In this document: positions 1-64,000 of the stretch, piece after piece
Numbering within the stretch: position 1 is the first letter of the stretch
Layout of the letters: each line of letters begins with the position of its first letter
Origin: a virus
Taxonomy: Duplodnaviria; Caudoviricetes
Length of the DNA stretch: 64,000 nt
Virus record (IMG/VR): IMGVR_UViG_2910441116_000002
Location: 12,489 to 76,488 of that record
Strand: one strand, 5' to 3'
Position numbers and translations under genes: made by a program
Notes under the pieces: generated by a model
The model's database searches: none
Seen by the model: the letters and a program-made list of their open reading frames with translations, nothing else
Told to the model about the DNA's origin: nothing

Positions 1-87
1 CTTCAAGATTGCTTTTATTAACTTTTCCGGGTCAGGTTTTCCGTGGCTCGTAACAGTACCCACACCTTTTATATGCTTTGAACTCAT
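1..87 (-). CDS. Start of small hypothetical protein (runs off window) in the second element
   Basis: GGAGGTG RBS then ATG at 87; MSSKHIKGVGTVTSHGKPDPEKLIKAILK... open to the window edge. Confidence 0.5.
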   Translation of the reverse strand, partial: MSSKHIKGVGTVTSHGKPDPEKLIKAILK

Positions 88-146
88 GTTGACCACCTCC
101 TTCTTTTGTTTCCACACGGAATAATGATCTACCTTCCACCATGCTT

Positions 147-1121
147 CTACACTCTTTTTTCTAAATGCTTCAATGGTGAAAACTTCATGTGATTGTAGTT
201 CACTTCTTCACTAAACAAGTTCACATATTTCTTTGTCATGCTCATGTCCGTATGTCCCAATAATCTTTGTAAGGTAAATGGGTCTGCTCCCCCAACTACA
301 CACAAACGAGCAAAAGTATGTCTAAAGGTGTGGCAGGAACAACGCACTCCTTTTAAATTTGCTTTTTTACCATAGTAGGTAATTCTAGATTGAAGTTGTC
401 TCTTTGTTAAGGGAGTTTCGTCAATGGTTATAAACAAAGAATCACATTCACATACCCCTCTTATTGAAAGCCAACGTTCTAACATTTTAGCCATTGTATT
501 TTGGAAAGGCAAGATTCTTTGATAGTAAGTTTTTGTATGCTTTACGTGGATTACGCCTTCTTTTAGCTTTATGTCATGTATTGAAAGGTTAGAGAGTTCA
601 TTGGCTCTCATACCTGTTTCAAGCAATAAAAGCATAATCGTGTAATCCCTAATTCCAATGAACGTATGCAGGTCAGGTTGCCGAAACAAATGATTTAATT
701 GTTCAGTTGTAAAGGTCTCCACAATTGTTTCCCTGTCCTTGAGAAGTTTTACAGATTTCATTGGATTGTTCTTTATGTAATTCTCACGGTGTAAATAATT
801 AAAGTAAGATCGTATGGCACGTAATCTTGTGTTTATTGTGACTGTCTTTATACCTTGTTTCTTCATATAAAGTATCACATTGTTTTTTATAATGTTAGTG
901 GTAATTTTTGAAGGAGAGGTATCAATCTCTTGTTCCCTCAAATGTTTGTAATAAACATTGAGTTCATTACGGTAATAATTAATGGTGTACGGTCTCAAGT
1001 TTCTAATGTTGCAATCATCTAAAAACAACTCAAGTGAATCCTGAAAGCTAATTTGAATAAGTGAAAAATCATTGTGGAGAGTGGCAAGTTCTTGTGGGGA
1101 CAATTGCAAGTTCCTTCTCAA
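147..1121 (-). CDS. int: Tyrosine integrase of a second, tandemly integrated element
   Basis: TGMRANEL, HTFRHTFA, LLGH, KYV catalytic motifs; starts about 130 bp downstream of tRNA-Leu; AT-rich. Confidence 0.92.
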   Translation of the reverse strand: MRRNLQLSPQELATLHNDFSLIQISFQDSLELFLDDCNIRNLRPYTINYYRNELNVYYKHLREQEIDTSPSKITTNIIKNNVILYMKKQGIKTVTINTRLRAIRSYFNYLHRENYIKNNPMKSVKLLKDRETIVETFTTEQLNHLFRQPDLHTFIGIRDYTIMLLLLETGMRANELSNLSIHDIKLKEGVIHVKHTKTYYQRILPFQNTMAKMLERWLSIRGVCECDSLFITIDETPLTKRQLQSRITYYGKKANLKGVRCSCHTFRHTFARLCVVGGADPFTLQRLLGHTDMSMTKKYVNLFSEEVNYNHMKFSPLKHLEKRV

Positions 1122-1195
1122 TGTTATTCCTCCTTAGAATTACATACGAGTTGGAACATACGATTATTTGAGGGAAAATCGTGTGAAGTAAACAC

Positions 1196-1227
1196 AAAAA
1201 AGACTCCCTCAACGCATTGAGGAAGCC
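1196..1227 (-). terminator. Intrinsic terminator after tRNA-Leu
   Basis: Minus strand GGCTTCCTCAA-TGCG-TTGAGGGAGTC followed by a T run. Confidence 0.75.
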
Positions 1228-1248
1228 CATTGTTTCAACACTTATTAG

Positions 1249-1330
1249 TACCGGTGGTCGGGTTCGAACCGACACTCCCGAAGGAACACGATTTTGAGTC
1301 GTGCGCGTCTGCCAATTCCGCCACACCGGC
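1249..1330 (-). tRNA. tRNA-Leu (anticodon CAA), CCA not encoded; probable attachment site
   Basis: GCCGGTG/CACCGGT acceptor stem, GGCGGAATTGGCAGACGC D arm, CACGA-CTCAAAA-TCGTG anticodon arm, long variable arm, GGTTCGAACC T arm. Confidence 0.95.
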
Positions 1331-1477
1331 TCTGTGCCGCGCTTGAACGCGGTTAGGGGTGCGTATTACCCCGATAGGGTTCGTACGACCCGTCTGTTTC
1401 TGCGATAATCGCACCGTTATGTCATACGATTTAGTCGTTGCGCGCCTGAATCGTGCGCACCTAAACGGACAATTAAT

Positions 1478-1507
1478 AATATAGCACGCGTGATAGATTT
1501 ACGTCAA
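1478..1507 (-). promoter_or_regulatory. SigA-type promoter reading into tRNA-Leu
   Basis: TTGACG-N18-TATATT with a TGn extended -10. Confidence 0.65.
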
Positions 1508-2302
1508 GCCTTCGAGCCAATCGTACGTAATTAATTTCGCCTCGCCTTTTTCCTCCGCGTCCGTCCAGGCGTTTCTCCGCGCAACTTCCGCCGCCGCTTT
1601 TTCGAAAGCAACGTACAGGTACCGTTCAATGTTCCGGATTAATCCGCGCTTTGCCTTGAACATGACCGCGTTGAACGCCTCGACGTATGGCGCGGAGTCG
1701 TTTTCGATTAGCGTTGATGGCGCGACCTTGCGTTTTGCTTTAAGGAGAAGGCCGTAATATTTATATAATACGTCGGAGTTCACGAAGGGTGACATCGCCT
1801 TATAGACCGCGGAAGGCAACGCCGACCGCAACGCATTGTTAGGAACGCGCGGAGTATCTTTGTTTATAGTATGTTTTAATAGCTTAATAGAATCCGATGG
1901 TTCGTTTTCGTTTCGTCCGTCTTCCGCTTTACTCTCCGTAAGCTTTTCGCCATCTGCCCGAGTGGACACGCTCGACTGGTCACTTGGAAGAATCACGATT
2001 ATATTAGCGCCTTTTCCTCCGTTAACTTTCCGTACAGTTGCGTGCTTTTTTACGATGCCTAACCGTTCGAGCTTCGTAAGTACGCGCCGAGCAGTCTTAA
2101 CGGACTTTCCGATGGCTTTCCCGATAGAGTCCGCTTTGAGGTGCGCGGCGCCTGCGTATTTAACGGCGTATCTTGCGATGAGTTTAAGCGTCGTGCGATC
2201 CGTTTCGTTGAGGTCGTATGTATGATTACGGATATGTTCGTAGATTGCCCGGTTGAGCTGCGCGGTATTTTCGAACGTGCTGAATTCGTTAAGATAGTGC
2301 AT
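1499..2302 (-). CDS. Winged-HTH protein (Rep-like) of the terminal module
   Basis: HTH segment SIGKAIGKSVKTARRVLTKLERLGIV; C-terminal YDWL. Confidence 0.7.
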   Translation of the reverse strand: MHYLNEFSTFENTAQLNRAIYEHIRNHTYDLNETDRTTLKLIARYAVKYAGAAHLKADSIGKAIGKSVKTARRVLTKLERLGIVKKHATVRKVNGGKGANIIVILPSDQSSVSTRADGEKLTESKAEDGRNENEPSDSIKLLKHTINKDTPRVPNNALRSALPSAVYKAMSPFVNSDVLYKYYGLLLKAKRKVAPSTLIENDSAPYVEAFNAVMFKAKRGLIRNIERYLYVAFEKAAAEVARRNAWTDAEEKGEAKLITYDWLEGLT

Positions 2303-2333
2303 AGTTTTCGCTCCCTTTTCGCAATTCTCGCTA

Positions 2334-2434
2334 TTACGTAAATTCGAAATTGCGTAATCTATACTACGAGTTTAAATTACGAAATTACGTAAGTCAATGA
2401 AAAACTTTACGCGATTACGAAATTTTAGTATAAT
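2334..2434. promoter_or_regulatory. Divergent SigA promoters overlapped by four TTACG-N6-CGTAA-like operators
   Basis: Plus TTTACG-N17-TATAAT (2406-2434); minus TTGACT-N17-TAAACT (2397-2369); operators at 2334, 2342, 2377 and 2407. Confidence 0.7.
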
Positions 2435-2468
2435 CTACGTAAGATAAGAATATAGGGAGGCGTTATAA

Positions 2469-2678
2469 ATGAGGCTATATTTAAAGGTGGATAAAGTTTT
2501 AAAAGCGAGGGGTATGACGCAAAAAGAATTGGCCGACCGAACAGGTGTCCGATCAGCCGCAATTAACGAAATGTGTTCGAACTATCGCACGGCCATTAAC
2601 CGTGATTACGTCGGAAAGATTGCGGAGGCTTTGCAAATTACGGATGTCTCGGAGTTATTGGAGTTCCGTGAAGATTAA
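2469..2678 (+). CDS. XRE-family HTH regulator
   Basis: MTQKELADRTGVRSAAINEM...IAEALQITDVSELL; GGGAGG RBS. Confidence 0.88.
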   Translation: MRLYLKVDKVLKARGMTQKELADRTGVRSAAINEMCSNYRTAINRDYVGKIAEALQITDVSELLEFRED

Positions 2679-3118
2679 ATCGCCTGCCCGACGCCGGCAA
2701 GTAAATCGATGAATAGAGGCGACATTTGTACGAGGACGTATCCGATGCCCGCCTTCATCAATAAACCGTAACCTTTGTCGTTCAGTCCGATCATGACTAA
2801 CAACGCGCCACCCGTCACCATGACGCCGGCAATCGGAAGCGACAACGCAATCATGACGTCAATGATCGGATCAAACGCGTTCGTTATCTGCGTACGGATT
2901 GCGTCACCGACCGCGTTCGCTTGGATTACGTCGGGGCTTCCCGAAACCTCCGCGAATGACCGAGAAGGCAACGCCAGCGCAACCGGTGTTAGTACGCCTA
3001 GTTTTGCGGCTTTTTTGACGCGGGAATTAACGTTTTTGTTCGCTTTCGGAGCCGTAACCCCTCCGCTCATGAAATCCTTGAAATCGACCGTTTTCGTGCG
3101 GTTAAATAGTGCGCCCAT
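2675..3118 (-). CDS. Two-TM membrane protein, VirB2/TrbC pilin-like
   Basis: Basic N-terminus, SFA cleavage-like site, two hydrophobic helices separated by NDKG, ending AGIGYVLVQMSP. Confidence 0.55.
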   Translation of the reverse strand: MGALFNRTKTVDFKDFMSGGVTAPKANKNVNSRVKKAAKLGVLTPVALALPSRSFAEVSGSPDVIQANAVGDAIRTQITNAFDPIIDVMIALSLPIAGVMVTGGALLVMIGLNDKGYGLLMKAGIGYVLVQMSPLFIDLLAGVGQAI

Positions 3119-3133
3119 AGTTCCGCGCCTCCT

Positions 3134-3718
3134 TCATAATATTTCGTTCAGCGTGTAAACCTGACCGGGAAGTCCGTTCATTAACCGGTTGAGTGTCGCT
3201 CGCCTACTTTCCAATTCCGTCACCCATATGAGAAAGAACGGCTCTTGTGAGTTCCGCAACATTTTCGCGTACTTCTCGATTTTCCGGCTGTTCGTCGCCA
3301 TCGGCTGAGATACGTCGACTTCTACGAATACCTTCGCGTCCTTATACTTGAACATGGCGTCAGCTACGATCGACTCCTTTCCGATAACCATTTTAACTTC
3401 GTTTTCCCAGGACTTCGGGCGTTTCCAGTAAATATAAAGCTGATTACGGATAAGGAAGTGCTGAACGTTCGGCGTTTTCTTGCGCGTAGTCGTGCACTGT
3501 ACACGTTCCCTTCCGGCTTTGTTGAGCGTATAAACCTTCTCCCACCCGTTTCGAAACGAGTTTAAATACGCTGACATATCGTTTAAAATTCGGTTGGCGT
3601 TTCGGTCACCTTTTAGCCGGTGCATCGTTTGAATTTGTGACCGCGTAAGATAATCATACCTTTTCAACGATAAGAGGATGTTTTCGATCCTCTGTTCTTT
3701 CGCTGCGCTTTTGTTCAA
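3134..3718 (-). CDS. Replication-relaxation family protein
   Basis: YLTRSQIQ wHTH, HFLIRN, ADA...FVEVD...KIEKY PD-(D/E)XK-like motifs. Confidence 0.8.
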   Translation of the reverse strand: MNKSAAKEQRIENILLSLKRYDYLTRSQIQTMHRLKGDRNANRILNDMSAYLNSFRNGWEKVYTLNKAGRERVQCTTTRKKTPNVQHFLIRNQLYIYWKRPKSWENEVKMVIGKESIVADAMFKYKDAKVFVEVDVSQPMATNSRKIEKYAKMLRNSQEPFFLIWVTELESRRATLNRLMNGLPGQVYTLNEIL

Positions 3719-4934
3719 ACCGGTCGCCTCCTTTTGCCTTTACGTTGATGTGCGGTTTAACTTGGCGCTCGACTTCCTTATTCGTAATATATGGAGTTTG
3801 GATAATTACATTTTTCACGCGTCGATAAATCGCCCGCCCTTCGATTTCCGGCAAATCTTCCGCGCCACCTTCGTCAAGCACCGCCCGGCTCGCCGCGTTC
3901 GTCTCGAGTACGAAACAAACGCGTCCTCCGATGTTTTGGCGTACCTGCGAGGGTAGCGTTTCATTCGTCGGGTACTGGGTTGCGTAGATTAAACGTACTC
4001 CCGCACCCCTGCCTTGTCGGGATAAATCCGTAATGATTTCCATAGCTTCGTCGTTGTCGGAGAGATCGGCCGCCTCGTCGATGATTACGAAATGGCGGTC
4101 GGGAATACCCGCCTCTATAACGTCCTCATGTCCGTTCTGAACGAGTTTGCGGAGTACGGAGGACATACGTCGCTGAATCGCTTTTAATTCGTCTAACGCC
4201 TCCTCAGGCCCCGTTGCGTATCCGGAAACTTGCGTCATGTTCCGGAACCGCTGAAACGCCGTTCCGCCTTTTAAGTCGATTAACGTAAAGCTGACGTCGG
4301 TCGGCTTTTGGCGTACGAGGGACGTAATCAGCAGCTTCAAAAATTGCGACTTGCCGAAGCCGGTCGCGCCAGCTACGATCATGTGCGGCCTCTTCTCAAA
4401 GTTGTGGTAAACGTCCGAACTCCTCGACTTGCCGACAATCACCCGCCAACCTTTCGTTAAATAAGCGTCACTCCACGGCAGGTTATCCGTCAAAGGTTCG
4501 TCGTAAACTTTAATACATAGCATACCGTCGAAGGTAACGTCGATCTCCTTCCGCTTGGTGCGTTGTTCCGTGATTATCTTGCGTATTTGTTCGAGAGCCG
4601 GCCGAAGCCCTTCTGCCCACTCGACGGTTAAGAAATCACGCGGATCAAATTCGAAATACTTACCACGTACGTTCAAGCCGTCCTCGATGACCGCTTTATT
4701 TTCGATGATTTTTCGTGAAGATACGCCGAGTGGAAGCTGAACGACGTACTCTACGCCACCTTCGATTTTTCGTTTGCGGTGAATACGGGCGTTTGCATCG
4801 CGTACATTCCATCCGGCGTTTGCGAAAATCCGCTGAATCTTTTCGCCTTCGTTCGTTGCTCCTCCGTTTGTTTTCAGATAAGAATAACCGGCTACTCCCG
4901 CCATTAAAACAGTCGTTCCGATTTCTACGAACAT
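3654..4934 (-). CDS. FtsK/SpoIIIE-family DNA translocase ATPase
   Basis: HMIVAGATGFGKS, LIDLKGG, IIDEAA, GRGAGVRLIYATQYP; N-terminal membrane anchor. Confidence 0.92.
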   Translation of the reverse strand: MFVEIGTTVLMAGVAGYSYLKTNGGATNEGEKIQRIFANAGWNVRDANARIHRKRKIEGGVEYVVQLPLGVSSRKIIENKAVIEDGLNVRGKYFEFDPRDFLTVEWAEGLRPALEQIRKIITEQRTKRKEIDVTFDGMLCIKVYDEPLTDNLPWSDAYLTKGWRVIVGKSRSSDVYHNFEKRPHMIVAGATGFGKSQFLKLLITSLVRQKPTDVSFTLIDLKGGTAFQRFRNMTQVSGYATGPEEALDELKAIQRRMSSVLRKLVQNGHEDVIEAGIPDRHFVIIDEAADLSDNDEAMEIITDLSRQGRGAGVRLIYATQYPTNETLPSQVRQNIGGRVCFVLETNAASRAVLDEGGAEDLPEIEGRAIYRRVKNVIIQTPYITNKEVERQVKPHINVKAKGGDRFEQKRSERTEDRKHPLIVEKV

Positions 4935-5141
4935 CGCGCCACCTCCTTAGGTATTTACAACGTAAATAGTTCACCGGGAAAAGAACGTTCCGAATTGGGC
5001 GTTATCCGCACAGTTAGGGGATTAGGAACATTCCGGCTAAAATTCTGCTGCGGCATTTACTTAAGAATATTCCGCAATTTCGTAATTTATGCGAAAAAAT
5101 TCGTATTCTCGGAAGGATGGGCGGAAGTAGTTAAAGAAGAC

Positions 5142-5174
5142 AAAAAAAATAAGCGACCCTCCGAAGAGAGCCGC
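5142..5174 (-). terminator. Terminator of the lipoprotein moron
   Basis: GCGGCTCTC-TTCG-GAGGGTCGC then TTATTTTTTT. Confidence 0.75.
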
Positions 5175-5181
5175 CGTAAAA

Positions 5182-5835
5182 TTATTCTCCTGATAAATCC
5201 AATTCGATTTCGTAATCTTTTCTTTTATCCATTTCCATATTATCTTCGGCGCCTTTACGTGCATCCCACGACATTTTAATCCATTCGATCTCCTTAGCCT
5301 TTCCGCGTTCAAGATACCAAATGATCGCGCCCTCTTTGATTACGCCTTTATCGATTTCTCCGCCGATGTTGTCGGACATAAACATGTCGGGCATATCGAT
5401 TTGCTCGCCTGTTGACGTAACTAGCGTAGCTTGATCGGGATATGTCGTAAATTTACCTTCCGTTGTGTTCTCGAGTTTAAACTTTACGCCTACTGCCGAT
5501 TCCTCTGCGGTTTCGTCCTCCATTGTCGGAGCCTTTTCCGTAACTACAACTTTTTGTATTTCCGATTTAAGTCCGTTAAAATCGTCGCTCCAAGTTACGT
5601 CATCATAGTACGTCCATAGATCGTTTTTCTCGCCCTCTTTTGCCGCCTCTGTTTCCGCAGCTTCCGTTTCGGACTCAGACTCGGAGGCAGTCGCTTCGTC
5701 GTCTACTTTAGCTTCCGCTTTGTTGTCGTCGTTCTCCTCTAATTCCTCTTTGGCCGCGTCTTCCCCGCAAGCACTTAACGAAACTGCTCCAACTAAAAGC
5801 GCCGTCAACATCCAGTTTTTCTTCTTCCTTAACAT
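5182..5835 (-). CDS. Acidic lipoprotein (DUF4352-like Ig fold; possible superinfection exclusion)
   Basis: Lipobox LSAC; acidic linker; VKFKLENT...GEIDKGVIKEG. Confidence 0.75.
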   Translation of the reverse strand: MLRKKKNWMLTALLVGAVSLSACGEDAAKEELEENDDNKAEAKVDDEATASESESETEAAETEAAKEGEKNDLWTYYDDVTWSDDFNGLKSEIQKVVVTEKAPTMEDETAEESAVGVKFKLENTTEGKFTTYPDQATLVTSTGEQIDMPDMFMSDNIGGEIDKGVIKEGAIIWYLERGKAKEIEWIKMSWDARKGAEDNMEMDKRKDYEIELDLSGE

Positions 5836-5867
5836 TTAATCTCTCCCTTTCTTCTTGCGTATATTGG

Positions 5868-6488
5868 TTATTCAGAATACACCGTAAAATATTCGTGCTC
5901 GAAGTAATCCCTCGCTGTACTCGTAAATTCCTCGTTAGAAACGCTGCCTAACCCGCCGATATCTTCATACGCTTCCTTCGATATCTCAGAACTTACCGCC
6001 ACATCTACGCGTTCTTCAATATCGAAAACACCGTTCCATTCGACCGTTGCATTTTCAACCGCATAATTTTCGTACGTTTCCGTGAAGATTTGCTTAGCTC
6101 CGCTCAATAATTCGTCTACGCGATCGGACGTTGAGTCGCTGCTTGACGTACCTTCCATGAGTTTATACGTAACTTTTCCGTTTTCAACCGTAATGTCCAT
6201 GATCGTTTCGCGGTTATTACGTCCCTCCGCCTGGACTTCATTAACGATAAACTCCGCCATTTCCGATTCGATTACGCTAGGATCGGAGGTTAGTTCGGCT
6301 TCCTTCTGCTCCGTCGACTCCTCCGTACTTCCGTCCGCTGAGCTTCCCGTACTCTCCGTCGTTGTAACCTCCGCTTTAGCTTCGTTATTTCCGTTCGCGC
6401 TATCCTCGCCTTCTCCGTCTGTAACCGTTGCAAGCGTAAGTCCTCCGGCAATTACGACCGCGCCAATTCCCGCTAACCATCGCTTCAT
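5868..6488 (-). CDS. Membrane-anchored or secreted acidic protein (moron)
   Basis: N-terminal hydrophobic segment, very acidic body; own promoter TTGTAA-N17-TATACT at 6557-6529. Confidence 0.7.
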   Translation of the reverse strand: MKRWLAGIGAVVIAGGLTLATVTDGEGEDSANGNNEAKAEVTTTESTGSSADGSTEESTEQKEAELTSDPSVIESEMAEFIVNEVQAEGRNNRETIMDITVENGKVTYKLMEGTSSSDSTSDRVDELLSGAKQIFTETYENYAVENATVEWNGVFDIEERVDVAVSSEISKEAYEDIGGLGSVSNEEFTSTARDYFEHEYFTVYSE

Positions 6489-6590
6489 GTTTTCGTCATC
6501 CTTTCGCTTTTTATAGTATGTACGATTAAGTATAGTCTAAGTTTCACGAAATTACAACTTAATTACAAAAAAAAGATTGGCGACCCGTTG

Positions 6591-6701
6591 TTAAGGATCG
6601 CCTTTAAGAACTAACAAAACCTGAATGAATGACGCTACGATAATGAGTGGGAGTAGAATCAAGAAAACATAAAGAAAAGAGATGAAATCCCCGCCTTCCA
6701 T
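6591..6701 (-). CDS. 36-aa single-TM peptide, not in ORF track
   Basis: MEGGDFISFLYVFLILLPLIIVASFIQVLLVLKGDP; promoter TTTACA-N17-TAATAT (6748-6720); terminator at 6567-6602. Confidence 0.5.
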   Translation of the reverse strand: MEGGDFISFLYVFLILLPLIIVASFIQVLLVLKGDP

Positions 6702-6780
6702 GTTTTTCTTGTTACAACCATATTACAATATTTCCTTTTTTATGTAAATACCGAGGATGAAATTCCCCGGTAAAATTTTC

Positions 6781-7863
6781 TTATTTATCCTTTAAAGCTT
6801 GTTTATAAGCGTTTAACGCAAACGTGACAGCTTCTGCTCTTGTGACGTGGTTATCAGGTCTGAATGTGCCGTCTGGATAACCTTCTGTAATGCCTAAGTC
6901 TTTAGCTTCTGTAATCTGCTTTTGGAGGTTACTCTCCTTTTCTACATCTCTGAATCCGGTATTCGCCATATTATAATCCCCCTCGTCTTTTTTGTCCGCA
7001 AGCTCCACGAATTTTTCATGCGCCGTAATGCAATGAACCTCGCCCGAAACGCCGCGTACCTTGTACATCTTCTTACCGTCTACCTCTAATAAGCCGAGCA
7101 CTTCCGCAAAGCCTTCGGTTGCTGCGCCGACTTTGAACGCGTCATCCCACGTAGCTTTCGAGTAGAAGTCAACGCCTTTTTTTCCGTTGTAAATCACGTT
7201 CAACCGTTTACCTTCGTATCTCTTCGCGCCTCTTAACCGCTTAACTTCCGCCGGTTTATCGCCTTTGTACTCCACGCCGAGGTACGAAAGGATCGCCTTC
7301 GCGTCTGCCTCCGCGCATTTCTGCCGGTATTCCTTCGAGTTTTTTCCGAAGATATTCTCGAAGTCGCGGGCGTTCGTCATAAATCCGTGCTCGATTAGAA
7401 TCGCCGTCATGGCCGTTTCCCGCAACATATGGAAGTTCGTCCAGCTTCCTTCCTGCGAGTAATGCCGACCGCTTCCGTGGAGTGCGATTCCTTTCGCTTT
7501 AAATTCGCGAACGACTGCATCCGCGAGTTTATTCGATCCGCTATAACCTTTCCACGCGAATACGCACGCGCCACTTGCCGATGGATCCCCCGCGTTAGCG
7601 TGAATAGATACGAGTAAATCAACGTTCTTCCTGTTCGCTAAATTCGTCCGGTGGTCGAGTCCAACATCGCGCTTATATGGCGGTTGAGTTACGAGGACTT
7701 TTACGTTATGCTCCTCGAGAATTTTCCGTACTTTCTCGCCGACGTCCGCGTTAAAGTGGTGCTCCTCGTAATTTTTTCCGGCACGCCGAACGCCTTTACT
7801 ATCGTGGTCATTGAACGTATTCTCTCCGTGTCCGTAATCTAATGCGACGTATGCTTTCGCCAT
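6781..7863 (-). CDS. Endolysin: Amidase_3 with C-terminal SLH domain
   Basis: LDYGHG, E, SIHANA, LIEHGFMTN; SLH motif GITEGYPDGTFRPDNHVTRAEA. Confidence 0.93.
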   Translation of the reverse strand: MAKAYVALDYGHGENTFNDHDSKGVRRAGKNYEEHHFNADVGEKVRKILEEHNVKVLVTQPPYKRDVGLDHRTNLANRKNVDLLVSIHANAGDPSASGACVFAWKGYSGSNKLADAVVREFKAKGIALHGSGRHYSQEGSWTNFHMLRETAMTAILIEHGFMTNARDFENIFGKNSKEYRQKCAEADAKAILSYLGVEYKGDKPAEVKRLRGAKRYEGKRLNVIYNGKKGVDFYSKATWDDAFKVGAATEGFAEVLGLLEVDGKKMYKVRGVSGEVHCITAHEKFVELADKKDEGDYNMANTGFRDVEKESNLQKQITEAKDLGITEGYPDGTFRPDNHVTRAEAVTFALNAYKQALKDK

Positions 7864-7864
7864 A

Positions 7865-8098
7865 TTATTCGCCTCCGTTCGGATTCTCCGCTTGCTTCCG
7901 TCGAGCCTCCGGTTTCAACCCTTCGCCGTTTGACGGATTAATTATGACGCCTGCCGCGATGAGTACGGCAAAAGCTGCGTCGACGTACGTTTGGTACTGT
8001 TCCGGCGCGACTAATCCTGCGTCGTTTAAAATTAAACCGATTAAACTCGCCAAAGCCGTCCATAGCCCGTAGTTCTTAAACCTTTTTGGAATACGCAT
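7865..8098 (-). CDS. Holin
   Basis: RFKNYGLWTALASL, two TMs, GVIINPS; directly upstream of the endolysin. Confidence 0.85.
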   Translation of the reverse strand: MRIPKRFKNYGLWTALASLIGLILNDAGLVAPEQYQTYVDAAFAVLIAAGVIINPSNGEGLKPEARRKQAENPNGGE

Positions 8099-8151
8099 AA
8101 TAAAATCGTCTCCTTTTCGTTATAATTTCGCAAAACCCGTCCAATTACCTA

Positions 8152-8248
8152 TTGAATCCCCGTGATATTCCGTATATGCTTATCACATGGGACGTCACTT
8201 CCGTTCTCCTGCCGTAGCCATACGTGGGAGGGACGGTCGTGACGTCCC
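8152..8248 (+). ncRNA. Candidate antisense hairpin sRNA with promoter inside the lysis cassette
   Basis: TTGAAT-N17-TATGCT, then a 60-nt hairpin closed by GGGACGTCAC/GTGACGTCCC. Confidence 0.4.
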
Positions 8249-8541
8249 TAATTAAATAAAATCATCATCGCCGATCCCGCTATTGCCGCAGCTACCGCAA
8301 AAATCCCTCCAATAAACGCAATCCACATCGCCTTCTTTTCGCTTCTGTCCGTATCCCACTTCTTGTCGTTGTTATCCAACCTACGCTCAACGTCGTCGAT
8401 TCGATGCGAGTTTCCGCGTCCGAGTTCGAGAGACTGTTTCGCCGTCTCTTTTAACTCGCCCTGATCGTCTAACTTCGTCTCTAAACGCGCAAGCCGGTCG
8501 AGTATTTCGAGCAAGTAGGCGTCACGCTCCTTATCATCCAT
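8248..8541 (-). CDS. XhlA-like coiled-coil plus TM lysis accessory protein
   Basis: RBS-supported start MDDKERD; RLARLETKLD coiled coil; C-terminal TM. Confidence 0.7.
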   Translation of the reverse strand: MDDKERDAYLLEILDRLARLETKLDDQGELKETAKQSLELGRGNSHRIDDVERRLDNNDKKWDTDRSEKKAMWIAFIGGIFAVAAAIAGSAMMILFN

Positions 8542-8722
8542 CACCGTTAGCCTCCTTCTGAGGATGAACGCGCTTAACGTCAATCCTGGCGAATATTTCT
8601 CCGCCGAGTTCGACGACATGTACCGTACTATCGTTCAATAACTCCGCAAATGCTTTCGGGTTGAAATCGTCGACCGTTACATACGTTTCTTCTCCGCTAT
8701 GTGTTACGACTCGTAATTCCAT
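8534..8722 (-). CDS. Small phage protein at the end of the tail module
   Basis: 62 aa with RBS, coupled to the next gene. Confidence 0.6.
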   Translation of the reverse strand: MELRVVTHSGEETYVTVDDFNPKAFAELLNDSTVHVVELGGEIFARIDVKRVHPQKEANGDG

Positions 8723-8742
8723 CGGTTATCCACCGCCTTTTC

Positions 8743-10719
8743 CTAGAAATTTCCGCCGATTCTCGATTGAATGAACAGACGAGATACGACGTTTGCGTTG
8801 ATTCTTGCGAGCGTGTCGGGCGTAAGCGTTATTTCGTGCCACGTACCTCTTTGTACGCGACCTCCGCCGTCTTTCGATAAGTACGGGATTAAGTCGATCA
8901 TTTCTCCGTTCGTGCTAGAGTCCGGCAACAAATTACCGTCCACGCGTACTTCGATAGAACTAGGCGTTTCGCTCAGCTTATATATGCCGTGTTTGACCTC
9001 GTGCGTATGGTCGGGCAGCGTAATACTGTGCGTATGTGACGGGATTGTAACGTCGTGAGAGTGGTTAGGTATCGTCACATTATGCGAATGGTTTGGGGTA
9101 GAAAAATCGTGCGAGTGTGACGGAATCGAAACGCTGTGCGAGTGATTCCCGGAAGAACCGGCCGTGTAAATATTACCTTGTTGATTCGTCTCGATATCCA
9201 CCGCAACGTTCAATCCAGAGCTTCCGCTCGAGCGCGTATAGTATCGCTTTTTACCCATGTCCGATGTGTCACTTCCGGAGTAATCGAACATCATGTGCGT
9301 GTGGTTTCCGCCGCCGCTTGACGTTTGCGTCGTACTTCCTCCGGAAAGCGTCGATTTACTTACGCCGCCTCCGCTTGTAGAAGTCGCCGTCGTTCCGCCA
9401 CCACTCGTCGTCGTTTCGGTCGTACTTCCGCCACTTGAGGTCGATTCAACGATTGCACCACCGCCCTCCGTCGCTTTCGCATACGCCCGGAATTCTTCGG
9501 ACTCGTACGTAAGGTCAAGCGTGTTGATGTTTACGAGGTCATCCGGTAAGTAAAATCGAATAACCGCCGGATTTTGCGGATCTGCGTTGTCCTGGTAATC
9601 GTGCGAGTCGATGTTCGTCGCGCCTTGTGAATACGCCTCATTTACGCGAATTTTTCGCTCTAAATCCGTTTGAATGTCCGCAGCATCATCGAGCTTATTG
9701 GCGATAGTATATTTAACGTCCCATTCGTCGGATAAGTCCGATATGCTTTCGCCGGTTATGCGTGCTTTGTACGTTTTGTCCTCGACAACTACGTTAATGA
9801 CGTCATTTAAATCGCGTTGTTCGTGCGCGTACTCAGGTAAAACGGAGAGGTCAATCGCGTCCGTTTCGAAGGAGAATAACGGATCTTTCCGTTGATTAAG
9901 AATCGAACGCCCCGATTCGAGTAACGATTCTGCGATTTGGAAACGCCGGTCGACCCAAATGTACGGATGTTTGCCCCATTTGGAAATGGATTCGTCGTCC
10001 TTCAAAAAACGCTCACCTCCGTTGACCTCCTCGATCCCGAGCTGGTTGACGCCTTCTCCGTAACCTTTCGGGATAATATAATTGACGAGTTCCGACGTAT
10101 CTGAGACGTCCTCAAATGACGCGATGTCCTTGCCCCACCGGATTTCGCCCTTTAGCGCGTCGGATGGGCGAACGAGATTCAGCGTCCACGGGTAGGATTC
10201 GGTATCAAACGTAAATTGGAACGCCTCATCAAACGGTTGCGGGATCGAAAGAACCGGCGCAAGAAGGCCGTTTTCGTTTTCGAAGGAATAATGGAAATAG
10301 CGCTCGAAATCAACCGTGCCGAGTTTCCACGGCTTAACTCCGTCCGAGTCCAGCTCTTGTAAATCGATGAGCGCCTGCAGTACGTCGGTCGTCGTGTGAT
10401 TCGTGAATTGGTAGTATCCGTCCATAACCGTGTCGAGTAGCGTGGACAAAACGTGGTCGCATTCGTATTCGATCGAACCTCCGTTGTCGCTTCGTTTGGT
10501 GCGCGTCGGCATAATGCGGTAGAGTCCGTAGTACCTCCCCGTTGCGTCACCGTAAATTTCAACGAAATTATAGTGCTGGCAATTTTCCGTTTTTTCGTCG
10601 TCTATAGGCATAGAAAAAGACGCTGACCAAACTTCGTTGGCGCGCCTTTCTACGGAGATGGCGTATGCGTTTTCGAGATATGCGAGCAAGTTGCGGTTGC
10701 GGTCGAGTATTTTAATTAT
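8743..10719 (-). CDS. Tal-like baseplate hub and central fibre with HxH repeats
   Basis: ILDRNRNLLAYLENA start, IIPKGYGEG...GIEEVNGG; SGGG and PxHxH repeats; probable ATA start. Confidence 0.85.
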   Translation of the reverse strand: MIKILDRNRNLLAYLENAYAISVERRANEVWSASFSMPIDDEKTENCQHYNFVEIYGDATGRYYGLYRIMPTRTKRSDNGGSIEYECDHVLSTLLDTVMDGYYQFTNHTTTDVLQALIDLQELDSDGVKPWKLGTVDFERYFHYSFENENGLLAPVLSIPQPFDEAFQFTFDTESYPWTLNLVRPSDALKGEIRWGKDIASFEDVSDTSELVNYIIPKGYGEGVNQLGIEEVNGGERFLKDDESISKWGKHPYIWVDRRFQIAESLLESGRSILNQRKDPLFSFETDAIDLSVLPEYAHEQRDLNDVINVVVEDKTYKARITGESISDLSDEWDVKYTIANKLDDAADIQTDLERKIRVNEAYSQGATNIDSHDYQDNADPQNPAVIRFYLPDDLVNINTLDLTYESEEFRAYAKATEGGGAIVESTSSGGSTTETTTSGGGTTATSTSGGGVSKSTLSGGSTTQTSSGGGNHTHMMFDYSGSDTSDMGKKRYYTRSSGSSGLNVAVDIETNQQGNIYTAGSSGNHSHSVSIPSHSHDFSTPNHSHNVTIPNHSHDVTIPSHTHSITLPDHTHEVKHGIYKLSETPSSIEVRVDGNLLPDSSTNGEMIDLIPYLSKDGGGRVQRGTWHEITLTPDTLARINANVVSRLFIQSRIGGNF

Positions 10720-10748
10720 TACGATCACCTCTTTTCATCAAAAAAAAA

Positions 10749-13160
10749 TTACCCATTAAATCTTAAACCACTTTCAATCGCGGATGGGATGCTCCCCATT
10801 TTGTCGGACAGTTTACAGAAAAGAAAGTTTCCATAAACCACGCCGCCACTCCCCGCTGCGTAACTAAACGTACCATATTGCTCTTCTGTTTGAGTTAAGT
10901 TTTCCGACCCGTCGTAAATAATCGGGAAGAAAATACAATCAATATAAGTTGACCTATCACTTTCGATAAATAAAGCGTCCTGCCCTGTATCACTTGTGAT
11001 ATTAGGTTTGAATTCACAATTTATGAACGTATTCGTTCCTTTTCCATGAGCACCTCCATTATAATGGTCTATCACGCTTATTTGAGAACGTTCGCATGTT
11101 AATTTATGCGCTGTCTTGGATGCATTGTAGTGGAAATGTTTGCAATCAATTACTGTTATTTTCGGGTAAATAGAATTAGGGCCATAATTATCATCGTTAC
11201 CCACGCCTACATAGATATGGTTTTGTCCGATTGAATTCGTGGGAGCTGACATACTTTCTAATTCTAAGTTTTCAAAATGCCAGGTTGTATTAGTTGTAAC
11301 TTCATCTGAATCAATACTACCTACTTTCGGAACATAATAATTGATTGGGTCAGCCATATGGAAAAGTCGTATGCCTTTATCACGGCCTTGCACTTTTACG
11401 TTTTTCACATTAATTTGTGTAGGAAATCTACGCCGTTCATTGGTTGTTGTGATTAGACCGTCGGTGTGAAACGTCATCAACCTAGCAATATTATCATTAG
11501 ATGGGTCATCATAATCGAACGTAAAATTATTAATGTTAATATTCTTCCCATTCGTAATGATATACCCGTAGTCCGTGTCTTGGCCGACAAACTCTAAAAT
11601 ATAGGCTGTTTCGGTGTCTTGAATTTTTTGAGTACAGTTATCAATGTCAATGTCACCATCCCATTTAGAACCGTAATCACCACGGAAGAAAATAAAACTA
11701 TTTTTCTTAACAGATGTGTTGTTGATTCTTAGTTTGCCACCTCCCGTCAACGTGAACCCTTTCTCTCCGACGAACGTATCATTTACTGTTAAATTCCAAC
11801 AATGGAAGTGAATATCAACTCGGTTCAAAGCACAATTTTCGATATTGAAGTCTTTGAACATGTTCGTTCCGAATACTCCCCAATGTACTTCCGACCCGTT
11901 TGCAGACACATTTTTAAAGGTGGATCGCAAAACCCTACGCCCGCCTATACCATATGTGCCGGCTCCAATATCTTCTGATGTTCCTGATCGATCTTTTTCT
12001 CTTGGCATGACTCTAACATCTTCTAACTTGACATCATAAACATCTTCATAATAATAAAACCCATGAACCGGGTCTTGGTTGTTATCGGATGTTCCTTCTT
12101 CCAACCCGACAAATTGACCTCTAATGATAGTGCGGGCGCGTGTGATTAAAAACCCATTATCTCCGTAAGTGGTACTAGTCGAACCGTCATCCCATTGACC
12201 ATTCAATAGGAATGTTCCGCCTTCTACAATCAAGTAATTCTTTTCAGCTTCTTTTGCGGTAATACTTGTAATACCTCCCCAATCCCATGTAATTTCGCCT
12301 ACAATACGACCGTGTTCATCTAAATAACATATATCCGTCATATTCCAACTTACACTTGAACCGACACGTTTACCGACCTGGTTATTTGCGTCCTCAATAA
12401 CTAAAAAATGATTGTTGTATTGGTCTAACTCACTTATAACCGGTTCTGTTCCTTTGATTAGTTGTGGAAGGATTGCATCATATAAACCTGAGTCAACCGT
12501 CACAAACTCATTATCTGACTCCACAAGGAATACATGACCTTGGTCGTTATACGTTTCGTCAATATGGAAAATAGACGAACCTAAGTCGGTGTTTGTTTTG
12601 ACTGGTATATTCCGCGTGTTGTTAATCCAATATTCACCCGCTGTATTGATAACAGGTAGATTGTTTTGGTTTGCATATTCATGGGCTTCTTTAATTGCCG
12701 GCCCATCGTCCGACACACCATCACTAGGCGGGCTAAACATTGCGTATGTGACGTATTGAATACGTTTAGTACGGATGTCGTTCAACTCCGAGCTGAGTCG
12801 GTCATCCACCTCATTAACTGGCCCCGCCGTGATTTCGGAAAATTCCTTCCAACTTCCATCGCTTTCTTTTACGTAAACCTTTCCGGTATCCCTAACGAAA
12901 ACCCGATCATTTTCTTCCGCGCCAGGATGGTCGGTGTCAATGTCGGAAAACGTTGCGGAAGGTGTTCGGTATTTACCTACGTTGTATTGTAACGCCGCAC
13001 TCGAGTCGTTTATCGCTTGGTCGGATTGTGTTTTGGCTATATCAGCCGTTGATTTGGCGGTATCCGCGGTTGTACGAGCGTAATTAGCGTCGTTAATCGA
13101 ATCGTTTAGTTTGTCCGTTCCCCTCCGAAGAGTATCGGTATAATTTATATTCTCGGCCAT
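10749..13160 (-). CDS. Tail spike / receptor-binding protein with probable beta-helix
   Basis: N-terminal virion-attachment segment, DGVSDDGPAIKEAH cap motif, Asn/Ile-rich strands; AT-rich body. Confidence 0.75.
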   Translation of the reverse strand: MAENINYTDTLRRGTDKLNDSINDANYARTTADTAKSTADIAKTQSDQAINDSSAALQYNVGKYRTPSATFSDIDTDHPGAEENDRVFVRDTGKVYVKESDGSWKEFSEITAGPVNEVDDRLSSELNDIRTKRIQYVTYAMFSPPSDGVSDDGPAIKEAHEYANQNNLPVINTAGEYWINNTRNIPVKTNTDLGSSIFHIDETYNDQGHVFLVESDNEFVTVDSGLYDAILPQLIKGTEPVISELDQYNNHFLVIEDANNQVGKRVGSSVSWNMTDICYLDEHGRIVGEITWDWGGITSITAKEAEKNYLIVEGGTFLLNGQWDDGSTSTTYGDNGFLITRARTIIRGQFVGLEEGTSDNNQDPVHGFYYYEDVYDVKLEDVRVMPREKDRSGTSEDIGAGTYGIGGRRVLRSTFKNVSANGSEVHWGVFGTNMFKDFNIENCALNRVDIHFHCWNLTVNDTFVGEKGFTLTGGGKLRINNTSVKKNSFIFFRGDYGSKWDGDIDIDNCTQKIQDTETAYILEFVGQDTDYGYIITNGKNININNFTFDYDDPSNDNIARLMTFHTDGLITTTNERRRFPTQINVKNVKVQGRDKGIRLFHMADPINYYVPKVGSIDSDEVTTNTTWHFENLELESMSAPTNSIGQNHIYVGVGNDDNYGPNSIYPKITVIDCKHFHYNASKTAHKLTCERSQISVIDHYNGGAHGKGTNTFINCEFKPNITSDTGQDALFIESDRSTYIDCIFFPIIYDGSENLTQTEEQYGTFSYAAGSGGVVYGNFLFCKLSDKMGSIPSAIESGLRFNG

Positions 13161-13190
13161 TCTTTCGCCTCCTTTTCGTACTTTCTTCGA

Positions 13191-14012
13191 TTACATGAAC
13201 CTGTCGCGGAATTTAACGGTTAAATCGAAATTCATGCCGTATCCCCATATATGAATCTCGTTATCGCCCGGTAATAACTCAAGGAACTCACCGGAAAAGT
13301 CCGGCATACCATTTTGACCGTTATGCTTAACCGTGTATCGTTCGCCGTCTATAGTCCAACTTTCGTTGCTGAATGAAGGTAAATCGAACTGTTTCCCGTT
13401 TAACTGAAAATGTGCGTCGCCCGCCGAACCGTTTATATCGAATATTGGACGGACGGCATATCCGCGTATTTTTGCTTCGATTACCTTATCAGCCGTAATA
13501 GTGAACGTGTTGTCGCCCGTTTCTTCGTTTCCGAGGAGGTAGTGATATTCGAAGGTAACGTCGTCCGATCCCCATGTCGGAACTCCATCGGAATTATCTC
13601 GAACGGAATAGGCCCACGGATCATGCGCCGTAAGAGGTAGCGTAAACTCACCGGCTTTGACGACGCGCTCCAACGAAACACCGTTCACCAACCGCACGTT
13701 GTAAAATTTGTCCGGCTCATAATCGTAAATTAGTCGCGCTGTTTTCGGGCGTCCGTAGTCGTCGAGCAATACACGCGCAATCTCCCGCGCCTTTTCTTGT
13801 ACGCCATATAACGTTTCATTCCGCGGAATCATACACGCCAATTCAAACTCGCGTACGTCCGGTCGTCCGCCGAAATCATAAACGCCCGGCCTGCCCGGAA
13901 TTTCCACCGTAGAACTACGAAAGCCCGGCGAAATAGGGTGCGCCGAGCCTTCGCGGTGTATGATGCCGAGGTCATCCGTAAAATGTACGCCGTCTATCGA
14001 GAAACCGCTCAT
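13191..14012 (-). CDS. Distal tail protein (Dit)
   Basis: EIPGRPG, LIYDYEPDKFY, LTAHDPWAYS, FLELLPGDNEI; follows the tape measure gene. Confidence 0.85.
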   Translation of the reverse strand: MSGFSIDGVHFTDDLGIIHREGSAHPISPGFRSSTVEIPGRPGVYDFGGRPDVREFELACMIPRNETLYGVQEKAREIARVLLDDYGRPKTARLIYDYEPDKFYNVRLVNGVSLERVVKAGEFTLPLTAHDPWAYSVRDNSDGVPTWGSDDVTFEYHYLLGNEETGDNTFTITADKVIEAKIRGYAVRPIFDINGSAGDAHFQLNGKQFDLPSFSNESWTIDGERYTVKHNGQNGMPDFSGEFLELLPGDNEIHIWGYGMNFDLTVKFRDRFM

Positions 14013-14015
14013 GTT

Positions 14016-16577
14016 CTACCGCACCCCTTTCCGTCGTTTAGTCGTCTTGATTTTCTGGCCTTGCCGCTTGTTTACGTCGTCTATGAACGCGTCGTAATCT
14101 TCGTCGCCGAGTTGGAACGTCATATACAACGGTTGTGCCGGTGCTTGTGCGCCGCCTGCCGCCGCAGCTTCCGCCGGTTGCGTTTGTTGCCCGCGTCTAG
14201 GAACGCTCGCTGCCCGCGCTTTGAAGTCAAATTGCGTATCCATCTTGTCGAACGGTTTCCGGATAGCGTTGGCCGTATTTTGTGCCGCACGTTCTGCCGG
14301 TGATTTTGCGTTCTTGATCGAGTCTGCGATAGGGCCTCCGAAATCAACCTTATTCAAGTCGGACAATGGCCCGCGCTTTGCGGGAGAGAACGGCCAAAAG
14401 TCACGGATTGCGCCCGCTACCTCTCCGACTGCGCTAGTGGCCGACGACTTCATCGACTTGATTCCGTCAATTGCCGATTGGACGATAGCTTTACCGGACT
14501 CGAAGAGGTCGAGGTCGAATAAACCTTTGATATTCTCGATAATTTCGTCGACGGTCGATTCCGCCGCCTCCATTTTTTCGGAGATAGCACGCTTGATTTC
14601 GTTGAATTTCGTTTTGACCGTTTTAGCGATTTCCTTTGCCTTGTTGAATGCGCTTGTAATGCTATTCCAAACCGTTTTTATCTTGTTCCATACGGCGGTC
14701 ATTTTCTCGATTACGTTGTCGCGAATTTCGGTGAATTTATTCCAAATTAACTTCGCTATTTGCTTTGCGATGAAGAATTTCAAACGTATCTGATACCAGG
14801 TACTCGCTAAGAAGCCGAGCACTTTCGTGAAGATGTTCTTCGTAGTCGCCCAAATAGAGTCCCAGTTTTTATAAATGAGAATAGCGAGCATAATGACACC
14901 CTGGATAAGCAAGCCGATTGGCCCCGTAAGGAAACGGAGAATAGCCGAGCCACCTACGCGTAATCCCGCAATGATTTGCGATTTAAACGGCTTTAAAATG
15001 TTAAGTAGTTTCGTGAAGCCATTCCACGCCCACTTAAGTCCGTTCCAAATTAATTTGAACACCGGCCAAACTAAACGTAACGCCGAAACAAGTACCGCGA
15101 TAAGAGGAGCGAGTATTTTGACTACGCCTGTCAAAGAGAAAAACCATGCGACTGCTTTAGCAATCCACGGATTATTTTCCATCAGCGTATTTACCCACTC
15201 TAGGAAACTATTTACTACTGGCATGATTTGTTCACCGACTGCAGAGAACCCTTTTCCGAGCTCTTTAAGGAAGTCAACCATATTCTCAATGAACGACATC
15301 ATTTCGGGGCCATTTTCTACGACTCTATCAATCCATTCTTGGAAGCCTTTGTCGTTTTTAAGGTTCTTGCCCCATTCCTCGAATCTATCCGTTAAATCCA
15401 CAAGGCCGTCGAGCATCTTCGAAGCAAACGGCGCGAATGCTTCGCCCATTCCAACTAAACCGTCCGTTATGTTGCCGAATATCTTAAGCAACTTCGGTCC
15501 GTTTTCGCGTACGTAGTCGAGGAATGCGTTGAATCTCTCGGACTCTGAAAGCCCGGCCGCCCACTCGCTAAATCGCTTCGTCATTCCGAGTAACCCCTCT
15601 TGCATGTCCTTCGCCAACGGATCGAACGCCGCTAGAATCGAAAGCAACCCACGTACGAGATAGCCCGCCGATTTTCCGAGGGAAGTCAATGCCGGAGCCG
15701 CGCTCGTATTCAGCCATTCGATAATCGCCTTTACGTCCTCTGCGCCCAACGCGGCGTTGAAACTATCGAATAAGCCCGAAACGGCTTCCGTTGATGTCCG
15801 GATAGCTGGCTCGAGACGCTCGAGTAAATTACGCGCTGTCCGCATAGACCCCATGAATACGTCGAGTACCGGCTCCTCGAGGGACTTCGCAAACTCCGAA
15901 TAGAATTTCTTGAAACGTTGCGTCGCTTTAATCGCCTCTTGTTGTTTCTCGGAAACGTTGCCGAGCACGCGTTCCATTTCGCTCATAAGCTCGTTATACT
16001 TTTCGATGTCGCCCGTTTGCCGCGCTTTTGTCGCCCGTTCCTGTAACGTCGCCAGTTCATCGGTTTTATCGATTACGCTTCCGATACTTGGCGCAGCTAC
16101 CGACGCGAACCCTGCCGCCCCGACTGCCGCCGCACTAAACGCGGAAGCAAGTCCAAGTACGCCGCCGGCTGCGGTTCCGATTATCGGGAGTAGCCCGCCG
16201 ACTGCCGCTGTTAATCCGGAGCCTAACGAAGCGCCTATCGGAGATAGCGCCATTAATGCGCCTGAGCCGACGTTCTGTGCTACGACGCCAAAGTTCCGCA
16301 CCATGCTCGACATTTTGTCGATGTTCGAGTTAAACTGCTTGAAATTGGACGCGAAATGTATATAGATGAGGTTCGGAATGCTTTTTGCTTTCCGATTAAC
16401 GTCGTCGAGGTCATCTTCCGCTTTCTCCGTATGAGCATCTACTTGCGGTGTTATGTTCATATTGTCGACGCGCTCTGCCGTCCGTTTGAACGACTCTAGT
16501 TGCGCGTGCATTTTCCGGAGGGGCTTCGTGAACCTATCGGTTATGCTGACTTTGTACGAGATATTCATCTTCGCCAT
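14016..16577 (-). CDS. Tape measure protein
   Basis: 853 aa helical, IYKNWDSI, periodic Trp/Phe repeats, PFSPAKRGPL. Confidence 0.9.
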   Translation of the reverse strand: MAKMNISYKVSITDRFTKPLRKMHAQLESFKRTAERVDNMNITPQVDAHTEKAEDDLDDVNRKAKSIPNLIYIHFASNFKQFNSNIDKMSSMVRNFGVVAQNVGSGALMALSPIGASLGSGLTAAVGGLLPIIGTAAGGVLGLASAFSAAAVGAAGFASVAAPSIGSVIDKTDELATLQERATKARQTGDIEKYNELMSEMERVLGNVSEKQQEAIKATQRFKKFYSEFAKSLEEPVLDVFMGSMRTARNLLERLEPAIRTSTEAVSGLFDSFNAALGAEDVKAIIEWLNTSAAPALTSLGKSAGYLVRGLLSILAAFDPLAKDMQEGLLGMTKRFSEWAAGLSESERFNAFLDYVRENGPKLLKIFGNITDGLVGMGEAFAPFASKMLDGLVDLTDRFEEWGKNLKNDKGFQEWIDRVVENGPEMMSFIENMVDFLKELGKGFSAVGEQIMPVVNSFLEWVNTLMENNPWIAKAVAWFFSLTGVVKILAPLIAVLVSALRLVWPVFKLIWNGLKWAWNGFTKLLNILKPFKSQIIAGLRVGGSAILRFLTGPIGLLIQGVIMLAILIYKNWDSIWATTKNIFTKVLGFLASTWYQIRLKFFIAKQIAKLIWNKFTEIRDNVIEKMTAVWNKIKTVWNSITSAFNKAKEIAKTVKTKFNEIKRAISEKMEAAESTVDEIIENIKGLFDLDLFESGKAIVQSAIDGIKSMKSSATSAVGEVAGAIRDFWPFSPAKRGPLSDLNKVDFGGPIADSIKNAKSPAERAAQNTANAIRKPFDKMDTQFDFKARAASVPRRGQQTQPAEAAAAGGAQAPAQPLYMTFQLGDEDYDAFIDDVNKRQGQKIKTTKRRKGVR

Positions 16578-16601
16578 TAAACAGCCTCCTTTCGTTAGAA
16601 A

Positions 16602-17209
16602 TTACGAGTTGTTCCGATTGTTCTCTCGGTCTTTCATTCGCCAGAATGCCGACCAATACGGAATCTCACTAGCCGACATCCCTTCGTCGTAATGTTCGAT
16701 GTGTATTTCGGCTTCCTCGGCCTCTAGTCCGAACGCTTGCGCAATGCGCTCGGGTAGTTGCACTTTGGAATAACGGCGACGACTACCGGTTAATTCACCG
16801 ACCGTTTGCTGTTTTGCGTCGGCTATTTCGTAAAGGGATCGGAGGTAGTCGTTCCGTTCAATTAGTTTTTTGCTTCGTTTTCCGCTTTTCCGTCAAATCC
16901 GGAGATATCGAATATCTTCTCGCCAATTCTCATGAGGGCGCCGAACGATTTTTCCGCCTCGAATTTCGCTACGTCCTTTTCGGTGAAAACGGCTTCGCCT
17001 TCTTCCGTTTTGCAGCCGTAAACAACTGCGAGCATCATCATGCGGGTTTCGTCTTCTTTATATTTCATAACCTGCTTCATTTCGCCGGCGGATAACGTTT
17101 TAACCGGGAGAGTTGCGTCCCATTCTTTTACGTAAACCTCGTCGTATTTAATGTCGTCGCTCGCCATTACCTTTTCGCGTAGTGCTTTTACGTCGTATTT
17201 GTTCGCCAT
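16602..17209 (-). CDS. Tail assembly chaperone G (16862-17209) and -1 frameshifted GT product ending at 16602
   Basis: GCA AAA AAC TAA slippery site; -1 frame stays open to 16602 and includes MSASEIPYWSAFW. Confidence 0.82.
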
Positions 17210-17247
17210 GTATATAGCCTCCGTTTGGTTTATTAGTTAATTAATTT

Positions 17248-17279
17248 GAAAACGCCCGTCGCTATTGAAACGGCGGGCG
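17248..17279 (-). terminator. Weak terminator or attenuator after the major tail gene
   Basis: CGCCCGCCG...CGACGGGCG-TTTT. Confidence 0.5.
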
Positions 17280-17286
17280 CGTATGA

Positions 17287-17685
17287 TTAAGAGCTTGTTT
17301 GCGCGTCTTCTGCCGGGCTTGTCAATTCACCGGCTCCCGTGAACGTCAAGGAATTTTCGATCAGGTCGTCGTGAGTTGTGGAATGTTCGAAGTCGATAGA
17401 CGCCGTACCTTGATACGACGGCTCCGCGTCGTTGGCGTCGTCGAAGAAATCAATCGTCAGCTTTTTCGTAATGTGCTTAAGCCAGAATTGATCGGCGCTC
17501 ACACACGTCGCTTCACCTTCCCATGAGTAACGACCGATTACGTGATCCGCCCAGTCTTCTCCGGCTACGTTTGCGTCAATTTTTTCGGAGCTAACCGAAA
17601 TCGACCATTCGCGTAACTCAAGTACATCGACCGGAGTGCCGTCGACTTGCATTGCGACCTTTGCGTATTGGCCCTTCTTTTTCAT
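17287..17685 (-). CDS. Major tail (tube) protein
   Basis: EWSISVSSE...GRYSWEG...SLTFTGAGEL; synteny. Confidence 0.8.
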   Translation of the reverse strand: MKKKGQYAKVAMQVDGTPVDVLELREWSISVSSEKIDANVAGEDWADHVIGRYSWEGEATCVSADQFWLKHITKKLTIDFFDDANDAEPSYQGTASIDFEHSTTHDDLIENSLTFTGAGELTSPAEDAQTSS

Positions 17686-17725
17686 TAGTTAAACACCCTT
17701 TCGTATTTGGTTGAAGTCTCCGAAA

Positions 17726-18196
17726 TTACTGCGTAAACTCGGACTCTCCGTTATTTCGCAAAATAAAAACGGCTACATCGAAGTAACCGTGGTGATTGTT
17801 CGTTTCATTCGCTATTTCGTCGTTTGATATCGGCGTAAATTCGCTTACGTCGCAAAGGAGATGTTTTCCCGTCGGTAATAAATCAGCGTCAAAGTACGGA
17901 ATACCGTCCGCTGCTCGCAATACCGTCGCGAATTTCTCTTGGAGCTTCAACCGCTCAGTATACCCGTTCGCATATACGCCGACTTGAAAGCGATAGCCAT
18001 CCTCGTAACTTGTGCGTCCGGCCGATAACAGCTCGGAATTAATCGCCAAATCCTCAACGGTTGCAAACGGTTTATCCAGCTTCGTCAGGTCAACGCCATC
18101 GTAAATAATCTGCGCGGTTGCGATTTCTCCGATTTCCGTTTCGAGCGCCGTTTTGATCGAGTAAATGATTTCGAACGCACTCATCGGACGCCCCAC
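17726..18196 (-). CDS. Tail terminator / completion protein
   Basis: Synteny; RFQVGVYA motif. Confidence 0.65.
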   Translation of the reverse strand: MGRPMSAFEIIYSIKTALETEIGEIATAQIIYDGVDLTKLDKPFATVEDLAINSELLSAGRTSYEDGYRFQVGVYANGYTERLKLQEKFATVLRAADGIPYFDADLLPTGKHLLCDVSEFTPISNDEIANETNNHHGYFDVAVFILRNNGESEFTQ

Positions 18197-18525
18197 CTCC
18201 GTTCAACCGTCTGTCGTATCTGCCGCTCTAACGGGCCTTCGCCCGCCCAAATGGCGCGGCGGAAGTACGCCTTTTTCGTCCGGTGCTCGTACTCTTGTCG
18301 CTGGGCGTAAGGAAGATGAGAGCCGAATAGCCACGACAACTCTTCCTCTTGCTGAACGCTCGCCGGAATGGACGCCTTCAAAGCACCCGTGTCAATCGGA
18401 GCGTTTTTCGAAGCCTGATTCGCCATTGACCGCGTGCCTCGTTCGGCTGTTTTATCCAAGTCGGCGCGGAGTTCGTTTGCGTCCGGTAATTTAAAGTCGC
18501 CGCGTCGGTCGAAGTGTAACGACAT
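18181..18525 (-). CDS. HK97 gp10-like tail-completion protein
   Basis: APIDTGALKASI, YAQRQEY, YFRRA. Confidence 0.85.
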   Translation of the reverse strand: MSLHFDRRGDFKLPDANELRADLDKTAERGTRSMANQASKNAPIDTGALKASIPASVQQEEELSWLFGSHLPYAQRQEYEHRTKKAYFRRAIWAGEGPLERQIRQTVERRWGVR

Positions 18526-18896
18526 TAAACCACCCGCCTTACGAGCGCTTCTGTACGGGAAGGAGTGATCCCGAGTTTATCCCGCTCAATTATCTTGTAA
18601 GATACGCCGTCTTTCGTGACATTCTCGACGTCAGTTAAATCGACGGTTAGCGGAAAGGAAACGAGGTAGTCGCCCGCCTGTATTTTTACGCCGGCTATAT
18701 ACTGAATGTCTTCGTCGCCTGTAGCCGCGCTCCATATAACGTCAACCTCTACAGGTTCTTCCGAATAAATCGGCTCGCCGGTTAACGGATCCTCGCCCGT
18801 TTTGACGCGTTGTACGATAGAAACCGGAGTCGTACGGTTCTGCCGGATATCTTCATGCGACGATTTCATAAATTCTAAGTCATGGTTCCTAAGCAT
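18525..18896 (-). CDS. Head closure protein
   Basis: DPLTGEP, DGVSYKI; synteny. Confidence 0.65.
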   Translation of the reverse strand: MLRNHDLEFMKSSHEDIRQNRTTPVSIVQRVKTGEDPLTGEPIYSEEPVEVDVIWSAATGDEDIQYIAGVKIQAGDYLVSFPLTVDLTDVENVTKDGVSYKIIERDKLGITPSRTEALVRRVV

Positions 18897-19809
18897 TTTC
18901 CGTAGCCTCCTCAGTTAATACGTAATGAAGCGTGGCGCGGCAGTTCGGATGTGGCTGCAAAATTTTCTGCGTACCTGGCGGATAGACGCCCTTCCCCATT
19001 CCGTGTTCGTCCGCTCGAGCGTACTTGTAGCATTCATGCGTTTGGTGGTGCGAATGGCCGTCCGGATGGTCGACGATTCTCACGCCTTTTACCACGTCGG
19101 AGTTTTCCGCACCCAGCGCCGTAGCCTCCCGATATCCGGTCATTGTTTCCGTTTCGATTAGCCGGTCAATCTTCCACCGTTCGTTGTCGTACGTCTTTTT
19201 GACCTCGCGTTGAATGTCCGTGACCTGCCGGCCTTGTAGCGCGCCTCGGCGGACGGTATTCGCAATCGAACTGCGTAAGTCTCCGGCAAACTGCCATATC
19301 CGGTCGTTTAACGTTTTACCGTCATTTCCTACGCGTTCAAATACGGAGGTACGAACATACCGCCGATACGTGTTAAGCGAAATGTTTCCGAGGGTTAATA
19401 TAGAACCGGCGCCTAGAAACGCGGAGAACGACAACGCCAACTGAGCACGTAAAGCCTCCGGCGTAAACCCGAGGATGTTCGCGAGTGCAACGGCGCCCAC
19501 ACCCGCAATCAACGCGGAACTAGCCGCGTACACGCCGTAATTAGCCGCCTGGTTGACCGCCTGTTGTAACGCGCGTTCCCCTTCGGTTCGTGCGTAGTTC
19601 TCCACCGATTCCAATTCCCGTATTAACGCATTGATTCGCGACTTCGATATAGTACCGTCGTTTTTCGCGTGTTCCGATAATACGTCGTTAACTTGAAGGC
19701 GAGTAGCGTAAATTACGGCGCGTGCTTCGTTGGTTATCCGAGGTAAATGTGAGCGTTCGAAGGTGCCGGCGTATTCCGCTAATTTCTCGTTTACTTTCGT
19801 TTCACTCAT
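18889..19809 (-). CDS. Minor head protein (SPP1 gp7 / Mu gpF-like)
   Basis: LNDRIW, RLIETET, C-terminal PHPNCR. Confidence 0.8.
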   Translation of the reverse strand: MSETKVNEKLAEYAGTFERSHLPRITNEARAVIYATRLQVNDVLSEHAKNDGTISKSRINALIRELESVENYARTEGERALQQAVNQAANYGVYAASSALIAGVGAVALANILGFTPEALRAQLALSFSAFLGAGSILTLGNISLNTYRRYVRTSVFERVGNDGKTLNDRIWQFAGDLRSSIANTVRRGALQGRQVTDIQREVKKTYDNERWKIDRLIETETMTGYREATALGAENSDVVKGVRIVDHPDGHSHHQTHECYKYARADEHGMGKGVYPPGTQKILQPHPNCRATLHYVLTEEATENA

Positions 19810-20129
19810 CGTCTAACCACCGCCGCCGTTACGCTTGTAGCCGAGGAAAAGTCGACCGCTACGTTTTCTCCGAAGAGAGCGCGCGGGAACGGGCCGAGTA
19901 CGGCTGTCGCACCGGCTGCAACCGACTTAACTTCGTCCTGTGTGCGCCCGTGCGAGCAAGGTACGGATAAGACCGTTACGTCGATCGAAGATGCATCATC
20001 GTTTTTGACGAAGAGATAATCGTTGTTACTGTTCGGAAATACGTTCCCTTCCGTGCCGTCAACCGAGTCGAATACGACGTCTGCTCCGCTTAATTCCGAG
20101 TCTGTAATCGTAAGTTGTGTACGTGCCAA
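19806..20129 (-). CDS. Beta-rich virion decoration-like protein
   Basis: LFVKN...VTV...VAAG...GPFP; lies in the head-tail cluster. Confidence 0.55.
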   Translation of the reverse strand: MARTQLTITDSELSGADVVFDSVDGTEGNVFPNSNNDYLFVKNDDASSIDVTVLSVPCSHGRTQDEVKSVAAGATAVLGPFPRALFGENVAVDFSSATSVTAAVVRR

Positions 20130-20148
20130 AGAATCACCTCCGTTTCAT

Positions 20149-20520
20149 TTACCGTCTGTCTGCGCGTTTCATGATTTTAAACGATGATCCCGAACGTTCC
20201 GATTTCTTCTGCGCGTACTTTGTTTGTAATGTGTTCGCTAGTTTTCGGTATTGTTCAGATATCATCGATTTATCTACTTGCTCATTTCCGTCGGAAAACG
20301 AGAAGTAATACGCCGTTCTTAACGCGATTTGACCTGCTCCGTCTGCTTCGGCGTACAGCAAAATCAACGTGATATCATCGGTAAGGACGTTCTCATTAGC
20401 GGCATATCCGTGCTCGTTCATCGCCGTTAAAATCCATTCGTCTACGTCCGACGAGTCTACGTTGGGAACGTCCTTAAACCTCGTTAATAGACGCTGCGAT
20501 AGTTCGGTTTTTGTCGCCAT
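20149..20520 (-). CDS. Head-tail adaptor
   Basis: Helical 123 aa, FSFSDGNEQVDKS; synteny. Confidence 0.65.
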   Translation of the reverse strand: MATKTELSQRLLTRFKDVPNVDSSDVDEWILTAMNEHGYAANENVLTDDITLILLYAEADGAGQIALRTAYYFSFSDGNEQVDKSMISEQYRKLANTLQTKYAQKKSERSGSSFKIMKRADRR

Positions 20521-20538
20521 GATTACGTCCTCCCGAGT

Positions 20539-20754
20539 TTATTTATTTTCCGGCTTGGCTTTCGGCTTTTGTTTAGGTTGCTTCGGTTTTTCAGGCTCCG
20601 GCTTCGGTTCCGGTTTTGGCTCCGGCTTAGCAACCTTTTTCGCATAACCAATCGCCTCTAAATGCTCAGCCGACTTTTCATCGATTTCGATTGTTTCGCC
20701 AGGGCCGTGTCCATCCACATAAGCCCCGACGATTTCTACTTTATCTTTCGCCAT
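20539..20754 (-). CDS. Small capsid-associated protein with PEPK repeats
   Basis: PGETIEIDEKSAEHLEAIGYA followed by low-complexity tail; directly after the capsid gene. Confidence 0.65.
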   Translation of the reverse strand: MAKDKVEIVGAYVDGHGPGETIEIDEKSAEHLEAIGYAKKVAKPEPKPEPKPEPEKPKQPKQKPKAKPENK

Positions 20755-20776
20755 TTATTCGTTCCTCCTTCGTTAC

Positions 20777-21793
20777 TTACGGCGTATATACGTCAGCGTG
20801 GAAAATGTAATCCGGACGCTCAACCGCAGGGAATCCGGCAGCTACAGAACGTAGGATAGATTCGATTGGCTCGTCTTTATCCTTCGCGGTTAGTACGATG
20901 CCTGGTTGGAAGTTATTTTCGACGGTTGGGCCGAATAGGAAGTTACCTACGCCTTCCGAAAGCATAACGACTCTCTCTGCTGGCATAAATTCGATTTCCT
21001 CGTTTTGACCGGAGTAAATGTCTTTAACTGTTACTTTACGCTCAGTTACGATTTGAATCGGAGGCAAGCCGAATCCGCCTAGAACTTCGTTCAGTTCCGC
21101 TTGACTTACGCGGGTAGAACCTTCCGGACGTCCTGCTTCCGTTACAATTACGTTGTTACGCAAAAGTTTCGCTTGTGCTTCGCGAGACATAAGAATAACG
21201 GACGGTGTTTGACCGGTGGACGCTTCATACGTCTCAACCCAATCGAGCAAGTCGCCGATTACGTCGCGGGAAGTTTCGTCCCAATCAGCACCGGAAGACA
21301 ACGCGACTTTATGTTCGGCTGGAACGCCAAAGTCAACGTTTACTTTTACGCCGTTTTTGTTATACGAGAATTGACCTTTCGCGAGCGCCTCCATTTTAAT
21401 TACGTTAACACGACGGTTAAGCGCTTGAACGAGCTCAACACCGCGAATCGTTAGACGGTCAACCATCGATTGTCTTTCCGCGTCGTTACGTGCTTGGTTA
21501 AGGTGTAATAGCTCCTCTTCGGTCGCGATGTATTTCAGACCCATTTTCGCGATTTCGCCCATTTTAGAAGCAACCGCGTCACGGTCAACAACGGGAGGTT
21601 CGGAACCATAGCCGATCATCGCACCGATGTATTTGTTCTCCTTAATGATGTCGTAAGCGAACGTGTTAGAGAAGATTTGGTCGTTTGGTAAAAAGCGATC
21701 TCCTAGCGTTGGTACTGCGTCCTGTACTGTTTCGTCCACCAATCCACGTAGTGCCGGTTCTTGAAACTCTTTGAAATGTTGTATGCCTGCCAT
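20777..21793 (-). CDS. Major capsid protein (Phage_cap_E-like)
   Basis: 338 aa, LGDRFLP, VDFGVP, DVIGDL; follows scaffold and decoration genes. Confidence 0.88.
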   Translation of the reverse strand: MAGIQHFKEFQEPALRGLVDETVQDAVPTLGDRFLPNDQIFSNTFAYDIIKENKYIGAMIGYGSEPPVVDRDAVASKMGEIAKMGLKYIATEEELLHLNQARNDAERQSMVDRLTIRGVELVQALNRRVNVIKMEALAKGQFSYNKNGVKVNVDFGVPAEHKVALSSGADWDETSRDVIGDLLDWVETYEASTGQTPSVILMSREAQAKLLRNNVIVTEAGRPEGSTRVSQAELNEVLGGFGLPPIQIVTERKVTVKDIYSGQNEEIEFMPAERVVMLSEGVGNFLFGPTVENNFQPGIVLTAKDKDEPIESILRSVAAGFPAVERPDYIFHADVYTP

Positions 21794-21850
21794 TATAAAT
21801 TCCTCCTAGTAATTTTTCGTTTTTAAATATTTGTGGCTGAATGCAATTAA

Positions 21851-22237
21851 TTAAATGTGTTTTACATATCTGATGCGATCTTTTGTCTCGGTCTTGAAAG
21901 CGTCTGTCACGTTCGAAGGTAGTTTAGCGTCGTAAACTGAACCGCGGAAAATAACCTCGCCTACAACTACGTCGTTTGTTCCGTCTACTTCTACGTCAAT
22001 GTTCAAAATCGTAAATTCGTCGTAACCGCTCGGTACAGCGCCGGTGTCGTCTGCGTACTCCTCGAATTTTCCGGAAGTTGTATTACGCATAATTGCCGTA
22101 CCTACTTCCAATGTTTTAGCGCCAATTGTTGCGGCGTCTAAGGTCGCGCCTGCCTCGATGAATTGTAAGTGTTCAGACGCAAGGATGTTCTTTCCGCCTT
22201 TGAATGATGTTTGGCTAGTTTGTAGAGTGTAAGCCAT
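21851..22237 (-). CDS. Head decoration protein
   Basis: RGSVYDAKLP motif; between scaffold and capsid genes. Confidence 0.7.
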   Translation of the reverse strand: MAYTLQTSQTSFKGGKNILASEHLQFIEAGATLDAATIGAKTLEVGTAIMRNTTSGKFEEYADDTGAVPSGYDEFTILNIDVEVDGTNDVVVGEVIFRGSVYDAKLPSNVTDAFKTETKDRIRYVKHI

Positions 22238-22249
22238 TTAAAATTCCTC

Positions 22250-22870
22250 CTAGTTTTTATTATTTTGCGAGCCTTTGATCTTTCCGCTCGCTTTTAAACG
22301 TTGATAAAGCGACTTGCCCTCGTCTTGCAAATCGGTCGGCTCCGGCTTCGGTTTACTGCCGTTGCCTGCGTTAGGATCTGCGTAATTTTTCTTCGGTGGA
22401 ATGTCTTGTTTAAGCTGATCCAACGCCGATTTCAATTCCTCGTCTGTATCCCCGTCGAGATACTTTCGGTACCTTTCCGCCTGTTCTTCGCTGTAGCCGG
22501 CCTTTGCGAGCATAGCGTCCTTTTTCGCGTTGAGTGATTCCGCTTTGAAAGCGTCCAACTCTTCGCGGTATCTATCCGCCAGCTCCTTGTACTGTTCTTG
22601 CTCCTCGAGCTTTTTGCGCTCCGCCTCATCGCGCTCTTTCTGGATAGCCTCGTCGCGTTTCTTACGTTCGCGTTCGAGCCTTTTCCGAATCTGTTCGTCT
22701 AACTCCGCCTGTGTGAATCGTTTTTCTTCGCCTTCGGTTGCTTCCGTTTCTTCTTCGGTATTATTTTCCGACTCCTCAGTCGTAGGTGGTGTTTCGGAAG
22801 ACTCCGGGTTAGTTTCCTCGCCTTTTTCGGCGAAATGTTGCAGGTTTAGTCGTAGTAATTTCGTATCCAT
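22250..22870 (-). CDS. Capsid scaffolding protein
   Basis: LNLQHFA Prp-cleavage-like N-terminus, FTQAELD...KRLERE. Confidence 0.85.
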   Translation of the reverse strand: MDTKLLRLNLQHFAEKGEETNPESSETPPTTEESENNTEEETEATEGEEKRFTQAELDEQIRKRLERERKKRDEAIQKERDEAERKKLEEQEQYKELADRYREELDAFKAESLNAKKDAMLAKAGYSEEQAERYRKYLDGDTDEELKSALDQLKQDIPPKKNYADPNAGNGSKPKPEPTDLQDEGKSLYQRLKASGKIKGSQNNKN

Positions 22871-22940
22871 AATAAAACTCCTTCCGCTTTTTAAGCGTGT
22901 AATATCTCCGGAAGTTTAACGCCGTTCCGTAAGGCAATTT

Positions 22941-24665
22941 TTACGCGGTTTGGACTATCCCGTCACCTTTACACGTATTACAAGTAACTTCTCTACCTTG
23001 GTTGTCACTATATACGGTTCCGGATCCTCCACACTCTGGGCAGATTTTCTCTTGTTCGGTTGTTTCGCTAGAGGATCCGCTCGTCTTTGACGGACTGCCG
23101 CCTTGATTTCCGTAAGGATCGCCACTAGCTCGATCTTGCATGCGCTCCTGTTCGATTTCTGCTTTCTTCGCTTGTACATTATCTACACCTGCGCGTTGCA
23201 TTCCTCCGGCTTGAGATTCTAATCCCATTCCGATTTCTTCGCCTAACAACTCGACGAGTTCTTTACGGTTATCCGGCAATGGAAGTACGAATTTCATTTC
23301 GTTTGTATAATCGGTTATACTCGAAACTTCCGTCTTGTCATACGCAAAGTTGTTCTCGGCAGTTCGCGCTTGGAGATAACGGACTGATTTTTCGTGGAGC
23401 TCCGAAAGCTGATAGCCCCAAACGTGCCAATGTTCTTCGGTGTCCGTGATGATGTCGTGGAAAAGGACTTGTAATGCCTCACCGTTTAGTCCACCGAAGT
23501 TCAACTCCTGTGGTACAATTTGTGGTAAGCCGGAGACCTCATGCATTGCGCCTTTCACTCGCGCGTATTGGTCTTTAAATGCGTCCTTCCAACGGAAACT
23601 CGATTCGACCTTTTTAATATCCGGTGATTGTCCTTCGTAATTTCCAGTCGCTTCAAGTACGGAGCCTGGCGCAACCTCCATTTTGTCGGCGGTTCCTTCC
23701 GGCGCGTTTAGTACGGCGGTCATCGAAAACATTTCGAATTTCATCGAGTCGATTGCGTCCTCGTTCATCTGGTTAAGAACGTCGTTTTGTTCGCGTAAAT
23801 CTGAAATCTCGCCTTCGCCGGTTTCTTCGCCTAATAGATCGTTCACCGGAAAAGTAACAACCGGAATAAAATCGATGCCCATCGGAGAATACGGCGTGAT
23901 TTCCTCGAGTAATTCGAGGTCATCCTGGCGGTATACGCCTTCTTCGAGGTAACACCCGCCGTCTTCTTCGATGCGAAACGTCTGCTTCTGAATAGCGCGG
24001 ATTTCTTCGCCGTCTGGCGCTTCGACGATTTTCTGCCGGACGAAATGAGCCGCGATTAAGTCCTCGAAATCATCGTCGGAGAAAACCGGGATGAACTCGG
24101 TGTCAGGGCGCCAAATCCAACGTAATTTCCCTGTCCGCTGATTAAATACGATCTTACATACGACTCTATCCGCGATTAACCGGTCACGCGCCGCTTGTAT
24201 CAATTTCGAGCGCATCTTGTTTTCGTCCCATAACCGATAAAGCAACCGTTCGTAAGCGTCCGCCTGGTTATCTACGCGTTTTTGTTCGGGAGACGGCGTG
24301 TAACCTTCGGCCAACCTCGCCTCCTGCGAATCAACGTCTTTACGCGGAACCTGGATGCCGTGTTTTCCGCCCATCTGCCAACGTGCTTTACGGTCGATAA
24401 TCGCCTTGAAATAATTCGTTGCATAACGCGTTGGGTCGTAATCTAATCCGGCGGGACGTTCTAACTCCGTCGCTTTAACGAGTCGGCCGGTTTTCGGGTC
24501 GACGTGCTGCTTACCGTCGTAATATTCGTAGTTTTCGAATTGCGTCCGGAGCCTTTCGCGTGTTTCCGAGCCTAGCGATTGATCGAAGGCGTCGAATAGA
24601 AGGTCGTCCATCGTCTCCGGTGCTAGTAAATTGTAATCAGCCATGTATTTCGTGAATCTCGCGAT
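22941..24665 (-). CDS. Portal protein (SPP1 gp6-like) with C-terminal CxxCxGxG zinc finger
   Basis: YEYYDGKQ, NYFKAIID, LNGEAL; follows TerL; AAGGAGG RBS points to an ATC at 24665. Confidence 0.88.
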   Translation of the reverse strand: MARFTKYMADYNLLAPETMDDLLFDAFDQSLGSETRERLRTQFENYEYYDGKQHVDPKTGRLVKATELERPAGLDYDPTRYATNYFKAIIDRKARWQMGGKHGIQVPRKDVDSQEARLAEGYTPSPEQKRVDNQADAYERLLYRLWDENKMRSKLIQAARDRLIADRVVCKIVFNQRTGKLRWIWRPDTEFIPVFSDDDFEDLIAAHFVRQKIVEAPDGEEIRAIQKQTFRIEEDGGCYLEEGVYRQDDLELLEEITPYSPMGIDFIPVVTFPVNDLLGEETGEGEISDLREQNDVLNQMNEDAIDSMKFEMFSMTAVLNAPEGTADKMEVAPGSVLEATGNYEGQSPDIKKVESSFRWKDAFKDQYARVKGAMHEVSGLPQIVPQELNFGGLNGEALQVLFHDIITDTEEHWHVWGYQLSELHEKSVRYLQARTAENNFAYDKTEVSSITDYTNEMKFVLPLPDNRKELVELLGEEIGMGLESQAGGMQRAGVDNVQAKKAEIEQERMQDRASGDPYGNQGGSPSKTSGSSSETTEQEKICPECGGSGTVYSDNQGREVTCNTCKGDGIVQTA

Positions 24666-24708
24666 TATGATCGCCTCCTTTCGTGAGTTTGGTTGCTACC
24701 GCCGCTTG

Positions 24709-26475
24709 CTACCGCATTCTCTTACGTGACATCCGGACAACGGCGTCGTTTGCCTTGCTCGCGGAAACGGCCATTTCCACCGCGTCAATTACGTCGTCAT
24801 GCGCGCCTTGTCCGTACCGCTCGAATTGCTCGAGCATTAAGTGATGTTTGCGGGAAAAGCGAATAGCCCCGGACTCTATCCGAGGTAACATCGTTTCTAT
24901 ACGTAGCTCTTTCCGCGAGCGTTGATGGACTTTCTTTACGCGTGTATGAGCCGGATAACCTTCCGCCGTTAGCCGCGTTTTGAGCGTTTCGACGAAAAAC
25001 TCTTGCGCTGCTTGCGCTTCTGCCGCGATTATGTCCGGTTGATATTCGAGAACCTTTTCGACTATATCGTCGATGAATTTGTCGGGGAGTACCCGTTCAC
25101 CGTACGTATCAATTACGTTATCGATATCCTTTTCGCGATGGTGTGCGTTAATTGCGATAGCGGAGTAATCACCGCGTTCTTTACCGAGCGCAAAGTCGAT
25201 ACCCATCGAGAATAAATAACCCGCGTGAGTAAAGTCGGATTTCGTTTGGTGTTCGTCCCAGTACGTAAAGTGCTCCGGATTAAAGATCATCGATTCCTCG
25301 TCGACCGGATTATTCATATACTCCGTGTTAAACGCTTTAGATCCGTTATCCCATTTCCACTCCATAAGCTCGAGAATCGGCTTTACTTCCGGCCACAAAA
25401 CCTTAACGCCTTTTAACATTTCGTCCTCATTTTCGTGATAGAATTGCTCGGCGTCTTGCTTTCGGTTTTTGTTGTCGCGGTCGATGTAAATTTCTCGGCA
25501 TTGTTCCCATAAGTCCGTTCGTACTGGGTGCTCAATAATAGCTTTATAAATTCGTGACTCGAAATCTGAACGGTGGTGTAGAACCTGCATTAACAACGCT
25601 TCCCAATGAACTGTCGTACCCATGTAGACGAACGCGGTCTTTTTACCTTTCGGATCGCCTAACGGCATAACCGTTTGCGAAAACCAATCCTTTAGTTTCG
25701 CCCGTTGTTCCGGCGTACTTGCGTTTCCTCCTGGGCGGGCGTCTTCTAAGTCGTCCATGACTATAAGCGAAGGTCGTGAGCCGTTCCAGTTTCGTCCACG
25801 CAACGCCTGCCCGGTTGAAGCCGCCTCAACTAACGAAAGTTGCCGGCGTTTTTCTCCGGTGGAATCGAGGTGCCACGCGATAAATGACTCGGAGTTGTCT
25901 TGTATGTTCGATTGATCTTTCGGTGACAACAACGGCCCGAAGTCTGCGCGTAGTTTCTCGTTAAACTTCATCTGATTACGGATCCATTCCATGTTACCTT
26001 TCGAGACGTTCGGCGTTTCCGAGATAATGATGATGTACTTGCGGAGCCGGTAAACGACCTGGTGTACCGGAAAGTTTTTCGATAAGTACGTTGATTTCGC
26101 GTGCGAACGCGGAGCAGCAACCGCAACCTTCGCGTTTACTTTTTCCGTGGAAACCTCGTTCATAATCCCCGCTATTTCTTCGTGAAAGCCGGGCGCTTCC
26201 GATTTATCCTCGATGTCAAAGCCGTCCCAGTTACCTTCATTTCCGGGGTTTCGTGATTCCGAGAAATATTCGATGGCAAACTCGAGCTGGTCGTCCTTGC
26301 AGCGTTCAACCCGTTCGAGCTTCGACCAAACGAGGAAATTTTCCTGCGCTTCGGGCGGCCAATCGCTCGGGTCTGCGCCGTATTCTACTTCGTAGGTTTC
26401 GATGAGTTCCGTGTATAAAGCGAGCATTTCTTTGCGTTCTTCGTCGTATAGCCAACGTTGGTCAACCCAAGCGAT
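24709..26475 (-). CDS. terL: Terminase large subunit
   Basis: APRSHAKST, LRGR, IVMDDLED, MGT, GIDFA...GDYSA, HDDVIDA. Confidence 0.93.
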   Translation of the reverse strand: MAWVDQRWLYDEERKEMLALYTELIETYEVEYGADPSDWPPEAQENFLVWSKLERVERCKDDQLEFAIEYFSESRNPGNEGNWDGFDIEDKSEAPGFHEEIAGIMNEVSTEKVNAKVAVAAPRSHAKSTYLSKNFPVHQVVYRLRKYIIIISETPNVSKGNMEWIRNQMKFNEKLRADFGPLLSPKDQSNIQDNSESFIAWHLDSTGEKRRQLSLVEAASTGQALRGRNWNGSRPSLIVMDDLEDARPGGNASTPEQRAKLKDWFSQTVMPLGDPKGKKTAFVYMGTTVHWEALLMQVLHHRSDFESRIYKAIIEHPVRTDLWEQCREIYIDRDNKNRKQDAEQFYHENEDEMLKGVKVLWPEVKPILELMEWKWDNGSKAFNTEYMNNPVDEESMIFNPEHFTYWDEHQTKSDFTHAGYLFSMGIDFALGKERGDYSAIAINAHHREKDIDNVIDTYGERVLPDKFIDDIVEKVLEYQPDIIAAEAQAAQEFFVETLKTRLTAEGYPAHTRVKKVHQRSRKELRIETMLPRIESGAIRFSRKHHLMLEQFERYGQGAHDDVIDAVEMAVSASKANDAVVRMSRKRMR

Positions 26476-26573
26476 CGTAACCACCTCCGTTTCTTTCGTT
26501 GATATTTCGCTTGACTTTCGGCTCTCCCCGTTATATACTGAATGCAACACAAATTACGAGGGAGTTGTTTTCC

Positions 26574-27113
26574 GTGAATATCGTAGAACCCATACGTGAC
26601 ACCGCCGATATTGAGCGCATGAAAAAAGAGCTAACACCCGGAAGAGATCGGTTACTCTTCATCATCGGCATTAACTCGGGACTCCGGATTTCCGACGTCC
26701 TACCACTACGCGTAAAAGATGTCCGCGACCAAAAAGCGATTACCGTCCGCGAAGGTAAAACGGGGAAAACCCGGACGTTCGCGCTTAACCAGGCGATTCA
26801 AACCGCTGTTAGCGAAAACATTCCGGCGGATGAGCCGGACGATAACCTCCTTTTTCCGTCGCGTAAAGGAAACAAGCCGATTACACGGACGACTGCTTGG
26901 CGGATTCTGAATACCGCGGCCGAACGAGCCGGCGTAGAAAAGATCGGGACACATTCACTTCGAAAAACGATGGGATATCACGCGTACCAAAACGGCGTCG
27001 ACCTTACGGTTATTCAAGCGATCCTTAATCACGCCAGTCAACGCGAAACTTTGCGGTATATCGGCATCGTCCAAGACGACATCGACAACGTATTCAACGC
27101 GATTAACCTGTAG
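26574..27113 (+). CDS. Catalytic-domain-only tyrosine recombinase (resolvase-like)
   Basis: VEPIRD, SGLRISD, THSLRKTMGY, LNH, TLRYIG; own promoter TTGACT-N17-TATACT (26511-26539). Confidence 0.9.
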   Translation: MNIVEPIRDTADIERMKKELTPGRDRLLFIIGINSGLRISDVLPLRVKDVRDQKAITVREGKTGKTRTFALNQAIQTAVSENIPADEPDDNLLFPSRKGNKPITRTTAWRILNTAAERAGVEKIGTHSLRKTMGYHAYQNGVDLTVIQAILNHASQRETLRYIGIVQDDIDNVFNAINL

Positions 27114-27138
27114 CTTCGCCCGGACTACGTCCAGCTTA

Positions 27139-27179
27139 CGTCACATTTCCGTTTTAAAGCGGGCGTGTGGCGTTTTTGT
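27139..27179 (+). terminator. Terminator after the recombinase
   Basis: CGTCACAT...GTGTGGCG-TTTTT. Confidence 0.55.
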
Positions 27180-27329
27180 TCGTTTAGAGGGCGTAAGTAC
27201 CCGATAGGCTACAAAACGGCTTAGAGGCGTTAATTTTGCGGGAATACTACGTGATTACATCGTCAGGGTTCCGTCGGCTACGGGAGTTGCGTATAATGTG
27301 CGTATCAGGTACGTTGAGAGGACGGAGGT

Positions 27330-27780
27330 CAAAGCGAAAATTTGATTCGCGGATTTTAGAGTCGCCCGGCGGCGGCCCGGCGGTTTCGACCCGCCCCCGC
27401 CCTTTTTCGTCCGACCGTATACGCATGCAATACTCCGCATAAGCGACTCTCTATGAGTGTGTTGCATTCACCGCAAGATCCCCGTCATATCAACGCGTAA
27501 TTCCTCCGTAAAATCCTCCGCATAATATGCAGGGGAATAATCCGCGCTATGACAGCGTTATTCCTCCGCAAATCCTGCATAAAATTCCGTATAAACGCCA
27601 CGCCAAATCCGCCAAAGTGTTCGGGAGGGCGCGCGTCTAGTGGGCGTTGCTGATAAATCCGGTCAACACACGTCACTACCGCTTGCTACGGCGTACACTA
27701 TATCCGTAACATATCCGCTTTCCTTCCTATTATATGTGCGCCATATATCACGTATAAGCGGTACTTCGTATTCCGCTACC
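27330..27780. repeat. Putative packaging (pac/cos) region with many degenerate TCCG(C/T)A repeats and a GC-rich tract
   Basis: GCGTAATTCCTCCGTAAAATCC (27495) and GCGTTATTCCTCCGCAAATCC (27555); GC tract at 27361-27403; lies between terS and terL. Confidence 0.45.
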
Positions 27781-28157
27781 TATTCCTCGTCATTATTCCG
27801 CTGCTTGAACCGAGCTAACTCCGCTCTAACTGCGTCCGTGTTCGCCTTCTCTTCCTTCGTATTAACTTCGTGCTTTTCCGTAAGTAAACCGAGGCTCTGC
27901 ATAAACGTACGGTACATGGCCGCGTTACCCTCGTCTACAATATGATCCGGAATAGAGCGCATTACTCTCGGTAAGTCACCGACTGCTGCCCGCATAACCT
28001 GACGCTTAAGCTCGTCGTTAAAGTCGTCCTGGCTGCGCCATCTCCTCAGCGTACTAACGTCACATCCGACCTTTTCCGCCACTTCCTCGTACATTAAGTC
28101 CGTTTCCGTCAATAATGCGATAGCTGCGTACTGCTTCTCGTTCAGTTTCTTCGCCAT
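27780..28157 (-). CDS. terS: HTH protein, probable terminase small subunit
   Basis: LNEKQYAAIALL...EVAEKVGCDVSTLRRWR...F; upstream of terL. Confidence 0.72.
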   Translation of the reverse strand: MAKKLNEKQYAAIALLTETDLMYEEVAEKVGCDVSTLRRWRSQDDFNDELKRQVMRAAVGDLPRVMRSIPDHIVDEGNAAMYRTFMQSLGLLTEKHEVNTKEEKANTDAVRAELARFKQRNNDEE

Positions 28158-28162
28158 TTGCG

Positions 28163-28360
28163 TTAACCTCCTTTCCGTTCCGATTTATCTCCGAAAGTAC
28201 AACCGTCCTCAGGCGTTACGTATATCGCACTATATTCGTAATCATCCTCGTCATAACCGAACAGTTTCGTACAAAAGCCGTAATGTTCCTCGTAAAATAC
28301 GCAGTCCTTACATCGGACTAGCTCGTTTGCCTCCGGTTTGTTTGCGTTTGTGTTCGCCAT
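28163..28360 (-). CDS. Small Cys4 zinc-binding phage protein
   Basis: LVRCKDC...C...PEDGCTFG. Confidence 0.6.
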   Translation of the reverse strand: MANTNANKPEANELVRCKDCVFYEEHYGFCTKLFGYDEDDYEYSAIYVTPEDGCTFGDKSERKGG

Positions 28361-28527
28361 ACTAAAACCTCCTCCTTCGCTATACCTACGATCTTATGTG
28401 ACGCCCATTCATCGCCAGGTTGCGTAGTATCCTCCGTAATGGACGTTAATCGGACGGCACGTTCTCCGTCTGGCTTGTCGTTCAACTTACGTGTCATATG
28501 TCCGTGCCTCCTTCGGAATGATTAAGT

Positions 28528-28788
28528 TCAAGATGTTCTAAAAACGTTTCTTACGTCATACCACGATTGACCTTGCGTTAACATCTCTTCGTATTCTTCG
28601 TGCCTCTTAACGTCTTGTATACGGTACTCAAGCGTGTTATATCGAACACCTAAAGCAGATTTTCCGTAGGATATAGCGTAGTCATCTTGGTACAATCCGT
28701 CAGTAGATTCTGCGTTTAACGCGCGTGCTTGGTCGGTTGTATCAACGACAATGAGACGGTTCACAAATTTCGCCATTGCTCGGTCCAC
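28528..28788 (-). CDS. Hypothetical phage protein
   Basis: ORF with GGAGGTG RBS. Confidence 0.5.
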   Translation of the reverse strand: MDRAMAKFVNRLIVVDTTDQARALNAESTDGLYQDDYAISYGKSALGVRYNTLEYRIQDVKRHEEYEEMLTQGQSWYDVRNVFRTS

Positions 28789-29089
28789 CTCCGTTAATAT
28801 TAAAGTTGCAGCGCGCTTACCTTTTCTTTCTTTTTAGCGCCACTTTTTCTTTCTTTTGGTCAACTTCTTTGGCGTACTTGACACCCTTTAAATAATCCCT
28901 TGCCCTTTATCACGTTATCTTTTACGTTTGTAACGAACTTCTCGTAATTAGCCTATTGGAAGCGAACTCTGCTTCCCGGAAACAACGAACGTAAGTGAGT
29001 AAGTTTCCAAGGGGTTTCCGTACTTTCTCTTTTGCTTCGCTATTACTATTCTTTTTAATTCGTTCTCTTTAGTTCGTTCTTATTACTGA

Positions 29090-29153
29090 GCCTGATCGGG
29101 TACATGACGTGTGCCTCCGCAGGTACATGACGTGTGCCTGATCGGGTACACGG
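29090..29153. repeat. Three tandem 23-bp iteron-like repeats
   Basis: GCCTGATCGGGTACATGACGTGT / GCCTCCGCAGGTACATGACGTGT / GCCTGATCGGGTACACGG. Confidence 0.85.
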
Positions 29154-29158
29154 GAACT

Positions 29159-29554
29159 TTACCCGCTACCTTTCCGTCTGTACAACGGAAGATAAAATAG
29201 CTTCTCGCGGCCTGCGTGGTATTCTTTCTTCGTCTCCATCAGGCCCTCTGCGCGAAGGATCTCGGTAAGCCGCGTATATCTGTTCCGTTTGATGCCTGTA
29301 TCACACTCGATCTGCGTCTGATTCGGAAACGCCCACATATATCGTTCGCCACCGCTCTCACCGTTCACATACGCCTGTAGATAGCCGTATAAGATTACGC
29401 AAGCCTGCGCTGTCCTGGCGTCGTACTTCTCTTTTATCTCCGGTAATATTTCGCGATACAGGACGTGCGGCGTAACCGCGTAGCCTCCTTCGCGTAATAC
29501 CTCCGCCTTTTCTTGGGCGGCTTTTTGCGCTAATTGCCGGTAGTTCTCTTCCAT
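29159..29554 (-). CDS. wHTH protein resembling a replication-initiator N-terminal domain
   Basis: GYAVTPH, LYGYL, WAFPNQTQI..DTGI..L...GLM. Confidence 0.75.
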   Translation of the reverse strand: MEENYRQLAQKAAQEKAEVLREGGYAVTPHVLYREILPEIKEKYDARTAQACVILYGYLQAYVNGESGGERYMWAFPNQTQIECDTGIKRNRYTRLTEILRAEGLMETKKEYHAGREKLFYLPLYRRKGSG

Positions 29555-29625
29555 ATCTTATTCCTCCGTTACTGTTGTCGTAATATACTGTCGAGGGCCA
29601 ACTGGCCGTTAATTTAAGGTTGTGC

Positions 29626-29802
29626 TTAACTTTTCTCACGCTTCCACTCGGAAAGCACGCCGGTTAACTTGTCCGTTTGCTTAAAGAGCCAGAATTTCTT
29701 TCCGGTTTTCTCGTTTAATCCAACGCAAATAAAACGCTCGCCTTCGTTCAGCAAGCGCCCTTTTAAGCGCGGAGAGTAACAATAGAAATACTGTTCGTTC
29801 AT
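29626..29802 (-). CDS. 58-aa DUF5659-like protein, not in ORF track
   Basis: MNEQYFYCYSPRLKGRL...KFWLFKQTDKL; GGAGG RBS. Confidence 0.55.
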   Translation of the reverse strand: MNEQYFYCYSPRLKGRLLNEGERFICVGLNEKTGKKFWLFKQTDKLTGVLSEWKREKS

Positions 29803-29968
29803 TCGTAATCCCTCCGTTTACTATTTATGCGAACTCCCGATCACTTCAACCGCTTGCATAACGTCGACTGTCTCGTACGCCTTATCGACCATTTCGGCTG
29901 TCACGCCGTAATATGTGCCGAGTGTTTTGTCGTCCAATTCGTCTATGATTCGGATATCGTACGTCGTA

Positions 29969-30547
29969 TTAATCGTGATTCACCACGATCCTAGCCGGAC
30001 CACTCGTACGGAATGCCCGCTCTTGCCCGTCGAAAGCGTCCGCGTAATGGACGACAATATCTCCGTGAGCTGCACGCTCTTCATCGACGCCTTCTCGCTG
30101 CGCTAATTCGTCCGCTAACTCTGCGGTTGAGTACCGGCTTATGTCACGCGCCTTTTGCCAAAAGTACTCCGCAGTACCTGGCGGTTTTGTTTCGCTCGTC
30201 AGAACCTCGAGCGCGCGTTTGTAATCGCTCAAGTCCGTAGCTTTACCCGCCTCTTCAACGTCCTTTAACGCCCTCGCAGCCGCTTTTGCTTCGCGCTGTA
30301 CCGCTTTGAGTCCGGTTAGGGCCTCGGAGCAATCGAGGTCCACCGTAAGCTCTCCGACTGATTTCCGCTTTGACTCCGGAGGCTCGGTCGATAGGAGGTG
30401 CGTATAGTAGTACGTTCCGTCCGATAGCCAGACGTTATAGTCGCCTTCTTGCGCGAGTATTCGATTACCTTCTCGTTTAAGTACCTTAAGTAATTCTCTT
30501 CCGCCTCTTCGTACGACAAATCCGCGCGCATTGTTTTCTGCCGCCAT
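29969..30547 (-). CDS. Hypothetical phage protein
   Basis: RBS; STAELADELAQREGV motif. Confidence 0.55.
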   Translation of the reverse strand: MAAENNARGFVVRRGGRELLKVLKREGNRILAQEGDYNVWLSDGTYYYTHLLSTEPPESKRKSVGELTVDLDCSEALTGLKAVQREAKAAARALKDVEEAGKATDLSDYKRALEVLTSETKPPGTAEYFWQKARDISRYSTAELADELAQREGVDEERAAHGDIVVHYADAFDGQERAFRTSGPARIVVNHD

Positions 30548-30674
30548 TTTCGTCAGCTCCTTTTCGCCTTTCGGCTCGATTTAATTCGTCAAATTTTCGC
30601 AAAGGAAAACGCCGGCCGTTAAGCCCGCGTAATTTTACCTAAATTTCCCTTACATTCTTTAATACCCAACGTTT

Positions 30675-31457
30675 TTAGGGTAAATACAGGGTTTCTCCGA
30701 AAAATTCCTTTAAATCTTCTTCGTTTGTCCGGTATTTTCCGTATATTCCGTGGAACTCGTAGTGGCATGGCTCGCACAATGTAACGCCGTTGTCGGTATC
30801 CATCCGTAATTCCGGATAGTCTGCGTAGTTATGAATATGATGGGCGTGCATTATTCCGGCCCTGCGGTCACACATCGGATTTTGGCATCGGTATCTATCG
30901 CGCTCTTTAACCGTAGCCGCCCATTGCTGAACGCCGTCTCCTCTGCCTTCGCTATTCTTTCGCTTATCAATCGGCGAAGAAGGGTCGGTAAAATACGTAG
31001 TAACAGGCTGTTCCTCGTTTATTTGGTCGTATTCATCGACTTCCTTAGTTACCTGCGCCTTTAATGTTACCTTATTACATTCCGGGTACATGCTAATATC
31101 CTCTCTCATAATAAGTAACTTATCGATTTCTTCCTTATGAAATGGAACCTCATAACGTTTTGATTCATTTCTTTTATTACCGCCGTTCTTTCTCCGATTC
31201 AATTGAGATTCACTAAGAATAGGGTATTCTTCACGTTTCATTTTACCAGGACTAGAGTTAGACAACGTTTCGTGCAATAGTGCGTCCGCCATCTTCTCAA
31301 GGAAATAATCAGCCGGATAATCTCCGTGGTCGTCGTAGTATTGCTCACACATCTCGTGAGATAAAAATCCTCGGCTTTCCGGAGGTTCTTCGTGAAGGTG
31401 CTTAACAGCTTTTCGAAATGAAACGTCGTAATCATTCCTCTTCTTTAATGACAACAT
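30675..31457 (-). CDS. HNH endonuclease with N-terminal domain paralogous to the upstream gene
   Basis: VKERDRYRCQ..C...HAHHI...NGVTLCEPCH..FH. Confidence 0.85.
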   Translation of the reverse strand: MLSLKKRNDYDVSFRKAVKHLHEEPPESRGFLSHEMCEQYYDDHGDYPADYFLEKMADALLHETLSNSSPGKMKREEYPILSESQLNRRKNGGNKRNESKRYEVPFHKEEIDKLLIMREDISMYPECNKVTLKAQVTKEVDEYDQINEEQPVTTYFTDPSSPIDKRKNSEGRGDGVQQWAATVKERDRYRCQNPMCDRRAGIMHAHHIHNYADYPELRMDTDNGVTLCEPCHYEFHGIYGKYRTNEEDLKEFFGETLYLP

Positions 31458-31953
31458 TAAGCACCCCTTCCGTCCTACCTTTAATAAAGTCGTTATACCG
31501 TTTTCTCATCGCTTTGTTATGCGCTTTATGTCTACGATCCATAAAAGAATTTTCGTATTTAGTACGTTGCCTACGTGTTCCCCTCGATACCCTCTCGGAC
31601 TCCTTGTCGATAGCGGTGTCTTTCGTGTCCTTAGACGTCCTTTTATCTATCATCCGGTCGCTCATAAACGGATACTCCGCGTTGGCTATTTTATACGCGG
31701 TTGGATCACGTAATTCTTCGTCTAGCATCAAGTCGGATAGTTGATCGAGGAGTTTTTCGTCTCTCATTCGTACATCTATCGGAGTTTTATCCGGATTTAG
31801 GCTGTCGATATGTTCCGCGTGTGCTAGCGCATATTCCTGCGTAGCCCTGTCGATAAGTACCGCTCTTTCCTCTCGAGTAAGTAATCCCGATTTTGTGTCG
31901 TGTTTTATTTTCGTTAATTGTTCGTTTAGTTTTTCGTTGTAATTTGCCGTCAT
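31432..31953 (-). CDS. Conserved phage protein next to the late regulator
   Basis: LDQLSDLMLDEELRD...EYPFMSD. Confidence 0.65.
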   Translation of the reverse strand: MTANYNEKLNEQLTKIKHDTKSGLLTREERAVLIDRATQEYALAHAEHIDSLNPDKTPIDVRMRDEKLLDQLSDLMLDEELRDPTAYKIANAEYPFMSDRMIDKRTSKDTKDTAIDKESERVSRGTRRQRTKYENSFMDRRHKAHNKAMRKRYNDFIKGRTEGVLNVVIKEEE

Positions 31954-32297
31954 TACTCCGCCTCCAATTCGTCTTTTGCGTCCTTGTGCCCCCATTGCTC
32001 GTACACTTCCGCAATCTTATCAACCGCACGCTCGTACGTTTCAATCACCGTCTGCTGACTCACGCCCATCCGCTCACCTGCGGCAACCTGCGTCATGTCC
32101 TCCTCGTAAATGTAGCGAAGCGCCTCCGCCTGCCTACCGGTTAGCTTCGCTTTCTCAACCGCCCGCTCAAGATCGAGGAGTATGTCGGTTGCCTCGAAAT
32201 CGCCCGCGTACTTTTTCGCCTGGAAGGCCGGGTAGTTGCGGAGGAGGCGTTTCGTCTTTTGCGTATAGTCTTCCGTTTCTTCGCTATTGTCCGTCAT
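31953..32297 (-). CDS. Sigma-70 region-4-like HTH, probable late-gene activator
   Basis: LTGRQAEALRYIYEEDMTQVAAGERMGVSQQTV. Confidence 0.75.
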   Translation of the reverse strand: MTDNSEETEDYTQKTKRLLRNYPAFQAKKYAGDFEATDILLDLERAVEKAKLTGRQAEALRYIYEEDMTQVAAGERMGVSQQTVIETYERAVDKIAEVYEQWGHKDAKDELEAE

Positions 32298-32412
32298 TTA
32301 ATCGCTCCTCTTACGTATATTTCGCTTGACTTTCGGGTAAACTCGTAGTAACATGTCGTTAGATATTCGCTGTATTAACGTAAACAGACCGGCTATGAAA
32401 GGATTGAATACG

Positions 32413-32769
32413 ATGCCATTCGAATGGATCTCGAACGATGCGCCCGCTTTCGTCACACTCGACCGCGAGCGGCGCTTTTATTTCAACGCGACCACGCAAC
32501 GCCAGCTGGGTCTCCGACCGTACGACGCCGTATACATCGCCTACGACTCCGATCAAAAATTGCTTGCGGTGGCCTCGGCGGAAACGTCGGAGCAATCGGG
32601 GTTGAGTCCGTATCCGCTCGACAAACGGTGCTACGCCTCCGCCCGGCAATTCGTGAAATATTACGCATTTGCCGCAGGACAGGCGCCACACAAGTTCGAG
32701 TATATCGGAAAGGGCGTAAAGGGCGCTCCGAAGAATGCGTTTATCTTCCGCCTGGTGCAGGGCGCTTAA
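32413..32769 (+). CDS. Counter-oriented moron, possible AbrB-like fold
   Basis: VTLDRERRFYFN....LGL...D.V.I.YD; own promoter (TTGACT at 32326) and terminator (32761-32796). Confidence 0.6.
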   Translation: MPFEWISNDAPAFVTLDRERRFYFNATTQRQLGLRPYDAVYIAYDSDQKLLAVASAETSEQSGLSPYPLDKRCYASARQFVKYYAFAAGQAPHKFEYIGKGVKGAPKNAFIFRLVQGA

Positions 32770-32799
32770 CTTTCGTCGGTTAGGCGTCTTTTTTTTGCG

Positions 32800-33573
32800 T
32801 TATACTTTCGCTAATCTTCCGCGGGCGATTTCGTTATAATCCTCGGAACAATCGATATGAATGTACTGGCGGTTATTTAGCGCGGCCATCTTCGCTGTAG
32901 TTCCGGATCCGCCGAACGGATCTAGTACGACGTCACCTTCGTTTGACCACGTAATTATATGATCGTTCGCTAGTTTTTCCGGGAAAATTGCCGGGTGTTT
33001 GTACGCCTCTTTGTCCGTTGTTGACTTATTACATCCGGTAGATATACGCCAGATATTATTCCTCACGCCGAGCGGTTGGAGTAAGTTCTGCTTATTGTGT
33101 CGCTTTGTTTGCCCGTCTGCTGTACGATAATTACCTTTTATATGCTTACGTCCATTCGCGTGCTTATTCGGACGGTCTTTGATAAGATTAATCGTTTTTG
33201 GACGGCTTTTACTAAATACGAACATATACTCGAATATTTGATTGTACCTTGTTTTATCCGGAAAACTGAGGCTATCCTTCTCATAAATCATCGTATCGTG
33301 CAAACGGAAACCGGCGTCTATGAATTTTAAGGCTTGGCGGAAAGACATTCCACTTTCGGATCCTTTGACTGTCTTATCTCCGACCACCCAAACAACCACT
33401 CCACCTTCTTTTGTAACTCGGTATAGCTCACTGACCAACCCGTCGAAATCTAATGAAAAGCCGTTGTACTTACGTAAGTCTTCGTATGGAGGGCTAGTAA
33501 CCGTAAGGTCGACGTATCCACCCTTCATTGTCCGCAGTACATCAACGTTATTACCCGTTATAATCTCGCTCAT
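32800..33573 (-). CDS. DNA methyltransferase, beta class (probably N4-cytosine)
   Basis: VTSPPY, HPAIFP, VLDPFGGSGTT. Confidence 0.9.
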   Translation of the reverse strand: MSEIITGNNVDVLRTMKGGYVDLTVTSPPYEDLRKYNGFSLDFDGLVSELYRVTKEGGVVVWVVGDKTVKGSESGMSFRQALKFIDAGFRLHDTMIYEKDSLSFPDKTRYNQIFEYMFVFSKSRPKTINLIKDRPNKHANGRKHIKGNYRTADGQTKRHNKQNLLQPLGVRNNIWRISTGCNKSTTDKEAYKHPAIFPEKLANDHIITWSNEGDVVLDPFGGSGTTAKMAALNNRQYIHIDCSEDYNEIARGRLAKV

Positions 33574-34019
33574 TCATCGCCCTCCTTCGGATTTTCCTTC
33601 CTCTCTAAATATTCCGTAGCAAACTCGATATATTTCGTTGCCTTGGCAAGGTCTTCACTCGGCTCAGCGTGCTTGTACGGCGCGCGGGCCAAATATTTCA
33701 GCGCGTTTCCTACGCACATTCCAACGAAACCATCGTCGTAACCCTGCGTGATTTCCTCGATAATTTCGATCGTTTCGAATTTTGACCGGGTATAGTGCGA
33801 AGGTTGCGAAACTACGTCGGGGGTTCCCGGTTGTCCGTATTCGATTATTCCGCAATGCTCCTCGTAGACAAACGCCGCCTCGCCTTCGCGTTTATTCATT
33901 TCGTGCTTTACGAAAAACCCGAACTTGTCTCCGTGGAGCGAACGCTCTTTTCCTCCGATTGTCTCGTAAATTTCGCCTTCTTTATAAAAACCGAAAGATT
34001 CCGTAATCCTAATCTCCAT
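33570..34019 (-). CDS. DUF3310 protein
   Basis: VSQPSHY...ETIEII...GNALKYLARA..K..EDLAKA. Confidence 0.85.
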   Translation of the reverse strand: MEIRITESFGFYKEGEIYETIGGKERSLHGDKFGFFVKHEMNKREGEAAFVYEEHCGIIEYGQPGTPDVVSQPSHYTRSKFETIEIIEEITQGYDDGFVGMCVGNALKYLARAPYKHAEPSEDLAKATKYIEFATEYLERKENPKEGDE

Positions 34020-34020
34020 C

Positions 34021-34836
34021 CTATACGCACCCACCTTTTCGGAAATATTCGGCCTTCGCCGCGTCGAACTTCCGTTTGCTCTCCGCCTGCTCCTTCGCGA
34101 CTGCCTCCGCTAAGGATTCCGGCTGCGTTCGTTCATCGAGCGTAATAATGTCCTTCGAATTATCCTCGGACAAATCCCGCGCATGTTTCGCCTGATACTT
34201 CGCTTGTTCGGCCACTTGCGCGAACGTCTGCAGGTCGCGGCGAATTGCGTCATTTTCGTCGTTATAGTTGTCAATTACGCGTACTTTCTGCTCAAGCTCC
34301 GCCACTCGCCGGACTAAATTTGCGAAGAGCTGTTCGGGGCTGGCTGGCGCGGAGGATTGCGGCGGGGATTGCGCCGGCTCAATCGGCTCGAGTACGGTAT
34401 ACTCATCCGTCCGGCAATACGGGTATATTCCTCCAATTCCGTCGACAGGCGTACTACTTACGAAATCTCCGAAGGATTTAACCTCCGTTACTTCGAGAAT
34501 TCTTCCGCGATGGTTTGGGTGCGTAATGATAATCCGCTCACCTACGTCCGCCTTCCGGTCGGTTAAAGCGTAGGTTTCTCCGGGGCTTCCGTCCGGTTTA
34601 GGGACGCGCACGTTGCCGGTCGGGGCGAGTTTTCTCATACGTGATTTATCGAAATAAAAAATTCCGTTAAGTTGATATTCAAGTGCGGTAACGTAAGTAA
34701 CTTTGCTGACGGGGCCTTCTAGTGGATCGTAAACGTAATCGCCTACGCTCGCTTCTCCGCCAACCTCCGCGTACTCCCGCTCAACCTTCAGCTCATCGTC
34801 GTAAATGTAATGCTTCTTCGTCATATTTTCGTCCAC
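34021..34836 (-). CDS. Hypothetical phage protein (SH3-like repeats plus coiled coil)
   Basis: RKADVGERIIIT, EYTVLEP. Confidence 0.6.
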   Translation of the reverse strand: MDENMTKKHYIYDDELKVEREYAEVGGEASVGDYVYDPLEGPVSKVTYVTALEYQLNGIFYFDKSRMRKLAPTGNVRVPKPDGSPGETYALTDRKADVGERIIITHPNHRGRILEVTEVKSFGDFVSSTPVDGIGGIYPYCRTDEYTVLEPIEPAQSPPQSSAPASPEQLFANLVRRVAELEQKVRVIDNYNDENDAIRRDLQTFAQVAEQAKYQAKHARDLSEDNSKDIITLDERTQPESLAEAVAKEQAESKRKFDAAKAEYFRKGGCV

Positions 34837-34842
34837 CTTTCG

Positions 34843-35340
34843 TTATTTTAGCACCGTAACCTCCACGTCCTGCCTTCCGAAGTCTAGTGCATCCTGTTTA
34901 TCCGCCATTAAGACGTCTATACGTTCGCCCCGAATTGCGCCGCCTGTGTCCGCGGCTATACCTTTAATCACGCGACCGCCTCCCGTTTCAATCCGTAACT
35001 CGCTACCTAGCGGAATCTCAGCCGGATCTACCGCAATTACGCGCCGTCCGTCGTGTTTGACCGTATTGCTTACGTCGATTCCCGTCGCGGTTACGCCTAT
35101 GCAACCGGAATCACAAAAGGCTGTGTACGCCGTGGCTTCGAACGTTTGCGCGGGAGTTACATCGTTGTTACCGCTGTTACCACCAGAACCTGCGCCATTA
35201 GCGTCAGGATTATCGCTAGTAGTAACGTGAGTATCCGTAGCCTCAACCTCGGCTTGCTCCGCTTGTTCCGCCGGTAATTCCGCCTCATCCGGTTGTCCGA
35301 CGAGCATGAGCGCGGTGAGCACGGGGAGAAAGGGCGTCAT
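34843..35340 (-). CDS. 3D-domain (MltA-like) cell-wall-active protein
   Basis: FEATAY, TATG, IAVDP..IPLGS, ADTGGAIRGERIDV, FGRQ. Confidence 0.9.
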   Translation of the reverse strand: MTPFLPVLTALMLVGQPDEAELPAEQAEQAEVEATDTHVTTSDNPDANGAGSGGNSGNNDVTPAQTFEATAYTAFCDSGCIGVTATGIDVSNTVKHDGRRVIAVDPAEIPLGSELRIETGGGRVIKGIAADTGGAIRGERIDVLMADKQDALDFGRQDVEVTVLK

Positions 35341-36170
35341 TGCGTGGCCCCTTCGAAAAACTGCTCCGTCCACGGCTCGACTTCCGTCACGGCTGCTCGA
35401 ACTGATTCCGCCAAGTCCGCAATTTCCGACTGTGCTCCGTTGCCTTTACGCCGTTTTGCGTAAAAGGACAGCAACGCGGTAAGGTTAGCCGTCATTACGA
35501 GATTACATGCGGTGGCGTTCGGCAATACGGCGCGGGCATCTTCCGGAGGTACGCCGGCTTCTCGAAGCCAATCGTAGTAGAATTGCGCTTCTTCCATCGC
35601 AGATTCAAATATATCTTCCGCGGACGTTTCCGTATCTAACCGCGCCATTGATTCGCTCTTAAAATTCGGCTTATACGTCTTATGCCTCGTTTTCTCCGGT
35701 ACAACGTAATTCATTCCGCCTGATTTATTCTCGCTCCCGAGCTTGACGTACCTTTGCGACTGTACGCTGAAAGAGAAACCGACTCTATGGCGAGTCAGTT
35801 GAGCCAACAACGCCCGACTCACGCCTTCAATAGCGAAGGTGAACGATATATGCTCGAGGGTGCTAGTATGACCGCTCTTTACGATATGGCGGAACAAACG
35901 GTCAGCGTCCGATCCTTTTCCGCCGTCTGACGCCTGTTTGCCGAAGTATTTTCCGCCTTCTTTCGGAATAACCTCCGTCGGTTTGTTCGGGGAATAACAC
36001 GTACGGATGGCGGTAAGTGCGACCGCTTGGCCGTCGGAAGCTCCGAGTATCTGCAAGTCTGTGTCAATTTCATCTAACTTACCGCTCAAATACGAATGGA
36101 AATCGTCGCTCAGTTGCGTATGTGCCATTAATGTTACATTCATCGTAGTTTCCGCCAAGCTATCGCTCAT
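35337..36170 (-). CDS. thyX: Flavin-dependent thymidylate synthase
   Basis: GHTSTLEH, QLTRHRVGFSFSVQSQRY, EDARAVLP, AQSEI. Confidence 0.95.
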   Translation of the reverse strand: MSDSLAETTMNVTLMAHTQLSDDFHSYLSGKLDEIDTDLQILGASDGQAVALTAIRTCYSPNKPTEVIPKEGGKYFGKQASDGGKGSDADRLFRHIVKSGHTSTLEHISFTFAIEGVSRALLAQLTRHRVGFSFSVQSQRYVKLGSENKSGGMNYVVPEKTRHKTYKPNFKSESMARLDTETSAEDIFESAMEEAQFYYDWLREAGVPPEDARAVLPNATACNLVMTANLTALLSFYAKRRKGNGAQSEIADLAESVRAAVTEVEPWTEQFFEGATQ

Positions 36171-36172
36171 AG

Positions 36173-36895
36173 TCAATCGTCCTCCCTTTCGAATTTGTCC
36201 GCGAGTTCTTCGTCCGGCCAATTGTCCTCGGATTCCTCCGTATTCCTTACGCCCGAGCTTCCGTAGCCACCTTCGCCTCTATCCGACTCATCCAACGTAT
36301 CAACTTCGACGAACGTTGCGGAAGCAACCGGCGCGAGGATGGCTTGGGCTATGCGTTCTCCTTTGCGGATATGGTACGAACAATCTACCTCGTCATCCTT
36401 CGCCATCCTAGAGCTTATTCCGTCCGTATATAGCACGATATCTTCCGTCGTAGGGAAATCGTGATCCTGCGCCACATTATCCATAATCACGCCGACCTCT
36501 CCCTTAAAGCCAAAATCCACCGTACCTGGCGCGTTTGCTACGCGAAGTTTCGTCCTCGCAGAAATGCCGGAACGCGGCCGGATTTGCCATTCGTAACCCG
36601 CCGGAAGCTCGACGGATATCCCCGTTTTAATGACGGCGGTATCTCCAGGTTCAATCACCGTATCTTCTACCGCGTACAAGTCCGCGCCGGCGTCGCCTTC
36701 GTGGGCGTACGTTGGGATGATGGCGTCCGGGTGTAACTTGCGTATTTTGACGCGTTGCTTGCTCGGCGGGTTTAATAGCGCGCGTGCCTCCGCCAACCTT
36801 AACGAATAGTCATCGTCCATTTTCGGAGAGCCTAAGTCCATGTCCGCTAAAAAGCGCGCTAATGCTTCGGCAGATTTCGTTTGTCGTCCGCTCAT
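36173..36895 (-). CDS. dut: Trimeric dUTPase
   Basis: AGADL, RPRSG, GTVD..FKGE, RIAQ, RGEGGYGSSG. Confidence 0.93.
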   Translation of the reverse strand: MSGRQTKSAEALARFLADMDLGSPKMDDDYSLRLAEARALLNPPSKQRVKIRKLHPDAIIPTYAHEGDAGADLYAVEDTVIEPGDTAVIKTGISVELPAGYEWQIRPRSGISARTKLRVANAPGTVDFGFKGEVGVIMDNVAQDHDFPTTEDIVLYTDGISSRMAKDDEVDCSYHIRKGERIAQAILAPVASATFVEVDTLDESDRGEGGYGSSGVRNTEESEDNWPDEELADKFEREDD

Positions 36896-37087
36896 TTAAT
36901 CGTCTCCTTTCCGTTCGTTCCATTTCATCGCTAATACCCGGGCATTGTCCGTCGTAATATGAAGGAACGTGCTCGGCTGGAATGCGCACTTTCTATTCGC
37001 GCATTCAATGACCGGCTCATCTAACGTCCACCTCATCGCGGGAGGTTTTCCGCAGAACGGACACGGCTTTAATGCCGGAATAGTCAT
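36896..37087 (-). CDS. Lar-family (restriction alleviation-like) zinc finger
   Basis: LKPCPFCG...C...C...WNER. Confidence 0.7.
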   Translation of the reverse strand: MTIPALKPCPFCGKPPAMRWTLDEPVIECANRKCAFQPSTFLHITTDNARVLAMKWNERKGDD

Positions 37088-37441
37088 CGTACGTCCTCCC
37101 CGTGTTCCCACAACACGCCGTCTGCCGCGAAGTAAAATCCGTTGCGTTCCGCGATTTCCTCGACCTCCGCAAAGTCCGGTTCCTCCGGGGAAGATAGATA
37201 CCGGAGGAGGTTGGCGAAGTCTTGGCGGGAAAGGTTGGTCTTTCGTACGTTTGTTTGCGTCATATTATCGTCTCCTTTTCGTTAAAATCGTCCTCACATA
37301 CGCGCTTGATTCGGTGGCCGTGGATGTCCGGCTCATCTAGCGTAATCTGATACGGGTAAACTTCACTCGGAATATAGTCGGTGATTTCCGCCCAGCCTTC
37401 GAATAAGAACGTTGATACGTAAACTCTTTTCGCCCCTCCGC

Positions 37442-38089
37442 TCACCACTCGAGCAAGTCCGCCTTCGTCGCTAGTTCACCTCGGAAGTTGTGCGTTAATC
37501 CGACGACCTTTGCGTACGGCTCATTTCGGAAATGTTCGAGGTAAGGAACGAAGCCACTCTTCGCCGGATTCGGAAGGTCGCATTGTTTGTCGTGTCCGAT
37601 CATAATAACCTTCGTCGATGAATGTACGCGGGTTAAAACCTTCTTCAAGTCTCCGCGCGTAAAATTCGCAGCTTCGTCGATTACCAACGTCGAGTCCTTG
37701 ATATTCGACCCGCGCATGAATACGTGCGACTTCGCCGTAATCCACGTCTGCCGGTTGATGAGCTCCGGATTTTCTTCGCGGTAAATTGAAAATCGCGGAT
37801 CTTCGCCTATTTCCGAAAGCGCATCGTACAATGGCGTCAGATACTTCGACTCCTTCTCCTCGAGCGAGCCGGGCGTTGCGCCGAGCTTTTGCTCCTCGAC
37901 CGGGCTGAACGTGTATACTAACGGCTTTCCGAGGATTTTCGCCGCGCCGATGGCGAGCGTCGTTTTTCCGCTGCCCGCACCGGCGTTGACGATCGTAAGT
38001 TGATTATCGAAAATGGAATCGACGTAAATCCGTTGCTCGTCCGTCAGGTTGAGTCCGTAAAACAATTCGGCTGATTCCGGAAGTCCCAT
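37442..38089 (-). CDS. phoH: PhoH-family ATPase
   Basis: AGSGKT, LGATPGSLEEK, FMRGSNI, IDEA, GHDKQCD. Confidence 0.9.
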   Translation of the reverse strand: MGLPESAELFYGLNLTDEQRIYVDSIFDNQLTIVNAGAGSGKTTLAIGAAKILGKPLVYTFSPVEEQKLGATPGSLEEKESKYLTPLYDALSEIGEDPRFSIYREENPELINRQTWITAKSHVFMRGSNIKDSTLVIDEAANFTRGDLKKVLTRVHSSTKVIMIGHDKQCDLPNPAKSGFVPYLEHFRNEPYAKVVGLTHNFRGELATKADLLEW

Positions 38090-38127
38090 TCTATTCCGCC
38101 TCCTTTATATTTGCGTGCCTTTCGTCT

Positions 38128-38165
38128 TTCTACGTGTTATAGGCGTAAAACGCGAGAATCGTGCC
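38128..38165 (-). promoter_or_regulatory. Candidate phage-sigma promoter (copy before phoH)
   Basis: GGCACGA-N16-CTATAACACGTAGAA, matching copies at 62769 and 51499. Confidence 0.6.
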
Positions 38166-38182
38166 GGTTATAGTCCGCATTT

Positions 38183-40438
38183 TTACCGAACCGGACATAC
38201 GCCACCTTCGCAGCCGTCAGCGCCTTCTAAGTCCGAACCTTCTCCCGTTTCGTACCGCTCGAGGGCAGCCGGATCGAAGTCGGTCATCTTCGCCTTCATT
38301 TCGTCGTATTGTTCCTTCGTTATTTTCTCGTAAGGTGCGAGCTCGTAAGAACCTCCGTCCAATTGGAGGAATGATACACCTACGAAGTCGTCCCAATTAT
38401 CGTACACAACGTCCTCAACTACACCCCATTCATCCGGCCGGACGGTAATCGTATTAGACGAGTTGTGCTCCGTATAATTACGTTGGAATGTAAAGTAGGT
38501 ATCAAGTTGTTCCGCAGCAGGCACGTCGTCTTTCGTTCTTTCAGCGCCGGATTTAATCGGAAAGTCGATGACGAGCGTACGAGCGTTTGCAAGGCGTTCT
38601 TCGTTCGTTTCGCCTGGCGTACCTACTTCCGCATTTATCGTCCAACCTAAGTCCTTCGCGGCCTCGGTTAACGGATCATTCGCGCTGATTCGGATTCGGC
38701 GGATGTAGTACGGTGAATGCGAGTAATGCAATCCGCTCGATACGCCGCCTGCTACTTGCGAAATAGTACCCTCCGGCTTTACCGTTGTTACGAGTAACGG
38801 CGCATTCACGCGGAGTTCTTTCGCGTAGTCGTCGGCTGCTTTGCGCGCTTCGTATCCGAGCATATCGACGAGCGTTTTTTCGTAATCTATGGCGGTGAGT
38901 GAATCCGGAATATCGATTAAAGCGAGCGCATCTTTTACGCCAGTTAACGATGTTCCGAGTAGGCGGTCGCGTTGCTGTACTTCGTTCCAATGCGGAATTT
39001 CGAGGTCAACGAGGGTCATCCGTAAACCTGCACGTGCAGAATGGCGTTGAGCTTCCATAAGACCTTCCATATCCAATTGCCCGTCCTTTACGAATTCAAC
39101 GAGGTTTACCGTCGTTAAGTTACATACGCCGTAAGAGTCAAGTAATATCTCGAAACATGGGTTTACACCTTCCGCGTTCGGTCGTCGTCTTTTCGCTTCC
39201 GCCGCATTTCCTAGTCCGGGTTCACCTTCCGCCTGCATTAATTCAAATACGAGATTCAACGTCTGCTTGCTCGGCTTATCTTCGAACCATACCGAATTGT
39301 TCGACATTCTCCGGTGGTGCAACGGCCTTGCGTTCGGATCCATCGTAGGCAGCTCGGCCAGTTTATTCGCTAACGCGTTTAACCCCGCCTTTTCTACGAG
39401 TCCGACGACCTTTTCGTGCTGCTCGACGTTCCATATTCCGTTAATTCCGTACTTTGCGAACATAGACTCGTAGTCGTCCGCGTCGAACAGAAATATCTCG
39501 GCCGTTCTTCGTACACCCCCAACGACCACGTTATTTCCGATTAAGTTTCCGATATCCAGGATATGAACCGGACGTAGTTTAACCTTACCTTCGCCCACCT
39601 TTTCCAACGGATCGAGCGAAGAATCAATTTCATTCCGGATTACCTTCGCGATTCCTTCGAACATTTCTTTCAACGGCTCATATCCGCTGGCAGTTCCGCC
39701 GAACGTATGCAGCCTCGCACCTTTCGGACGGATGTAGTCGTAGAAAATTCCGATTTCCTCGATTCCTTCGTACTCTGACTCGGTGTGCAAACGGAAGAAT
39801 GTCCGGAGCGCCTCGACCCAACCTTCCTTCGAGTCTCCTACGTGAATGACCGCCTTTTTGCCTTCGTTAATTACGAATAGGTTCGTAGTGTCCTCTTTGA
39901 CTAGCGGGTAGCGCTGCGTATATTCTTCGTGGATTACGTCGATGTCGTTACGAATAGGCGGAAGTTCTTGCGCGAATTGCTTCGTACATTTAAATCCGAC
40001 GCCGGTGCCTACGAGGAGCAAGTAGAACAAGTCGCCTAAGTCTTCGTAGCTTCGGATGTTCGTATAGCTGCAGTTAAAATTAGAGAGCGGATATTTGTCG
40101 GCCACGCTTCCGTCTGCACCGCCCACCCAAAGTGTACGCCCCGATAGGAACTGGCGGAGGTTGAACATGTTATCGAAAAACTCCTCGGCCTCTTTGCGGA
40201 ATCCATCGTAATCCACCGCATAGCCGATCTTTTCCGTATGCTTTACGCCGAGTTCTACGTTATATTCCGTCGCCCGCTTGACCGTCTCTTTCCACGTTTC
40301 TCTCCGACCTTTCTCCGGAAGGTAACGGGAGTAAGTCCGGTAGTATACGAATTTACCTAGTTCGTTCATATGCTCGGGAAAGTCCGCGTATTGCCCGAGA
40401 AATTCCTCCGTTAGTAGCTTCGATTCCATTTGCGTCAT
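38183..40438 (-). CDS. nrdJ: Class II (adenosylcobalamin) ribonucleotide reductase, monomeric type
   Basis: YYRTYSR, SGRTLW, FNC, GGVRRTAEI, NPCFEI, TVKPEGT, C-terminal CEGGVCPVR. Confidence 0.93.
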   Translation of the reverse strand: MTQMESKLLTEEFLGQYADFPEHMNELGKFVYYRTYSRYLPEKGRRETWKETVKRATEYNVELGVKHTEKIGYAVDYDGFRKEAEEFFDNMFNLRQFLSGRTLWVGGADGSVADKYPLSNFNCSYTNIRSYEDLGDLFYLLLVGTGVGFKCTKQFAQELPPIRNDIDVIHEEYTQRYPLVKEDTTNLFVINEGKKAVIHVGDSKEGWVEALRTFFRLHTESEYEGIEEIGIFYDYIRPKGARLHTFGGTASGYEPLKEMFEGIAKVIRNEIDSSLDPLEKVGEGKVKLRPVHILDIGNLIGNNVVVGGVRRTAEIFLFDADDYESMFAKYGINGIWNVEQHEKVVGLVEKAGLNALANKLAELPTMDPNARPLHHRRMSNNSVWFEDKPSKQTLNLVFELMQAEGEPGLGNAAEAKRRRPNAEGVNPCFEILLDSYGVCNLTTVNLVEFVKDGQLDMEGLMEAQRHSARAGLRMTLVDLEIPHWNEVQQRDRLLGTSLTGVKDALALIDIPDSLTAIDYEKTLVDMLGYEARKAADDYAKELRVNAPLLVTTVKPEGTISQVAGGVSSGLHYSHSPYYIRRIRISANDPLTEAAKDLGWTINAEVGTPGETNEERLANARTLVIDFPIKSGAERTKDDVPAAEQLDTYFTFQRNYTEHNSSNTITVRPDEWGVVEDVVYDNWDDFVGVSFLQLDGGSYELAPYEKITKEQYDEMKAKMTDFDPAALERYETGEGSDLEGADGCEGGVCPVR

Positions 40439-40457
40439 TTAATCGTCTCCTTTTCGG

Positions 40458-42330
40458 TTATAACTTGAAAAACTTTTCCGGAAATCCTCGTTTTCTTGGA
40501 CGGATTTTCTCCGCTAAAATAGCAAACGCATTTAACACCATTATCACGACGTTAACGCCTGGTATTACGGTAAAAAGTATATCTATCGAGGTCGGCGTAA
40601 TATTTTTAAATATGTGCGTGTGCATCCACCGTACCTGCCGCCAATTTATATACGCAGGCAGCACGTAAAACACCGCGATCAAAACGGTAATCGTCAGAAA
40701 CTCGCTCATTCGTCGCCCTCCTCTCCGCCAAACTTTTCGAGCAACGCCCGCGATTCCGCAACCCCGCGTTCTGTCTCCGCGAGCTCCGCCTTAAGCGCCT
40801 GTACGCGTTCCTTTGCCGCCAAAAGATCGTACTCCAACTCGCCGCGCCTCCGTTCCTGGTGGCGTTCGATTTGCCGGAGTTGGGCGAGGAAGGTTGCGGA
40901 AAATTCGTTGTTTAATCGGGGCATGCGTTATTCCTCCTGTCCGATGATATCGTCGACTCTTCTTACTTCCTCGGCAACGTAGAAAATACGATATCCTTCT
41001 CCGCGTAATGTTTCGATCGCCTCATCCGGATTGCCGACAAGAAATGTTTTTCCGTCCGAGAATTCGAAACCTTCCTCTTTACCTGCGATTAAAAATAGTA
41101 AGTTTTTCATTTAACCATCCTCCTTATTCTTCTCGTAAAGACGTACGCTAATTGCGCCGAATACGTACGTTAATACCATCACCGTTAACATCTCCGGAAT
41201 ATAATCGACGAGTATCATTCGTCCTCCCTTTCCGTTTCGCGTACGACATCTACGCCGTCTACCTTCGTAAACGCCAGCGCCATTAATCCGCAAGCCGCCG
41301 CATTCAGCGCATAACTCACGAATATGACGAAGCCAGGTTGCGGATAGCCGACGGTTAAGCAGACGATCGCCGTGAGCCAAATGACGGACATGAGTATGAA
41401 GGTGTTGCGTAGTATTCCGGCCATCAAATCCGCCCCTTTCGGATGTCTTCGATAATTTCGTTCATCCCCTCGTTAAAATCCGACTTGAAGTCCGCGATGA
41501 TGTCGGCTTTTTCGTCCTCGGTTACGTCGATTTGGCGTAAGGTTTCTCGCATTTCTTCGGCGATTTCCTTCGCCCCTTTTGCGCAATTTGCTCGCGTAGC
41601 TGACGCCATTGATAGTCCGATAATCCGATCGTAGTTCATTTCTTATCCGCCTCTCTAATGATTTCATCGTAACTCTTTAACGTGTATCCTTTCGGCTTGT
41701 GGTAAACCGTTTCTCCATCCATTTCAATTTTTACGTCGAGGTCTGTACCGAAATCTAAACTCTCCTCATTCTTTTTGGATGTTACTTTTGTAGCTAAATC
41801 TAGCATTAGTAACAAGAATCGTCCGACTCCATAATGGACTGCAAAATTCACGACTACGATGATTAAAGTAGGAAGTTGGAAGAAAGGGTTTCCGTCTACA
41901 AGAAAAGCCACCAGTTTAATTAACGTCATAACCCCTGCAAGCATTACCGCCAAATTATGGTTGAAATTTTTCGTCATTTAATCGACCTCCTTAGTGAATT
42001 CAATAAAAATTATCTCGGAAGGCGCTATATTTAATCGACCGTTAATTGTCTCAAGTGAAGAGGATTTAAAACTTTCTGACTGAAAACGTTTATACGTTTT
42101 ATGGTCAATCTGCGTTTTATGAACGTATCTTTCCGTACCAATCAGCGCGTAGTATTTATACACTTATTCGTCCTCCTTAGCTTTGTACGAAAGTAAGAAC
42201 ATCATCGCCCGCTTACTGATATATCCGCCATGGATAAGCGCTACGTAATTATCCGCAGTCCTGCGTTTCTTGAACGTTAAATGTGCGATTGTATTAAAGA
42301 ATCGGTATATGCGGTATTTCATCCGATCGC
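40458..42330 (-). other. Array of about 9 small hypothetical ORFs, several membrane-like
   Basis: Coupled short ORFs with RBSs (40458, 40706, 40928, 41215, 41424, 41636, 41978...). Confidence 0.6.
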
Positions 42331-42349
42331 CTCCTTCTAATTCTCCGAA

Positions 42350-42880
42350 CTAACTTTGCGGAATTCCTTCCAAGTAACCTTCGCGTATCAACCACGCCAA
42401 TCCAATCGCAGCCGCGTCGCTTTCATCGTCGTAAGCAAATTCCCCGCTAAAGCCCGTAAGCTCCCGAACAGCCGCCTCAACCTCCGCCTTTTCTGCGCGC
42501 CCTTTTCCGACGACGAGCTTTTTTACGGATTGCTGCGGAATAGGCTTCGCGGTGTCTGCGAGTGAAAAATCGAACATTGCCCGATCTATTCCGGCGTGGG
42601 CGGTGAATATCGAGTGGTTGCCGAATTTGCCGGAATATTTTTCGCGGAGGATTACGGAATACGGTCGAGACGGCGTTTGGTTGTCCGCGATGAATAAGTG
42701 CGCCCAAGCCTCGATCGTTTTGCCGCGAACGGCGTACGGCTGTTTGGCGTCGGTGCGGACGTGAGAAAGGGCAATTATCTTCGCCGTGCCGTTCTTGTAT
42801 TCGAGGACTGCGGCGCCCGGACGCGAAAGCGAGATATCGAACGTGAGTATACGGATAGTCGGCGCCTTAGTTTCCGGCAT
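42350..42880 (-). CDS. RuvC-like Holliday junction resolvase
   Basis: LTFDIS, LRE, VKKLVVGKGRAEK, DESDAAAI. Confidence 0.85.
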   Translation of the reverse strand: MPETKAPTIRILTFDISLSRPGAAVLEYKNGTAKIIALSHVRTDAKQPYAVRGKTIEAWAHLFIADNQTPSRPYSVILREKYSGKFGNHSIFTAHAGIDRAMFDFSLADTAKPIPQQSVKKLVVGKGRAEKAEVEAAVRELTGFSGEFAYDDESDAAAIGLAWLIREGYLEGIPQS

Positions 42881-43045
42881 TGCTTGAGTCCCTTCCGAGT
42901 ATTAAGGCGGACATTGTGTGGTCCGATTGTTGGTATTGAATTTCGCAAATAATCCCCTTTGACTGGAGACTATCTACATATTCCGTTAAATCCGCATGGA
43001 ATTTATCAGGATCAGATTGCGTAATGTGTCCGATAGTTTTTATCA

Positions 43046-44104
43046 TCACTCCGCCTCCTCACGTAATTGTTCGATCTGCTCAACCGCGTCAACTATCTGC
43101 GCCTTTTTGAAGCCGGGCATGTTCGACTTAAGTGCCGCCTTTTTCTTACGTTGTAACTCCGCTAGTTCATCGTCGGAAAGAGACGTCGCGCACGCCTGCT
43201 TGAAGTTGTTGAACGTCCAATTGTCGAGGTCTAACGGTAATGGGTCGTTCGCGTCAATCGACGTCTGCACCTTCGTAAAGTAGTCGAATAGCTCGCGTTT
43301 ATCAGCCTCCGTAATATTCACGCCAAACGCCCGGATGTCCGGATTCTTTGCGTAGGTGTCATCGTCGTAAACCCACGTCTTTTTCGCGGCGTTGACGTAT
43401 AGGATGATGAATTTTGACACGTTATACATTTCCGCATAAGCTACGCATTGTTTGACGTGCTTCTCCTCCGGTTGGCGCATCGAATAATGGGACGTCTTAG
43501 CTGCGGAGGTCTGCTTCGACTTTATCTCGAGGCCGACGCGTAAAAGCTCGCCTGTTTCCGGATCGGCGTACTCGAGGATTCCGTCGCATGTTCCGTATAG
43601 ATAGAAGGATTTGCCGTTATGCTCGACGCGGTGATTCTTTTTGGCGAAGTCCTCAAATTGCGGAAATCCTTCCGGCGTCCGTTCAAACTTAAACGGCGTC
43701 GGCTTTCCGCGCTTCTTTTCGTAGTTTCTCTCCATTGCGAGTATATCCCGCTGAATCACGCTGCCGATTGCCGTCCCGATCGCCGCCCATCGCGTTTGGT
43801 GCGGCTGCTTATCGAAATTGTCCTTCTTCGCGCGCTTGGCTTTCATATAAAGCATACGCGGACAGGCGTTGGCGCTCGACGGAGAAAAGTACGGGCGTTT
43901 CGGAAATAGCTTCGGGGCGTTCGCGTACCACCGGTTAATCTGCGTGTCGAGTTCGTTGTCCCAGACTTCGCTAAGCGCGTGAAAGTCGTCGAGGTAATCA
44001 AGGAATACGTCCGCAATTTCTTGGGCTTTACTGTTATTAATTTCATCAATTCCAGTTTGAAGTGTGTTTACAGCTGATTCTTCTTCTCGTTTTTTATTCG
44101 TCAA
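43046..44104 (-). CDS. PD-(D/E)XK exonuclease (Cas4/RecB-like)
   Basis: FSPSSANACPR, GTCDGI, LEIKSK, QCVAY. Confidence 0.75.
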   Translation of the reverse strand: MTNKKREEESAVNTLQTGIDEINNSKAQEIADVFLDYLDDFHALSEVWDNELDTQINRWYANAPKLFPKRPYFSPSSANACPRMLYMKAKRAKKDNFDKQPHQTRWAAIGTAIGSVIQRDILAMERNYEKKRGKPTPFKFERTPEGFPQFEDFAKKNHRVEHNGKSFYLYGTCDGILEYADPETGELLRVGLEIKSKQTSAAKTSHYSMRQPEEKHVKQCVAYAEMYNVSKFIILYVNAAKKTWVYDDDTYAKNPDIRAFGVNITEADKRELFDYFTKVQTSIDANDPLPLDLDNWTFNNFKQACATSLSDDELAELQRKKKAALKSNMPGFKKAQIVDAVEQIEQLREEAE

Positions 44105-44590
44105 TTAATCGTCTCCTTTTATCTCGTTTTTGAACGCGAACTCTCCGTACAACTCTTCTGCTTTCTGGTTATAGGCGCTTGCTGCTTCTTCTCTGTTTTC
44201 AAAACAACCTATAATAATCTCTTTTCCGTTTTTATATATTCTCGACCGCCATTTCTGACCACATCGGCTGACTCCTTTGTAACCAGATGTGTTGTTTGTT
44301 TTAACTCCGGTGTTGAACATGTTTTTACTTCTGTCTGTAAATCTGAGGTTTTTCTTTCGGTTATCTAACCCGCTCCTGTTTACGTGGTCTACTTCTGTGT
44401 TTTCCTTGGCTTTCATAATCTCTCGGTGCATATAAACTTTTTTATACTGTCTGTATCCTACCTTCTTCCGTCTGCAAACGTATCCGCACCCAGTGTCCTC
44501 GAAGTACCAGCTATTTTCGTTTAACCAATCAAAATCCTCATCGTCCACTAAGGTAAACTTTCCTTTAGTTAACGGTAGTCTTTTTGTCAT
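44105..44590 (-). CDS. HNH-AP2 homing endonuclease
   Basis: LVDDEDF, MHREIM, VDHVN..GLDNRKKNLR, SGYKGV, AYN..A..LYGEFA. Confidence 0.92.
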   Translation of the reverse strand: MTKRLPLTKGKFTLVDDEDFDWLNENSWYFEDTGCGYVCRRKKVGYRQYKKVYMHREIMKAKENTEVDHVNRSGLDNRKKNLRFTDRSKNMFNTGVKTNNTSGYKGVSRCGQKWRSRIYKNGKEIIIGCFENREEAASAYNQKAEELYGEFAFKNEIKGDD

Positions 44591-46724
44591 TGAACCACTC
44601 CTCTATGCTTATACCTACGCCCCATCTACGGTAGAACTCGAGGTCTGTGGCGTTCGGTATATTGCCGAAAATGTACGTATTTACCATGACGTCCTCGAAC
44701 TCTTTTACGTCCTGCCTCGTAATAGTCTCCGGAACTAGGACTAATGCCTCATCATGGACAACGCAGTAAAGACGCCATTCTCCGTTACCTTCCGCAGTTT
44801 TCCGGTCACATAACGATTGAAGCTCGTTCATCGTCACCTTCGTCTGAATCGCCGCGGAGCCTTGTACTCGGGCGTTGGTTGATTGCGTAAATACGGCGGA
44901 GTAATGTCCGTTTGCGCTCCGATCCTTTGCGTCAGGCAGGCGGCGTTTCCGTTGATTACGATCCATCCATACGTAGCCGTGCTTTTTTACGTACTTCTGA
45001 TTTTCCTCGACCCATTGCTTAACGACAGGGAAACGTTCGAAAAAGTTATCGAGGAATTTTTGCGCCTCTTTCTTGTCGATTCCGATAGCGTCCTTAAGCA
45101 TGTTTGGCCCTCCGCCGTAAGCTACCGCAAGCATGATTACCTTCGCCTGACTTCGATAGGTTGTTCCGTCTCCGCACTCCTCGATCGGTTTCTCGAATAC
45201 TTCCGAGGCGATGGACGCGTAAAGGTCGTGGCCTTTTTCGTAATTTTCGACTAGCTTCGGGTCTTGCGAGAAGTACGCTAGACAACGGTATTCTTGTTGC
45301 GACCAATCTCCGCCGAGTATTACGTAACCTTTTGGCGCCGTGAATAGTTTACGTGCTTTCTTAGGTTGATTTTGAAGATTGACACCTGATCCTCCGGAAG
45401 AAAAGCGCCCTGTCTTGGCGCCGTTCTGATTAAAGTTTGTATATAACTTACCGGTACGCTCATCGACTAACTCAGGAAGCGCGTTTATATACGTTGAGTA
45501 AAGTTTGAAGTTATCTTTATAGTCGAGTAGTTTAGCTATTACGGAATGTTTTTTCTTTAACGGCTTAAGGACTTTCTTAGCGTCCGTTGATTCGAGTGTT
45601 TCGCCCGTTGCCGCCTCTAGCGCAGGTTTAAGTTGAGCCGGAGAGTTGAGGTTAATGTCGCCTAACTCGTCAATCAACTCCGCGTATAACCGATCAATCT
45701 CCGCTTTGATTTCCGCCCCGTATTCCTTCGCGTATTCCAGGTCGATGTCGAATCCGGTCATTTCCATTTGCGCCACCGTATGAATTAGCGGAACTTCGAC
45801 GGAGGTGTAATATTCGAGAATATCCGGAAACCTCGCTAAATGCTCCCGTTGGAAGTCTCGTAGTTTCCTAGTTACGTCACCGTCTTTCGCCGCATATGCA
45901 AGCGCCACTTGTAAATCGTCCACTTCGTCAAATCCCGTATTTTTTCCGAAAAGCTCATCGTACTTTTCCGATTGTATATCGAGGTATTTCGTAACCAACG
46001 GCTTAAGCGCAAAGGACGGCTCATTCTCGTTAAGCATCCGCATAGCTTCCTGCGTATCCCACGTTAAACCTCGTAAATCAACGCCGTCTCGGTCGAGCAT
46101 GTGTATATCGTACTTGGCATTGTGGGCGAGCTTCCCTAGCGATGGATTCTCGTAATACGGCTTAAGCGTTTTAACCACGTACTCATTATCGAGCTGCGGA
46201 TGATCCGTTTTGTGCTTCGTAGGAATGTACGCATGAATGTCCGCCTGTATAGCCGTGATTACGTGGCCGACTATTCTATCGCGCCATACGTTAACACCCG
46301 TCGTTTCTACGTCGAATACGATTTCTTTTTCGTCGTCCAATATATGAGTTAGTTCGGTCAGGCTCGCTTCGTCCGTAACTAGCCAGTAGTTGTCCGGAAC
46401 TGATTCCGCCATATCACGCAGGCGTTCTTCGCGTTTTTGTTCGGCCAGGTACTTGTATAAACGGAGTGCTTCGGCAGCCGAGAACTTCCCTTTCGCGCCA
46501 TCCTCACGCCCGAGCTCTCCGGAAAACATCGCCTGCTTCACCGCGTCCATTTTCGCCTGGTTGTTCGCGTAAGACTTCGATCGCATAATTCTGCCCCACG
46601 CCTCTTCCAACGGCTCCGCGTTAGCTTCCTGCGCGTCAGCCTGCCGTTTTCGGGCGTCGGCTACTTTCGCTTCCGCCTCGTTATTTTCCGTCTGCTCGCC
46701 CGCTAAGTTCAACCGTAATTGCAT
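44565..46724 (-). CDS. Family A DNA polymerase with 3'-5' exonuclease
   Basis: FDVETTG, HNAKYD, TGRFSS, DWSQQEYR, R..AK...AVAYG, QGSAA, VHDE. Confidence 0.95.
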   Translation of the reverse strand: MQLRLNLAGEQTENNEAEAKVADARKRQADAQEANAEPLEEAWGRIMRSKSYANNQAKMDAVKQAMFSGELGREDGAKGKFSAAEALRLYKYLAEQKREERLRDMAESVPDNYWLVTDEASLTELTHILDDEKEIVFDVETTGVNVWRDRIVGHVITAIQADIHAYIPTKHKTDHPQLDNEYVVKTLKPYYENPSLGKLAHNAKYDIHMLDRDGVDLRGLTWDTQEAMRMLNENEPSFALKPLVTKYLDIQSEKYDELFGKNTGFDEVDDLQVALAYAAKDGDVTRKLRDFQREHLARFPDILEYYTSVEVPLIHTVAQMEMTGFDIDLEYAKEYGAEIKAEIDRLYAELIDELGDINLNSPAQLKPALEAATGETLESTDAKKVLKPLKKKHSVIAKLLDYKDNFKLYSTYINALPELVDERTGKLYTNFNQNGAKTGRFSSGGSGVNLQNQPKKARKLFTAPKGYVILGGDWSQQEYRCLAYFSQDPKLVENYEKGHDLYASIASEVFEKPIEECGDGTTYRSQAKVIMLAVAYGGGPNMLKDAIGIDKKEAQKFLDNFFERFPVVKQWVEENQKYVKKHGYVWMDRNQRKRRLPDAKDRSANGHYSAVFTQSTNARVQGSAAIQTKVTMNELQSLCDRKTAEGNGEWRLYCVVHDEALVLVPETITRQDVKEFEDVMVNTYIFGNIPNATDLEFYRRWGVGISIEEWFNDKKTTVN

Positions 46725-46768
46725 ATTCCCGCGCCACCTCCTTCCGTTCCTTTGGCGTTGTTAATACG

Positions 46769-47503
46769 TTAGTTATCGAGGCGATTTTCTACGAATACGA
46801 CCGGAACACACCAGCTCGGCTCTCCGTGATATCCGTCGAAGTGGAAATCTCCGTCCGACATAACCTCGCCTACAATTGCGGTATCTCCTTCGCCGTATTC
46901 AGATCCGGTTGACTCCGTAAATCTAACGACATCCCCTTCGCGATATTCGTCGACCTTGCGTCCGGCGTCCGTGAATATCTTTTCGCGTCGGTGCTCCGCC
47001 GCTTTCCGTTTAGCTTCCGCGACTTCTTCGTCGGTTGCTGGCGTTAAGTCTCCGGCGTGGAACAACTCGTCTTCGCTATCGTCCAGGAGGTAGCATCGGA
47101 AATCATACGCCCTCCCGGCATTTTTCGTGACTTTGACGATATCTCCTTTTCGTAACTTTTCCGTTTCTTCCGTAATAACCTTCGCATAATCTCCGGGTTT
47201 CAACTCCGGCTGCCTATCCTTTCCCACGATAACCTCGTATTCCTTGAAGTCGATGAATTCCGGCTGTTCCGCTACGTGTACGTCATTTCTTGCGCAAGCA
47301 TGCGTCTCTGTTACGGTTAATACATCGCCGTCTTCATGCGTCTGACCGTCGATCCGATCAGCTTTCGTAATCAGAATACGTTCGCCCACTTTCGCCGGAC
47401 GTTTCTCCGTTTTGTATTCCGATTGCTCAAACTCGAACCCCATTTCGCGCAACTCCTCGACTGATCCTTCGATTGTAATTCCGTCCTGCGTAATTTTCGC
47501 CAT
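46769..47503 (-). CDS. Hypothetical phage protein with SH3-like repeats
   Basis: KRPAKVGERILIT, LKPGDYAKV, LTPATDEEV. Confidence 0.65.
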   Translation of the reverse strand: MAKITQDGITIEGSVEELREMGFEFEQSEYKTEKRPAKVGERILITKADRIDGQTHEDGDVLTVTETHACARNDVHVAEQPEFIDFKEYEVIVGKDRQPELKPGDYAKVITEETEKLRKGDIVKVTKNAGRAYDFRCYLLDDSEDELFHAGDLTPATDEEVAEAKRKAAEHRREKIFTDAGRKVDEYREGDVVRFTESTGSEYGEGDTAIVGEVMSDGDFHFDGYHGEPSWCVPVVFVENRLDN

Positions 47504-47716
47504 CTATAAATCGCTCCTTTTTCGTTTAATTTTCGCCCGCAACCGCCTTGTTAAAGTCCTCTCCCGCGCAAGTTATGCCGCAAGCCCAGGCGCCTGACTC
47601 CGCAAGCACCCACGCCTCATGCCCGCTCAATATCTCGTCGCCGCAATTTACGCAAGTTGTGTACGTGGGCAACGCCGGAGGGTCGGTCGGCAGGCGGCGG
47701 GAGAACCGGTCTAGAC

Positions 47717-48166
47717 TCACGCGCTCACTTCCGTTGTAATACCGATCTTTTCGCGTAAGGAAGCCCGGTCGAGTCCGATTGGTAGCTCCGTCCACTTTTC
47801 CGTAGCTTCGTACGTTTTGCTCCAATACTCCGCTTGGCTCGGATTGCTATTTTCGATGAGGAAAATACGCGGTGTTTCGCCATCGTCGACCAGCACTCCG
47901 ATGTAATAATCCGAGGCGTTGTCGACCCCATACGCCTTTCCTTGTCCGTTCCGCGCATAAAGCACGTACCAGTCTCCGCCTTTATCGCGGCGTTTGAGCG
48001 TTTTAACCTGGAATTTCTTATTAACGCCCGTTGCCGGATCATTGGCGGAAAGGTCGTAATATTCGTGCGTTTCCGGCTCCGATACGCCTTCCCAACCTCC
48101 GGCAATTAGCGCTGATTTTGCGATTAGCTGCGAGTAAATTCCGATTTTCTCCGTGTAGTATGCGAT
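47717..48166 (-). CDS. PD-(D/E)XK endonuclease (intron-associated family-like), probable ATC start
   Basis: Frame of 47717-47965 stays open to 48166: IAYYTEKIG...GWEGVSEP...YDL...FQVKT. Confidence 0.65.
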   Translation of the reverse strand: MAYYTEKIGIYSQLIAKSALIAGGWEGVSEPETHEYYDLSANDPATGVNKKFQVKTLKRRDKGGDWYVLYARNGQGKAYGVDNASDYYIGVLVDDGETPRIFLIENSNPSQAEYWSKTYEATEKWTELPIGLDRASLREKIGITTEVSA

Positions 48167-48558
48167 AATGATCTTCCCCTCTCCATGATTAAGCGAATTG
48201 CCAATCGTCTAGTGTTGCTCCTGATTCCGTTACCTCTTGTTCGCCGATTTCCATACATTCTTTGAGAGACGGAGATTCTACGAGAAAATGTCCGTTCTTT
48301 TCTCCATTACTCCAATAAAATTTAACGCGTACCATATTACTTCGCCCCTTTCCGTTTAACTCCGTAACCCCCGTAATATTCCGCGTAATTCTTCGGCTCC
48401 ATTCCGTAATGGTACCTCGGTTGGAATGGCTCGCCGGCCTCGCGCGCTTCTTCGCGGCGTTGTCGGCGGGATTTCGTGAATATTTTGCGCATGTTATTCG
48501 TCCTCCTATTTCGGATAAGTTTCGTCAGTCGTACGGAATTGTCCGGAGGAGTATCCGA

Positions 48559-49362
48559 TTAAAAAGGATATTCCTCCGTGTCATCCGCACCTTCGCCAAC
48601 TTCCTCGTTACTGCCCGTATTGTCGTCCGGGTCGTCGCCTTGTTTATCGGGTAGCACGTCTTTATTCACGTGGTCAGGGTGAGCATCACGCAAGATTTCG
48701 ATGATGTCCGATTCTTCACGGAAGTTTGCGAGTTCTTCATAGTCGATGTCCTCGTCCATGAACGGCTTTGCTTCCTCGATAACCTTGTCGTCTAGGTCGC
48801 CCATTTCGATCATGAACGTTTTGTCGTCCTTTTTAATCGTGAATGCGTCGCCGATTAACGAGTATTCTTTGTTGAATTTCTTTGCGGATTTCTCGATAGA
48901 ATCGTAACCTTTAAGGATGTTCATTACGTGAAACTCTTTCGTGTCAATTACGCGCCACGTTTTATACTCGGGGTCATATACCGGAATCATAAAGTAGAGA
49001 ACACGTTTAGCTTCGGCTGCGTCCGAAATACATACCTTTGGATTCGGTTTCTCGTACTTAGCGAATAACTGCTCGGCTTCTTCGACCGTTTCCGGTGCTT
49101 TACGTGGTGAATTAAGGCACGTATGTTTTTTGATGTAAAGCTCAAACGGTGAGAAATTCGATTTTTCGTGTACGTAATAAAAGAACCACAAATCAGGGTC
49201 GCGTAGCATTACAAACGTTTTTCCTTCCGGGCCTAGCTCGCTGCCTTGTCCGCCTAGTCTTACGTATCTCGTAACGCCGTCCGGCAAATCCCCGTTAATT
49301 CCTCCGTTTGCTGCCTGATCGCGCTTTTCCTCACGTTTTTTCAAGTTGTCGCGTAGTCCCAT
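48559..49362 (-). CDS. Probable single-stranded DNA-binding protein (gp32-like)
   Basis: YYVHE..HTC..C, acidic tail ending EEYPF; upstream of the polymerase. Confidence 0.65.
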   Translation of the reverse strand: MGLRDNLKKREEKRDQAANGGINGDLPDGVTRYVRLGGQGSELGPEGKTFVMLRDPDLWFFYYVHEKSNFSPFELYIKKHTCLNSPRKAPETVEEAEQLFAKYEKPNPKVCISDAAEAKRVLYFMIPVYDPEYKTWRVIDTKEFHVMNILKGYDSIEKSAKKFNKEYSLIGDAFTIKKDDKTFMIEMGDLDDKVIEEAKPFMDEDIDYEELANFREESDIIEILRDAHPDHVNKDVLPDKQGDDPDDNTGSNEEVGEGADDTEEYPF

Positions 49363-49571
49363 TCAATCGTCTCCTTTTCGTTGTTTTATTTGTTGGGTAA
49401 TGAAATCTAGCGTTAGTAAATCGGAGAAGGTACGGAATTATCTCCCGTAATCACTTCGTATTCACTAACGACCTCTTCATCCGACATTTTTGCAATCATA
49501 CCCACCGGATAATTGGCGTTCAATAGAAACGCGCGCAAATTCTTTACGTTCTCCATTCAATCGTCCCCTTT

Positions 49572-49812
49572 CGGCTTTCGCCTGCGTTTAATTTTCGGAG
49601 GATGCTTCCGGCAAGGTTGCGACCCTAGCGCCGGAAGGCTTACGTCACTCCCGAGAAGCCTCCGCCCTACTTTCCTACGCTCACGAGGTACGATTTACGC
49701 GTGCCGGCGTCGCGACCTCGGCGAATATGTTGCGTAGGCGTCCGGGCTAGCCCCGAACCTTCAGGCGAAGACCTCTCGGGAATGGGCGGGGTAATCCCCG
49801 CCGGTTATTCCG
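49572..49812 (-). ncRNA. Highly structured intergenic RNA candidate
   Basis: 17-bp stem 49650-49666/49763-49779 with G-U pairs only on the minus strand, nested stems, flanking hairpins. Confidence 0.55.
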
Positions 49813-49840
49813 TTTTATAAAACCCGCGCAACCCGTTCGC

Positions 49841-50389
49841 TTATAGCACTCTAGCGAACCCCCGCGCTCTTACGACGTGCTCCCGCTGAGCCTCCGTCTT
49901 TTCTTCGGGCAAATCGGACAACCGCGCTTCCAACGCTTTTATCCGCGCCTGTACTACGATTTTTCTTTCCGGATTTCGTACGCGTTTAAGCTGCGCCTTT
50001 CGGTCGGCTAATTCCCGCTCTATTTTCGCCCGTAGGACGTTGAGCTGCCGGAGTGTGCGGTTTTGTGTGCGCTCGCTTGCTACGATTTGATGGCGGGCGA
50101 ATTGGCGTACAAGCTCGCGTGGTTTACCGGTCTCTTGCTGAGGATATACGCTAACAATCCGATCAACTTCCGGGTCGAGTATCAGCGTAATTTTATCTCG
50201 GGTAAACATGCGTAGCTTTCTGCCGTCTTCCTGCGTAATCCACGTAACAAATTCCGCATTCGCCATTTGTTTCCGGAACCATTTTTCCGCGTTGTTCGGA
50301 GCCACTTTAAACCGTTCTTGTGCGCGTTGTCGGGCGTGCTTGGTTACGGTTAAGTTGCCGGGGTTTATCGTCGTGCCTACTCCGTTCAT
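49841..50389 (-). CDS. DUF4258-like (HA..R..ER) domain plus coiled coil
   Basis: VTKHARQRAQERF...IVSVYP. Confidence 0.55.
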   Translation of the reverse strand: MNGVGTTINPGNLTVTKHARQRAQERFKVAPNNAEKWFRKQMANAEFVTWITQEDGRKLRMFTRDKITLILDPEVDRIVSVYPQQETGKPRELVRQFARHQIVASERTQNRTLRQLNVLRAKIERELADRKAQLKRVRNPERKIVVQARIKALEARLSDLPEEKTEAQREHVVRARGFARVL

Positions 50390-50605
50390 CCGACCCGCAC
50401 CGCCTTTATAGAAAATCCGTAATAATCTGCCGGATCTTCGTCCTCGGCTAGTGCGCCGTTGTAGACAACCTCCGGGAACTTTTGCGTTAGCTCGTTGCGT
50501 TCGAATTCCGCCTCTAGTTGCGTTAAAGACTCCGTTAAACCTTCGTTCAAATTTCGGTTCATTTTAACTCCGCCTTTCCGGCTCGCGGTCGCCTCTTACG
50601 CCCGT

Positions 50606-50734
50606 TCACAGTACGTGGAGAATAGCCGCTTGGAACAGGACTAACGTAATAGCCGCGAGCCATAGAATAATTTTATCGTTCAAATTTTCCGTCTTAATAT
50701 CGAAATAGTTTGATAATAATCGTATGATTTGCAT
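50606..50734 (-). CDS. 42-aa membrane peptide
   Basis: GGAGG RBS, MQIIRLL...ILWLAAITLVLFQAAIL. Confidence 0.5.
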   Translation of the reverse strand: MQIIRLLSNYFDIKTENLNDKIILWLAAITLVLFQAAILHVL

Positions 50735-50826
50735 GTTACCTCCGCCTTTCCGAACGGGTGTTCCTGTTGTCCGGTTTACTGGTTTAGCGTAAAATATAAA
50801 CGTAGAACAAGCTAGGCACTCGTATT

Positions 50827-51483
50827 TCAGCCGCACAGATAATCGCGGTATGAGTCGCCGAATTGACTGCTATCGTAATTTTTAGCGAGGTTGCGTAGCT
50901 TGCGCTTGATTCTACTGCGCTCAACCTTTACGACCTCCGCGATTGCCGTCGCGTTGAAGTCGCGTTTATAGGTTGTGTCGCTCAAGATTTCTCTTACTAT
51001 TAACGCGGTGGAGGAATCTGCATTTCGTACGAGGGAGTCTAGCAGTTGCCGCTGCTCGGCTTCCTTTTTTATTACGTAATTTTCCGGTGGTGCTTCGGGT
51101 TCTGCATCCGTATGTTGCTGGTGGATCCGGTCGAACGTTGCCGCGTCCGATTCGTCATCATTTCCGTATAGTAACGTTTCCTTATCACGTCGTTTCTTCG
51201 TCTTTCCAGCGATGCGTTTTCGTCCGTTTACGAGTATGACCGAGAAGTACGGTTCGAAATCGCCTTTCTCCGGTTCGTACGACGCGATTGCTTCGAGGAG
51301 CTTATCGTCCTGTAACGCGGTTATTTCGAGCTCGTCCACGTTGAACGATCGGGCGAGTTGGTACTCCTTGCCGAAGTACTTTTCCGAGATAGTCTGATAG
51401 ATTTCGTTGAAGTCCGAATCGCTTCGGCTCTCCTTGTACCTCATAACTAACTCATTTAATTGTTTGTGTTTACTCACGTTCAT
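50827..51483 (-). CDS. Phage sigma-70-like factor
   Basis: Region-2-like LV.RYK...FNEIY, LLEAIASYEPEKGDFEPYF; C-terminal HTH ATAIAEVVKVERSRIKRKL. Confidence 0.72.
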   Translation of the reverse strand: MNVSKHKQLNELVMRYKESRSDSDFNEIYQTISEKYFGKEYQLARSFNVDELEITALQDDKLLEAIASYEPEKGDFEPYFSVILVNGRKRIAGKTKKRRDKETLLYGNDDESDAATFDRIHQQHTDAEPEAPPENYVIKKEAEQRQLLDSLVRNADSSTALIVREILSDTTYKRDFNATAIAEVVKVERSRIKRKLRNLAKNYDSSQFGDSYRDYLCG

Positions 51484-51498
51484 TCCCCTTTCTGTTCT

Positions 51499-51680
51499 CT
51501 TAAAGTGTTATAGGGTGAGTTTGGAATAAGTGTGCTAGATTGTGTAAATTCTTTTTTTGTAATTTTAAATTCACCCGTGAGTGAACTGTTGAATCTACTA
51601 TATCAGACGTTTTCTAAAATAAAGGGGTGCTTTAACGTTTTCTCAAAATAAATTTTCCTTAAATTTCATACGTTGGAAAA
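51499..51680 (-). promoter_or_regulatory. Control region of the sigma gene
   Basis: TGnTATAGT -10 (51597-51605) with poor -35; ACGTTTTCT(C)AAAATAAA direct repeats (51607, 51635); TTCAC-N6-GTGAA (51570); AGCACAC-N16-CTATAAC motif (51499-51536). Confidence 0.6.
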
Positions 51681-51687
51681 AATGAGT

Positions 51688-51720
51688 AAAAAAAAAGCCC
51701 CGACCGGTTAAGTCAGGGTT
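51688..51720 (-). terminator. Terminator after aimP
   Basis: CCCTGAC-TTAACCG-GTCGGGG-CTTTTTTTTT. Confidence 0.75.
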
Positions 51721-51744
51721 CGACCGTACTTATTTAGTTTTAAA

Positions 51745-51897
51745 TCAACCGCCACCGCCACCGCGCCCAGGATCCTCCTGCCCTGCGATTGTAACTTCAC
51801 CTGATGTGACTTGCTTCCCTTGTTCTAAAGTAGACCCTGCGTAAGCACTCAGGATCACTGCGATTGATAAGAATGTAATTGTTAGTAAGCTTTTCAT
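51745..51897 (-). CDS. aimP: Arbitrium-type signalling pro-peptide (AimP-like), 50 aa, not in ORF track
   Basis: AGGAG RBS just after aimR; MKSLLTITFLSIAVILSAYAG signal peptide; C-terminus VTIAGQEDPGRGGGGG. Confidence 0.85.
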   Translation of the reverse strand: MKSLLTITFLSIAVILSAYAGSTLEQGKQVTSGEVTIAGQEDPGRGGGGG

Positions 51898-51911
51898 TTT
51901 TAACATCTCCT

Positions 51912-53045
51912 CTAATTTTGGTTAAGTAGGCTTTTAACGGCCTCTTTAAATTGTTCGTGTTTCAGCAACTCTCTGTACGGAAGTTGCGCGTAAAACATTT
52001 CGTTTAACTCTATAAATTTCCCTAGAGCTTTAAAGTGAATCATAGGGTCATTTTTAGCCACCCCTTCGTAGTAAATTCTGAAAGGTGTTTCCTCTAATTC
52101 ATCTAACATTTCTAGGGCTTTATCTGTCTCACCTCTTTTCGCCGCCATAAAAGCAAGTTCGGACTCTTGCGTTGTTCCGTTACCCTCCGTTAAATTAAGA
52201 CCCCAGTAAGTTTGGATAAAACGCTTAGTTCCACCCTCCCGTATATCCGCTACTTCTTGGCAACCTATTTTCCGAAGGATTTTTATGCTTTTACTCATGT
52301 ATTTTAGGGACTTATTCGCGTCCTCGAATATATATGAAGTCCCTATAATGTTATAGGAATCCGCTACAAACTTTGTGCCAATTTTACTAGAAATAACTTG
52401 CTTCGCATAAGATCTTGCAGTTTTTGGATCATTTCTAGAAAAAAGACTATCTATAGACCTAAGCTCTAATACCCTTATATTCAAACTTGATTTAAAATAA
52501 CTATCAGGAACCTCGGCCAGTTTTTCCTCGATCGTTTCGATTAAACGGGTAACTATTGATGATTCATATATATTATGATGGACGTTAGCTTCGATTATAT
52601 CAAGCAACACTTTTAATTCGACGTCTTTAATTTCATGAGATAAAATATAAATCCTTTGCAAAATGCTTTTGTAACTATCTGTCATCAGTTGAAAATTAAT
52701 GATTAACCTATAAACTTTGCACCAATCTAATAATTTATTTTCTCTCTCGCACCGATTTATAAGACTTTCTATCTCATCAAAACACCTGTTTGTTGAAAGG
52801 TATTCTAGGGAATACTTTATATTTTGGGAATTCCTTGACTCAGCACAAAATAATTTTACGAAATGTTCATCTCCATCAAACAGGGAATCCTTAGCATTCA
52901 TTACAGTTGGAAATTTTAGTTCTCTTCTATAATCTATGTAATTCGTGATAGTCCCACCGCTACACCCAATTAACTCAGCAGCGTATTTTTGAGTATAGCC
53001 TAACGTTTGTAAATGGTTTCCGAAAAAATCTCGAGCGCTAGTCAT
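51912..53045 (-). CDS. aimR: AimR-family HTH-TPR peptide receptor (RRNPP superfamily)
   Basis: 377 aa; N-terminal HTH; NIKYSLEYL, W.KVY, SYNIIGTSY, ESELAF helical repeats; followed by a secreted-peptide gene. Confidence 0.87.
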   Translation of the reverse strand: MTSARDFFGNHLQTLGYTQKYAAELIGCSGGTITNYIDYRRELKFPTVMNAKDSLFDGDEHFVKLFCAESRNSQNIKYSLEYLSTNRCFDEIESLINRCERENKLLDWCKVYRLIINFQLMTDSYKSILQRIYILSHEIKDVELKVLLDIIEANVHHNIYESSIVTRLIETIEEKLAEVPDSYFKSSLNIRVLELRSIDSLFSRNDPKTARSYAKQVISSKIGTKFVADSYNIIGTSYIFEDANKSLKYMSKSIKILRKIGCQEVADIREGGTKRFIQTYWGLNLTEGNGTTQESELAFMAAKRGETDKALEMLDELEETPFRIYYEGVAKNDPMIHFKALGKFIELNEMFYAQLPYRELLKHEQFKEAVKSLLNQN

Positions 53046-53061
53046 GTTTTTCCTCCTTTTG

Positions 53062-53123
53062 TTGATTTATCGACCGGATTAGGTTATAGTTAAATTGTAA
53101 ACGATATGTTTACTATTGTAAAT
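53062..53123. promoter_or_regulatory. Overlapping opposed promoters for aimR and xre with palindrome GTAAAC-N5-GTTTAC
   Basis: Plus TTGATT-N17-TATAGT; minus TTTACA-N17-TACAAT; palindrome at 53097-53113. Confidence 0.6.
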
Positions 53124-53149
53124 ACTTAATTTCCCGGGAGGAATATTTT

Positions 53150-53365
53150 ATGCAGGAATTCTCGATCGATTATTCTCCATTAATGCAAACCATGTACAGA
53201 AAGGGTGTTAATCTTAGTGACTTACGCGAAGAATTGCAGATAAGTTCCAAGACAACAGCTAAATTTAAGAAAAAAGAACCTATTAGTTTATTGGTAATTG
53301 GGAGGATTTGCGCATATTTAAACGTGAGCATAGAAAAAGTTGTTAATTTTGAGTTTCACGAATAG
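53150..53365 (+). CDS. Cro/C1-type HTH regulator
   Basis: IDYSPL..LREELQISSKTTAK..ISL.VI.RIC.YLNVSIEKVV. Confidence 0.85.
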   Translation: MQEFSIDYSPLMQTMYRKGVNLSDLREELQISSKTTAKFKKKEPISLLVIGRICAYLNVSIEKVVNFEFHE

Positions 53366-53456
53366 GGCATTTTATGTATAATGTAATTTGTAGTTAGATA
53401 AATTTTCCTATAGAAGAAAGCGAAGGAAATAGAAACATAATAAGGGAGAATTAAAT

Positions 53457-53669
53457 ATGGCGGTAAAATTCGGAAGATGCCGCCTTCGCGAAATATTGGC
53501 CGCAAACAACATGCGCCAGTATCAACTCGCCGAAAACTCCTCGAAATCCCAATCGGAAATAAGCGACTATATATCGTCCAGGAAACATCTATCGTACTTA
53601 ACCGCGGTGGAGTTTGCGCAAATAATCGGTTGCCACGCCGAAGATTTTTACGATTGGGAATGGGAGTAG
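53457..53669 (+). CDS. XRE-family HTH regulator
   Basis: GRCRLREIL..MRQYQLAE...ISDY...IGCHAEDFYDW. Confidence 0.85.
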   Translation: MAVKFGRCRLREILAANNMRQYQLAENSSKSQSEISDYISSRKHLSYLTAVEFAQIIGCHAEDFYDWEWE

Positions 53670-53726
53670 GATTCGGAAGTTGCGCGAGGGTTGCCCGGGG
53701 CTTCTACGCCCCTTGCCGCCATATAC

Positions 53727-53797
53727 TTCACTTATGAGTGAAGCGTAATATTCCGCCCTGCACCGTTCATTATATGTCATAATCGCCTCATATTCGA
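53727..53797 (-). promoter_or_regulatory. Promoter convergent on the xre genes plus TTCAC-N6-GTGAA operator
   Basis: TCGAAT-N17-TATAAT (53797-53769); TTCACTTATGAGTGAA at 53727-53742. Confidence 0.5.
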
Positions 53798-53864
53798 GGT
53801 ATTTTCCGCTATTTTCCTTCGTCAATTTGCGACAATTCTGTCGACGACCCCCGTAAACCACCGC

Positions 53865-54839
53865 TCATACTCCGAATGTTTTTAGGGGAAAACTGCGCCT
53901 TTCTACGCGCTTTAACTCCGCCAACCCTACGCCATCTACCCACGCCTCGTTCGCGTCCTTGTAGGGCGCAGGAATTCGTACGTCAGCCACCTGCGCATAT
54001 CCACGCAAACCCTCCGCCAACTGTTCCCGTAACTTCTCGCCCGCCGCGTCATTGTCGGTGCACAGCACGTATCTCTCCGCCGGTGCTTTCCGTAACAACG
54101 CGAGCTGCCGATCGCTCACCGTTGAGCTTCCGACCGCAATCGCGGCAACACCCGCCGACATCCAGGAGAGCGCGTCGATCTCTGCCTCCGTTATAACAAC
54201 CTCCGAAAGCTCCCGTTGATATACGATATGCAGTCCGAAGACTACGTTCCGGATAGGCTCCGCGCCTTTTACATACCAGAATCGTTTGTCGTCGCCTGTG
54301 CTCCGATATTTAGCGTTAGCAAGCGAATCATCAACGTGCCTCCACGGCAGAATAACCGCCTGCTTCTCCCCGTCATATCCTACGCCTAAATAGCGCTGGA
54401 CTTTCGGCGTGATTCCTCGGTTGGCCAAGTACGCGGATGACTCCGGCGTAAAAAACTCGGGCAAAACCGCCTTTTCACGTACGACCTTCATCCGCAATTG
54501 CGGGAGTTTTAATTCCGTTTCCTCCCCGCCGAACTCAAACGGAAGATATTGCGCGAGGAGGTAATCGGCCGTTTCTTCGTACGACTCACCGCGCAAGTAC
54601 GCGAGTAACTGCACGAAGCCACCTTTCGCATACTCCGGATCATCTGCGCCTCGGTCGCCCCAAGTGCCTGCGGATTCCCCGTCGAGGTTTACGTAGAAGG
54701 ACGGTAAATGATCGGGACGGAACGGCGATTGTGCGCGGAGTTGGTCGTCCGCCCATTGTGCGCGGCCCCATTCGTAGTTTTCGAGTTCTGTGCGGATATC
54801 GACGTCAACTTGGCGGCCGGCTACGTTAATTGTCGGCAT
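53865..54839 (-). CDS. DNA primase (TOPRIM)
   Basis: SPFRPD..PSF, YLANRGI, ITEAEIDALS, TDNDAAGE, YKDANE. Confidence 0.9.
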   Translation of the reverse strand: MPTINVAGRQVDVDIRTELENYEWGRAQWADDQLRAQSPFRPDHLPSFYVNLDGESAGTWGDRGADDPEYAKGGFVQLLAYLRGESYEETADYLLAQYLPFEFGGEETELKLPQLRMKVVREKAVLPEFFTPESSAYLANRGITPKVQRYLGVGYDGEKQAVILPWRHVDDSLANAKYRSTGDDKRFWYVKGAEPIRNVVFGLHIVYQRELSEVVITEAEIDALSWMSAGVAAIAVGSSTVSDRQLALLRKAPAERYVLCTDNDAAGEKLREQLAEGLRGYAQVADVRIPAPYKDANEAWVDGVGLAELKRVERRSFPLKTFGV

Positions 54840-55326
54840 GTTTAACCCTCCTTAAAATCTGCAGTAAACTCCTTACATAGTAGTCCTTTATATCATGATT
54901 TCTAATCTGTTTATCTATATGCGCATTTCCTGTACGGTTTCCAATAACCAACCCTCTTGCGTATCTCCAAGGGTGCTCCTCTTTAACAATATTCTCGATC
55001 TTTCTGTGATTCATATGTCCATATAACTTCCACACAAGTTTCAATATATCTTTTGTTCTTTCGTCAGGGAATTTTCTAACTTCACTGGACGTTAATGGTT
55101 TCTGTATGCTGTCAAACCCATAACTTCTATAGTAGTCGAATAACTCTTTGCAATATGGCCCGTGTATTGCTGCGTAAAATTTTTCTTTTACCAAAGGTTT
55201 GTCAGTTACAGCTAAATGATAAGCATGTGCGTAGAATACGAGCTTTTGCATTTTTAGATTACTAATACGTTTTTGCGAGTCTGACATATCGAGGAAAATT
55301 TGAGAAACCTCCACAGCGCTTAGTAT
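54826..55326 (-). CDS. Panacea (DUF4065/SocA-like) antitoxin-domain protein
   Basis: ISNLKMQKLVFYAH, F.A..HGP, VW..YG, E.PW, I.N.DIKDYY. Confidence 0.82.
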   Translation of the reverse strand: MLSAVEVSQIFLDMSDSQKRISNLKMQKLVFYAHAYHLAVTDKPLVKEKFYAAIHGPYCKELFDYYRSYGFDSIQKPLTSSEVRKFPDERTKDILKLVWKLYGHMNHRKIENIVKEEHPWRYARGLVIGNRTGNAHIDKQIRNHDIKDYYVRSLLQILRRVKHADN

Positions 55327-55338
55327 ATTGATCCCTCC

Positions 55339-55518
55339 CTAGAAAAGTTTAGATATTTCTTTTTTGTAAGAATGTACAATTTCTCCGTTTTTCCACTCCT
55401 TTACGAAAAGACAACTTACCCCGTAATCAGTAGGCGAAAGTTCTCTTACCTTACCTATATCGTTTGTTTCGTAAACTGTTTTTCTGACATTTCCGACTTC
55501 AATTTCTATACTATACAT
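55339..55518 (-). CDS. 59-aa hypothetical protein, not in ORF track
   Basis: AGGAGG RBS; MYSIEIEVGNVRKTVYETND...KEWKNGEIV. Confidence 0.55.
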   Translation of the reverse strand: MYSIEIEVGNVRKTVYETNDIGKVRELSPTDYGVSCLFVKEWKNGEIVHSYKKEISKLF

Positions 55519-55535
55519 TTAATATTCCTCCTAAT

Positions 55536-55697
55536 TTAAACAAAAATATAAACAAAGAAAGCAAACCCGGAACATATACCTGAAAACATCCCCATAGCAC
55601 ATCTTGTCAGTCCTTCCGACCCCTCTGTTTCATCGTACTTATTTGCTCCCTTAATACATACCCACCAAAAGAAGATTGAAAGTAACAGAAACACCAT
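55536..55697 (-). CDS. 53-aa two-TM peptide, not in ORF track
   Basis: GAGAGG RBS; MVFLLLSIFFWWVCI...SGFAFFVYIFV. Confidence 0.5.
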   Translation of the reverse strand: MVFLLLSIFFWWVCIKGANKYDETEGSEGLTRCAMGMFSGICSGFAFFVYIFV

Positions 55698-55710
55698 CCT
55701 AACCTCTCCC

Positions 55711-57066
55711 TTAAAATACCTTCGTAAACTGATCGGCTGCCAACGCTCCCATTTCGATTTCCTTAATCACGCCAACCTGCGGCAAATACGTAATCTCGTT
55801 AAACTCGCCCTCACCTCCGTCTCTTCCTTTATTAATGCCGACTAAGCCTCGCCCTTCACGGTAATTCGTATCAATCGCGATGAGTAACCGCCCGTACTGC
55901 ATGAGTGCCTTCGTCTTCGATACGTCCTTACGCTTCGGTAAATCGAGCTCGCGGTTTCCGTCGTCGTCCGTCTGCTCGTCCGTTTCGTCCGCCTGAGTGA
56001 TCGCAAATATAACCGTCTTCGTTTTACCGGCCAACCTACGTAGATACTTTGTCGTATTCGCTGCGTCGCCTCCTGCGGTCTTAGACGTATTCTTCTCGTA
56101 ATCTAAGTCGTAAAAAGGGTCGATAACCACGACGTCGACATCGTTCTTTATGATTTCCGACTCCAACTGGCGCATGTCTTTACGGTGAAAGTCCTCGTCA
56201 TCAACTCCCCTTACGACGATATTACCGGCAAGCGTTTCGTTAATCGAGTCGATAAAGTCGAAGAATGCCCGCTCGAAGTCCTCGGTAAGCGAGCCTTGCG
56301 AAATTCCTTGCGTCTCAAATCCTGCGTCGAAATTAACGCCGTTGAATTCCGTCTTCATAATCGACTGATCGGCGGAGTAGTACGAGAACAGGCGCACCAT
56401 GACCTCGAACCACCCCATTTCCATCGACCATATAAGCACGTTAGCGCCCTGCTCCGCCATATATAACGCTTCTTTCGTCGTAATGGCGGACTTCCCACGC
56501 CCTGACTTTCCGTAAGGTACGTAGACGTTTCCTGAGATATATCCGCCGCCTACGTTATTGATTACGGAGAAATTCGATTTCCATATCGTAAAGGAGTCGC
56601 CAGCCTTACGAGCGAGATATTCGTCCTTCACCTTCTGCGTGTCCCGTTTGATGTCCGTTCCCTCTTTATCCCGAACGCTTGTTCCCATTTTAATATCTTC
56701 GAGCTTCGATTGCAAGTACTCAACTAACTCCGTACCTTTACGCTGATTGAGGATATCGTTCGCTTCTTCGCTGCCTGTTAAGCGCATAACCTCGCGGATC
56801 GCCGTCTCTTCTTTCGCATATTTGGCGTAATGCCGGAAGGAGTCTACGCAACCTTCGCGGTAGTTGAAGTCCGGATTATTTTCGATGGTTGTGCGCAACG
56901 ACGGCGCCTGACCTCCGTTTTCATGCGCGTATTCCTGGATGAATTCGAGGGCTTTCCGCTCGCCTTCCGTCGGGGCATCGTTTGAGGTGAGCGCGTGTTC
57001 CGTGATGGGTCTTGCAGACCCGGCGTCGATTACTTTCGATAGAAACTTCTCGAAGTGTTGCGCCAT
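55711..57066 (-). CDS. DnaB-like replicative helicase
   Basis: GKSGRGKS, WSMEM, VVIDPF, AITQA, KGRDGG. Confidence 0.9.
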   Translation of the reverse strand: MAQHFEKFLSKVIDAGSARPITEHALTSNDAPTEGERKALEFIQEYAHENGGQAPSLRTTIENNPDFNYREGCVDSFRHYAKYAKEETAIREVMRLTGSEEANDILNQRKGTELVEYLQSKLEDIKMGTSVRDKEGTDIKRDTQKVKDEYLARKAGDSFTIWKSNFSVINNVGGGYISGNVYVPYGKSGRGKSAITTKEALYMAEQGANVLIWSMEMGWFEVMVRLFSYYSADQSIMKTEFNGVNFDAGFETQGISQGSLTEDFERAFFDFIDSINETLAGNIVVRGVDDEDFHRKDMRQLESEIIKNDVDVVVIDPFYDLDYEKNTSKTAGGDAANTTKYLRRLAGKTKTVIFAITQADETDEQTDDDGNRELDLPKRKDVSKTKALMQYGRLLIAIDTNYREGRGLVGINKGRDGGEGEFNEITYLPQVGVIKEIEMGALAADQFTKVF

Positions 57067-57198
57067 TTAGTTTCCTCCTTCGTCGTTAATTTGTTCAGCC
57101 TCGCTTCCGTCTTTTCCTCCGCAAATCCACCGCATATACCCACGCCTGTATGACCGCCTGTGCCGTTAGGACGGCGATTATTACCGCAATCACCCCGA

Positions 57199-58477
57199 CT
57201 ACAACCCGCGCTTTCCGGCGCCTGCCCACTTGCGTACCTCGCGGTCGGCCTTGTCGAGTTCGGCGTGCAGACGGTCGATTTCCGCGAGTAATTTCGGGAT
57301 ATCTTCGCGGGAGTGGGCGATAAAGTCTGCGTCCTTAGTACGCTTACAGTCCGCAACTAATTCGACCCCTGTTTCCGTAAAGCCGTCGTATACTTGCACG
57401 TACGGACTATCCTCGTAAAATACGTCGTCGAAATTCGTCCACGGCCCTTCCGTCGCATTGTCAGCCCGTTCGCGGATTGCCGCCAGTTCGTTTTCCGTTA
57501 ATCCTTCGCTCATCTACTCGTCCTCCCCTTTGCTCAACTTCGCCAACATTTCCGCCGCTATTTCTCGCATTTCCGGTGAGCCGTGGTTGTACAAATCGAG
57601 GTAACAGTCGATCTTGTACTTCCGTTCGGCTTCGGCCTCTTTTCGCTCGTTTTCCGCTTTTAGTTTACGTTGCTTTTCCGCCGCTTTTCCTAGCCCGCTA
57701 AACTCCTCGCCCCACTCATCCCCGTAATTTTGGTGCATATTCTCCGCCTCCTCTTTCGAATTTGGTGAATCCGCGCGCCATTCCTTCTCCATCATCGGAA
57801 ACTTCGGTCGTTCGAGCCATTCCTCCGCAAATCCTACGTCCGGGCCTTCGCCTTCTAACGCATATCGCCAAGTCCGATCACCGTCGTCCCAACTGAACGA
57901 AACTACGGAATAGTACAACGGAGTCCCGTCGAGGTCTTCTATCGCGTATTCCTTCGTATATGGATTGACGGTGATTACGTCGTCGCCTGCGGAAAACAGC
58001 GGGGAGCTTACGTCCTCCTCATGCGTAACCTCTCCTTCGGCGCCGAGGAATACGAGCGTGGTTAGGTCGGTCGATTCCGCGGCGTTCGCTTGAGTTACGT
58101 TTACATTCCGTTTGCCGGATAATTTTATGAAAAAATGCGTAGCAACTAAAGCGCCGGCGGTTGCGGTTAGGATGCCGGTTAGTAGCGTCGTTGTCGGTTT
58201 ATTTCGCATGTTATTCCTCCTCTTCTTCGTACTTTCTCGCTCCGAATACTGTTTTACCGTCCCTCTCAACGAAAGCCCAACCGCCTGTCACAGCCTCTTC
58301 TCGTACTCTGATTACAAAACCCATATTCAGCCGGGCTTCTTTATAGGCGCTTTCGAAATTTGGGAATTTATAAAATCCTTCGAAGTCGTATTCGTAATAC
58401 TGCCCGTGACTTCCTATAGTAGAACGCAACTCCTTATCCGGATTCTCTGCCGACTTCACTTTGTAATACTCTTCCAT
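57199..58477 (-). other. Three hypothetical early ORFs (57199-57513, 57514-58209, 58211-58477)
   Basis: Coupled ORFs; the first has the common ATEGPW...DADFIAHSREDIPKLL phage motif. Confidence 0.6.
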
Positions 58478-59257
58478 CTATCTCCGCCCCCTTTTCGATT
58501 CTCCTGCGAATGGTACTTTCATGCACATATCGCCAATCCGATCCGCCAATCTCTCCTCGCCGAACAAGTCGACTAAATCCTGCGTAACTCTCGGATCCTT
58601 TGTTCCCTCGTACTTTATCGGCAAATTCGATGTGTATACGCTAGGTAACCGATTTGTTACGCGGTAATTGATGACCGTATGCAAGTCGTTCGTAAAATTT
58701 TCCGTATAGTCCCTCGTCCCAATATCGTCGCAGACTAGGAAGTCTACGTGCTTTGCCCGTTCCATCATCGTATAGTATCGTTTAGCTGCCGGCTCTGCGA
58801 TTGAATCCGGAACCTTGCTACGGTTGAATTGGTTGTAGTCCGCGTGCCAATCGGATACGTCGAGGAATAACGCCGGTCGTTGCTTCGGTGTAAGTCCGCG
58901 TTGGATACTCCCGATAAAGTGCGTAAGCAGGTACGCGTTTAATATCGCAGCCGCTGACGTAGATTTCCCGTTACCAGGATTCGGCGAGTGGAGGTACAGC
59001 GACTTTATCTGCGTTGGGTCTTCGCCGAATTGCCGGCTGAACGTTTCCGCGTACTTGTCGAACATGTCGTAAACTTTCGGCTGGCTTTCGCGGGCGGGTG
59101 CGTTTTCTAGCGTGATTAGTCGATAGTCTTCCGGCAAGCCCGCCGCGCCAACTCGACCGCCTCGTCCGCTTGCTCCGTGAAACGCTATATGCGCCGAACT
59201 TTGCGGGGAGCAGGCGTCTTTCGTTAGTCCGTCGAGTAGGCAGCGTTTCTTCGTCAT
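58478..59257 (-). CDS. DnaC/IstB-like helicase loader ATPase
   Basis: PGNGKS, LVCDDIG, INYR...YTSN, RLADRI. Confidence 0.88.
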   Translation of the reverse strand: MTKKRCLLDGLTKDACSPQSSAHIAFHGASGRGGRVGAAGLPEDYRLITLENAPARESQPKVYDMFDKYAETFSRQFGEDPTQIKSLYLHSPNPGNGKSTSAAAILNAYLLTHFIGSIQRGLTPKQRPALFLDVSDWHADYNQFNRSKVPDSIAEPAAKRYYTMMERAKHVDFLVCDDIGTRDYTENFTNDLHTVINYRVTNRLPSVYTSNLPIKYEGTKDPRVTQDLVDLFGEERLADRIGDMCMKVPFAGESKRGRR

Positions 59258-59930
59258 TTAAACACCTTCTTTATTGCGGAATTCGATACGACCTTCGTTT
59301 CTAAAACGCCAGCACTATTTTGGAAAACTACCTTCCCTTTTTCGCCATCTTTCCGCTCAATAACTTCGTATATTCTGTATTTACCTTTGACTCCGTTCCA
59401 GTCGGTCGTCGTTATAAATACGCCTGCTTCTCTCATCTACTTACCCCCTAACCTTGAACATCGTGATCTACGAAAGATTTAACCCAAACAATACTCAGCA
59501 CAAATGTAAATGTGAATGTGATTAGAAATAGCCTCATCGGCATCATTTCTAGGAAAAGTACAGGTGTCATTGCTAATAAAGTAGGAACGCCTAGTGCTAA
59601 AAAGAGCCGCCACAAACCATATAGAAGCATTACTAAATTTGGTATTAGATATTTAACCATTTCGATCACCTCCGTTACATTGTCCGATTATATAAAGATT
59701 CCATTTCGCTCTCTATCGAATCATATCCGTATTTCATTTCGAAGTTAGGAAACAACGGCTCACTTACGGTTGTTCCTAAATGCCTAGCGGTCAATACGAT
59801 TTTGTGCGTGTTCATTTCGTATAGAACGCTAACCGTAAAAACTGGTGGACACTCATCTCGTTTGTACTTTTCGGAAGTAATCCGATCAACTTCCGTCTGG
59901 ATCAAGTCAATTACGTTCATACACGCCTCC

Positions 59931-60371
59931 TTATAGCCAATCCTCGTACTCCCCCGCGTCAAACTCCGCTGCTTCTACTTCGTCCTCTTTTCGCTTTGCC
60001 TCCGCTCTCTGCTCCGCGGCTACTTCCGCCTGAGCTTTCGGGAACTTATCGCTCATATACGAGTACATAAACGAAAAACTGGCGTAAGGGTATTCGGCTT
60101 TCGGCGTGTATTCCGTTACGCATTTTTCGATGAACCGCTTAAGGACGGCGTTTCCGTAATTAGCCTGCGCGGTTTTCATCATTCCGAGTTCCCGCCGCCA
60201 CCTTTCCGCCTTTGCGCCTCCGCCGGTTGGCTCGTAATCTACGCCAAATTGTTCCGCGGTCAGGCTCGTAAGATACGCGGTGAATGTCCGGCAATTCCAT
60301 TCGGCGAGGGGTAGATCGCGCCAGTTGTCCGACTTAACCTTACGCTTGTTTTCCGGTTGCTTTTTCGCCAT
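59931..60371 (-). CDS. Conserved replication-module protein (possible loader partner)
   Basis: Upstream of the DnaC-like gene; WN..TF..YL, YP..SF.FM.SYM. Confidence 0.55.
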   Translation of the reverse strand: MAKKQPENKRKVKSDNWRDLPLAEWNCRTFTAYLTSLTAEQFGVDYEPTGGGAKAERWRRELGMMKTAQANYGNAVLKRFIEKCVTEYTPKAEYPYASFSFMYSYMSDKFPKAQAEVAAEQRAEAKRKEDEVEAAEFDAGEYEDWL

Positions 60372-60838
60372 TATTTCGCCTCCTCATCTTTCATGAATAC
60401 AGCCCAATGCGTTTTGCTTCGTCTGTTACCGAATAAAGGTTTCTCCCCGAAAACTTTTAGAATCTCTCTGAGTTTTATTTGGTCATCATTCCATTTAAAG
60501 ATAAGTGTCCCGTTTGGTTTCAGTACGCGCATACACTCGTCAAATCCTTGCTTTAAATCACTCTTCCAGTTTTCATCTAGCTTCCCGTACTTTTTGGCCA
60601 TCCAGGAATTATCACCTATCTTTAGTAAATGAGGAGGATCGAAAACGACCATGTAAAAAGATTCGTCTTCAAATGGCATGTCTCGAAAATCTGCGACTAC
60701 GTCCGGCTTGATTTCTAACTTACGCCCGTCGCACAACTTATCCTCTAACTCTCGTTTATCCATAAACGTAACGTCCTCGTTATCACGGTCGAACCAAAAC
60801 ATTTTACTTCCGCAACAAGCGTCTAATACTCTCGTCAT
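60371..60838 (-). CDS. Short class I SAM-dependent methyltransferase
   Basis: VLDACCGS, FDPPH, RVLKPNGTLIFKW. Confidence 0.85.
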   Translation of the reverse strand: MTRVLDACCGSKMFWFDRDNEDVTFMDKRELEDKLCDGRKLEIKPDVVADFRDMPFEDESFYMVVFDPPHLLKIGDNSWMAKKYGKLDENWKSDLKQGFDECMRVLKPNGTLIFKWNDDQIKLREILKVFGEKPLFGNRRSKTHWAVFMKDEEAK

Positions 60839-62008
60839 TTATTCGCTCAGCCCCTTTTGTAATCTCCGTTCGGTTTCCCGTAAGTCTGCGATAACCTCCT
60901 TCGAAAGCTCGCGGGAATGGACGTCGGTAAATGTTCGGATTCTTAACGCCGCGTCCCGTCGCGCTGCTTCGTGATAGGCGGCCTCAAGCGTCGCTTTTAA
61001 TGCGGACTGCCAGCCGGTTAACTCTTCCGCCCGCTTACGTACTTTACTCGCCATTATTCCTTTACCTCCCCTGTATTTTTAGGATGGCGGAATACCATTT
61101 CGATTTTATCTGAAAGGCTGACGTGTACAGCTGGATTCATTCCGCCGCACGCGTACGTAGATTGTTTCGTAAAAACTACGACATAATAAGCTTCTACCGA
61201 AGTTACGACTCCCATATCGTAATACTTTAAGAACGGCTTACCGAAAAACTTAGCGTCGTAAACGGGGAACTTAATAACGTCACCGACCCATATTTTAGTG
61301 TTGTCCCATGCTTCGGTTCTTTTCGTGAACTCATTCGCCGGCATCGGTTAGCGCCTCCTTCGTAGGTACGAGCAGCGCCCGTAGAAGCTCCGTGCTCATT
61401 TCGTAGACGCCTTGCCGCTCGTATTCCGCTATGAACTGATATACGGTATCAAGCTTGCGGCGGGCGTCCGCTTTTTCGGCGATTAGCGTTTCGACTTCGG
61501 AAACTAAATCCGTAACGTCATCCGCCGTATGCATTCCGACCCTTTCGTCCGCTCGGTTCCGCATATCTTCGAGTTGCTGCGTGGTTAGTCTAGTCATAAT
61601 TTATCGCTCCCTCTCCGTTTGGCTTCTGTTTAATTTCGCCTATTTTCCGCCGTTCTGACGCCCGTTTTCCTCCGTAGATGACCTATACCCCTTGCGCGGT
61701 TATTCCGCCTGCAAAACGCCGCTAATTTCCCGGCGAAACTCCGTGAGTTCTTCGCGTAACTCGGAGAGCGACGTTGCTTCCGATTCTTTCATCCGGGCAT
61801 CGACGATTTTATCGAGTGCGTGATCGAGGTTTCCGTGATACGATACCTCCGTCCATTTTTCGTGCTTTTCCGGCGATGCGCCTTCGGCTTTGCGTTTCTG
61901 CCAGTTCGGAGATTTCGTGGGGTCGACCGTTTTCTTCCGGTTGATAATCCAGTTGTACGAGTCAGACGTGATTTTAAATCCTCCGCTAAATTCGATATTT
62001 ACGCTCAT
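60839..62008 (-). other. Four small early ORFs (60839, 61054, 61331, 61700)
   Basis: Coupled ORFs with RBSs. Confidence 0.55.
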
Positions 62009-62292
62009 GTTATCGTGCTCCTTCCGGCGGCGCTGCGGCCACCTTTCTTTTTATTTTAATTTTTCTTTTAGGTTTAATACCTTTGCGTAACTCATACCCT
62101 GACTACGCCATTCCTTTATTACGATTAGGTTTTTACGTAGTGGATAGGTAGGAGATTGAGCTTGCGAATATCTCCCGAGCTTCGTTCGCCTATTACTTAA
62201 TTCTTTTTAAAATAATTCTTTAATTACTAAGTTCTTTTTCTTATACCTATAAGGAGAGATAAACTTACCATGCGGTAAAATATAATATCCCA

Positions 62293-62745
62293 TTAGGTAG
62301 AAAAGTAAGGCTTTTTACCTTTGCCGAGCATTTTAGCAACGTCCGGATCTTCGTTAACTACTCGCTGCAAATTTCTAAAATATTGTGCTTCATGTTGTTT
62401 AAAAACGTCCTTTTCGTAAGGGTGGTTCACGTAATAAATGTGTTTTGGTCTCCCTCTTCCTGACGGTTGGTGTTCAATGCGAATTAAATCGACTGCTTCA
62501 AGTATTGATTCACACCGTTTAATTTGCGTGAAATTGTAATTGAATTCCTCGATAATCTTTTTTCGCCCCACCCATGACTTACCTTCTTTCTCTGTGCCTT
62601 TTTCGTTGTTCTTGTAACGCAGCAAGAAAAGATAGTAAAGCGTTGCTTTGTCTCCAATATAGTGATGGTAATCGTCGAATATTTCGTGGAACATTTTCGA
62701 ATAACCGCCCGACCTTTCTCGGCCAGATCTAATTGTATCGCTCAA
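62293..62745 (-). CDS. wHTH protein resembling a replication-initiator N-terminal domain
   Basis: GYSKM..EIFD.Y...IG..A..YY.FL, SW....I..., L...DLI, GRPKHIY. Confidence 0.7.
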   Translation of the reverse strand: MSDTIRSGRERSGGYSKMFHEIFDDYHHYIGDKATLYYLFLLRYKNNEKGTEKEGKSWVGRKKIIEEFNYNFTQIKRCESILEAVDLIRIEHQPSGRGRPKHIYYVNHPYEKDVFKQHEAQYFRNLQRVVNEDPDVAKMLGKGKKPYFST

Positions 62746-62768
62746 TCAATCGCCTCCTTCGTTTTTCC

Positions 62769-62806
62769 TTCTACGTGATATAGCGTTCTCGGTATAAATT
62801 CGTGCC
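62769..62806 (-). promoter_or_regulatory. Candidate phage-sigma promoter heading the early operon
   Basis: GGCACGA-N16-CTATATCACGTAGAA. Confidence 0.6.
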
Positions 62807-62952
62807 AGCTAACACAAATTTTTTTCATCCTCTACTCAATAAGACGTATCCACCAACCATTTCGCGCAAATTTACGCTAACTTTTTCGTCCTCTTATAAT
62901 TTAATCCCCGCGAACTTACGTATTCTTGCTAGCAACCACGGAAATTTTCCAC

Positions 62953-62983
62953 AAAAAAAGCGCCAACCCCGAAAGGTTGACAC
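62953..62983 (-). terminator. Terminator after the prophage integrase
   Basis: GTGTCAACC-TTTCG-GGGTTGGCGC-like stem followed by T7. Confidence 0.75.
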
Positions 62984-63025
62984 AATTATCCGCGTACACA
63001 ATTTGTATACGCCGCTCTATTCGCT

Positions 63026-64000
63026 TCATATAAGTTTTTCCAACGGACTAAATCGCTTGTGGCTTTCCGCAACATCATTCCCGTAAAGGTTGACGTAATT
63101 TCTTACCATCTCGATACTCGCATGTCCGAGCACGTACTGCAGCGCAAATATATCCGCGCCGTTCTGCACCGCTAATTTAGCGAACGTATGCCGGAAAGTG
63201 TGTGGACTGCACCGGACATTCTTAATATCCGCCATCCGCCCGTACTTCCGGATTCTCGATTGCAGCTGACGGACACTTAACGCTTGGTTGTCGATGTTGA
63301 CGAATAACGCCTCTAAGTCGATCTCGCCGCGTACGGAAAGATACCGCTTAAGCTGGCGTTTCATCGTCGTTTGAATCGGAACCAATCGCTCCTTATAGCC
63401 CTTCCCGTTAATCCGGATTTGCGAATCTTCCCACGTGATGTCCTTTACGCGAATATCCGTTAGCTCCCGTGCGCGAACGCCCGTTTCGATTAATAACGAA
63501 AGGATCGTATAATCACGCAATCCCGTAAACGTAGCGAGGTCGGGTTGGCGGAGGATGTGTCGTAATTGCTCCCGGCTGAACGTCTCGATGACCGTCCGCT
63601 TTTGCTTGACGAGTCGTAGCCTTTCCGCCGGATTCTCCGAAATCAACGCCTCTCGATGGAGGAAATTAAAGAACGATCGAATTGCGCGGAGCCGAGTATT
63701 AATCGACGCCTCTTTCCGACCGAGTACCTCCATCATATAGTAGATTACGTTTTCCCGGATAATCTGCAGCGTAATTTTATCGGGCGTCGTCGGGAGGTCT
63801 TGCGCTTCCAACTGCCCGCGAAAAGCGATTAGCTCATTCCGGTAATATTTAATCGTATGTTCCGATAGATTCCGTATTTTACAGTCGCGTAAAAAGGCGT
63901 GCAGGCAGACTTCGAAGTCCTCGGGGGTTACGCCCCTCACCGCTTGTCCTGCGCTCTCTGCGCCGCTTAAATCGCCTATTACGTTACTTCTCCGTGCCAT
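63026..64000 (-). CDS. int: Prophage tyrosine integrase
   Basis: TGVRAREL, GKG, SPHTFRHTFA, LGH, NYV. Confidence 0.93.
   Translation of the reverse strand: MARRSNVIGDLSGAESAGQAVRGVTPEDFEVCLHAFLRDCKIRNLSEHTIKYYRNELIAFRGQLEAQDLPTTPDKITLQIIRENVIYYMMEVLGRKEASINTRLRAIRSFFNFLHREALISENPAERLRLVKQKRTVIETFSREQLRHILRQPDLATFTGLRDYTILSLLIETGVRARELTDIRVKDITWEDSQIRINGKGYKERLVPIQTTMKRQLKRYLSVRGEIDLEALFVNIDNQALSVRQLQSRIRKYGRMADIKNVRCSPHTFRHTFAKLAVQNGADIFALQYVLGHASIEMVRNYVNLYGNDVAESHKRFSPLEKLI

What the first reader, a model, noticed from the sequence alone, without database searches (positions are those of the whole stretch)
51745..53045. Hidden arbitrium-type communication system with an unusual Gly-tailed peptide (...QEDPGRGGGGG)
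Seen: a 377-aa HTH plus helical-repeat protein is followed 14 bp later by an RBS-led 50-codon ORF missing from the ORF track (MKSLLTITFLSIAVILSAYAGSTLEQGKQVTSGEVTIAGQEDPGRGGGGG), then a terminator. The island is much more AT-rich than the rest of the phage. Established: aimR-aimP of phi3T and SPbeta has this layout (RRNPP receptor plus secreted pro-peptide with a C-terminal mature signal), and some arbitrium clades use DPG/Gly-rich peptides. Inference: this phage counts infections using a peptide such as GQEDPGRGGGGG or a trimmed DPGRGG form. I do not recognise this exact peptide, so it may be a new specificity group in a non-SPbeta phage.
Basis: partly seen in the sequence, partly recalled or inferred. 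Interest (0 to 1): 0.88.

Follow-up and report, generated by a model that had tools for sequence, protein, structure and literature searches.

The report
Phage arbitrium signal pair, DPGRGGGGG peptide
A dormant virus in a salt-loving Bacillus relative carries a genuine receptor and secreted-peptide pair of the known "arbitrium" virus-to-virus signalling kind, with a peptide ending not seen elsewhere, so it is a correct but fairly ordinary find.

Summary
The 377-aa ORF (51912-53045, minus strand) is an AimR receptor. It passes Pfam PF22871 (166.9 bits, cut-off 26.7) and NCBIfam NF038310 (202.2 bits, cut-off 70), and its model matches solved AimR structures. Fourteen nt downstream, behind a GAGGAG ribosome-binding site, lies a 50-codon ORF (51745-51897) with a signal-peptide-like N-terminus. 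It ends QEDPGRGGGGG and is followed by a hairpin plus T-run.

A DPG core with a Gly-rich tail is common next to AimR homologues: 21 of 33 candidate peptides, including DPGGGGW in phage LY4. So the glycine tail is not unusual. The Arg after DPG and the exact peptide were found nowhere else. The receptor sits in a small clade of 6 rows.

The host is Halobacillus-like. The roughly 57-kb prophage resembles B. subtilis phages 268TH002 and phi18-2, which keep a different AimR cassette in the same slot, in front of a sigma-factor-like gene. That gene is the likely output. This scan noted the same wiring earlier on other DNA.

Verdict: a new member of a known kind. Function is untested.

The parts
51912..53045 (-). 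aimR: AimR-family peptide receptor and transcription regulator, 377 aa, with an N-terminal HTH and a TPR-like domain
   Evidence: Pfam PF22871 E 7.8e-49. NCBIfam NF038310 202.2 bits, cut-off 70. phrog_1728 E 1.8e-62. phmmer to PDB AimR chains, E 1.2e-9. AF2 model pLDDT 77.7; the 14 best Foldseek rows are all AimR, TMq 0.60-0.74.
51745..51897 (-). aimP: 50-codon pro-peptide gene (stop included). N-terminus is signal-peptide-like (MK + hydrophobic core + AYA|G). C-terminus is ...QEDPGRGGGGG.
   Evidence: ORF and ribosome-binding site. Hydropathy peaks at 2.73 over residues 7-15 and falls after residue 17. DPG core shared with 21 of 33 candidate peptides beside AimR homologues. A 50-aa product is on record as P0007.
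51688..51718 (-). Intrinsic-terminator-like hairpin plus a run of 9 T after aimP
   Evidence: 8 pairs, 5 G-C. (-13.3 kcal/mol, z -1.34). The relatives L002 and L003 also have a G+C hairpin plus T-run after their peptide gene.
51484..51687 (-). Non-coding spacer (32.6% GC over 51484-51744). Holds a 13-nt direct repeat at 51607-51619 and 51635-51647, start-to-start spacing 28: a candidate AimR site.
   Evidence: None of the promoter-like sites that one search lists on the minus strand lies in this spacer. No Rfam family reaches its threshold. The role as an operator is inferred.
50827..51483 (-). Sigma-70-family-like gene, 218 aa as listed. The probable true start is the GTG at 51477 (216 aa, P0005). 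Likely output of the module.
   Evidence: Pfam Sigma70_r2 E 0.034. The L003 homologue hits TIGR02937 at E 8.2e-5, below cut-off. All listed Foldseek rows are sigma/RNA polymerase entries, but only 1 has E <= 0.001 and TMq is 0.24-0.34. Homologues follow aimP in L002, L003, L169 and phi18-2/268TH002.
53046..53149 (.). Divergent promoter region between aimR and the HTH_26 gene (29.8% GC), with an inverted repeat AATTGTAAAC/GTTTACTATT
   Evidence: Promoter-like sites: minus strand 53122..53094 (10 of 12 matches) and plus strand 53062..53090. Inverted repeat at 53093-53117. GC.
53150..53365 (+). Small XRE-type regulator (HTH_26, 71 aa), divergent from aimR and part of the AT-rich island
   Evidence: Pfam PF13443 E 9.2e-8. 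A similar small divergent gene sits upstream of aimR in L002 and L003 (likeness judged by eye; no alignment was run). GC 33.8%.
53457..53669 (+). Second small XRE-type regulator (HTH_3, 70 aa). With the gene above, the only two family-supported plus-strand genes found in this prophage: candidate repressor/Cro-like pair.
   Evidence: Pfam PF01381 E 8.9e-8. Strand map. 268TH002 and phi18-2 have the same pair of small HTH genes beside AimR.

Best explanation
This is a functional-looking arbitrium-type module of a temperate siphovirus-like prophage. AimR is a DNA-binding receptor (HTH plus TPR-like domain). AimP would be exported through Sec, cut after the signal peptide (predicted AYA|G) and trimmed outside the cell. 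The product would be a short peptide that keeps the translated C-terminus and most likely starts at or just before the Asp, that is (E)DPGRGGGGG. It would be re-imported by an oligopeptide permease and bind AimR.

By analogy with phi3T, peptide-free AimR lets transcription pass the terminator after aimP, or activates a promoter in the spacer, so that the next gene is expressed. Here that gene is a sigma-factor-like protein at the head of the long minus-strand block of DNA polymerase, nucleotide-metabolism, packaging, head, tail and lysis genes. A high peptide level would switch AimR off and favour lysogeny.

Shown here: the family of the receptor, the gene layout, the motif kinship of the peptide, and the conserved synteny. 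Inferred: secretion, the peptide's ends, binding, the DNA site, and the effect on lysis versus lysogeny.
For: - Receptor: Pfam, NCBIfam and PHROG hits over cut-off; sequence and fold matches to solved AimR.
- Ligand anchors: in the phmmer alignment to chain 7q0n_A, the residues that PMC9232636 (passages) says anchor the peptide ends align with like residues that are invariant in the 4-sequence clade alignment. R228 (C-terminal carboxylate) aligns with K225, and E300 (N-terminal amine) with E296. D360, which contacts the peptide's Arg, aligns with E349.
- Peptide gene: ribosome-binding site, position and signal-like N-terminus. DPG core in 21 of 33 candidate peptides next to AimR homologues and in 3 further loci (L164, L167, L169). 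Repeated units in relatives mark the active part: DPGDGGIG twice in L011, and DPG[DG]GPIGG twice in L002 and L003.
- Layout: the order aimP, terminator, next gene matches phi3T, where AimR is an antiterminator (PMC10769878, abstract and section 6).
- Output gene: a sigma-like gene follows aimP in L002, L003, L169, 268TH002/007 and phi18-2.
- Context: prophage with integrase, replication, packaging, head, tail and lysis genes. The host has 4 SBP_bac_5 (OppA/DppA-type) genes.
Against: - No experimental or expression data exist.
- SignalP was not available, so the signal peptide rests on hydropathy and an AXA motif read by eye.
- The terminator hairpin is not stronger than shuffles (z -1.34).
- The mature peptide's N-terminus is unknown. 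From D to the end, related peptides run 5 to 15 residues.
- Other peptide-contact residues of clade-2 AimR are not kept: N202/I198, N206/S203, N273/T273, Q299/S295, and N329 falls in a deletion.
- No small aimX-like ORF and no opposite-strand aimC/aimL pair lie downstream. So the output differs from the architectures that the 2025 preprint describes for about 79% of systems (about 75% extended, about 4% SPbeta-like), and the sigma link is inference.
- The sigma-like call is weak: family hits are below cut-off, the model has pLDDT 67.9, and only 1 Foldseek row has E <= 0.001.
- The peptides beside the three closest AimR homologues (P0002-P0004) could not be seen.
Confidence: 0.8

Rival explanations
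1. The pair is a real peptide-sensing system, but it does not set lysis versus lysogeny through the downstream gene. AimR would instead act on the divergent promoter region (53046-53149) that it shares with the small HTH_26/HTH_3 regulators, or would govern some other phage trait.
For: The aimR and HTH_26 promoters are back to back and carry an inverted repeat. HTH_26 belongs to the same AT-rich island as aimR, and a similar small divergent gene accompanies aimR in L002 and L003 (by eye). The two HTH genes are the only family-supported opposite-strand genes found in the prophage.
Against: In phi3T, the characterised system whose text I read, AimR acts on the region downstream of aimP (PMC10769878; 10.1101/2025.11.23.689978). 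The order aimP, terminator, spacer with repeat, sigma-like gene is conserved across several AimR clades. The inverted repeat upstream is equally well explained as the operator of the HTH_26/HTH_3 proteins.
Confidence: 0.1
2. AimR is an orphan or eavesdropping receptor, and the 50-codon ORF is an unrelated small secreted protein or a chance ORF.
For: Many AimR homologues lack a recognisable propeptide gene: 8 of the 41 loci gave no candidate, and PMC9765709 (passages) reports that only 11% of AimR genes outside mobile elements have one. No homologue of this peptide was found by sequence.
Against: The ORF starts 14 nt after aimR with a good ribosome-binding site. It has the AimP size and a signal-like N-terminus, and ends in the DPG-x-G core that recurs beside AimR homologues in both halves of the tree. 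AimP genes diverge too fast for sequence searches to be informative. In prophages 65% of AimR genes have a propeptide candidate (PMC9765709).
Confidence: 0.04
3. The module is a decaying remnant. The AT-rich cassette was acquired from a lower-GC phage and no longer functions in this host.
For: The GC content is about 13 points lower than the rest of the prophage. Relatives are very rare: 3 non-self homologues in the word-indexed protein search.
Against: Both ORFs are intact with good ribosome-binding sites, and there are no frameshifts or internal stops. The clamp residues are conserved. The prophage encodes a complete set of phage functions.
Confidence: 0.05

Closest known systems
Arbitrium of phi3T/SPbeta (AimR-AimP-AimX, clade 2; PDB 5ZVV, 6HP3, 6S7I)
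   Same: Same receptor family and fold. Same order: aimR, aimP, terminator, regulated gene (PMC10769878). The residues that clamp the two peptide ends are kept as K225 and E296.
   Different: About 24% identity over 80% of the protein. The peptide is not a xxxRGA hexamer. Most side-chain contact residues differ. The next gene is a 216-218-aa sigma-like protein, not the small aimX. The phage backbone is unrelated to SPbeta (TerL nearest 268TH002).
B. cereus-group phage arbitrium systems (LY4, Waukesha92, B83, PHBA67-T; 'extended' aimX-aimC-aimL architecture)
   Same: AimR plus a Sec-type AimP ending in a DPG or EPG core with a Gly-rich tail: DPGGGGW, EPGGGGW, DPGGSVG, DPGGM.
   Different: AimR is 22-24% identical and lies in another part of the tree. 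Those phages have a small ORF and an opposite-strand repressor gene after aimP. The window does not. None of those peptides has Arg after DPG.
B. subtilis phages 268TH002/268TH007 and phi18-2 (64-68 kb temperate siphoviruses)
   Same: Closest sequenced phage backbone: TerL 64.9-65.7% identical. Same local order: primase, two small opposite-strand HTH genes, AimR, a short unannotated signal-peptide ORF, then a sigma-factor gene. The sigma-like proteins are homologous (hhalign probability 97.9). The FtsK/replication-relaxation module and two tyrosine recombinases also occur there (PMC9476937).
   Different: The AimR in that slot is only 22% identical and groups with the Wbeta-like z1a receptor. 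Its peptide ends ...SDPGKEVAINAIGG. No megablast similarity to window 40000-64000. The hosts differ: B. subtilis versus a Halobacillus-like genus.
IMG/VR contigs L002 and L003 and metagenome proteins P0002-P0004
   Same: Same AimR clade (support 96 to 100). L002 and L003 share the whole layout: divergent small HTH gene, aimR, aimP, terminator, sigma-like gene.
   Different: 31-55% identity. The L002 and L003 pro-peptides carry two copies of DPG[DG]GPIGG and a short C-terminal extension instead of one DPGRGGGGG at the very end. The peptides of P0002-P0004 are unknown.

Membership tests
Arbitrium (AimR-AimP) communication systems | Receptor of the AimR family: N-terminal HTH plus TPR-like peptide-binding domain | tested here: met
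   PF22871 166.9 bits, cut-off 26.7. NF038310 202.2 bits, cut-off 70, covering residues 10-360. The 14 best Foldseek rows are all AimR, TMq 0.60-0.74, with PlcR next at E 9.1e-4.
Arbitrium (AimR-AimP) communication systems | Short ORF directly downstream, on the same strand, with a secretion signal | tested here: met
   14-nt gap, GAGGAG ribosome-binding site, 50 codons. Hydrophobic core at residues 4-17 and AYA|G (motif read by eye). SignalP was not available.
Arbitrium (AimR-AimP) communication systems | C-terminal mature peptide with a clade-typical motif | tested here: inconclusive
   The DPG-x-G core is shared with 21 of 33 candidate peptides and with published phage AimPs. The true ends of the mature peptide and this clade's own motif are unknown: only 3 peptides of the 6-row clade were seen.
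Arbitrium (AimR-AimP) communication systems | Receptor residues that clamp the free N- and C-termini of a short peptide (E300 and R228 in AimR Katmira/SPbeta) | tested here: met
   These align with E296 and K225. Both are invariant in alignment A1. Residue roles come from PMC9232636 passages. The mapping was done by hand from the printed alignment.
Arbitrium (AimR-AimP) communication systems | Terminator and AimR site between aimP and the regulated gene | tested here: inconclusive
   A terminator-like hairpin plus T9 is present, as in L002 and L003. A spaced 13-nt direct repeat lies in the spacer. No binding data exist, and the repeat is not conserved in relatives.
Arbitrium (AimR-AimP) communication systems | Carried by a temperate phage or other mobile element | tested here: met
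   Integrase, DnaC/DnaB/primase, DNA polymerase, TerL, portal, major head, tape measure and endolysin genes surround it.
Arbitrium (AimR-AimP) communication systems | Peptide binds the receptor and shifts the lysis-lysogeny outcome | not testable with these tools
No sequencing run was listed.
'Extended' arbitrium architecture (aimX-aimC-aimL; Kabel et al. 2025 preprint) | Small aimX ORF, then an opposite-strand small HTH repressor (aimC) and a cro-like aimL downstream of aimP | tested here: not met
   The only ORF in the spacer is 24 codons with a GTG start and no ribosome-binding site. The next gene is a same-strand 216-218-aa sigma-like protein. The two small HTH genes lie upstream of aimR instead. 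The definition comes from sections 5 and 14 of the preprint.
SPbeta-like arbitrium (clade 2) | xxxRGA-type hexapeptide, AimR of clade 2, SPbeta-type phage with the sro/yop operon downstream | tested here: not met
   The peptide ends DPGRGGGGG. AimR is 24% identical to phi3T's and sits in a different starred clade. TerL is nearest 268TH002. The sro/yop genes were not searched for directly.
Sigma-70 family (for the downstream 218-aa protein) | Regions 2 and 4 recognisable by profile or fold | tested here: inconclusive
   Sigma70_r2 E 0.034. TIGR02937 E 8.2e-5, 22.3 bits, cut-off 42.9, for the L003 homologue only. All listed Foldseek rows are sigma/RNA polymerase entries, but with low TM and 1 row at E <= 0.001. 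The 268TH002 homologue is annotated 'RNA polymerase sigma factor' by its depositors.

The most novel reading that the evidence does not exclude
In a lineage of 55-68-kb temperate phages spread over several Bacillales genera, one fixed genome slot lies between the small HTH regulators and a phage sigma-like factor. That slot would hold interchangeable, horizontally swapped AT-rich aimR-aimP cassettes from at least three deep AimR clades, each with its own peptide 'word'. AimR would gate the sigma-like factor directly, by antitermination at the aimP terminator. The peptide signal would then decide whether the phage's own sigma factor, and with it the lytic programme, is switched on. I found this output route in no paper. 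The window's cassette would add a 9-10-residue Arg-containing oligo-Gly peptide as a new specificity in a halophile host.
Probability: 0.4. Interest if true: 0.6.

Novelty: new member of a known kind. Interest (0 to 1): 0.35.

Why it matters
Arbitrium systems are known in the thousands: 9300 AimR homologues in about 5500 Bacillus genomes according to the 2025 preprint I read. Another pair is therefore not surprising in itself. What this one adds:

- A peptide ending (DPG-Arg-Gly5) and an AimR subclade that are very sparsely sampled.
- A host outside Bacillus proper, in a Halobacillus-like genus.
- One more natural case in which related phage backbones carry unrelated aimR-aimP cassettes in the same slot, in front of a sigma-like gene.

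That series (this prophage, L002/L003, L169, 268TH002/phi18-2) is a ready-made comparison set. It could be used to ask how peptide specificity evolves and whether arbitrium can act through a phage sigma factor instead of aimX.

Tried and rejected
Contigs of the closest homologues. Pattern scans with alignment A1 found no relative in genome contigs (115 stretches matched, 0 confirmed) or in metagenome contigs (278 stretches, 0 confirmed).

Searches with the peptide itself. The word-indexed search had 1 candidate, the peptide itself. The full HMMER search of 1.84 billion representatives gave 3 hits: the peptide itself plus proteins of 602 and 1072 aa, which I take to be spurious. Short ORFs are often not called, so this is weak evidence of rarity.

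Motif scan. None of the 118 has an AimR relative by tblastn at E <= 1, and the 9 near-C-terminal cases look like chance.

Expression. No RNA holder was listed; no run of any kind was listed.

Rfam. Two matches far below their gathering scores; rejected.

Conserved AimR operator. The window's 13-nt direct repeat has no counterpart in L002, L003, L162 or L169, each of which has different spaced repeats. I left it as a candidate only.

CI-like repressor elsewhere in the early region. 0 of 9 small early ORFs had a Pfam hit. The tenth protein in that call is a SocA/Panacea protein.

Tree. The careful tree did not finish. The quick tree was used: 45 rows, SH-aLRT support only. Left out were L163 (no AimR), the self copies L001, L004 and L024, and L164-L172 (fetched later).

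Papers. Stokar-Avihail 2019 is not held and supplements are closed. I therefore cannot say whether this clade or peptide is in their tables or in Supplementary File 1 of the 2025 preprint. 'Not in print' rests on four checks:
- search for 'DPGRGG': 0 papers;
- search for arbitrium+AimP+DPG: 0 papers;
- search for arbitrium+AimR+'sigma factor': 8 papers, judged from titles and abstract starts only;
- 'sigma' occurs 0 times in the main text of the preprint.
Full report
WHAT IS THERE

On the minus strand, a 377-aa ORF (51912-53045) is followed after 14 nt by a short ORF. The sequence places GAGGAG 9 nt before the ATG at 51897. The alternative ATG at 51906 abuts the ribosome-binding site, and the public protein collection also holds the 50-aa form (P0007). 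The ORF ends in TGA at 51745-51747.

About 30 nt further on lies a hairpin (stem 51718..51698, 8 pairs, 5 of them G-C) followed by nine T. The hairpin's energy alone is not exceptional: -13.3 kcal/mol, z -1.34, and 22 of 200 shuffles fold as well.

The AT-rich island is real. aimR is 35.4% GC, the divergent HTH_26 gene 33.8% and the aimP-to-sigma spacer 32.6%, against 48.2% for the prophage. Only 17 of 1258 sliding windows of aimR's length are as low. The next gene downstream (48.7% GC) has the phage's normal composition.

THE RECEPTOR

The 377-aa protein passes several family tests:
- Pfam AimR PF22871: E 7.8e-49, 166.9 bits, cut-off 26.7.
- NCBIfam NF038310 'AimR family lysis-lysogeny pheromone receptor': 202.2 bits, cut-off 70, residues 10-360 on model positions 3-365 of 365.
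- phrog_1728: E 1.8e-62.
- phmmer finds five distinct AimR sequences in the PDB, E 1.2e-9 to 3.2e-6.
- An AlphaFold2 model from the 4-sequence alignment (pLDDT 77.7, pTM 0.71) has AimR structures as its 14 best Foldseek rows, TMq 0.60-0.74. PlcR comes next at E 9.1e-4, followed by TPR proteins and Rap.

So any current annotation pipeline would name this receptor. It is not hidden.

It is, however, a distant member of the family:
- 45 phage records match, all from Bacillus phages and all below 60% identity; the listed rows are 22-24%.
- The word-indexed search of 5.8 billion protein clusters gave only three non-self relatives, at 55, 51 and 36% identity.
- Two IMG/VR contigs carry relatives at 31-32%. 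The genome and metagenome pattern scans confirmed none.
- Whole-genome searches found nothing close. 28 of 61 relatives (G000 included) match at E <= 0.001, the best non-self at 28% identity. 8 of 401 class-sampled genomes match at E <= 1e-20. 9 of 401 order-sampled genomes match at E <= 1e-35; the best non-self score is 157 bits against 673 for self.
- In a quick maximum-likelihood tree of 45 rows, the window groups with P0002 and P0003 (support 98), then P0004 (100), then L002 and L003 (96). It lies apart from the phi3T, Wbeta/268TH002 and B. cereus-phage groups.

THE PEPTIDE

The N-terminus has the build of a Sec signal: MK, a hydrophobic core (9-residue hydropathy peaks at 2.73 over residues 7-15 and collapses after residue 17), then AYA|G. 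SignalP was not available.

The C-terminus...QEDPGRGGGGG, belongs to a widespread pattern. I extracted the best small ORF with a hydrophobic N-terminus beside each AimR homologue fetched. Of 41 loci, 33 gave a candidate, and 21 of those have DPG within the last 30 residues. Many of these loci are kin, so the count is not independent. Three further loci add DPGGGGTGGK, DPGGGGAG and DPGTGGSGG.

Isolated B. cereus-group phages show DPGGGGW (LY4), DPGGM (PHBA67-T), GPGGGMG (PfNC7401) and EPGGGGW (Waukesha92). The B83 paper gives the pro-peptide ...MADPGGSVG and assigns it to clade 7 (PMC6669507, passages). A glycine-rich tail after DPG is therefore ordinary.

Relatives that repeat the unit mark the active part. 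L011 has DPGDGGIG twice, and L002 and L003 have DPG[DG]GPIGG twice. Multi-copy AimR propeptides are reported in PMC9765709 (passages). The phi106 peptide DPPVGM also begins with Asp-Pro (preprint 10.1101/2025.11.23.689978, passage). From this I predict a mature signal that starts at or just before the Asp and keeps the translated C-terminus: (E)DPGRGGGGG.

What is particular here is the Arg after DPG. None of the other DPG peptides listed has it, and only 268TH002/phi18-2 have a Lys there. The run of five terminal Gly is also particular. The exact ending was found nowhere else:
- 0 papers;
- only itself in both protein searches;
- one copy in the host genome, which is aimP itself.

LIGAND ANCHORS

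PMC9232636 (passages) states how AimR of Katmira/SPbeta holds its hexapeptide. E300 and Q299 bind the N-terminus, R228 binds the C-terminal carboxylate, N202 and N273 bind the main chain, and N206, N329 and D360 bind the peptide's Arg.

In the phmmer alignment to chain 7q0n_A, mapped by hand, R228 aligns with K225 and E300 with E296. Both are invariant in the clade alignment. D360 aligns with E349. The others are not kept: I198, S203, T273 and S295, while N329 falls in a deletion. This fits a receptor that still clamps a free-ended short peptide but reads a different sequence.

CONTEXT

The window is G000:C45:176567-240566 of a 4.03-Mb genome with a single AimR. The host's GyrB is 87-88% identical to those of Halobacillus species, so the host is a Halobacillus-like genus. 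It has four SBP_bac_5 (OppA/DppA-type) genes.

Nearly the whole window is one prophage transcribed on the minus strand: integrase (63026-64000), methyltransferase, DnaC-like loader, DnaB-like helicase and primase (53865-54839). Then come the two family-supported plus-strand genes (HTH_3 at 53457-53669, HTH_26 at 53150-53365), followed by aimR, aimP and the sigma-like gene. After those lie DNA polymerase, ribonucleotide reductase, thymidylate synthase, dUTPase, TerL, portal, major head, tape measure, tail fibre and endolysin.

TerL is 65.7% identical to that of B. subtilis phages 268TH002/007 and 64.9% to phi18-2. Those phages show the same local order: primase, two small opposite-strand HTH genes, AimR, an unannotated 42-codon signal-peptide ORF ending ...SDPGKEVAINAIGG, then a gene that the depositors call RNA polymerase sigma factor. 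Their announcement paper (main text read) does not mention arbitrium.

Yet their AimR is only 22% identical to the window's and sits in another clade. Phage Mgbh1 has a homologue of the sigma-like gene's C-terminal half after its primase and two small opposite-strand genes, with no AimR. Together with the GC break, this suggests that aimR-aimP, probably with HTH_26, is an exchangeable cassette in a fixed slot.

THE LIKELY OUTPUT

The 218-aa protein probably starts at the GTG at 51477, which has a better-spaced ribosome-binding site and matches the 216-aa P0005. The evidence that it is a sigma factor is weak but consistent:
- Sigma70_r2, E 0.034.
- TIGR02937, E 8.2e-5, for the L003 homologue, below cut-off.
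- A modest model: pLDDT 67.9, pTM 0.45.
- Every listed Foldseek row is a sigma-factor or RNA-polymerase-holoenzyme entry, but only one has E <= 0.001 and TMq is 0.24-0.34.

Homologues follow aimP in L002 and L003, in L169 (hhalign probability 99.9) and in phi18-2 (97.9).

In phi3T a terminator lies between aimP and aimX, and AimR acts as an antiterminator of the transcript that starts at aimP (PMC10769878, abstract and section 6). The window has the same order. None of the promoter-like sites that one search lists on the minus strand lies in the 260-bp spacer, and a 13-nt direct repeat is spaced 28 bp start to start. L002 and L003 also have a hairpin plus T-run after their peptide gene.

The 2025 preprint sorts 9300 Bacillus AimR loci into SPbeta-like (about 4%), 'extended' aimX-aimC-aimL (about 75%), 'other' and a generic 'RP' class (sections 5 and 14). 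The word 'sigma' does not occur in its main text. The window fails the extended and SPbeta definitions and would fall into 'RP'. That AimR gates the sigma-like gene is my inference, at about even odds.

VERDICT

This is a genuine-looking arbitrium pair in a phage that is not SPbeta-like. Its peptide is a variant of the common DPG-plus-glycine type and carries a unique Arg. The receptor comes from a rarely sampled clade, in a halophilic Bacillales host.

It is a new member of a known kind. The glycine tail is not unusual and the genes are not hidden from annotation. Secretion, the peptide's ends, binding, the DNA site and the effect on lysogeny are all untested.

Noticed in passing
window 147-4934: After the endolysin come an FtsK/SpoIIIE-like gene (3654-4934), an HTH DNA-binding protein (1499-2302) and a second tyrosine integrase (147-1121). 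The 268TH002/007 announcement describes two tyrosine recombinases, and an FtsK plus replication-relaxation plus HTH insert present only in 268TH007. This may be a separable hitch-hiking element.
   Followed up: partly
window 54826-55314 (-): A 162-aa protein with a SocA/Panacea antitoxin-like domain (PF13274, E 3.6e-15) sits between the helicase and primase genes.
   Followed up: no
window 43046-44590 (-): An HNH endonuclease (phrog_99) and a protein matching phrog_1706, which PHROGs labels 'CRISPR/Cas system associated', lie directly after the DNA polymerase gene.
   Followed up: no
L172 (G603:C91), about 225 nt after an AimR homologue's stop: A 209-aa ORF has a signal-like N-terminus and many tandem copies of a unit like PVPYDQPTSYDQ. 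A 28-codon signal-peptide ORF also overlaps the receptor's end. This may be a multi-copy pro-peptide.
   Followed up: no
L011, L016 (G009, G014) and G041:C7:92572-99060: Tandem AimR-like paralogues. There are two in a row in the same-family genomes G009 and G014, with peptides carrying DPGDGGIG twice. G041 has six AimR-like matches within 6.5 kb.
   Followed up: no
L006, L007, L013, L023 (same-family genomes): Chromosomal AimR-like genes without a convincing peptide ORF. In L006, L007 and L023 a conserved 156-163-aa gene follows; L013's downstream ORFs were not listed. These are possible 'eavesdropper' receptors of the kind discussed in PMC9765709.
   Followed up: no
window 53093-53122: The inverted repeat AATTGTAAAC/GTTTACTATT and a direct repeat ATTGTAAA (spacing 21) overlap the -35/-10-like hexamers of the aimR promoter. 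This is a candidate operator of the divergent small HTH proteins.
   Followed up: no
L161 1877-2005 and L162 (phages 268TH002, phi18-2): A 42-codon signal-peptide ORF ending ...SDPGKEVAINAIGG overlaps the 3' end of the annotated AimR gene. It is not annotated in the two records whose feature tables I saw (268TH002, phi18-2). It is probably their aimP.
   Followed up: partly
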